Source: a virus
Lineage: Duplodnaviria > Heunggongvirae > Uroviricota > Caudoviricetes
IMG/VR virus record: IMGVR_UViG_2541047714_000011
Reading direction: 5' to 3' (one strand)
Length of the DNA: 44,330 nucleotides
Within the stretch, counting starts at the first letter, position 1. Each line of letters starts with the position of its first letter. The position numbers were made by a program, and so were the translations under genes. Below are positions 1 through 44,330 of the stretch, in pieces. The notes beneath the pieces are model-generated. The model did not search any database and was not told where the DNA came from. It saw only the letters and a list, made by a program, of their open reading frames with translations.

Positions 1-9686: not shown

Positions 9687-11071
9687 TACTGCCCTCCGAG
9701 ATATTTGCTAATTAATTCGTCATCGGACAATTGCTGTTGAGGTTGGCTATCGCCATAACCTGAGGAAAGAAAACGTTTTGCCGCAGCGTTCAATGATTCA
9801 CCCTTCTTAACATCCATCCCCATGATGTTTCGGTTGCGATCAGATTGTCCTGGGCTGCCGTTTGCACTCATCCACTCTGACCTAAACTCGTTGAACTTCG
9901 CGTTATTACTTTCCATTTTTGCCATACCCCTTAACCATCGAGCCATGACCATTGGATTATCCGTTTCGCTTGGAATGCCTTTCCTTGCAAACTCAATATC
10001 CTTATCTGATGCAGGGCCGGGAGGGAGAAGCTTGGTTGCCTGCGCATTGGCTAGTTGGTTGAATCTAATCCGCATATCTCGGAGGTAGTTATCTTGCCCC
10101 GTAAGCTTAGAGAACATATTTTCAGCGTTACCGAACAAACCAGGAGTTGGCTTCTCCTTCTCCAGCGTGTCAGCGAGCGTTGTCATTGAATCGGCAGCAT
10201 TACGACTAGCTGCCGCATCACCTGCTGATTTTTCTATAGCCTTTTCCATGTTCACTGATAATTTTGGCGCAGCATTAATAAGTTCCTCAGCCTTCTTTTG
10301 TGCCTGTTGTACTTCAAAACCGAATTTCTGCTTATCAAGTGCCAGTCTTTCTGCTGCAAGTCCGTGTCCGGTCATTGCTGACTGATAGGAAAGGTTTTGC
10401 CCTCTCGCCTGAAGTGCCTCTCCTGCCTGATTGCTGCGGATTGTCTCTGCCAGCCTGCCTCGGTCAATTTCACGACCAGCCATCTTATCCTGAACAGCAA
10501 ACGCCTTTTCTGGTCCAAGCGCACCGAGAGACATAGTAGTCAGCATGTGTGATAGCTGCTCTGGATTCTGGATACCTGTCTGAATCATCCAGTCAGCATT
10601 AGCACCAACGCGATTTAACCTGTCCTTGTTGTCAGTAATGAATTTACTGTAGGCTTCCGGTCCCTGAGAAAGAGCGACGTTAGCCCTCATGGCTAAATCG
10701 CCCATATCGTTGCGTTGCTGATCATTAAGACCGGAAAACGCCTGTTGTGCCTGTGCAACAAACGCTGGATTTTCCTGGGCAAACTTAAATAGTCCCGATG
10801 GATCACCAGAAGCCCATGCATCAGCGTGAACCTTATTGAACGCACTAATAGCTTTCTGTTGCTGTTCCTGATTGTAAATATCAGCAACTCCAGCCAGACC
10901 ACGTAACGCGGTCAGACCAACGTTATTTGCACCTGAGCGAGCCAGTTCATTGTTTTCGCGGATCAGACCAAGCGTTGCGTTAATGTCGCTTGCCTTTGGC
11001 GCATTCTTATTTTGCGTACCGATGCCAGCCAGAAAACCACCAGAATTAATACCCTGTTGCCACGTAGCCAT
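9686..11071 (-). CDS. Ejection protein, P22 gp20-like
   Basis: 461 aa; position and size. Confidence 0.7.
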
Positions 11072-11080
11072 GATTACCCC

Positions 11081-11776
11081 TTAAAACAACGAGCCAAGCA
11101 GACCAAGACCGCCACCAACAGCGGCACCAATACCAGTACCAATACCAGGAACAATGCTGCCAAGTTGTGCTCCAGCAATTGCTCCAGAGGCAGCCCCGCC
11201 TATTGCAGATTGAAGGCCGGAAGGTCTATTAGCGTTTGCCGCCGCCAGTGCCGCGCTTTGCTGTGAAATCTGGCTCATGTTGTTGGCATATGTTTGCCCG
11301 GCGTTTGCCTGACCTTGCAGTGCGCCAAGACCAACATTTGCCAGATTCTGGTAGTTGTTCATCTGACCAGATAGCCATTGCTGACCAAGCGTTGGTGCGA
11401 TTGTTGCTAACTGATTACTGGTTGCGGTGGAACCCAATCCACCTGTTGCTTCCGCTGCCGCCAGACTCTGATAGCGAGCCTGACCAGCAAGATCTTTATA
11501 CTGCTGAGAATTGTAATACTGGTTAAGTGCCTGACCTTGCCCCTCCAGAGACGATAAGTTCTCGAGGCTGCCGACATACTTCTCAGCCAGAGGAGTAAAC
11601 GGCTTCAGGTTGTTCATGATGGTGTTGAACTGCTGATTTTGCAGGTCTGCTGCATACTTCTGAGCTTCTGCGGCATACTTTGCGCTTTTATCAGAACTGC
11701 CACCTTTCCCGCCTTTTTCAGGGCAATAAGGTTCCTCGCCGCGCAGTTTTCTGCCCAGCTTAAATGCATATAACAT
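11081..11776 (-). CDS. Ejection protein, P22 gp7-like
   Basis: 231 aa; Gly/Ala-rich C-terminus; position. Confidence 0.65.
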   Translation of the reverse strand: MLYAFKLGRKLRGEEPYCPEKGGKGGSSDKSAKYAAEAQKYAADLQNQQFNTIMNNLKPFTPLAEKYVGSLENLSSLEGQGQALNQYYNSQQYKDLAGQARYQSLAAAEATGGLGSTATSNQLATIAPTLGQQWLSGQMNNYQNLANVGLGALQGQANAGQTYANNMSQISQQSAALAAANANRPSGLQSAIGGAASGAIAGAQLGSIVPGIGTGIGAAVGGGLGLLGSLF

Positions 11777-11778
11777 GG

Positions 11779-12234
11779 CTATCTCCCGTGATTCAGGAAG
11801 TCGATTAGTTCTTCGCGTGTGGCGCTGTAAAACGTCACGTCATCCACGCCTTTGAAGTATTTCTTGATGGTTCCTACACGATTAAGGCCAATCATTGCGC
11901 AGTACATCTGCCCGTGGCGGAATTTGCGTGCAGCGAACGATGTTACGCACTGAACGGTGGTGTTAGTCAGAATGTATCGCCAGAACGCCAGCCCGATTTC
12001 CTTGCTGAAGCCGCGAATCTCTGGCAGGTACATGGCGTGGCAATCGAATGTCAGCGGCTGAATCTCCTGATAGTAAACAATGCCGCCGAACTGCCCGTGC
12101 ACGTTCACCTCAAAGTAACGGCATTCAGGCTTGTAGTCGTATCCATCACCGTTGTTGCTACCAGCGATAATGTCAGGGTGATTTCCGACTGCTTCGATCA
12201 GGTCGATGTTTCGCGTTGGTTTGAATGTAATCAT
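11779..12234 (-). CDS. P22 gp14-like virion assembly protein
   Basis: 151 aa; position between gp26 and gp7 homologues; ATGA overlap with gp26 stop. Confidence 0.6.
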   Translation of the reverse strand: MITFKPTRNIDLIEAVGNHPDIIAGSNNGDGYDYKPECRYFEVNVHGQFGGIVYYQEIQPLTFDCHAMYLPEIRGFSKEIGLAFWRYILTNTTVQCVTSFAARKFRHGQMYCAMIGLNRVGTIKKYFKGVDDVTFYSATREELIDFLNHGR

Positions 12235-12935
12235 CAGTCAATCAGCCCATGTAATCTAAGTGCCGTTTCAAGCGCCAGAATACGCTGCCGCGCCTGCTGC
12301 AAACCTGTAGCGAGAGCTGCGACTTCGGATTGTGTGTACGTAGTGCCGACAGTGTATGACTGGTTAGCGTTGAATGAGCCAAGAAGTGGCGTACCTGTGG
12401 CTGCAGTCCATCCGGTATTTCTTGCTCCAACAACCTGAATTCCATCAACTGAATATGATGTTTTTACATCCAGCGGTGACTCAAGAGACTGCAATTCGGT
12501 TACGGTTTTCGATACGTAATCACTCTTAATGCCAGAGACATCGTTTTCTACGTCATCCAGTCTTTGGTCAACAGTGACCAGATGCGCCTGAATATCGATA
12601 ACCTCATCCAGCAAGTAATCAACATCGCTACGCAGTACGACTATCTTCCCTTCGGCAGTTGTTAACCTGACCTCAAGGAGATTTATCGCTTTTGTGTTTG
12701 CGGAGATTCTTGCATCGTGGTCAGCCAGTTCGACATCCTGTTCATCGTTTTTCACCTGAGCATCGTAAGCGCCCTGACCAGCCTGATTTGCCTTCCCGGC
12801 AATTGCGCCGACATCAGCCCCCTGATTAATGACATACAGCAGGTAAGACTGGCTGAATATATTGCGTGGAAGGATTGATGTATCGAGTCGTGTAGCCTGA
12901 ATTGTTACCGGCTCATTGAGATTCGAATCAGCCAT
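12234..12935 (-). CDS. Tail needle protein, P22 gp26-like
   Basis: 233 aa; [25 protein letters not shown]...[43 protein letters not shown] matches P22 gp26 as recalled. Confidence 0.85.
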
Positions 12936-14353
12936 TACTCAATCCTTATCTGGCAACCAGACAGAGTGACAGGTGACTTCGTGATAACGCGCAATTTGAA
13001 GCCGACATTTTTCCTGATGCGCCCTACTCGCTTCCACAAAACGCGTTTGTCGTAAACGAACGGTTCATTCTGCTCAATCATCTGTTCACGATCGTAATTG
13101 ATGCCGTCAGTGGTTGCAGAGAGAAAAAGGCGGTCAGCGTACTGAGCGACACCAGTCGATGATTCAACTTCCAGATCAAAACATCTGGCGTTCTCAGCTT
13201 TGAAGAGTGGTGTAAACAACAGGTGTTCTTGCTGTAGCCCATACTGGCTGCTGATATCGAACTGCAATTTGCCGATAACCGATTCCAGCTTATCTCCGCA
13301 CGTTATCTGATTGCCTTCGTAAATGAAGTCGATAGCGCGGTACACATCGTCGTACAGGCCTGTTTTCAGTACGCACCATTGCGGACCATTGGCGCTTGAA
13401 GATGCGTCGTACACGAGTACGTGGCGCGGAAGATGGATAATCAGCAACTCATGCGCATCAAATCGCAGAGACTCCATCACGCCATCAGCCAGTTCATCAG
13501 CAGTGTAGGAGCGTAGTATTTTCTCAATGCTCGCGCTGGCGATTGGTGATACCTGACCAGAGCCGATGATATACACAGACGGCGCACCTGTTGCCGGATT
13601 GCTGATGAAAGCATAGGAATCAGCAAACGGCGTTTTGCAGTAAGTTCCGGCGATGCCTTTTTGCACCATCAGTGATGGCTGTGCGACATACAAAGCAGCA
13701 CCAACGGTGGTTGCACCAGTCAGGGAGAAATATTCAATCGTCGATGAACCAAAGCAGACGATGAAGTCTCGCCATGTGCCGATACCGATGATGCCGTCCG
13801 GCTGCGATTCTGCGCGATATTGTGCGCTGTAACGGTCAGGATGCGATTCGTCTTCAAGGTCAGTGATAAACCATGAATCAGTGCCGTCTTTTGACCACGC
13901 ATAACGACCACGTAAGCGAGTAATGTCACGAACAGAACCTAACTCATACTGCGTGAATCCGCTGTCTGTAGGCCAGTTTGAGACGGTTTTAACCGTGCCA
14001 TCATAGCGATACTCGACCAGTTTCCCGTTAACGCCTACCGCCTGTGATGTCCGACCATGCGCCATTGATACACGACCACTTCCGGCGACATCACCAACTT
14101 CACTTTCTCCTTTGTACAGCTTGCCACCACACACGCGATAAACAGCACTCTGCGCCATGTTGTACTCGACGCCTCGCGATACGCCGTTCACATCAGAACG
14201 TTTGGCAATGCCCGGGAATGAGCGAAGATATCCGCTGCTGTTGAAGATTTCTTTGGGTGTAGCCAACATATTCGCTGGCAGATAGTCGATATAGTCGGCG
14301 TTTCGAAAGTCTTTGCCGACACCTTTCATAAGCGGAAGTTGCTGAATCGGCAT
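12935..14353 (-). CDS. Tail hub protein, P22 gp10-like
   Basis: 472 aa; position and size. Confidence 0.75.
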
Positions 14354-14362
14354 TTATTCACC

Positions 14363-14824
14363 TCACGTACTCGGATCATCTTTCTCGATGTAAAACCGAT
14401 TCCACGTAAACGCGCTTTTTAACCCCGCCCCGCGAGGCATATCATTTCGCCGCTCAAGTGGTGGTATTTTGGTTAAAGCGATGCAGATTGTCTGATATGC
14501 ACTGTCAGCAGCGGTAAGGAGAGCGTCTGACGGCTGAATGACGTTATCCATGCACACTTGCACAGCGAGTTTCAAAGCGACGCCATCATTTGCCCATGCA
14601 GGGATACCTGAATCATCGTCAGGTAACGGCATGATGCCGTTTTCTGTATCAGCAAACTGATATCCAAGCTCGATACCTTTAGCCTGCCATGCTGCCATCA
14701 TGTCTTCGAGGTCATTAATGGCATCTTCAATTGCCTGAGGGTCAGCATCTGTCAACGTGGCATTGGAATACAGCCCGGCTTTTCGTAAAGCCTTTAGAAC
14801 GAGATCACCCTTCGTTTTCGCCAT
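14363..14824 (-). CDS. Head completion / tail adaptor protein, P22 gp4-like
   Basis: 153 aa; position after coat. Confidence 0.7.
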   Translation of the reverse strand: MAKTKGDLVLKALRKAGLYSNATLTDADPQAIEDAINDLEDMMAAWQAKGIELGYQFADTENGIMPLPDDDSGIPAWANDGVALKLAVQVCMDNVIQPSDALLTAADSAYQTICIALTKIPPLERRNDMPRGAGLKSAFTWNRFYIEKDDPST

Positions 14825-14993
14825 CTTCTTCCGCCTTAGCCACTTTTTGCTTCGTTGCGGTTTCTTCAGGAGTTTTTACCCAACCTTTTTTCAGGTGAGA
14901 TTTAACTTCTTCGTCATCAACAATGATGTAATCGACAGCAAACTGACCACAGGTGATCATGTTGCCTGGCTTATAGAGCATTGTTCGTGCCAT
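14805..14993 (-). CDS. Small hypothetical protein between coat and gp4 (62 aa from internal ATG)
   Basis: In-frame ATG at 14993 preceded by GGGAG; lysine/glutamate-rich. Confidence 0.35.
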   Translation of the reverse strand: MARTMLYKPGNMITCGQFAVDYIIVDDEEVKSHLKKGWVKTPEETATKQKVAKAEEDGENEG

Positions 14994-15034
14994 TGTCTTC
15001 TCCCAATAAAAATGGGGCCGAAGCCCCACCAAAA

Positions 15035-16288
15035 TTACTGCCCGGCAATAACGATGCCCGTATATTCAGGAACAAGTACAGAGCAACCGTACAGAGTGGT
15101 GAAACGAGCAGTGGTTACGCCTTTGATGTGGTCGAAGGCGTAAGACATGATCAGCGTAGCGCCCTGCTCGGTGGTTGCTGTCATTACCTGTGGCCCCTGA
15201 CCAGTCGGGAATGCCAGTTTGCCGTACATCAGTTCAACAGAACCATCAGCCCAGAACAGGTTAGCCGGTGCTGCGTTCTTGTTGAGAATGGTGATTGCTG
15301 CTGATTCTGCCGGTTTGGCATCGACGTTTGCATATGGACGACTCGCAACATCAGTATTTTCAACAGGGAGAATCTTTGGAGAAATTGTTACGGTAGTTCC
15401 GCTAACAGCCAGAACACGGAATACCTGCGGTTGCCCGGTGGTATCTTTTGTGATCTGGTGTACGGAATTCACACCGGCAATGGTGAACGCATCACCAACC
15501 TGCAAGCCAGATGCAGATACCGTAATAGTCCCCTGTCGGTTATCAACTGGCATACCATTTGAATCTTTCGCTTCAACCTTGTGTTCAGGTTGGCCTGATA
15601 CTGTCAAGGATTCAACGCTTCCTTTCGGTAATCGACCAGAAATATCGGTCTTGTAGCTATCAAAGGAAGCAACCGGAGGGATCTGCGCTTTTTCGTATGC
15701 TGTCAGGGTTGCGCCCTGAGCATAGGCACGGTGACCAAGCTCGCCAGCAAGGTCTTTGTAGTTGAAGGGGTTCCAGAAAGAGCGACGGTTGATACCCTGA
15801 GGTACACCAATCGCCGTCATGGTGGCATCAATATCTGCCGCACCATTCCACAAGGCAAGGCCCCGTGAGCCATTTTCTGAGGCAGGAATTGCGACCACGT
15901 TAGTAGCACGCTGCGTGACCATGGAAATCAGGTCAGAGTCAATCTGTGCAGCAAGGCGCATACCTGCGGCTCGACCAGCTTCAGTTTTATGTTCCGGGTC
16001 ACGCATTTCACGCGCATCCAGAGTGTACAGAATGTTTTTCGGCTCCTTGAACACAGAAGGAACAAGGCGCTGAACCAGTGCTGTTGGCGTTTTGCCGCTG
16101 AGGTCTAGGCCTTCCTCAATGTTCATGTGGTAATGCTGCGGACGATACAGAACATCACCTGCTCGCTGCATTGCTGTATCACCGGGACGGAATTTTTTAG
16201 CGTTACGGGAAACTACGCAGGCGGCCTCAAAGCCTTCAACGTAGTTTTCGAACATGATTTCAAGGTCTTTTGCTAATTGGTTAGGCAT
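15035..16288 (-). CDS. Major capsid (coat) protein, P22 gp5-like
   Basis: 417 aa; follows scaffold; architecture resembles P22 coat. Confidence 0.8.
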   Translation of the reverse strand: MPNQLAKDLEIMFENYVEGFEAACVVSRNAKKFRPGDTAMQRAGDVLYRPQHYHMNIEEGLDLSGKTPTALVQRLVPSVFKEPKNILYTLDAREMRDPEHKTEAGRAAGMRLAAQIDSDLISMVTQRATNVVAIPASENGSRGLALWNGAADIDATMTAIGVPQGINRRSFWNPFNYKDLAGELGHRAYAQGATLTAYEKAQIPPVASFDSYKTDISGRLPKGSVESLTVSGQPEHKVEAKDSNGMPVDNRQGTITVSASGLQVGDAFTIAGVNSVHQITKDTTGQPQVFRVLAVSGTTVTISPKILPVENTDVASRPYANVDAKPAESAAITILNKNAAPANLFWADGSVELMYGKLAFPTGQGPQVMTATTEQGATLIMSYAFDHIKGVTTARFTTLYGCSVLVPEYTGIVIAGQ

Positions 16289-16306
16289 GCTTAATGCTCC
16301 GATAGG

Positions 16307-17200
16307 TTATTTTTTTGCCTTTTTGGCGGCGAAATACGGCGTCCAGTCACCAGTTTCCAGCGCCTTGGCTTTCAGTTTGCCGAGGTTATTGATTACTGCG
16401 CCGTTGCCCCCCTTAACTGTCGGGGTTGTGGCTGCCGTGGTTTTTGCTTTTGGCATGATTCTGGCCTTCGATTCGATACGTTCCAGCAGACGACCAATTG
16501 CTACGGGGTTGGTAGCTTCTGCCAGTTGCTTGCGCAGTTCAGCGTTGCGACCGAGTGCCAGAACAACGATTTCCGGCTTCTCTGACTCAAACAGGATCGC
16601 GTTTTGTGTCTCGATGGGGATTTCCTCGAGTACGGCCTGTTCTGCTTCCTGATAGCCAGGAACCTTGAGAGCCTTAACACGTTGCTGATATTTGGATAAT
16701 CGCTCTTGATAGGCAGCCTGAAGCTCCTGCTCCTTCTGCTTGCGAGCCATCTCCTGTTGCTGGTACTTGCCGTTATCCTCTGCCCACTTAGCCATGCGTT
16801 GCTGGTAGATTTCTTCATCGAAACCGATGTCCTCATCATCCATTTTTGGCATTCGCGGTGGTTGAGTGATTACCGGCTGCTGCTCGACGGGTTTCTGAGA
16901 CTGACGCATCAGCTCTTTCAGCTCGCGGTCTTTCTCTTTAATCGTCTTGCGCAGGTGTTTTACCAGTCCATGCTCTCCGCCATCTTCGCTGGTTGGCGAA
17001 TCCAGCTTTTCGTCACCAAAGTAGAATTCCTGTTCTGATTCGTCGTCATCAGTGTCAGTAGCTTCCTCTGCATCATTTCCTGAGGACTCACTGCCATCTA
17101 CTTTTTCGACTTCTTCAGCCAGTTCGACATCATCAGGAATCTGCTCTGACGCGTCGGGTTCGATTTCAACTTCTGGTGTGTTTTCTGCCATCTGGTCCAT
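16307..17200 (-). CDS. Scaffolding protein, P22 gp8-like
   Basis: 297 aa; very acidic N-terminus, helical charged repeats; between portal and coat. Confidence 0.75.
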   Translation of the reverse strand: MDQMAENTPEVEIEPDASEQIPDDVELAEEVEKVDGSESSGNDAEEATDTDDDESEQEFYFGDEKLDSPTSEDGGEHGLVKHLRKTIKEKDRELKELMRQSQKPVEQQPVITQPPRMPKMDDEDIGFDEEIYQQRMAKWAEDNGKYQQQEMARKQKEQELQAAYQERLSKYQQRVKALKVPGYQEAEQAVLEEIPIETQNAILFESEKPEIVVLALGRNAELRKQLAEATNPVAIGRLLERIESKARIMPKAKTTAATTPTVKGGNGAVINNLGKLKAKALETGDWTPYFAAKKAKK

Positions 17201-17290
17201 TTGTTACCCCTGTTTACTCGATGTTCAGCCCATCGGAAGGCAATAGGGTGCCAGGCCTCATAAAGACAGCCATTGCACGTTATGGGTTAA

Positions 17291-19495
17291 TTACTGCTGT
17301 GGTTGTTGCTGAGTTGATTTTTGCAGGATGCTGCTGATGTCCATGCGCTGCGCATGGCCCTGTGCCTGACTTTTCAGGACAAGCTCTGCATCAGCACGGG
17401 CATTGTCTCCTTGCTGTTGCTGGAACTGTCCGAGCAGTTTCAGAGCCTCGCGGATATCAGATTTCTGCTGGCTATCGGCAGATGCGAGGATTTTCACAAC
17501 GTTTGCCGCTGCAACCTGAGCATCAGTCTGTGCCTGGAATGCTTTAACCTGAATGGCTGCCTGTTCGTTCTGCGCTTTCTGCAATTCAGCCTGACCTGCA
17601 AGAAGCTGACCTTGCGCTGCAACCATAGCCGGATCTGGCTGACTGGCCTGTTGTTGTTTCGCCTGCTCAACCATCTGCTGCTCTTCTGGCGTTCTCGGCT
17701 TGATAACTCCAGACAGAAGCAACTGATTGCGGTTGTATTCTTTAAGGTCATCCATCCCTTCGCCGTCCATATTGTCGAGAATTATCGACGATACAAGGTC
17801 GTGCTTCGGCGTTCCTGGTGGGATAAGTGCCAGCATGGAAAGTAACGACTTAACCGTTGCATCACGGCGAGTAGCGAACGACTGACCGACATCGACAGTC
17901 ACTTCATAGTTGCCCTGCGAAAGGTCATTAAGCGCGATAACCCGCCCTGTCTGACGGTCAACCACTTCACCAGTCATCAGCGCCACGTCATCGCTGCCGT
18001 CCTCATTAACGATACGCATCGGCGTATCACTGCCATAGACCTCACGCGCCATAGAAAGCCACACAACGCCAGCGCGACGCATGGATTTAGCCATGTTATC
18101 CATGTAGATATAGGACTGCGTATCCATCCGGTTAAAGATGCTATCAACGGTATCGGTGGCGACGTTGCTCGGCATGTTCTCAAGCTGCGACGCACCTGTA
18201 ATTTGCTGAATAGCCGTTCCGGTGTACTGCAATAGCCCGGCAAGAGCTGGAGGCATTTGTGTCGGAGGCGTATAACTGCTGACCTGAGCCTGCGCAGTAA
18301 TATCTCCGTTTTTGTTTTTCAGACTGACCATCGGCAGGAACGCCGGGCGCTTTTTGTTGCGCTCCGCCCAATGAGTGGCAAGAGGACCAGGAATCATGTC
18401 AACATCAACTACAGGAATGCCATCGCCGCCAGCCTGAGTAGCGTTATCTGCAATCATGGAAACCATCAGGTTCTCAAGACGCTGTGCATCCATCGCTTTT
18501 GCTGCGTGGCCTTCGATTCGCTCCTGATTATCAACAAATGAACGACGCCCATATACCGGGATGAGAGGAATATGTTCGCCCGGAATACGCTTCGGTTCTT
18601 CCAGCCATTCAGCGCCAGACAGAAGACCGCAATAAACTCGGCGTTTCTTCACCGTTCGCTCGCCAATCAGTTCGAATGCACCATCGGTCAGCTCGTCGAC
18701 AATATCTTTGATTTGCTCTTCATCATAGATTGCCGTTTCTCCGCTGACAGGGTTACGCCATGCTGTGAGCTTCACCTTCTCTATGCGGACTTCGTAGTAG
18801 CGTCCAACATAGATGGCGTCAGGCGTTGACCAGTCATACTGAGTACCAGTGTCATCACGAGAAAGGCTTGCCGCGATGGAATCAGGGTATTCAGCCTCGA
18901 ACGCTTTAGGCGTCATGGAGAACATTTCCATAGCCCACATGGCATCAGAGCGGTCATATTGCTTGCTGTCCTGATCGAAGAAGACGCATGTCGCCGGGTC
19001 GTAAACAGGAAGAAGGCTGATGCGTCGCTGTTCGTTACTCGGATCCATTTCATCTTCGTAATCAGCACACATGCGGAAACAACCGAATCCGCCCGTTACA
19101 GCATCATCAAATGCGTTATCACACGCTTCGCCACCGGATGTTTCCTGATAATCAGCGCGGAATTTGCCGTTCATCTTTTCGGCTAACGCTTCCGATGCCT
19201 TGTCATCCTTCGGCCTGAATTTAACGCTGATGCGATTCTGTCGATACTCGCCAATGATGCGATCACATTCACGGGCAATCTTATTCAGTTCAAAGCGCGG
19301 GTAATGCTCAAACCTGCCCTCATCAAACGAGTAACCAGCGTTTGTGCTACCTTCCCACTGTGCGCCGGACACCCTGACGAAACGTTGAGCCTCAATAATC
19401 TGCTCACGCATATCCTGCGTTGCTGACCAGGCATTATCAAAGTTGCACAGCACCTTGCGATGCCAGTCAGTCATCTTTCTATCATCAGCCATCAT
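17291..19495 (-). CDS. Portal protein, P22 gp1-like
   Basis: ~734 aa; ATG at 19495 overlaps TerL stop (ATGA); long Gln-rich C-terminal helix; track ORF extends to 19507. Confidence 0.85.
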   Translation of the reverse strand: MMADDRKMTDWHRKVLCNFDNAWSATQDMREQIIEAQRFVRVSGAQWEGSTNAGYSFDEGRFEHYPRFELNKIARECDRIIGEYRQNRISVKFRPKDDKASEALAEKMNGKFRADYQETSGGEACDNAFDDAVTGGFGCFRMCADYEDEMDPSNEQRRISLLPVYDPATCVFFDQDSKQYDRSDAMWAMEMFSMTPKAFEAEYPDSIAASLSRDDTGTQYDWSTPDAIYVGRYYEVRIEKVKLTAWRNPVSGETAIYDEEQIKDIVDELTDGAFELIGERTVKKRRVYCGLLSGAEWLEEPKRIPGEHIPLIPVYGRRSFVDNQERIEGHAAKAMDAQRLENLMVSMIADNATQAGGDGIPVVDVDMIPGPLATHWAERNKKRPAFLPMVSLKNKNGDITAQAQVSSYTPPTQMPPALAGLLQYTGTAIQQITGASQLENMPSNVATDTVDSIFNRMDTQSYIYMDNMAKSMRRAGVVWLSMAREVYGSDTPMRIVNEDGSDDVALMTGEVVDRQTGRVIALNDLSQGNYEVTVDVGQSFATRRDATVKSLLSMLALIPPGTPKHDLVSSIILDNMDGEGMDDLKEYNRNQLLLSGVIKPRTPEEQQMVEQAKQQQASQPDPAMVAAQGQLLAGQAELQKAQNEQAAIQVKAFQAQTDAQVAAANVVKILASADSQQKSDIREALKLLGQFQQQQGDNARADAELVLKSQAQGHAQRMDISSILQKSTQQQPQQ

Positions 19496-20988
19496 CCAAC
19501 TCCGCAAGGTATGTTGTAGCTTGAGTAATCAATCTCTTTAGGATCTTTGATGTCTCGCATCTGTATTGCAAAACGCCTCATCATGTAGCCATAGCGAACA
19601 GCAGAAAGGATGTCGTCATTTAGCTTGACGATCTTCCCGTTCTCATCGCGGTGATACAGGCGAAACTCTTCAAAGAATGGCTCGCAGGTGTTAAATACCT
19701 TGAAACGACCGTCGAGCATCATGTCGCGTATCTCTGCTATCCCGGGTTCGACCGCATTACCTCCATCAGGCCATGTTGCATGATCTGGCAACATATCGAA
19801 CCCAGCGTCGGCGTATTGTTCCTTGAGCTGAGCGCCGCCTCCCTTTTCGTGCTGATGCCCGTCATGAGGCCAAGCCGTAGGGGTGTTTTTGCTCCATGCT
19901 TTAACAGCACTCCATGCCTCTGTCGCCTTCTTCTGTTTGGCCTTCCAGACGCGAGAAAGATAAATCACGTCCTCGTCTTTATCCCACCAAAGCTGGATGT
20001 GTGCCTGTGGGTGATCCCATCCGAAGTCCATTGCATTGATGACGTAGAAGTGATCAGGACACTCGAACGGCTGACACTTAATAGTCTCTTCCGGTATCTG
20101 GAAGATTCGACCACTACCCATCGTAGGAATACCGCGAGCTCGAGCCTCTCTCTCATGCTCTGGATAGGATGCGATGATTTGCTCTTTCTGCTCGTCGGTA
20201 TAGTGCTCAGCGTCATAGATGGTCATGTTGACCACTTTCTGCGACTTGCTGGGATTCTTCAGGAACTTGGTAACAACGTCAGACATCCCCATCAGCGGGG
20301 TAAACGTCAGGATTGAGAATTGCCCGTATTTGTTGGTACGGGTAAGACCTTCGCCATAAATGCTGTATGGTGGCTCTTCGTCAAACCACACGCCGTGGAT
20401 TGTGTCACCCTGCCAGCGAGCACGGCCTTGCGAGTATGGTTTGAAGTAGCAGATTGAAATGCCATCTTCAACGCCATCAGCCGTATGATGCTTAACCAGA
20501 AGGTGATCAACAAGGTTCGGAAAGAAAGGAGACTTCTTCCAGCTAATGATGTCCTCTTTCGGTATTGAACCGTAGCCCGGCTCATCATTCTCTTCAATAC
20601 GACCGCACAGGATGCGTTGAGTCGTTTTGGTTACCGTCTCGTTTGTCTCGCCACCAATCCAGAAGACAACAGGCTCATAGAAACGCTTACCTTTCCACTC
20701 ACCGCCATATTTACCATCAGCAGGATAGCCTTTTGTGCCCGGATAACGCCCGGTAAGGTGAAACGCGACTTCAGCAGCGCCAGTAAATGACTTACCAAGC
20801 TGGTTGCCAGCCATAAAACAGCGCTCTGGATAGTCATGACCGGCGTCGATGAACTCACGCTGTTTGCTGTATGGCGTAAATTCATATAGCAGGTGTGTGT
20901 TCCGGTAGTTCTCTTCTTCTTCGAGTAGCTCGAGCAACTCGATTTGCTCTTCGTCGCTCAGGTTATCAAGAATCGCGTCCAGTTCCAC
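19492..20988 (-). CDS. Terminase large subunit, P22 gp2-like
   Basis: 498 aa; N-terminus [34 protein letters not shown] as recalled for P22 gp2; GTG start. Confidence 0.9.
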
Positions 20989-21460
20989 GGTTGAATAGCT
21001 CCTTGATACGAGAGCGTCGCTTATCGCGATCTCCCTTATCAGGTGTCACGTCTTCAACTTGCGACTGCTCTTTGAGGCCCAAATCACGGGCGATGATGTT
21101 AGCGTTGAGAAGGTCAGCGGCTGCGCCAGAGAATTTCTGGTCGTAGATGACCTGTTCTGCTCGCGTAACGACTTCAGATAAATCTTCTCGCAGGCGATAT
21201 GTGCGCCATGTTTCAAGCGTCACATCAATGAACAGAGTGAGACCGGTGATGGTCATCGCTCGCATCTTGGCGATAGGCTCTTGTATCACTTCCCCCTGAT
21301 ACGAGAACGCCTTCATCTCCCATAGCGGGTTAGCTTCCACCCACTCGAAGTATTCACAACAAGCAGCCCACAGCGCCTCAGGCGATTCGAATTTAGGATT
21401 TCGCCCATGACTACTGCGGGCCTCCCAAAATCGGTTGCCCTTTGGTGCTGCCATATTCAT
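20966..21460 (-). CDS. Terminase small subunit, P22 gp3-like
   Basis: 164 aa (or 162 from ATG at 21454); ...[45 protein letters not shown] as recalled for P22 gp3. Confidence 0.8.
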
Positions 21461-21477
21461 CTCACTTAGTTGTTATT

Positions 21478-21657
21478 TCAGGCTAAGGACTCTTTCGCGC
21501 CTTCAATCAATGACTGCTTCAGCAATTCAAGTGTGCCAATCGCCTCGCATAAACTGATTTCACCATCGTAATCATGGATGACGCTTTCCAGTCGCTCGTA
21601 TAGCTCTTGAGTAATTGGGAATTTCTTCTCCTTACCCAAATTGATTACGCGGCTCAC
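21478..21657 (-). CDS. Hypothetical 59-aa protein (not in ORF track)
   Basis: Hand-translated GTG-start ORF VSRVINLGKEKKFPITQELYERLESVIHDYDGEISLCEAIGTLELLKQSLIEGAKESLA; GGAG 6 nt upstream; fills the gap between orf80 and terS. Confidence 0.35.
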   Translation of the reverse strand: MSRVINLGKEKKFPITQELYERLESVIHDYDGEISLCEAIGTLELLKQSLIEGAKESLA

Positions 21658-21658
21658 A

Positions 21659-21901
21659 TCATGCTCCGGTGGTGAACAGGTCTAACGCTTCCTTCGATTT
21701 ACGCACCGCTTCGATAGTGCGGGTCGTGATATCTGAATTAGCGCCACCTGACTGGAAGTGAATTTTGAATAGCTCAAGCTTCAGCACGTCAGTGCCAATG
21801 AATTGAAATGCTTCTTCTGCGGCTGCGTTCTGGTTCATGACCAGCTTGTAAATCTCTAACAGGAATGTCTGTTCTTCAGTCACGGGAATAATCTCTGCCA
21901 T
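21659..21901 (-). CDS. Hypothetical protein (80 aa)
   Basis: Track ORF; conserved position between Rha and terminase. Confidence 0.45.
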   Translation of the reverse strand: MAEIIPVTEEQTFLLEIYKLVMNQNAAAEEAFQFIGTDVLKLELFKIHFQSGGANSDITTRTIEAVRKSKEALDLFTTGA

Positions 21902-22004
21902 TGTTGGCTCCGTTTATCCGTTAAAAGGGATATCAGTTAAGTTATCCCGTGTAGGGTATAAGCCATTATCAAAGCCACTCTGTAGGGAATGGCTTTTGTA
22001 ATAA

Positions 22005-22385
22005 CTACTGTTCGCTTAGCTTCTGCTTCAGCAAGTAACCTTCGAGCATCCAGATTTTGTTTACAGCATTCTGGCGAGCAATCTTGCGCCCGATTTCTTC
22101 ATCGAAGTTCTCTGGGCTGGCGCAGGCGCTTTCCCCGGTGACCGTAAAGCCATTCTTCAGCACCAGAACGCAGAATGTCAGCAGCTCCAGCTCGTCAGGC
22201 TGGTCTGGGATTTTTACGCTGTATGTTTCGCTTCTCTGCACATGAGCAAAGCGAGCACCATCAGCGGCCGTAAAGTAATGTTCGCTGGCGATTATGCTGG
22301 CAATGTGTTCAGGAGTAACGCGAGCCGCCTTACCATTGGCTGCGATTTCTTTTTCAATTTGCTTGTCGTTCATAATTATGACCAT
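22005..22385 (-). CDS. Hypothetical phage protein (126 aa; alternative ATG at 22373)
   Basis: Track ORF; no TM; not recognised with confidence. Confidence 0.5.
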   Translation of the reverse strand: MVIIMNDKQIEKEIAANGKAARVTPEHIASIIASEHYFTAADGARFAHVQRSETYSVKIPDQPDELELLTFCVLVLKNGFTVTGESACASPENFDEEIGRKIARQNAVNKIWMLEGYLLKQKLSEQ

Positions 22386-22656
22386 GTAGAGTGGTTGCTT
22401 GATTAGGATGTCTTTCCATCAGTCCGCCACCACAAAGAATCTTTTTTGCCATAAGGCTGGAGGTTCATCTTTCAGTGGCTGCCAGTGTTATTTCCCCACT
22501 TTCTGGCTTGGGTTGTTTCGCTGTACTGCCGCAACTGGTGGTGCACAGATTTAGTTAAATCTGTTCTCGCCTGAACTATCTTTTACATACCCGGATTGTG
22601 GGGATGTAAATCACGGTTTCATTATCAAGCCCACCCGTAGATGGGCTTTGGAATGG

Positions 22657-23175
22657 TCACTTTGGCAGTCCGGGGATCGATATTTGCGCCTGCTGCTCAA
22701 GCCTTTCGATTCTTGCTATGAGTTGCGGTTTTTTGATCCTGCCCCAGCGGTTCAGCAAGCGTCCTGACATACTGGCAACATCCTTTTCCTTCATGAACTC
22801 CAGCATTAACTCGTTGTGCTCTCTTTGGTATGAGTGAGCCATCTCCATCAGCCTGTCACGCATCCAATTAAATGCTTTGATAAACGCCTCTTTGATGGCG
22901 GCAGCTTTTTTGCCGGTAAACGACATGATGATGTACATCGCACCGTCTTTGGAAATTTCATATTCAACATACTGATTACCCTTGTGTTCATAGGTAACCC
23001 GCGAAAAGTTGCTGGTTAGAAATTCATCCGAACAGTCTAGCTTTTCGATTTTCTGAATGATGTGGTGATGCTGCTTGTCGAAGTAAGCTGCTACCTTGCG
23101 GGAGGTTGTGATCACGCGATCACCAGAAACAACCACCATGTCCCGGAAATCGAGATTAGCCAATTGATGATTCAT
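22657..23175 (-). CDS. rha: Phage regulatory protein, Rha-like
   Basis: ATG at 23175 gives 172 aa MNHQLANLDFRDMVVVSGDRVITTSRKVAAYFDKQHHHIIQKIEKL; Rha-like N-terminus; track ORF is N-extended to 23418. Confidence 0.6.
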   Translation of the reverse strand: MNHQLANLDFRDMVVVSGDRVITTSRKVAAYFDKQHHHIIQKIEKLDCSDEFLTSNFSRVTYEHKGNQYVEYEISKDGAMYIIMSFTGKKAAAIKEAFIKAFNWMRDRLMEMAHSYQREHNELMLEFMKEKDVASMSGRLLNRWGRIKKPQLIARIERLEQQAQISIPGLPK

Positions 23176-23517
23176 AGCGTCTTTACCTTTTAGAAAGTGA
23201 GCCTGTCTCACAGAAAAGCCGCCCGAGAGAGGTCGCCACCTATAACGGCATTTCTCAGGCTCGCTTACTGAAAGGCTCTCGTTAATATGCGCGTGAGATG
23301 CGCTGTGAAATTCAGATATAAAAAAGCCCCGCGAATGCGAGGCTAAATCCTGGTATTTGTGATGACTGGCTCTTATCTCAACACAGCCCCTTACCGCGCG
23401 CCAGATGCTCAATATCAAGCATCAGCAATGAGATATTTAATCCGGATTCACTCCAGAAGTGTTCACCACCCTGCCTACAGAGCCAGATGTGAAGGATGAT
23501 AAGTAAAATTATCGCTA

Positions 23518-23955
23518 TCATCGAAGGCATTGCGTCCTGATGTATTCCTGCAGGTAGTTAACCTGCGCGGTTATCTTGTCGATTCCACTTCGGAGACGGT
23601 AATAATTGAGTTCAGCATCTGCTGTAAGTCTTGGGCTTTCTCCATCGCCCATGCTGCTGGCTCCGGTCGTTGACTTTGCACAGATGGCGGCGACTTGCAG
23701 GCGCTTACGCCCAGCAGAAACATCAAAACGGAGACTTTCGATAGTCGCGTTTGCATCAGCAAGCTCCTTTGTGTATCTGGCGTCAAGTTCCGCTACATCA
23801 CGTTGACGCTTCTGCATATCAGCGATGATGGATGCGGCCTTATCACGCTGCTCTTTGTAGGCGATGGCGTTATCACGGTAATGATTAACAGCCCATGACA
23901 GGCAGACGATGATGCAGATAACCAGAGCGGAGATAATCGCGGTGACTCTGCTCAT
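23518..23955 (-). CDS. Rz: i-spanin Rz
   Basis: 145 aa; N-terminus [31 protein letters not shown] matches lambda Rz; ATGA overlap with R stop. Confidence 0.85.
23571..23756 (-). CDS. Rz1: o-spanin Rz1 (lipoprotein), embedded in Rz in another frame
   Basis: 61 aa from internal ATG; lipobox LLGVSAC; Pro-rich mature part. Confidence 0.7.
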
Positions 23956-24428
23956 ACCTCAATCTCTCTGACCGTTCCGCCAGCTTCTTTGAATTTTGCA
24001 ATCAGGCTGTCAACCTTATGCTCGAACTGACCATAACCAGCGCCCGGCAGTGAAGCCCAGATATTGCTGCAACGGTCGATAGCCTGACGGATATCACCGC
24101 GATCAATCATCGGCAAAGCGCCACGCTCCTTAATCTGCTGCAATGCAACAGCATCCTGGCTTTTAGGAGAGAAGTCTTTCAGGCCAAGCTGCTTACGATA
24201 GGCATCCCACCAACGGGAAAGAAGCTGGTAACGTCCGGCGGCTGTTGATTTGAGTTTTGGGTTTAGCGTGACAAGTTTGCGAGGGTGATCGGAGTAATCA
24301 GTGAATAGCTCTCCGCCAACAATGACGTCATAACCATGATTTCTGGTTTTTTGACGTCCGTTATCAGTTCCCTCTGACCACGCCAGCATATCGAGAAACG
24401 CCTTACGTTGATTATTGATTTCCACCAT
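23952..24428 (-). CDS. R: Endolysin, lambda R-type lytic transglycosylase
   Basis: 158 aa [49 protein letters not shown]..., essentially lambda R. Confidence 0.9.
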
Positions 24429-24735
24429 CTTCTACTCCGGCTTTTTTAGCAGCGAAGCGTTTGATAAGCGAACCAATCGAGTCAGTACCGATGTAGCCGA
24501 TGAACACGCTCGTTATATAAGCGAGATTGCTACTTAGTCCGGCGAAGTCGAGAAGGTCACGAATGAACCAGGCGATAATGGCGCACATCGTTGCGTCGAT
24601 TACTGTTTTTGTAAACGCACCGCCATTATATCTGCCGCGAAGGTACGCCATTGCAAACGCAAGGATTGCCCCGATGCCTTGTTCCTTTGCCGCGAGAATG
24701 GCGGCTAACAGGTCATGTTTTTCTGGCATCTTCAT
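24412..24735 (-). CDS. S: Holin/antiholin, lambda S-type (S107/S105 dual start)
   Basis: 107 aa [41 protein letters not shown]..., essentially lambda S including the Met1-Lys2-Met3 dual-start motif. Confidence 0.9.
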
Positions 24736-24977
24736 GTCTTACCCCCAATAAGGGGATTTGCTCTATTTAATTAGGAATAAGGTCGATTACTGATAGAACA
24801 AATCCAGGCTACTGTGTTTAGTAATCAGATTTGTTCGTGACCGATATGCACGGGCAAAACGGCAGGAGGTTGTTAGCGCAGCCTCTTGCCACCCGCTTTC
24901 ACGAAGATCATGTGTAGAAGGCCGCAGCGTAACTATCACTGATGAATTCAGGACATCCAGTGGCTACGGCTCAGTTA

Positions 24978-25053
24978 TGGTGCTGGTTAACGGACTTGAA
25001 CCGCTACCCATTCGCTTACAAGGCGACTGCTCTACCATTGGAGCTAAACCAGC
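24978..25053 (-). tRNA. Phage tRNA-like gene, probable tRNA-Thr (anticodon UGU)
   Basis: Hand-folded 76-nt cloverleaf: acceptor GCTGGTT/AACCAGC, D-arm GCTC-CAATGGTA-GAGC, anticodon loop CTTGTAA, T-loop TTCAAGT, 3' ACCA. Confidence 0.6.
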
Positions 25054-25058
25054 ATATT

Positions 25059-25133
25059 TGGCGGGACAGCGTGGACTCGAACCACGATAAGAAGGTTAAC
25101 AGCCTTCCGTAATGACCTTTATACGACTGACCC
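25059..25133 (-). tRNA. Phage tRNA-like gene, possible tRNA-Asn (anticodon GUU), non-canonical D-arm
   Basis: 75 nt: acceptor GGGTCAG/CTGTCCC (one mismatch), anticodon stem GAAGG/CCTTC with loop CTGTTAA, T-arm CGTGG-TTCGAGT-CCACG, 3' GCCA; D-arm irregular. Confidence 0.4.
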
Positions 25134-25137
25134 AAAT

Positions 25138-25179
25138 AAAAAAAGCCACCGTTGCAACTTAAGAGTCACTAACGGCAGC
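25138..25179 (-). terminator. tR'-like intrinsic terminator downstream of the presumed late promoter
   Basis: Minus-strand stem gcugccguu/aacgguggc (two G-U pairs) followed by 7 U; a TTGACA -35-like hexamer lies just after the Q stop (25214-25219). Confidence 0.45.
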
Positions 25180-25224
25180 TTATGCGAATAGTGTTGCTCA
25201 TTTGCTCAATGATGTCAACACGTT

Positions 25225-25713
25225 CTATGCTACATGTTTAATTTTCTCTACACGTTTCCGGTTTTTAAACGCACTATCCAGAACCGGGTAAATCATAAAC
25301 AACGAGGCATTGAGGATTTCGTCAACTTCCCGTCGACAGGTTGCGAGCGATGGTTTTTGAATGCGCCCGCCGCCCCGGCATAACATCTTGCGAGGTCTTG
25401 CGACGCGATGATAGTAAGATGCAATGGCGTGCTTGGAAGAGCCGTGGGCGTAGTAGCTGAGGAGGATGCCAAAGGCTTTCTTGTCAATGTACATGACGGA
25501 ATCGACGACCTGAGAAATCAACATTCCATCATCATCATTACACATTGGCCTTGCCATAACTCTTCCCGGCTCTACGCTCTCCATGAACTTAGCTATTACG
25601 CTGCTCATGCGCTTTTCCAGACGACCTGAATAAACCCATGCTCCCCACAGTTCAAGCCAGCCATTCAGCCACTCGTGCTGCTCTTTGGTGAGGTTTAGTT
25701 CTCTTATGCTCAT
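25225..25713 (-). CDS. Q: Late-gene antiterminator Q (phage 82/QuuD-like family)
   Basis: 162 aa with WGAW...C.DDD pattern recalled for 82-type Q proteins; immediately upstream of the lysis genes; ATGA overlap with ninH stop. Confidence 0.65.
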   Translation of the reverse strand: MSIRELNLTKEQHEWLNGWLELWGAWVYSGRLEKRMSSVIAKFMESVEPGRVMARPMCNDDDGMLISQVVDSVMYIDKKAFGILLSYYAHGSSKHAIASYYHRVARPRKMLCRGGGRIQKPSLATCRREVDEILNASLFMIYPVLDSAFKNRKRVEKIKHVA

Positions 25714-25898
25714 CGTCTTCCCCTCTTGCCCTGTTTGACCATCAGGACGCCGTTAACTATTACGTGACGCTCACCTTTGCTGTCTCGGTTGTACTTGAGC
25801 ACTGTTCCTCTTGCACAGGAAAGCATCCTCGCCACTTCGGTCTGATTGCCTCGTGTCTGGATAAGAAGCTCTGGTATCGTTTGAATTGTGGCGTTCAT
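25710..25898 (-). CDS. ninH: NinH-like protein
   Basis: 62 aa ...TIPELLIQTRGNQTEVARMLSCARGTVLKY... resembles lambda NinH as recalled. Confidence 0.7.
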   Translation of the reverse strand: MNATIQTIPELLIQTRGNQTEVARMLSCARGTVLKYNRDSKGERHVIVNGVLMVKQGKRGRR

Positions 25899-26257
25899 GC
25901 GTTCTCCAGTTCGGTGATTTTTATTCCAAGCCTTCCGCCTGGAACTTTCACGCCACGAATTACGCGAATGTCATCGAATTGCTCGTCGTCTTCCGCAAAT
26001 CCGGCGTGGATAAGGGAGTCGAGTAAACCTTTCAGGATGTTGTCGAGGTCGCGGCGGCGGGAGTCCGGAACGTCTGCGATTACTTTGATGCGGAGTCGTG
26101 ATTTGGTGAAAATGTCTAACTTAAGTTGGCGGATGATTTGCTGAACGTCTTTTCGGTATTTCTGGCCTTTATCGCTGATGTAGTATTGGCTTCCCCGTCT
26201 TCGCCAGTAGGTATTCAGCGACGGTGGGTACGGAAGTGTGAATCTGTATTCTGCCAT
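25895..26257 (-). CDS. rusA: Holliday-junction resolvase, RusA family
   Basis: 120 aa; LPYPPSLNTYWRRRG...DRRRRDLDN...GGRLGIKITELEN matches RusA motifs. Confidence 0.85.
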   Translation of the reverse strand: MAEYRFTLPYPPSLNTYWRRRGSQYYISDKGQKYRKDVQQIIRQLKLDIFTKSRLRIKVIADVPDSRRRDLDNILKGLLDSLIHAGFAEDDEQFDDIRVIRGVKVPGGRLGIKITELENA

Positions 26258-26782
26258 TTATCCTCTCCCATGATTATGGTGATAGCCCAATCGTGATTCC
26301 GCCAATTTTCTGGCATTAACGGCTAGAGATATGTCATCGTATAATCCAAGAAATATCTTTTTATTATCACTGTTTATATATGCGCCCCACTTTTTATTCT
26401 TCTTATAGTAGGCAACACCCATTACTCCAGAGCGATTATTAATAGGCTTTTTTCTGTTCCTTGAGTTCTGTTTATCATCTACAACGCGCAAATTGCATAT
26501 TCTGTTATCGCTTTTAATTCCATTTATGTGGTCAATTTCCCCATCAGGTTCACTTCCATAAAAGGATATCCATGCGATTCTATGAGCTCGACAAACTTTT
26601 TTATTTACAGATATACGAACGTATCCTTTTTCATCTATAGAACCAGCAATCTTACAGGCATATGTTGAATTCCAGCACTCTCTTACACTTTCTCTTCTCT
26701 TGTATATAAACAAACCTGTTTCGCTATTATATTCATACAATTCATTGATTTCTTTTTGTGTTGGATATCTTTTACCGTTCAT
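26258..26782 (-). CDS. HNH endonuclease with C-terminal AP2-like DNA-binding domain
   Basis: 174 aa; HNH motif IDHINGIKSDNRICNLRVV..QN; AP2-like SGVMGVAYYKKNKKWGAYIN...LGLYDD; AT-rich relative to neighbours. Confidence 0.8.
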   Translation of the reverse strand: MNGKRYPTQKEINELYEYNSETGLFIYKRRESVRECWNSTYACKIAGSIDEKGYVRISVNKKVCRAHRIAWISFYGSEPDGEIDHINGIKSDNRICNLRVVDDKQNSRNRKKPINNRSGVMGVAYYKKNKKWGAYINSDNKKIFLGLYDDISLAVNARKLAESRLGYHHNHGRG

Positions 26783-27069
26783 GACTTAATCTTCCCCTCC
26801 TTCAGCAGTATCGCCTGCGTCCTGATCACGCCTTCGAGGTGGTAAAGTCTGGCGTCTTTGTTGTCGAGGTTATGGGTGCGTCGGTCGATTTCATCGTGAC
26901 ACGCGCTACAAGCCCATGCTCCGATCAGGTCGTCAGGTTTCATTCCCGTTCCGCAAATTCCAGCCATCCGGTAATGTGCCAGAACTGTAGTTTCAGGATT
27001 ACCATTGCATACGCCGTAAATACGTACCTGGCATTCTCTTCCGCGCGCTTCTTTGCGTAGGTTAGCCAT
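26779..27069 (-). CDS. DUF1364/YbcO-like putative nuclease
   Basis: 96 aa; Cys-rich RGRECQVRIYGVCNGNPETTVLAH...ACSACHDEIDRR resembles DLP12 YbcO as recalled. Confidence 0.65.
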   Translation of the reverse strand: MANLRKEARGRECQVRIYGVCNGNPETTVLAHYRMAGICGTGMKPDDLIGAWACSACHDEIDRRTHNLDNKDARLYHLEGVIRTQAILLKEGKIKS

Positions 27070-27791
27070 TAAGCAGCCTCCCCTGTTACTTTCAGCATTC
27101 CGTTATCGAGCAGCTTTCTGGTCAGCCACTGTTGACCACGCCCGGTGATTTTTGTGGTGAACGATATCTGTATTCCGTGATTTGTGTTGACCGCTGTTTC
27201 TTTTACGGTGAAATAGCCGCGATCCATATATTCCTGCATTGGCACATTGCGCCGGGAACCTGAAGCAATAAGGATTTTGCGATCGCGCATCCATGCAAAC
27301 AGTTTGTTTGGACCAATACCAACAACCTTTGCATAGTTTCCAATCAAAATTCCGCTGGCCTCGCCAACGCGATCGGCAAACTCAACTTTAGGTGCGGCAA
27401 TTGCGAGCTGGTTTTCCAGTTGCATTTTCTGCTCAGCAAGATCAGCAGCAAGGCGCAACGCTTCTGGTAGAGTTTTGGGGATATTAACCTCAGCGTCTTC
27501 AAGCTCTCGCCAACGGTCAACAAGGCGAGCGGTGAATTCCGGCGACAACTGGGCAACAACGACAATACTGTCTCGCTTACCTTGTTCGCCTTCGAAGACG
27601 TAATGCTCGTACTGAACATTGAACCCTAAGTTATTGATTCTTTCGGAAACCTCAATTTGAGGAAGCCGGATAACACCATTTTTAGCCAGCGTTTCGATGG
27701 TACGTTTCACATTGTCATGACGCTTACCAACCAACTCAGCGATTTCAATGCTTGTCATTTTGATGGCATTGCCATTTATTAACTCATTCAT
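27069..27791 (-). CDS. Antirepressor (Rha-like N-terminal domain plus KilAC/ANT C-terminal domain)
   Basis: 240 aa; N-terminus MTSIEIAELVGKRHDNVKRTIETL; C-terminal ANT-like region. Confidence 0.75.
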   Translation of the reverse strand: MNELINGNAIKMTSIEIAELVGKRHDNVKRTIETLAKNGVIRLPQIEVSERINNLGFNVQYEHYVFEGEQGKRDSIVVVAQLSPEFTARLVDRWRELEDAEVNIPKTLPEALRLAADLAEQKMQLENQLAIAAPKVEFADRVGEASGILIGNYAKVVGIGPNKLFAWMRDRKILIASGSRRNVPMQEYMDRGYFTVKETAVNTNHGIQISFTTKITGRGQQWLTRKLLDNGMLKVTGEAA

Positions 27792-27954
27792 CGTCTTCTT
27801 CCTCGTACATTGAGCTATTCGGATCGCTCATCAGTTCTGCGCAGCAGTGCTCACACACGTGAACTTCCAGCACATGCAGCTTCTGACCGCAGTTAGCGCA
27901 CGTTAAAGCTCGCTCGACACTTCCTTGTTCGTAACTTCGATTTTGGTCAATCAC
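27784..27954 (-). CDS. ninF: NinF-like protein (GTG start)
   Basis: Hand-translated 56 aa ...[45 protein letters not shown], as recalled for lambda NinF; stop overlaps the antirepressor start. Confidence 0.6.
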
Positions 27955-28133
27955 CTTGTTTTCCTCGCACGTTCTCTAAGCCACCGGATATCCCACAGGT
28001 GAGCCGTGTAGTTGAAGGTTTTTACGTCAGATTCTTTTGGGATTGGCTTGCGTTTATTTCTGGAGCGTTTCGTTGGAAGGTATTTGCAGTTTTCGCAGAT
28101 GATGTCGGTGAAACTTCGTCGCTGTCGTCTCAT
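27951..28133 (-). CDS. ninE: NinE-like protein
   Basis: 60 aa from internal ATG: [60 protein letters not shown]; ATGA overlap with ninB stop. Confidence 0.5.
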
Positions 28134-28540
28134 TCGTACCTCCTGTCGGTAAATCTGACACCCTGACCAATAGCCCATGCTGTCGTGTACTCAATCAGAC
28201 TTGCCATACGCTTCACACTCATCTGCGCGCTACTTTCGCGAATGTTGACGTATTCGCCTTCAAGCCCGGGCAAAACATCAGCTTCCTGCTTTGTTGCCAC
28301 TGCATGACCGCTTATCAACAAAACCTTCCATTGTTCTGGTTTTAACCATTTATCGCGCCACTGAACTTGCCTGGCGATATCTGCGACCATAGCGTGAAAT
28401 TTTGCGTTCTGGTCAAGGTTGCGCTTGTAGTCAGTAATGCGGATGGTAACTGGCTTGTCTTTATCGAGTGGTGTTGCGAGGATGGCGTTGATTGCGGCTT
28501 GCTGTTGTTGCTTAGTTCGGAGGAATATTGTTTGCTTCAC
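28130..28540 (-). CDS. ninB: NinB-like recombination protein
   Basis: 136 aa; GTG start with AAGGAG; ...[28 protein letters not shown] similar to lambda NinB. Confidence 0.75.
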
Positions 28541-28551
28541 TGAACACTCCT

Positions 28552-28737
28552 TTATTTTTTATGCCTGTAACCCCATTCTTCCAGCAACCTTGCGGCGTAC
28601 CACCCAAGAAACAAAGGAAAGAACATTACAATGAGATATTCCCCGCCACGGTCAATGTTCGAAATTGACCAGATTACGATGTAACCAGTGCAGAACAGGA
28701 ATATTACAAACCCCAAAAAGCTACTTCGTCGACTCAT
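28552..28737 (-). CDS. Hypothetical small membrane protein (~61 aa)
   Basis: Two predicted TM helices; ATG at 28737 preceded by AAGGAG. Confidence 0.4.
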   Translation of the reverse strand: MSRRSSFLGFVIFLFCTGYIVIWSISNIDRGGEYLIVMFFPLFLGWYAARLLEEWGYRHKK

Positions 28738-28739
28738 AC

Positions 28740-29024
28740 TCACTCCTTCACTTTGATTCCAGCGGCGCGGATGGATTCATCGATATCGTCACGGTCGTAC
28801 ACAGCAATAGCATCACTGACAAACCATACAGGCAACTCAATTTCAATAGCTGCTCGCGATGCCTGCCACGTTTGCCAGTGGCCTTGAACATCGTCCATCA
28901 CGTATTGACCACCAATATCACCACTGCCAATTTCATGGTGATTTTCAGGGTAACGGATAAGGTCTGATGATTCGCCTCCACGTCGCAACCAACTTTCTTC
29001 AAACTGCTTTCTTGATTCGTCCAT
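28740..29024 (-). CDS. Hypothetical acidic protein (94 aa)
   Basis: Track ORF; not recognised. Confidence 0.4.
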   Translation of the reverse strand: MDESRKQFEESWLRRGGESSDLIRYPENHHEIGSGDIGGQYVMDDVQGHWQTWQASRAAIEIELPVWFVSDAIAVYDRDDIDESIRAAGIKVKE

Positions 29025-29041
29025 CGATACTTACCCTCAGT

Positions 29042-29248
29042 TCAACTCACAAAACGCCACGCCATTTTTGCTACGACAACAGGCATAACACCGATAATCA
29101 CCCAGACAAATGCAGCGCCAAACAACGTATACCATGGGTCTTTACCGTCATTCACAAGACGAATGTAGCTATGCAGAACAATAAAAAACGTCAGAAGAAT
29201 CCATCCAACGCCAACGCATTTGAATGCGACGAGCATAAACTCAGCCAC
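29042..29248 (-). CDS. Hypothetical small membrane protein (68 aa)
   Basis: Two predicted TM helices; GTG start preceded by GGGGGAGAG. Confidence 0.4.
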   Translation of the reverse strand: MAEFMLVAFKCVGVGWILLTFFIVLHSYIRLVNDGKDPWYTLFGAAFVWVIIGVMPVVVAKMAWRFVS

Positions 29249-29324
29249 GATTTACTCTCCCCCAAATAAAAAGGCCTGCGATTACCAGCAGGCCTGTTAT
29301 TAGCTCAGTGATGTAGATGGTCAT

Positions 29325-31217
29325 TTAATACTCCGTCACGTTTTCCTGTCGCCACGCCTCGTCATATTCCGATTTCGGCATATTGGCGATGTAGCTATAA
29401 GGCGATCCTGATTCAAGTTGCAGGAACTGGTGCGATTGCTCGTCAAGGAACAACGGGACGCCACCTTCCCAACCTTCGCCGTTACGTTGTTTTTCAAGCA
29501 TCAAAACAGATGCAGGAGATGCCAGTAGCTGTTCGTCCTTCTCTGACATCTTTTCACCACTCTGAACTCTCTGTAACGCTCTCTCACGAGCCTTGTTACG
29601 CCAGATGATGAAAAGGTTGTCTGTCAGGTCTGTTATCGCTCCAGAGCCTTTTACGTCCATTTTCCCGGTTGGTTTTTCTTCGCTGTCACCTTTTCGCGAG
29701 TGAGTAACGAGAATGACGTGGGAGTTTGTTTTGTTTTTGAAATCGCAAATCGAGTCAACAAACGCCTTCTGCCCGTTATAGTCATCGTCGCCTATGCCAC
29801 ATTTCATCAGGCTGTCGATGATGAATAACTGGATGCCGTATCGGCGGCGAGCGTAGTCGAATATTTCGATCAGCCTGTCGGCTTTCGCCGTTCCGGTCAG
29901 GCCAAACACCCAAAGTCTTTCGTCATAAAATTTAAATGCAGAGTCAATTTCCAGCACTGGCGGCATCTTGCAGCACGTCGCCTGACGGGTAAGTCGCTTA
30001 AGGAGAATGCCTGGCTTCAGCTCAAGTGACGCGATGCACGTCTTCACACCCTGACGCATTGCCTCAAGTGCCATATGCCCGACAACCTCCGTTTTTCCGT
30101 GACCGTTCACACCATTGACCAGCGTCAACTCGGCCTCACGGAACTGGAATTTATCTGCCAGAGATTCCCACGGTGGATTAAACAGATACTGCTGCTTGCC
30201 GTAGAAAGCGTTGATAGTGTCCTGGTAAAACTCTCGCGCGCTGTAGAGTTCTTCAGGATCGAAGTAGGATGCCGTGCCGATGTACTGCCAGATTTCATCC
30301 TCGGTAACACCGTTCATCAGGCATTCGTTGATGTCTTTGTACGGCAGAGTAACAAGACGGCAACGATGTTCACCGAGTCGGCTTGCGATTTCCCTTGCGG
30401 CTTCACGACCAACATCATCAACATCCATCGAGATGAATATTTCCTCAAACCTGTCGAGGTTGTGATACTCAAACTCAATCCACTGTTGCTTAGCGCCTTT
30501 CCCGCCACCAAACGGCACGGATAACGCCGAGATGCCGTATTGCGCATAGCTCATACAATCAATTTCGCCTTCGCAAAGTACAACCGCCCTCACGCCAGCG
30601 TCCAGAGCCTGCCATCCGAACAGACAAGGTTCGCAATCACCTTCTGCCATAATGACTTTCTTCCCGTCCGGGCGCTCAGTGCTGATTCGCTTTACCTGCA
30701 ACAACTCACCATCGCGTTTGTACGGAATCACCAGAGCATCCAGTTCTCGCTCTCCATTCCACACCTTGCCGCTGACAACCTCGTAGCGCTTTACGATTTC
30801 TGGCGATATGCCACGCGATTGCAGGTACTCAAGATGGGATTCTGTTCTGGTAACGTAGCGGGCGATTTTCTTGCGGTCAGGTCTGGAGAATTTCTTCTCA
30901 CGTTTGGCATCGAAATGGTGATCGTCATCCTTGATTCCGAGAAAGGCTTTCGCTTCCTGCATAGCCTGATGCAGGTTAATTCCACGACATGCCATCCACA
31001 AATCAAGCATGTCACCGCCGTCTCCCTCAGCGAAATCAGCCCATTTTTTCTTGCCGCTAAGGTTGACCTTAAGGCTGTTTCCCTTGTCACCGTTGACGTT
31101 ACCGGCAACCCACTCATGCCCCTCTTTCTTGCCGTTTGGCAACAGGTGCGGAGCCACCCTGTCAACCTGCGCCCAAAGCAGGTCACTGAGTTCTGATGGA
31201 CTCAAAGGTGCCTCCAT
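29325..31217 (-). CDS. Replicative primase-helicase (TOPRIM plus DnaB-like/P-loop helicase)
   Basis: 630 aa; TOPRIM-like VVLCEGEIDCMSYAQYG; Walker A GVNGHGKT; occupies the P position next to O. Confidence 0.8.
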   Translation of the reverse strand: MEAPLSPSELSDLLWAQVDRVAPHLLPNGKKEGHEWVAGNVNGDKGNSLKVNLSGKKKWADFAEGDGGDMLDLWMACRGINLHQAMQEAKAFLGIKDDDHHFDAKREKKFSRPDRKKIARYVTRTESHLEYLQSRGISPEIVKRYEVVSGKVWNGERELDALVIPYKRDGELLQVKRISTERPDGKKVIMAEGDCEPCLFGWQALDAGVRAVVLCEGEIDCMSYAQYGISALSVPFGGGKGAKQQWIEFEYHNLDRFEEIFISMDVDDVGREAAREIASRLGEHRCRLVTLPYKDINECLMNGVTEDEIWQYIGTASYFDPEELYSAREFYQDTINAFYGKQQYLFNPPWESLADKFQFREAELTLVNGVNGHGKTEVVGHMALEAMRQGVKTCIASLELKPGILLKRLTRQATCCKMPPVLEIDSAFKFYDERLWVFGLTGTAKADRLIEIFDYARRRYGIQLFIIDSLMKCGIGDDDYNGQKAFVDSICDFKNKTNSHVILVTHSRKGDSEEKPTGKMDVKGSGAITDLTDNLFIIWRNKARERALQRVQSGEKMSEKDEQLLASPASVLMLEKQRNGEGWEGGVPLFLDEQSHQFLQLESGSPYSYIANMPKSEYDEAWRQENVTEY

Positions 31218-31696
31218 GCGTTTCCTCTGCGGATTGTGGAAATTTGCATTTCACTCACTCCGTATTTAGTGGATAGTTCGCTTAGTTTCATACCAACAGA
31301 ATTCCTGATATCAATCACATCAGTTTCAGATAGTTTTGCCCTACCATTAAAAACTCCCTTTGCGCTTTTCAGTCCGATGCTAAAAGCATGTTTTAAATTC
31401 TCTGAGCAGGTACACCATTCCAAGTTCCAAATGGCGTTATCCGATTTGTCGCCGTTGATATGATTTACTTCTGGCTTGCAATACGGATTTGGGATAAATA
31501 ATTGAGCTACAAGACGATGAACTTTTAACGTCTTCTGAATCCCATCGGAACACAAAGTGACTCTTAGATAACCCTTGTTATCCGGAGATGGATTCAAAAA
31601 CCTGCCTCTTAAATGTGAATAAACACGACCGTCTTTGGTTACAGAGTATTTACCCTCATAACCAGGTATATATTCTCCAACTTCAAGGCTCATCAT
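31202..31696 (-). CDS. HNH homing-type endonuclease (NUMOD4-like N-terminus, HNH, C-terminal HTH)
   Basis: 164 aa; GYEGKYSVTKDGRVYS; HNH VNHINGDKSDNAIWNLEWCTCSEN; AT-rich; inserted between O and the helicase. Confidence 0.8.
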   Translation of the reverse strand: MMSLEVGEYIPGYEGKYSVTKDGRVYSHLRGRFLNPSPDNKGYLRVTLCSDGIQKTLKVHRLVAQLFIPNPYCKPEVNHINGDKSDNAIWNLEWCTCSENLKHAFSIGLKSAKGVFNGRAKLSETDVIDIRNSVGMKLSELSTKYGVSEMQISTIRRGNAWRHL

Positions 31697-31803
31697 GATT
31701 CCCTCAGATTGAGATTTTTAAACCAGAAATCGACAAACGAAATACTTAACCAGCCGTGGTTATAACCAGCGACCAGTAGCGATTTGATTTTTGATTTCAT
31801 GGT

Positions 31804-32664
31804 TCACCTGTCGAAAAACACGTAGCCAGTTTTCGATACGGTGATTGCGGATGATGGTTTGGATTGTGGTTGAATAGTTTCTGGCTTCTCGTCGTTCCAG
31901 CGCTGACCGTTCAGGTAGCTCGATGGTAACAACCTGTCGAATCCGAACTGCTTACCATTCCTGCATGCGATGTCTTCTGCCAGCATCGTGGCAAACTCGC
32001 TTGCCGTACCCCTGGTAGTTTTACGCCATTCCCTGAACTGTGTTCTGAATGCCGAAGCTGCGTTTTTCTTCCCGGCCTTCCGCATGCCTGCACACCAGAA
32101 TATTTCCTCGAATGCCTTGTCGGTTTCTTCGTGACGGTCAGGTGATTTCTCACACTCCGTCCGAACACTTTCGGACATAGTGTTTTTATTATTTCTTTTT
32201 TCTTTTGTAATAGTTTCTTTTGTGTGTCCCTGTTTTGGTGACAGCGCTGTCACCGTTTTGGTGACACTTTTTGTCACCAATGCAGTGACATTATCACCAG
32301 AGTAGTGACACCCTTCGATTTGCCATTCCTCGATGTTCTTGTTAGGCCCGATTTTCTGGCCTTCGCGAAGGATAACCTTCATCGCGATAAGCTCATTCTT
32401 GGCCTTGTTTACCTTCTGTCTTGGCAGCCTGGTAATTTGAGCTAACTGACTATCAGAGATGCGATCCATCTTTTTACCGTAGCCGTATGTTTTACGGCAT
32501 ATGGCGTGGGCAACCTTGCTCTGATTTTTCGTTAAATCTGCGCCGATAAGCTCTTCATACAGGACATTTGCAAGACGGGTATAACCATCTTCAACTTCTG
32601 CCACACGACGCTCCACAGGCCGTTGTGAAGGCCTTAAATGTGTTACGGTTGCAAGATTACTCAT
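31804..32664 (-). CDS. O: Replication initiator, lambda O-like N-terminal domain
   Basis: 286 aa; N-terminal region ([54 protein letters not shown]) resembles lambda O; ori iterons inside the gene. Confidence 0.8.
32237..32313. repeat. Replication origin iterons inside O, with adjacent AT-rich tract (about 32183-32225)
   Basis: Four inverted-repeat units: GGTGACAgcgcTGTCACC (32237-32254), GGTGACActttttGTCACC (32260-32278), aGTGACAttaTCACC (32284-32298), GTGACACCC (32305-32313); codon positions checked against the O translation. Confidence 0.6.
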
Positions 32665-32803
32665 GACCTTTCTCCTTCTGCATCAGCTTCACTTTTTCCA
32701 ACTCAGCCCGGAATCGACCAGGCTGCTTGAAGCTGGACAGGAAGCGATCACGTAGTATGTGTTTGTGAATTTTGTCCTGGTAAGGACTGAGTTGTTTTGT
32801 CAT
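32657..32803 (-). CDS. Hypothetical 48-aa protein between cII and O
   Basis: Hand-translated [48 protein letters not shown]; AGGAG upstream; overlaps the O start. Confidence 0.3.
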
Positions 32804-32837
32804 AATTACTCCTGTGGATTGATCCAGTCTTTCTACA

Positions 32838-33116
32838 TCAGGCCTCGAAGAATTCGCCGTTCTTCGGGGCTTTTTCTTTTGTCAGCATTCTGGCTACTTT
32901 CTTAGCCAGTTCCGCCAACTCCTCGTCTTCAACACCCCATTCAAGAACAGCCAGAAGCATTCCCATTTTGGGGATGAAGCTGTCTTTCCATCGCGAAATT
33001 TGCGATTCATTAATCCCTAACGCGTCGGCAACCTTTCGCTGACCACGTACAGCAATTCGATTCAGGATGTTGCTTGTAATTGCATTCGCTTTCTTGCGAG
33101 TACTTGTAAGTTGCAT
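32838..33116 (-). CDS. cII: CII-like transcriptional activator
   Basis: 92 aa; ...[57 protein letters not shown] closely parallels lambda CII. Confidence 0.85.
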
Positions 33117-33173
33117 ATGTAAGTATTTCCTTAACTAATAAGAAGTTATGCGCATCAACTTATGCGCGTTGTA

Positions 33174-33218
33174 TTCCCGCATTTCGGCGGGAATGATGAC
33201 CATGACTGTTAAAGAGCG
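33174..33218 (-). promoter_or_regulatory. nutR-like site (boxA plus boxB hairpin)
   Basis: Minus strand: boxA cgctctttaaca, 13-nt spacer, boxB ttcccgccgaaatgcgggaa; the same boxA/boxB recurs at nutL. Confidence 0.5.
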
Positions 33219-33224
33219 GTGTTA

Positions 33225-33419
33225 CTATTTGTTTTTCTTGTTGCTTGGGAAAGGACGAACTTCCTCTCCAATCACACTGCCATCAGGCTTTACCGTAACC
33301 ATAATGTTACGACCTGCCAGAATGGCCTTGCTGATAGCGCACTGGATTACACCAAAGTCACTGGCTGCTTTAGCCTGTCCATGGATTTTGGCGTAATCGG
33401 CAAGTGTCATTCGAATCAT
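33225..33419 (-). CDS. cro: Cro repressor
   Basis: 64 aa from ATG at 33419 (GGAG upstream); ...[58 protein letters not shown] parallels lambda Cro. Confidence 0.85.
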
Positions 33420-33450
33420 ATGCACTCTCCGTTATTAACCATGAACAAAG

Positions 33451-33490
33451 AATACTACAGGTATTCAAAGCAATCAATACTCAGGGTATT
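33451..33490. promoter_or_regulatory. OR operators (at least two) between cro and cI, overlapping divergent PR/PRM
   Basis: 15-bp palindromes AATACtacagGTATT (33451-33465) and AATACtcaggGTATT (33476-33490). Confidence 0.6.
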
Positions 33491-33525
33491 TTTAGTTTAA
33501 GTACCTTAGCTATTAGAATTAAGCT

Positions 33526-34242
33526 ATGGAAAATAAAAAATCACTGACGACAGAACAGCTCGAAGACGCTAAGCGGCTTAAGGCTTTGTATGAGTCAAAA
33601 AAGAAAGAATTGGGAATAACCCAATACTCAATCGCTGATGAACTGGGTATCACCCAAGGAGCGGTAGGGCATTATCTTAATGGCAGAAACGCGCTAAACG
33701 TTGAGGTTGCATCTGGTTTTGCACGGCTGTTGCAAGTCTCAATTGCTGATTTTAGCCAGTCAATTGCTGCCAAGGTTGCAGAACAGGCAGAAAGCCTTAA
33801 GAGCGATGCCAACGTAAGGTATGCAGGGGAATACAGAGCAGGAAAGAGGTATCCGGTGTTAAGCAGTATCCAGGCTGGCTCGTGGTGTGAAGCATGCGAA
33901 CCATACACCATTAAAGACATAGATGTTTGGCTTGAGTCTGACGCGCATATTCAAGGTAATGCGTTCTGGCTTAAAGTGGAAGGTGATTCAATGACGGCAC
34001 CGGTTGGGTTAAGCATTCCAGAGGGAACATTCGTTCTTTTCGATACCGGAAGGGAGGCGATCAACGGCAGCTTGGTCATAGCAAAACTTTCTGACTCTAA
34101 CGAAGCAACATTCAAGAAGCTGATAATCGACGGCGGAAATAAATACCTCAAGGGACTTAATCCTGCATGGCCTCTCGTGCCAATCAATGGAAACTGCAAG
34201 ATTATAGGCGTTGCAATTGAGACAAAACTAAGGCTGGTTTGA
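33526..34242 (+). CDS. cI: CI repressor (HTH plus S24 LexA-like autopeptidase domain)
   Basis: 238 aa; N-terminal HTH (QYSIADELGITQGAVGHYLNG), C-terminal S24-like domain; divergent from cro; no SD before the ATG. Confidence 0.85.
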   Translation: MENKKSLTTEQLEDAKRLKALYESKKKELGITQYSIADELGITQGAVGHYLNGRNALNVEVASGFARLLQVSIADFSQSIAAKVAEQAESLKSDANVRYAGEYRAGKRYPVLSSIQAGSWCEACEPYTIKDIDVWLESDAHIQGNAFWLKVEGDSMTAPVGLSIPEGTFVLFDTGREAINGSLVIAKLSDSNEATFKKLIIDGGNKYLKGLNPAWPLVPINGNCKIIGVAIETKLRLV

Positions 34243-34259
34243 TCACGCAAGGGGCGATT

Positions 34260-34628
34260 ATGGTTGGAACCGCTATAGCAAGCTTTTTTGGGATGTTGGC
34301 AATCTCGACAATTTACGGCTTAGCGCATGCTTTTATTGCGAAATCTCTATCAGAAAAAATAAGCCAGGCTTGGGCGCATAGATCAGCTCGTTTCATGATT
34401 CTGGTGATCATAGCAATACAAGGGATATCTGCATTTATCCTCTATGGATCAAGCTTATACCTATTGTATCAAGGCGCGACATTTACGCCTTACACCAGTG
34501 ATTACGGAACTCTATACGATGGTAGTGAAGACATCACTGTGGCTTGGATCGTCTTTGGTTTATCTATGGCCGTGTCTGTTGTAGCAGACATCATTAAGGT
34601 AATTCTCGTCTTAACCTTCGCTGACTAA
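34260..34628 (+). CDS. Hypothetical polytopic membrane protein (~122 aa) downstream of cI
   Basis: ATG at 34260 with AAGGGG upstream, 18 nt after the cI stop; 3-4 predicted TM helices; track ORF begins at TTG 34239 overlapping the cI stop. Confidence 0.5.
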   Translation: MVGTAIASFFGMLAISTIYGLAHAFIAKSLSEKISQAWAHRSARFMILVIIAIQGISAFILYGSSLYLLYQGATFTPYTSDYGTLYDGSEDITVAWIVFGLSMAVSVVADIIKVILVLTFAD

Positions 34629-34714
34629 CCTATAATCCCGGCAGCAATAGCTATCGGGATCCACTTCACATATCCCGCATAAAAAGCACTGAACAAGCAG
34701 AAACCGAAAAAATA

Positions 34715-34801
34715 AATATCCTTTGTATTCATTTGCTTATCATTATTTCATCAAAAATAAATACCTTGGGTATTTACACAATAAAATACCTAAAGTATTC
34801 T
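34715..34801. promoter_or_regulatory. OL operators and PL promoter
   Basis: AATATcctttGTATT (34715-34729), AATACcttggGTATT (34760-34774), AATACctaaaGTATT (34785-34799); -35 TTTACA (34773-34778), 17-bp spacer, -10 TATTCT (34796-34801); same half-sites as OR. Confidence 0.55.
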
Positions 34802-34847
34802 TTAGCCATCAGCAGGACGCTGGTAGCCAAACGGAACAGATTGGCAG

Positions 34848-34888
34848 GCTCTTTAACATTGATGGGATTGTCCCGCCGAAATGCGGGA
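34848..34888 (+). promoter_or_regulatory. nutL-like site (boxA plus boxB)
   Basis: boxA gctctttaaca (34848-34858), boxB tcccgccgaaatgcggga (34871-34888); identical core to nutR. Confidence 0.5.
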
Positions 34889-35199
34889 ACCAAAGAGTAG
34901 TTGGCTTTGGGGTGACGTGAAGTGCAGCTGCACGACGGCAACCGGAAGATAAGCACCCGGCGCGTCACCGCCAAAGTCAATTCCATAGGCGAAATGCAGC
35001 CGCCAAACACAGCCAATGCTGCACATGCAACAGGAGGATTTATGTGAATGCATAACTTCAAAACCGAGGTTAATTAAATCTCTCGATCCGAGCATTGACC
35101 TATTAGGTGGCGAGATGCTCTTTCTGCCCCTCAGTTCGAGGGGCCAGAAACCACTTTGCAATCACTATCAATTCCAAAGTTGTTTCATCGGAGGTCAAC

Positions 35200-35499
35200 A
35201 TGACAGTAGTCATTACATATCTGGCTGACGATAACGCCAGAAATCGCCGCAGAGCACGCAGACAGGCTCAACGTGAACAGGCAATGCAAGAGCAGCGACT
35301 GGCACGAAAAATTGCGCTAAAGCTCTCTGGTTGCGTCAGAGCAGATAAAGCAGCATCACTCGGAAGCCTTCGCTGCAAGAAGGCAGAAGAAGTCGATCGT
35401 AAACAGAATCGTATTTACTACAGCAAGCCACGCAGTGAAATGGGTGTGACTTGTGTTGGTCGCCAGAAAATGAAATTAGGCAGCAAACCACTTATTTGA
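35200..35499 (+). CDS. N: N-like antiterminator with arginine-rich motif
   Basis: 99 aa from ATG at 35200 (GGAGG upstream); N-terminal ARM DDNARNRRRARRQAQREQ; first gene after PL/nutL; track ORF is N-extended. Confidence 0.55.
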   Translation: MTVVITYLADDNARNRRRARRQAQREQAMQEQRLARKIALKLSGCVRADKAASLGSLRCKKAEEVDRKQNRIYYSKPRSEMGVTCVGRQKMKLGSKPLI

Positions 35500-35507
35500 G
35501 GTGAGAT

Positions 35508-35594
35508 ATGGAAGAAGAATTTGAAGAGTTCGAAGAGCATCCTCAGGATGTGATGGAACAATACCAGGACTATCCGTATGACTACGACTATTGA
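35508..35594 (+). CDS. Hypothetical 28-aa acidic peptide
   Basis: Hand-translated MEEEFEEFEEHPQDVMEQYQDYPYDYDY; strong SD GAGGTGAG upstream. Confidence 0.3.
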   Translation: MEEEFEEFEEHPQDVMEQYQDYPYDYDY

Positions 35595-35778
35595 TACAAA
35601 TCAATGGTGTGGACAATTCAAGCGATGCAATGGATGCAAGCTGCAATCGGAATGCATGGTTAAGCCTGAAGAAATGTTTCCTGTAATGGAGGATGGGAAA
35701 TATGTCGATAAATGGGCAATACGAACGACGGCAATGATTGCCAGAGAACTTGGTAAACAGAACAACAAGGCTGCCTGA
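35578..35778 (+). CDS. Hypothetical Cys-containing small protein (66 aa)
   Basis: Track ORF; CxxxxxC..CxxC pattern; weak SD. Confidence 0.35.
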   Translation: MTTTIDTNQWCGQFKRCNGCKLQSECMVKPEEMFPVMEDGKYVDKWAIRTTAMIARELGKQNNKAA

Positions 35779-35805
35779 TGGTGGCCTTTGTTTTTAAGGT
35801 GCTAT

Positions 35806-36048
35806 ATGAAAATTAAAACCATGGGAGCAAGCCCATTAAGCGGTCGTATTTTTCAAGGAACATTAAACACTGAAAAAGGAATGTGGGTAGGAAAGAAAGA
35901 AGATGTCACCGAACAGGCAGTTAAGGCAGTAGCTGAACACCTGATGATAAAAGACCAGAAATACGCATACGAAACGAAGGATGGCAAATGGCTGATAATA
36001 AGCCATCAACTGGTTGATAAATTACCAGAAGATTTTATTGCTGATTAA
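35806..36048 (+). CDS. Hypothetical protein (80 aa)
   Basis: ATG at 35806 after AAGGTG; AT-rich; not recognised. Confidence 0.4.
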   Translation: MKIKTMGASPLSGRIFQGTLNTEKGMWVGKKEDVTEQAVKAVAEHLMIKDQKYAYETKDGKWLIISHQLVDKLPEDFIAD

Positions 36049-36176
36049 ATTCACTTTGGAAATAAAAACAGAATAAACACTGCACTGTGTATTCATTCCA
36101 ACGAGTGAATACACGGAGCAATGTCGCTCGTAACTAAACAGGAGCCGACTTGTTCTGATTATTGGAAATCTTCTTT

Positions 36177-36203
36177 GCCCTCCAGTGTGAGGGCAATTTT
36201 TTT
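36177..36203 (+). terminator. Intrinsic terminator in the early-left operon
   Basis: gccctc-cagtgt-gagggc hairpin followed by aattttttt. Confidence 0.55.
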
Positions 36204-36215
36204 GACGGAGGAATT

Positions 36216-36632
36216 ATGGAAATTACAGATATTCTGGTTAATCCAGATAATTACGACCAATTCAATATCCCTACTCAATCAGTTGATTTAGGTTGTGCAA
36301 CTGTCAGCGCATGGCTACTTAATGGTAAACAGTTGGATAAATGCCTTGATGCACATATGACGGTTAACAGCTTCCTTGCAGAAAAAACACACTGGCAAGA
36401 TGCTGGAGGGAAATATGCTGGATGGCTTGAAAGCATGGGATTTGAATATCAATCTGATGAAGGTTGGTGGAGCCTTATAGCTGTAACGCCTGAGACAATA
36501 GAATGCTTCGTTAAATACTCAAACGACGATGACTATAAACACCAGGTAGATTCTGCGATAGAAAGATATAAAAGAAAATCATTCAGCCACGAAATATCAT
36601 CAGTTCTTGATTTCATAGAAATCTTCAAATAA
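36216..36632 (+). CDS. Hypothetical protein (138 aa)
   Basis: ATG at 36216 preceded by GGAGG; acidic, Trp-rich; not recognised; track ORF is N-extended through the terminator. Confidence 0.45.
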   Translation: MEITDILVNPDNYDQFNIPTQSVDLGCATVSAWLLNGKQLDKCLDAHMTVNSFLAEKTHWQDAGGKYAGWLESMGFEYQSDEGWWSLIAVTPETIECFVKYSNDDDYKHQVDSAIERYKRKSFSHEISSVLDFIEIFK

Positions 36633-36715
36633 GCCGCCAAGCGCGGCTTTACCGCATACCAATAATGCTTCACTCGAGGCGTTTTCGTTATGCAATCAAA
36701 TATAAGGAGTTACCC

Positions 36716-36850
36716 ATGATGCACTTTCAGCTCGCGGGTAGCGGCGTCATGTCCGCTTTCTACCCGCACGAATCTGAATTATCACGCCGAGTTAAACAAT
36801 TAATCAGAGCAGCAAAGAAACAACTGGAGGCGTTATGCGCAATGAAATAG
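36716..36850 (+). CDS. Hypothetical small protein (44 aa)
   Basis: ATG at 36716 preceded by AAGGAG. Confidence 0.3.
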   Translation: MMHFQLAGSGVMSAFYPHESELSRRVKQLIRAAKKQLEALCAMK

Positions 36851-36987
36851 CCATTAATCACCAGATGCTTCGTGCAGCACAAAACAAAGCAGTAATAGCC
36901 AGATTTATTGGTGATTCAAAAATGTGGCTTGAAGCAAATAAAGCAATGAAATCAGCTATCAACCTTCCGTGGTATCGCAGGAAATGA
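36835..36987 (+). CDS. Hypothetical small protein (50 aa)
   Basis: Hand-translated MRNEIAINHQMLRAAQNKAVIARFIGDSKMWLEANKAMKSAINLPWYRRK; GGAGG upstream. Confidence 0.3.
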   Translation: MRNEIAINHQMLRAAQNKAVIARFIGDSKMWLEANKAMKSAINLPWYRRK

Positions 36988-37068
36988 GTTTTACAGATAA
37001 CTGGTCAGACGAAGAATTCATTCGCCAGATGAACAAAATGCTCAATCAGCACAAAGAACAGGAGAAAG

Positions 37069-37380
37069 ATGATGATTCTGACTCTGAATGATAAGCGTGA
37101 AATATCGCAAATCATCGCAAGTTTTACTGATGAAGATTACGAACGAATCAACAGTGAAGTTGATCGCCTCTGCAAACGCTGCGACCCAATAAGCGAAATG
37201 CTTCGCTCATATAAACCAGATGAACACACTAAGGACGCTATCGACTGGCTGGAAGATGATGACTGTGACTATCAGGAAAAAGCCGCTGAATGGTTCTGGG
37301 ATGCAATAACCAAAAGAGTTAAGGCTGAATATGCCTTCGCAATATTCAAACGCAGACACATTTTTGGAGAAGCGGCATGA
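37069..37380 (+). CDS. Hypothetical acidic protein (103 aa)
   Basis: Track ORF; AGGAGAAAG upstream; stop overlaps the recT start (ATGA). Confidence 0.4.
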   Translation: MMILTLNDKREISQIIASFTDEDYERINSEVDRLCKRCDPISEMLRSYKPDEHTKDAIDWLEDDDCDYQEKAAEWFWDAITKRVKAEYAFAIFKRRHIFGEAA

Positions 37381-38279
37381 GCAATATCGTTGAATTCGTT
37401 AAACAGCAAGAGCAGTTATTCTGCGGAGCATTGACTGAACAGACGGTGACATGGGCTAAGGAAAGCCAGTTTGCAATTCAGTATTTCCAGAAAAATGATT
37501 ACCTGGCTAAAACGGCACTGGCAAATCCAACCAGCGCACAGAACGCCATCATCAATGTTGCGGCGATCGGCATCACCTTAAACCCGGCCAGCAAACTTGC
37601 TTATCTAGTTCCGCGCGACGGCATGGTTTGCCTTGATATCAGCTATATGGGATTACTTCACCTTGCACAGTCGACAGGATCAATTAAGTGGGGGCAATGC
37701 AAACTGGTGTACTCAAACGACACCTATGAATCAAACGGCCTTGATTCAGCACCAACCCACAAATACAACGCATTTGGTGAGCGAGGCTCTATTGTTGGTG
37801 GTTATTGCACGGTTAAAACAGCAGATGGTGACTACCTGACTGAAGAAATGAGTCTGGCAGAAATTAAAGCTGTGGAAGCAACGAGCAAGGCAAAGAATGG
37901 ACCGTGGAAAACATTCTGGGAAGAGATGGCGCGTAAAACAATAGTTAAACGCGCCAGCAAATACTGGCCTAAAGCCCAGCGACTGGATAATGCCATTCAC
38001 CTGCTTAACGAAGATGAAGGTATGCATCAGGAACCAGTTATGCCGCACAAATCAGAGGAAGATATACGCGAAGATGAACGGAAACGCCAGCAGGAAATAA
38101 TGGATAAAGCACAACTTCTTTGTGATGAAATGGCTCAAGCAGAAAACATGGATGATTTGAAGCGATATTTTGCAGAAGCATATCGCCTGACATCTGGAAT
38201 GAAATTGCAGCAGAACGTACAAGCCATTTACATAGAATGCAAAGCGAAACTGGAGGTTGCCAGTGAGCAAACTGTATGA
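37377..38279 (+). CDS. recT: RecT-family single-strand annealing protein
   Basis: 300 aa; NGPWKTFWEEMARKTIVKRASKYWP parallels the RecT motif NGPWVTHWEEMAKKTAIRRLFKYLP. Confidence 0.8.
   Translation: MSNIVEFVKQQEQLFCGALTEQTVTWAKESQFAIQYFQKNDYLAKTALANPTSAQNAIINVAAIGITLNPASKLAYLVPRDGMVCLDISYMGLLHLAQSTGSIKWGQCKLVYSNDTYESNGLDSAPTHKYNAFGERGSIVGGYCTVKTADGDYLTEEMSLAEIKAVEATSKAKNGPWKTFWEEMARKTIVKRASKYWPKAQRLDNAIHLLNEDEGMHQEPVMPHKSEEDIREDERKRQQEIMDKAQLLCDEMAQAENMDDLKRYFAEAYRLTSGMKLQQNVQAIYIECKAKLEVASEQTV

Positions 38280-44330: not shown

Follow-up and report, generated by a model that had tools for sequence, protein, structure and literature searches.

Most of the tiny inner-membrane proteins of phages and prophages that have been characterised block genome entry, with RexB as the exception. 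T4 Imm and HK97 gp15 are tiny membrane proteins of this kind, lacking a soluble domain and blocking genome entry at the cytoplasmic membrane.

The slot between the repressor gene cI and OL or N holds cargo genes in a number of prophages, including rexAB in lambda, bstA in BTP1, stk in 933W, hex in 434, and genes 44 and 45 in epsilon34 (PMC8585504, PMC3564112, PMC2629481). Those genes of the cI-OL slot that have been characterised all target superinfecting phages, and prophage stability is also affected by some of them (PMC8585504, PMC3564112). A preliminary description of the locus analysed here had stated that this slot houses exclusion and abortive-infection genes, and rexAB, bstA, stk, and hex bear this out (PMC8585504, PMC3564112, PMC2629481). 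Here, we describe the occupant of this slot in a P22-like prophage and compare it with these systems.

Immunity region of the prophage and the hkaS reading frame

The window (the whole stretch of DNA that was analysed; 44,330 nucleotides) is a P22-like prophage integrated in an Enterobacterales chromosome and not a virion genome, since host-type genes flank both of its ends. A tRNA-Arg(CCU) gene at 1009-1083, which we take to be argW, adjoins the integrase gene at 1209-2402. The left flank (1-933) is a gene of the formate/nitrite-transporter family, presumably yfdC, and the right flank (43083-44330) encodes a LacY-family symporter, which we assume to be CscB. The immunity region shares approximately 99% DNA identity with those of HK620, HK630, HK140, mEpX2, HF4s, several vB_EcoP phages, and two Stx2c-converting phages. 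Its features are as follows:

32838-33116, minus strand: cII, immunity region gene
33225-33425, minus strand: cro, immunity region gene
33450-33515: OR operators between cro and cI, with OR1 at 33450-33466, OR2 at 33475-33491, and OR3 at 33499-33515 (coordinates from HK620 record AF335538, checked in the window)
33526-34242, plus strand: cI repressor of the HK620 immunity type, 238 aa (HTH_3 PF01381 and Peptidase_S24 PF00717; PHROG 4)
34243-34259, plus strand: spacer of 17 nt between cI and hkaS, with the Shine-Dalgarno sequence of hkaS (from reading the sequence)
34260-34628, plus strand: hkaS, encoding a predicted three-helix inner-membrane protein of 122 aa (open reading frame, PHROG, hydropathy, AlphaFold2)
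34635-34660, plus strand: stem-loop beginning 7 nt past the hkaS stop, without a U-run
34715-34800: OL operators and PL (palindromes and promoter scan; sequence conserved in all clades)
34847-34888, plus strand: nutL (boxA/boxB), where the PL early operon begins (position taken over from the HK620 record; sequence conserved)
35200-35499, plus strand: N antiterminator, gene 1 of the PL operon (PHROG 271, E = 1.5e-36; weak Pfam N_peptide match)

The hkaS open reading frame is intact and comprises 122 codons on the plus strand, from an ATG at 34260 to a TAA at 34626-34628. The cI gene ends in a TGA at 34240-34242, leaving a gap of 17 nt such that the ATG begins at the 18th base past the stop, and a Shine-Dalgarno sequence (AAGGGG, 34249-34254) is positioned 5 nt before the ATG. 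Palindromes of the form AATAC-N5-GTATT are found in OR at 33451-33465 and 33476-33490, together with a degenerate third, and in OL at 34715-34729, 34760-34774, and 34785-34799; this pattern matches the window five times against 1.1 matches expected by chance. A promoter scan identified a PL-like promoter at 34773-34801, with a -35 element (TTTACA) at 34773 and a -10 element (TATTCT) ending at 34801. The preliminary description had proposed a reading frame of about 122 aa close behind cI and before OL/PL, and both the frame and its placement hold, as the OL palindromes (34715-34799) and PL lie past hkaS.

Scanning for promoters and terminators between cI and hkaS revealed no promoter-like or terminator-like site. 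In every locus that we examined, hkaS starts 17-20 nt past the stop of a cI gene encoding 238-240 aa and precedes OL/PL and N, giving an invariant order of cro in one orientation, cI and hkaS in the other, and then OL/PL and N. A stem-loop follows the hkaS stop in every clade examined; the one at 34635-34660 was not called as an intrinsic terminator. This hairpin is likely to be the 3' end or a stabiliser of the PRM/PRE immunity transcript, similar to a tIMM. The 17-nt gap, the lack of an intervening promoter or terminator, the synteny, the flanking operators, and the hairpin together make it very likely that hkaS is co-transcribed with cI from PRM, and additionally from PRE during establishment. 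The anatomy of the region, including the clade-wide gene order, thus argues in favour of the co-transcription with the repressor that the preliminary description had proposed. The sRNA svsR has been reported at the 3' end of cI in another prophage, a lambda-like one that sits at icd (PMC12803456).

Two further reading frames at the locus were considered and rejected. An upstream TTG start at 34239, which would yield a protein of 129 aa, was rejected because it lacks a Shine-Dalgarno sequence and loses the frame in the locus of the Hafnia type, whereas the ATG at 34260 and its Shine-Dalgarno sequence are kept in every clade examined. A 35-aa hydrophobic reading frame on the minus strand at 34625-34732 (MNTKDIYFFGFCLFSAFYAGYVKWIPIAIAAGIIG) is convergent with hkaS, overlaps its stop codon, and ends beside OL. 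As a type-I-toxin-like partner of hkaS it was rejected, being absent from the other clades and showing polymorphism of 11 nonsynonymous to 3 synonymous sites. It is intact in 45 of 45 ungapped loci of the E. coli clade but has no clear Shine-Dalgarno sequence. This reading frame is probably not a gene.

Several other observations concern the regulatory sites in this region. The OL palindrome at 34715-34729 (AATATCCTTTGTATT) is a third operator-like site that is kept in all clades. In the HK620 GenBank record, OL3 is placed at the equivalent of 34737-34753 (TTATCATTATTTCATCA), which has no similarity to an operator, and the 'tIMM' of that record covers the palindrome. The public HK620 annotation of OL3 and tIMM looks misplaced, and the hairpin at 34635-34660 looks to be the better candidate for a terminator or 3' end. 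Relative to HK620, the window carries an insertion of 204 bp between nutL and the start of N (34982-35185), which HK140 and several further phages share. Within this insertion lies a GC-rich hairpin (35126-35144) without a following T-run, and the insertion could affect processing or translation of the N leader. A search of positions 33000-36000 against Rfam returned no match.

Elsewhere in the window, a minus-strand reading frame of 164 aa at 31202-31696, which resembles a homing endonuclease (NUMOD4 and HNH_3), is wedged between an O-like replication initiator gene (31804-32664) and a gene for a Toprim/DnaB-like primase-helicase (29325-31217). Prophage-borne genes for tRNA-Thr(UGU) and tRNA-Asn(GUU) are present on the minus strand at 24978-25133, just upstream of the presumed lysis cassette. 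The latter comprises reading frames at approximately 23518-24735, on the strand opposite hkaS, that we read as lysis genes from their position and size. Three small reading frames on the minus strand, one just downstream of the tailspike gene (2494-2793) and two in the nin-like region (28552-28743 and 29042-29248), each encode two predicted transmembrane helices and match no Pfam family. These three could represent additional membrane-protein cargo.

Distribution, conservation, and anatomy of HkaS

In sequence, the reading frame at 34260-34628 is hkaS of coliphage HK620; it is already annotated and hence is not a new gene. Its product is 99.2% identical to HK620 HkaS (AAK28867) by tblastn and matches PHROG 6534, whose function is unknown, over residues 1-122 of 122 (E = 2.4e-79). 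Amino acid identity to the copies in HK620, HK630, HK140, and mEpX2, which are of equal length and share the same position and cI, is 97.5-100%. The gene is annotated as 'unknown' in the HK620 record and as 'hypothetical protein' in that of HK140, and every source that we consulted labels the family 'unknown' or 'hypothetical'. A literature search on hkaS, a name that collides with the HKAS herbarium acronym, found no mention of it.

Homologs of hkaS were identified by tblastn in 16 phage records (about 11 phages), each time with an HK620-type repressor, and the carriers comprise P22-like podoviruses, the lambda-like HK630, HK97-like phages (Hendrixvirinae), and Stx2c phages. The full-length gene is present in 146 of 5,426 complete E. 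coli genomes, where it is always annotated as hypothetical, and the exact protein sequence is found on at least 1,000 contigs. A word-indexed search of 5.8 billion proteins recovered 12 clusters, all of them members of the HkaS family. When 1.84 billion representative proteins were searched exhaustively with a profile, nothing but the HkaS cluster and one fragment of 44 residues was retrieved. Two N-terminal HkaS motifs searched against contigs, with one genome per species, yielded no relative. HkaS constitutes an orphan family confined to those prophages of Enterobacterales that have HK620-type immunity.

We retrieved 80 IMG/VR loci using the cI protein and counted carriers of hkaS where downstream DNA was available. 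The gene is present in all 63 loci with a cI that is at least 87% identical and absent from all 17 loci with a cI that is 76-78% identical. The latter instead hold a three-gene MqsA-type cassette, a 131-aa soluble reading frame, or just a terminator. Since related repressors carry other cargo or nothing, hkaS is an accessory gene and the slot is a cargo site; the distribution among these loci indicates that hkaS is dispensable for the lysis-lysogeny switch as such. The perfect linkage of hkaS to cI needs no functional cause, as anything between cI and OL is trapped in the immunity module.

The three-gene cassette is exemplified by locus L079 (3334-4862; also L084 and L089), in which cI is 76% identical. 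It lies behind cI with its own TTGACA/TAATGG-type promoter and encodes three proteins: one of 205 aa in the MqsA antitoxin family (E = 6e-19) and two, of 141 aa and 159 aa, that match no family. None of the PADLOC models matches this cassette, which is possibly a module for defence or of the toxin-antitoxin kind that has yet to be characterised.

Six clades of HkaS were distinguished, all of 121-122 codons, and these track host genera as read from the members of protein clusters. Relative to the window HkaS, identity is 83% in the clade of Hafnia paralvei, 61% in that of Salmonella and Enterobacter hormaechei or E. cloacae, 55% in that of Enterobacter ludwigii, 52% in that of Klebsiella aerogenes, and 51% in that of Citrobacter braakii. 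The loci that we examined cover all clades but the E. ludwigii type, for which no locus was retrieved. A Shine-Dalgarno sequence is kept in every clade examined and is of the AAGGA type with a spacing of 7-8 nt in the Salmonella, Hafnia-type, and K. aerogenes-type loci. Between most clades, synonymous substitutions have reached saturation; where dN/dS could be measured, it is 0.13-0.2. The dN of hkaS is approximately four times that of cI, which is 86-96% identical across clades, and 38 HkaS residues are invariant over the six clades. The segregating sites of hkaS within the E. coli clade (17 synonymous, 22 nonsynonymous) point to moderate constraint. At the level of sequence conservation, hkaS is thereby shown to be a real gene under purifying selection.

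Amino acid variation among E. coli-clade copies is concentrated at residues 93-94 (TV, SM, or YM; positions 34536-34541), at the periplasmic end of the third transmembrane helix, and at residues 49-51 (VII, VVI, VIM, or AIM; positions 34404-34412) in the second. Two major HkaS alleles coexist in this clade.

The hydropathy profile of HkaS comprises three hydrophobic segments at approximately 3-27, 45-72, and 93-120, which are separated by a basic loop at 28-44 (K28, K33, R41, and R44) and an acidic, Tyr-rich loop at 73-92 (D81, D87, E90, and D91). AlphaFold2 modelled three long helices (2-29, 41-73, and 89-121), with a shorter one at 31-38 and the second loop forming a small beta-hairpin, at a mean pLDDT of 92 and a pTM of 0.79 from an alignment of only 7 sequences. 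Application of the positive-inside rule suggests that the N-terminus is outside, the loop at 28-44 is cytoplasmic, the loop at 73-92 is periplasmic, and the C-terminus is inside. Hydropathy, charge distribution, and the AlphaFold2 model all point to the polytopic membrane protein that the preliminary description had predicted; of the three to four helices that it allowed, both hydropathy and the model favour three, and a fourth is not supported.

Conservation is unevenly distributed over this predicted topology. The cytoplasmic loop contains conserved residues L30, K33, I34, Q36, W38, H40, A43, R44, and F45 (motif KISQAW.H..ARF), and the conserved C-terminus includes D110, K113, and I115 followed by LTFAD (L118-D122). 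The periplasmic loop is the least conserved part, with 2 of 17 positions invariant. Invariant polar residues within the helices are Q54, S65, Y67, Y70, S106, D110, and K113. Candidate functional sites are Q54, S106, D110, K113, the cytoplasmic KISQAW.H..ARF loop, and the C-terminal LTFAD.

Searches for relatives of known function were uninformative. The best Pfam match of HkaS was Cation_ATPase_C (E = 0.0035), short of the family cut-off, and no usable match was obtained in NCBIfam. None of the PADLOC 2.0 defence families matched at E <= 1, although PADLOC coverage possibly leaves out the BstA defence family. The HkaS profile matched no PDB sequence at E <= 10, and comparison of folds gave no informative match. 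No holin family of Pfam or PHROG matched HkaS, which is encoded outside the presumed lysis cassette. The absence of a RexA partner, asserted in the preliminary description, was confirmed in that tblastn of lambda RexA against the window found nothing and no partner reading frame is present between cI and hkaS or between hkaS and OL. Its further statement that the protein has no similarity to RexB agrees with an hhalign probability of 0.7% and an empty tblastn of lambda RexB against the window. A search of the window for a P22-type SieA likewise detected none.

Possible functions of HkaS

That HkaS is a genuine membrane protein expressed in lysogens is, in our assessment, highly probable. What it does there is a matter for more guarded interpretation. 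We tentatively propose as the most likely function, while regarding the idea as somewhat doubtful, that HkaS is a lysogen-expressed inner-membrane exclusion protein with an entry-exclusion mechanism, a reading drawn from its position, size, and architecture. Through the cI transcript, HkaS is very likely made continuously in lysogens, and its message probably ends at, or is stabilised by, the stem-loop at 34635-34660. According to the exclusion proposal, the protein would act at the cytoplasmic membrane against a superinfecting phage, and the step most plausibly hindered would be genome delivery, as with P22 SieA, T4 Imm, or HK97 gp15 but without homology to them. Such exclusion would need no RexA-type cytoplasmic sensor, in keeping with the lack of any soluble domain in HkaS with which to sense. 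This proposal is consistent with the slot being a known defence hotspot whose cargo is expressed with the repressor (PMC8585504, PMC3564112, PMC2629481), with the mechanistic precedent of P22 SieA, a three-helix inner-membrane protein that blocks DNA delivery (PMC10883804), and with the absence of a detectable P22-type SieA, RexA, or RexB from the prophage. The fourfold higher dN of hkaS relative to cI and the weak conservation of its periplasmic loop would fit an arms race with the host or with phages, but rapid divergence may merely reflect the low constraint typical of transmembrane segments. Moreover, HkaS has no PADLOC, Pfam, or NCBIfam model and no informative fold match, and its best-conserved surfaces (loop 30-43 and the C-terminal tail) are predicted to be cytoplasmic, whereas recognition of ejection or tape-measure proteins would be expected to involve periplasmic ones. 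The gene also rides with the repressor through podovirus, lambda-like, HK97-like, and Stx virion types, so that no matching virion target is obvious for it, in contrast to sieA with its place beside ejection-protein genes. The cytoplasmic location of the conserved surfaces and the independence of virion type count against recognition of a SieA-like, periplasmic kind and keep several alternatives alive.

One alternative that we consider unlikely, yet not negligible, is that HkaS is a lysogenic-conversion or host-fitness factor unrelated to phages, conferring tolerance to a membrane-active toxin, bacteriocin, bile, acid, or antimicrobial peptide, or modulating a host transporter. As prophage cargo that would be constitutively expressed in gut Enterobacterales, hkaS fits this description, and its clades track Escherichia, Salmonella/Enterobacter, Hafnia, K. 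aerogenes, and Citrobacter while cI stays 86-96% identical, which suggests adaptation to a host-specific membrane partner. Small inner-membrane proteins with three transmembrane helices include the immunity proteins for pore-forming colicins. HkaS has no similarity to colicin-immunity or other Pfam families, and every characterised gene in the slot acts on phages (PMC8585504, PMC3564112). The same predicted cytoplasmic surfaces, namely the short amphipathic helix at 31-38 and the invariant C-terminal LTFAD, could instead belong to a modulator of the switch or of prophage stability that affects repressor cleavage or the stability of CII/CIII, for instance via FtsH/HflKC or another protease. Strict co-inheritance and presumed co-expression with cI, including from PRE at establishment, would suit such a role, as would the precedents of Hex and RexAB in the same slot: 434 Hex lowers RecA-mediated repressor cleavage (PMC3564112), and lambda RexA and RexB are reported to aid the lysogenic-to-lytic transition (bioRxiv 10.1101/2021.04.19.439022). 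Nonetheless, sister cassettes with 76-78% identical repressors manage without hkaS, which accordingly is not a core part of the switch, its linkage to cI is trivially explained by trapping between cI and OL, and nothing in its sequence points to FtsH, RecA, or any protease; we regard this role as improbable. We are equally sceptical of a sensor-less form of Rex-like abortive infection, in which an HkaS oligomer would be a latent pore or ion channel that is opened by a membrane-active phage protein or a host signal, with the resulting depolarisation aborting the infection and HkaS doing the job of RexB without RexA. HkaS occupies the slot of rexB (PMC8585504), and, within a small polytopic protein of the inner membrane, D110 and K113 form a buried Asp/Lys pair that is invariant, as is Q54. 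Yet it has no homology to RexB, three rather than four transmembrane helices, no RexA or adjacent partner reading frame, and no PADLOC match, and it has no soluble domain able to sense infection, which argues against a self-contained sensor-effector protein of abortive infection. We know of no characterised single-gene abortive-infection effector of this small size that lacks a sensor, and a Rex-like or abortive-infection function would be pure analogy of position. Finally, the lack of annotation or of a known domain and the very narrow distribution might suggest a chance or decaying reading frame that hitch-hikes between cI and OL, but this is extremely improbable. The 121-122 codons are intact, the start and Shine-Dalgarno sequence are conserved, 38 residues are invariant despite saturated synonymous sites at a dN/dS of 0.13-0.2, the full query length is covered in 146 of 146 E. 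coli genomes with hkaS, and the AlphaFold2 model is highly confident from 7 sequences. The conservation data effectively refute the non-gene reading.

Taken more broadly, the proposal would be that HkaS founds a new family of stand-alone inner-membrane proteins of phage exclusion, or of sensor-less, Rex-like abortive infection, hard-wired into the immunity cassette; we see this as a reasonable possibility, if one that falls short of being probable. If it is correct, approximately 3% of E. coli, together with lysogens of Salmonella, Enterobacter, Klebsiella, Citrobacter, and Hafnia, would gain a membrane-level defence that is missed by current defence-finders, and, being hard-wired in the cassette, HkaS would move with the repressor between podovirus, siphovirus, and Stx-phage backbones. 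The exclusion reading would add a very small, single-gene membrane defence carried by a widespread cassette, including that of Stx2c-converting phages. It would also offer a minimal system for how a membrane protein without a soluble domain stops infection, a question that for RexB is open after 60 years (PMC8585504). Should its role instead lie in tuning lysogeny or the fitness of the host, HkaS would be a second passenger of the PRM operon, after Hex, that acts on the switch itself. As an annotated orphan reading frame in a well-known hotspot, hkaS is of an ordinary kind, yet it lends itself to clean experiments and is cheap to test because HK620 and mEpX2 are culturable and the mEpX2 record lists E. 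coli K-12 MG1655 as host.

Comparison with described exclusion systems

In position, HkaS is most readily compared with lambda RexB, which is encoded in the cI-OL slot on the PRM transcript; hkaS is in the equivalent position, and both products are small polytopic inner-membrane proteins. However, RexB has 144 aa and works with the RexA sensor, whereas HkaS has 122 aa and no accompanying rexA gene, and a single hydropathy method applied to both gave four hydrophobic segments for RexB against three for HkaS. The genes for 434 Hex, 933W Stk, and BTP1 BstA are likewise accessory genes downstream of a prophage repressor, with heterologous exclusion or abortive-infection phenotypes (PMC3564112, PMC8585504). 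Hex and Stk are co-transcribed with the repressor, and bstA is presumed to share the repressor promoter (PMC3564112, PMC8585504). Going by their descriptions, Stk is a kinase, and BstA brings about abortive infection as a protein associated with DNA, which sets them apart from the purely membrane HkaS; the word 'membrane' is absent from the paper on Hex (PMC3564112).

T4 Imm and HK97 gp15, judged by description, are similar to HkaS in size and architecture, but they occur in other genomic contexts and share no PHROG, Pfam, or PADLOC cross-match with it. P22 SieA differs from HkaS in that it has 162-164 aa, has its own promoter, and adjoins ejection gene 16 in the immI/ant region, whereas hkaS is located in immC and is found in siphovirus genomes too. 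The hhalign probability between the two is 0.3%, a comparison made with the P22 type, one of three SieA sequence types described (PMC10883804). In the window, the reading frames in the interval between gene 16 and ant (6927-7376 and 7398-7835) encode fewer than two hydrophobic segments and are not predicted to be polytopic. [quoted passage not shown] On these grounds of analogy, P22 SieA is the best analogue for how HkaS might act.

Follow-up and report, generated by a model that had tools for sequence, protein, structure and literature searches.

Layout of the early-left cluster

Eight tightly packed and mostly overlapping ORFs, here called A to H, lie on the + strand between an N-like gene (35200-35499) and recT (37377-38279) in a stretch of viral DNA of 44,330 nucleotides, the whole of which is the window of this analysis. 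At least seven short ORFs (28 to 138 aa) had been claimed between N and recT and eight are counted, and the overlapping start and stop codons described for them are indeed there: A and B share 17 nt, E and F 16 nt and G and H 20 nt, and F/G and H/recT meet in ATGA. Strong Shine-Dalgarno sequences, said to precede most of the ORFs, are clear at D (GGAGG), E (AGGAG), F (GGAGG) and H (GGAG), with GGTG-type sites upstream of A and C, but those of B and G are weaker. The AT-richness of the stretch is likewise real though the drop is modest, the GC content being 0.39-0.43 over 35600-37400 and 0.44-0.52 in the flanks.

All eight ORFs match PHROG or Pfam families far beyond chance (E values from 7.6e-16 for G to 2.8e-86 for D), and none of the other listed ORFs on either strand gave a family match in these two collections. 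A 56-aa ORF at 36121-36291 was rejected as a gene, having no family match and overlapping both the PreS sRNA gene and the start of D. None of ten proteins was matched in NCBIfam, and the PADLOC defence models gave nothing credible with A, C, D, G or H. The original prediction placed the cluster in the lambdoid early-left host-takeover slot, and ral, cIII and kil, all named beforehand, are found there. It also held that no product was recognisable, which does not apply to A (orf28), B (Ral), E (cIII) and F (Kil) but stands for C, D, G and H; these four are without a characterised relative, and so the cluster is not made up of characterised proteins throughout.

Upstream on the same strand is a candidate nutL (35116-35145), read against the lambda boxA consensus as a boxA-like TGCTCTTTC followed by the hairpin GCCCCTC-AGTTC-GAGGGGC, and in HK140 a 'putative Nut boxA site' is annotated at the equivalent place. 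The N-like antiterminator (99 aa, + strand; phrog_271, E 1.5e-37) is identical to lambda N at 20 of the 37 residues of its C-terminal part. From the lambda paradigm we infer antitermination here, with pL transcription presumably made terminator-resistant by the N-like protein at the nutL-like site. RNA polymerase would then pass several intrinsic terminators and express the delayed-early accessory segment of the pL operon in the order orf28, Ral, the DUF7446 protein, PreS, the 138-aa D, cIII, Kil, G, H, RecT and Gp157.

Genes and an sRNA shared with lambda

The known members of the block, orf28, Ral, PreS, cIII and Kil, are identified from their sequences by near-identity to lambda or by family-level homology, and the functions given for Ral, PreS, cIII and Kil are those of their lambda counterparts, assigned by analogy. 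ORF A (35508-35594, +) is lambda orf28, with 28 of 28 amino acids and 87 of 87 nucleotides identical and a match to phrog_16060 (E 7e-19); its 28-aa peptide is very acidic (net -12), and orf28 is dispensable in lambda by CRISPRi (PMC10695390). ORF B (35578-35778, +; 66 aa) is ral, matching PF11058 over residues 1-66 of 66 (E 1.7e-48; 162.5 bits, cut-off 25) and sharing 65 of 66 residues with lambda Ral, the product of a genetically defined gene, and its protein would alleviate type I restriction as known for lambda (PMC10695390). A hairpin with a T-run (35767-35795, +), conserved with lambda, overlaps the ral stop codon. Further downstream two hairpins stand between D and cIII (36633-36683, +), the second of which (36664-36683) is terminator-like. 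ORF E (36716-36850, +; 44 aa) is cIII by its match to PF08134 (E 3.9e-30; 103.8 bits, gathering score 25) and by its place directly upstream of kil with the 16-nt overlap, and is identical to lambda cIII at 13 of 39 residues. ORF F (36835-36987, +) is kil, encoding a cell-division inhibitor peptide of 50 aa after cIII, close to the size expected of Kil (about 50 aa), with matches to PF06301 (E 1.7e-20; 72.6 bits against 27.6) and phrog_2055 (E 1.2e-35) and with 18 of 33 residues identical to the lambda allele. The cIII protein is an FtsH inhibitor favouring lysogeny, and Kil imposes an FtsZ/ZipA-dependent division block.

The internal terminator of the original prediction is real, with an 8-bp stem at 36175-36196 and seven T residues to 36203, but that reading was incomplete, as a characterised lambda sRNA, PreS/LPR1, has its 3' end here. 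In lambda this sRNA maps to the ral-ea10 spacer and ends at the terminator tL2a (bioRxiv 10.1101/2024.10.31.621285). The stretch 36064-36203, downstream of ral, is identical to the lambda spacer save for one change in the terminator stem, which keeps the pair (U.G to U-A); the authors of LPR1 themselves take at least 92% identity to lambda LPR1 as conservation. The gene is accordingly drawn at 36116-36203 (+), the 5' end (36116) being set by the published size of about 88 nt. Its predicted fold (z = -3.8) has a stem-loop at the 5' end, then an AU-rich single strand and then the terminator, and both an unpaired seed region and a 3' end of GC-rich hairpin and poly-U (tL2a, stem plus U7) are present. 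Rfam 15 has no family matching 34600-37600 and no PreS model. The name tL2a is used for this terminator both in the PreS literature and in the Sf6 annotation, where it is labelled 'homology to phage lambda; tL2A' and adjoins a mosaic 'boundary sequence'. Lambda PreS raises translation of the host dnaN, with lytic-cycle expression and Hfq binding shown for lambda only (bioRxiv 10.1101/2024.10.31.621285). By likeness to lambda, an Hfq-dependent PreS may here pair with dnaN mRNA, giving more sliding clamp and so favouring phage DNA replication.

Mosaic structure and distribution

Over orf28-ral and over the PreS spacer the sequence agrees with that of lambda at 97-100% of positions, lambda DNA is contiguous across the point where the 259-bp insertion of ORF C (35796-36054) sits, and ORF D begins where lambda ea10 begins. 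The slot after tL2a is hypervariable, being taken in different phages by Ea10/DUF2528, D, a 'superinfection exclusion protein', Nmad5, an 'anti-restriction protein', Sf6 gene 33 or a lectin-like gene. Since PreS is near-invariant while the genes flanking it are swapped, the sRNA is a fixed module boundary in these mosaics. Compared with the lambda pL segment (orf28-ral-PreS(tL2a)-ea10-cIII-kil-gam-bet-exo), gene order and logic are alike and a recombination module follows, but here a DUF7446 gene is inserted after ral, an unrelated 138-aa gene replaces ea10, G and H stand for gam, recT for bet and the Gp157/Mu-Gam-like gene for exo, and sieB is absent from the opposite strand.

The best genome-wide matches of the prophage include HK140, HK620 and Kapi1. 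The early-left stretches of HK140 and Kapi1 (ral-cIII-[kil]-gp42-RecT-Mu-Gam-like) have H, recT and Gp157 about 97% identical to those here but are without C and D, and the Kapi1 slot holds Nmad5 and a phrog_14587 gene. None of the sequenced phages among the phage records covers at least 80% of the region, and coverage at that level is found in only 9 of 5426 complete E. coli genomes. Very probably the region is a mosaic of a known kind, namely the lambda-type early-left segment in which a lambda-like prophage of E. coli keeps its host-takeover genes; taken whole, this accessory block is a textbook case of the lambdoid early-left kind, for which no new biology is required.

ORFs C, D and G

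ORF C (35806-36048, +; 80 aa) is a DUF7446 protein by its matches to PF24233 (E 7.5e-29; 99.8 bits, gathering score 24.1) and phrog_1578 (E 2.8e-40), and RefSeq gives its gene the name 'DUF7446 family protein'. Homologues about 55% identical occur, among 283 phage records, in virulent Ackermannviridae, where Vi01_147c has small ORFs around it and stands downstream of the major capsid gene, and C is found in 45 of the 5426 complete E. coli genomes. ORF D (36216-36632, +), a 138-aa acidic protein (pI 4.5, net -12) in the ea10 slot of lambda, has full-length homologues of 64-66% identity only in virulent rV5-like phages, of which rV5 gp207 (ORF 212) lies in an rV5 region with sigma-70 promoters, and D is found in 37 of the 5426 genomes. 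Between D and its rV5 homologue 143 of 417 nt differ, with 51 codons changed synonymously only and 49 non-synonymously, a substitution pattern that points to purifying selection on D. A relationship of D to Ea10/DUF2528 was rejected (hhalign probability 0.1%), D having no Pfam match. A PDB sequence search with C was without match, as were a PDB profile search and PADLOC with D, and a hit of C to DndE of PADLOC (E 0.007, 15 bits) was taken as noise. Neither protein has a fold, domain or defence-library match, PF24233 (DUF7446) of C aside, and literature searches on DUF7446, the PHROG numbers and rV5 gp207 found nothing.

ORF G (36984-37091, +; phrog_17766) is an acidic peptide of 35 aa, translationally coupled to kil via the ATGA. 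Its residues 1-16 are identical to those of HK75 Gp33, HK446 gp33, HK97 gp42.1 and Sf6 gp30, and the remainder is unrelated. The Gp33 of HK75/HK446, an OLD trigger and proposed RecBCD manipulator, likewise stands directly after kil with an ATGA overlap, but has 56 aa and is followed by Erf, whereas G is followed by H and RecT. A full-length homology of G with HK75 Gp33 was ruled out, the likeness being confined to residues 1-16 and G being 21 aa shorter. HK75 Gp33 expressed alone triggers P2 OLD (bioRxiv 10.64898/2026.07.10.737580).

ORF H at the head of the recombination module

ORF H (37072-37380, +), a 102-aa acidic and by prediction all-helical protein, stands where lambda has gam, first in the Rec module, and is a candidate Gam analogue. 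It is followed by recT, encoding a single-strand annealing protein (37377-38279, +; PF03837, E 2.5e-33), and by a Sipho_Gp157 family gene (38257-38745, +; PF05565, E 1e-37), whose counterpart in HK140, gp40, is annotated 'Mu Gam-like end protection'. In all 11 of 11 informative contexts H heads the Rec module, as expected of Gam by position, and phi80 gamL occupies the equivalent place; cIII, kil or both stand upstream in most loci. Its partners vary, from RecT with Gp157 to RecT with a lambda-type Exo (87% identical to lambda Exo) in ENT47670, a lambda Bet-like protein (64-69%) with YqaJ in the loci L012 and L015, and a RecE-like nuclease in SEN22, phiEt88 and L014. Gam, GamL and Abc2 are absent from all the ORF H loci examined (by tblastn for GamL), and none of Gam, GamL, Abc2 and Exo was found within the whole window. 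About 54 representatives of the family, counted at 50% identity, have so far been seen, their sources being phages and prophages of Enterobacterales (Escherichia, Salmonella, Cronobacter, Enterobacter, Erwinia and Pantoea).

Compared with lambda Gam (PF06064) and phi80 GamL, H is alike in its position directly upstream of an annealing protein, in length and in acidity (102 aa and pI 4.7, with 98 aa and pI 5.0 for GamS and 93 aa and pI 4.7 for GamL), but is without a detectable sequence relationship to them. The best structural match of the AF2 model of H is GamS, the model being made from 5 sequences with a pLDDT of 74 and a weak middle, and Foldseek against BFVD gave one probable distant family member and no Gam. 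The Gam fold itself consists of a long N-terminal helix and a helical dimerisation domain. Pfam searches with nine family members gave nothing at E <= 10, so that H does not belong to Gam (PF06064) by sequence, and hhalign of H with Gam and GamL, using shallow and deep profiles, reached probabilities of 0.2-10% (0.2% for GamL), which are not significant. An 83-column alignment of H with Gam (P 0.003, hhalign score 20.5) was put to reversal and block-shuffle controls and was discarded, as 17 of 100 block-shuffled Gam profiles reach its score. A D-D-x-D/E-Y/F-Q-E motif is common to H and Gam, and is a mere observation because that alignment is not significant. PDB HMM searches with two H profiles missed the Gam structure 2UUZ, and their matches to ribosomal protein S15, S100 and designed proteins (E > 0.007) were taken as noise.

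HK140 carries ORF H as gp42. In the fold-based survey of lambdoid Rec modules by Zheng et al. 2025 HK140, whose module is of the type found here, is given as SAP-4 plus MuGam only; that it was so scored despite gp42 counts against H as a Gam analogue.

Weighing the readings

C and D stand here in the pL operon of a temperate phage, whereas rV5 gp207 and Vi01_147c are genes of virulent phages. Because strictly virulent phages are their only other homes, C and D are most likely, at low confidence, lytic-cycle host-interaction or anti-defence cargo. It counts against this that neither has a match by fold or in the defence library. That they would be morons, carried for defence or superinfection exclusion and not for host takeover or anti-defence, seems very improbable. 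C and D are indeed rare and patchily spread (45 and 37 of 5426 genomes), and the slot gene of E. coli P393-F10 is annotated 'superinfection exclusion protein', but both genes sit behind terminators in an operon, that of pL, which is repressed, and neither has a convincing promoter to itself; the Ackermannviridae and rV5-like phages have no lysogen to protect, and PADLOC gives D nothing and C only the DndE-level noise. For the smallest ORFs, A (28 aa) and G (35 aa), one might doubt whether they are functional proteins at all and regard them as conserved junction DNA, or as ribosome-coupling ORFs that merely hand ribosomes to ral and H, a reading that we consider unlikely but not strained. Each overlaps the start of the next gene; A is nucleotide-identical to lambda and so carries no selection signal, and G keeps its 16-residue block with unrelated sequence downstream, as at a recombination boundary, and differs from SEN22 by three non-synonymous changes and one synonymous change. 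Against this, both are kept open in all relatives seen, and HK75 Gp33, which has the N-terminal block of G, has a phenotype when expressed alone.

For H, the reading as a Gam analogue inhibiting host RecBCD falls just short of an even chance. On this reading H, which is small, acidic and by prediction helical and may form dimers as Gam does, would substitute for Gam: it would block the site at which RecBCD binds DNA ends and leave linear DNA open to the phage RecT pathway. The module already has a Mu-Gam-like gene and a second inhibitor would be partly redundant, which counts against this reading. The same co-occurrence suits a distinctly less probable one, that of an accessory recombination factor for the annealing protein or exonuclease, as proposed for P22 Arf/Abc1, acting for example in loading, in bridging to SSB or in regulation of the module, since end protection could be provided by the Mu-Gam-like protein already. 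In all its contexts H is strictly linked to the first Rec gene, with translational coupling between the two, and it has no sequence similarity to any known inhibitor, as would fit an accessory factor. However, its partners are heterogeneous (RecT types, Bet-like or RecE-like, with or without Exo, YqaJ or Gp157), a diversity that favours a constant target in the host, like that of Gam, over a specific phage partner, and the tentative GamS fold match of the predicted model together with the Gam-like size and charge also speaks against an accessory factor.

Implications

An anonymous-looking terminator in raw sequence turned out to be the 3' end of a characterised phage sRNA. Since temperate as well as strictly virulent coliphages have ORFs D and C, these two are well suited to anti-defence screens, and H is the worthwhile lead of the region. 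A 2026 preprint describes the neighbourhood as an anti-defence hotspot whose genes are linked with recombination loci (bioRxiv 10.64898/2026.07.10.737580). Quite possibly, although we put it somewhat below even, H founds an unrecognised family of phage inhibitors of RecBCD (or of another end-processing nuclease), with D and C as further counter-defence factors. The family would then have a Gam-like helical fold without detectable sequence similarity, would replace gam, and would head RecT-, Bet- and RecE-type modules. In the current view RecBCD is a hub of immunity, and inhibiting it sets off abortive systems, retrons and OLD among them. If the reading is true, the modules of the H family include ones that a recent survey scored without a Gam-type inhibitor, the family changes how many lambdoid Rec modules count as lacking an anti-RecBCD function, and H would be a further potential trigger of retrons, OLD and other abortive systems.

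Composition of the early-left cluster

The window is a mosaic lambdoid prophage of E. coli, with best matches to the podovirus isolates vB_EcoP-611R6 and vB_EcoP-683R2, HK140 (Hendrixvirinae) and the P22-like HK620 and Kapi1. The early-left gene order starts with a cI-type repressor (33526-34242, +), at the stop codon of which begins a 129-aa membrane ORF (34239-34628, +) with about four predicted membrane helices and no Pfam family, the identical protein WP_000233126 being hypothetical in RefSeq. In lambda rexAB sits directly behind the cI repressor and, given this shared position, expression of the membrane ORF in the lysogen is probable; the gene may serve exclusion or defence. Upstream of N, a boxA-like TGCTCTTTC and then a 7-bp hairpin with loop AGTTC form a plausible nutL (35116-35145, +), whose boxB loop does not resemble the GNRA-like ones in lambda and P22. 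The N-like antiterminator (35200-35499, +; phrog_271, E 1.5e-37) is followed by eight ORFs (A to H, all +), with recT (37377-38279, +) directly behind them and then a Sipho_Gp157 family gene (38257-38745, +), the HK140 counterpart of which carries the annotation 'Mu Gam-like end protection'. Neither an exonuclease nor an SSB is present in the window's Rec module.

The original prediction had described short ORFs behind N in an AT-rich stretch with an internal terminator, and this description holds: the eight ORFs span 28 to 138 aa with five overlapping junctions and strong Shine-Dalgarno sites at several of them, GC falls to 0.39-0.43 from 0.44-0.52 in the flanks, and an intrinsic terminator lies at 36175-36203. 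All eight match a PHROG or Pfam family (E 7.6e-16 to 2.8e-86), and the numerous other mechanical ORFs, on either strand, have no match. The guess that host-takeover genes occupy this lambdoid position was correct, since ral, cIII and kil are present, but the view that no product is recognisable was mistaken. ORF A (35508-35594) is lambda orf28 (28/28 residues, 87/87 bases), ORF B (35578-35778) is Ral (65/66 identical to lambda; PF11058, E 1.7e-48), ORF E (36716-36850) is cIII (PF08134, E 3.9e-30) and ORF F (36835-36987) is Kil (PF06301, E 1.7e-20); near-identical prophage copies in RefSeq carry the same annotation for these genes. All four are dispensable in lambda; where the host has type I restriction, ral is conditionally essential (PMC10695390). 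Of 5426 complete E. coli genomes, 9 cover at least 80% of the cluster, and no sequenced phage record does; this low coverage is ordinary lambdoid shuffling, and the cluster is a new mosaic example of a well-known region type.

ORF H at the place of gam

ORF H (37072-37380; 102 aa, pI 4.7), predicted to be all-helical (pLDDT 74), belongs to phrog_3486, a small family with 54 representatives at 50% identity among 1.84 billion proteins and without annotation anywhere. It heads the recombination module in 11 of 11 informative contexts, directly before an annealing protein or nuclease in ten and one gene away in the other (L017, H-(one gene)-RecT-Gp157); it adjoins or overlaps the next gene in the loci fetched, and most loci have cIII, kil or both ahead of it. 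The partners vary: H-RecT-Gp157 in the window, HK140 and Kapi1, with kil before H in an Enterobacter adelaidei prophage (L011); cIII-kil-H-RecT-Exo in Cronobacter phage ENT47670, where Exo is 87% identical to that of lambda; cIII-kil-like-H-RecT-Exo in Erwinia phage Midgardsormr38; H-RecE-like nuclease in Salmonella phage SEN22; H-RecE-like-SAP in Erwinia phage phiEt88; H followed by a lambda-Bet-like protein (64-69%) and YqaJ in loci L012 and L015; H-RecT in L013; and H-DUF3799 nuclease in L014. Lambda has gam (cIII-kil-gam-bet-exo) and phi80 has gamL at exactly this place, and Gam, GamL and Abc2 were found neither in any H locus examined nor in the window.

Position makes ORF H a candidate Gam analogue, at a little under an even chance. 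Against this stand a Mu-Gam-like gene already in the Rec module, the moderate quality of the structure model, and the entry for HK140, where H is gp42, in Zheng et al. (Genome Res 2025), which gives SAP-4 and MuGam alone. Similarity to Gam or GamL sequence is not significant, a long hhalign alignment is likewise not significant by shuffling control, and Foldseek with the model against BFVD did not return Gam. An accessory recombination factor of the Arf/Abc1 kind is a rather unlikely alternative for this first gene of the module, and other or unknown roles take up what probability remains. The Gam-analogue reading makes H the main lead of the cluster, as one testable candidate.

Only a single Chi site (GCTGGTGG, at 40090) occurs across the 44.3 kb of the window, close to what chance would give. 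This fits the published observation that Chi is not enriched in lambdoid phages whose Rec module includes an anti-RecBCD function.

ORF G and the OLD system

An ATGA couples ORF G (36984-37091; 35 aa) to the stop codon of kil. Residues 1-16 of G are identical to HK75/HK446 Gp33, HK97 gp42.1 and Sf6 gp30, the remainder being unrelated, so that there is no full-length homology with HK75 Gp33. In a July 2026 preprint HK75 Gp33 alone, like Gam and T7 gp5.9, is reported to trigger the P2 OLD abortive system; there it is proposed as a new RecBCD manipulator and this neighbourhood is termed an anti-defence hotspot (bioRxiv 10.64898/2026.07.10.737580). ORF G may equally be a junction remnant. In a natural E. 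coli protein of 69 aa (P0035), an N-terminal portion of G is fused in frame to the C-terminal 43 residues of H, apparently through a deletion between the two stretches that encode DDD (KDDD in G, DDDC in H). This points to repeated slippage or recombination at these short repeats.

Further downstream, the C-terminal two-thirds (40061-40438) of a 185-aa ORF (39884-40441, +) resembles HK446 gp27 (31% identity over 137 aa, E 2e-7, tblastn), which a 2026 preprint names Oad2, an inhibitor of P2 OLD defence.

The terminator and PreS

A BLAST comparison resolves two stretches of lambda DNA, 35483-35795 (which covers orf28, ral and a hairpin) and 36055-36202, that adjoin one another in lambda itself (97% identity); the second corresponds to the ral-ea10 spacer. 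In lambda this spacer encodes the Hfq-dependent, lytic-cycle specific sRNA LPR1/PreS, of about 88 nt and processed to about 68 nt, the 3' end of which is the tL2a GC hairpin and poly-U; its pairing with dnaN mRNA raises sliding clamp translation and promotes phage DNA replication (bioRxiv 10.1101/2024.10.31.621285). Across 36064-36203 there is one difference from lambda, in the terminator stem, with the base pair kept. The predicted fold is that of a typical Hfq sRNA (z = -3.8), and Rfam has no model for PreS/LPR1. Judged by sequence, the terminator at 36175-36203 is part of an sRNA gene, PreS, an overlooked identity worth recording. Lambda homology ends exactly after the U-tract, where a variable slot begins; the Sf6 annotation has the same element as lambda tL2A, next to a mosaic 'boundary sequence'.

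ORFs C and D

In other phages the slot is occupied by Ea10, Nmad5, Sf6 gene 33, a lectin-like gene, or a gene annotated as 'superinfection exclusion protein' or as 'anti-restriction protein'. Here it holds ORF D (36216-36632; 138 aa, pI 4.5), the start of which coincides with that of ea10 in lambda and which is unrelated to lambda Ea10/DUF2528. ORF D occurs in 37 of 5426 E. coli genomes and forms just 10 clusters among 5.8 billion proteins; among sequenced phages its relatives are confined to rV5-like virulent phages (64-66% identical), the rV5 homologue being gp207, among small ORFs in a region with sigma-70 promoters. Codon changes relative to rV5 indicate purifying selection. Sixteen 'Campylobacter phage' records (host C. 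jejuni), including MG065661 and MG065662, have a 64-65% homologue and rV5-like genome sizes (128-141 kb in these two); either the host assignment is doubtful or these are rV5-like phages with an unexpected host.

ORF C (35806-36048; 80 aa, DUF7446) lies on 259 bp that are inserted relative to lambda. Of 5426 complete E. coli genomes, 45 carry it. Homologues about 55% identical come from virulent Ackermannviridae (among them Vi01 and PhaxI) and from other phages, with 283 records altogether. Because ORFs C and D are both part of the repressed pL operon and are otherwise found in non-lysogenising phages, we infer that a host-interaction or anti-defence role in the lytic cycle is more likely than protection of the lysogen. 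Together with ORF H, these two orphan proteins, which virulent phages also have, make up the interest of the cluster.
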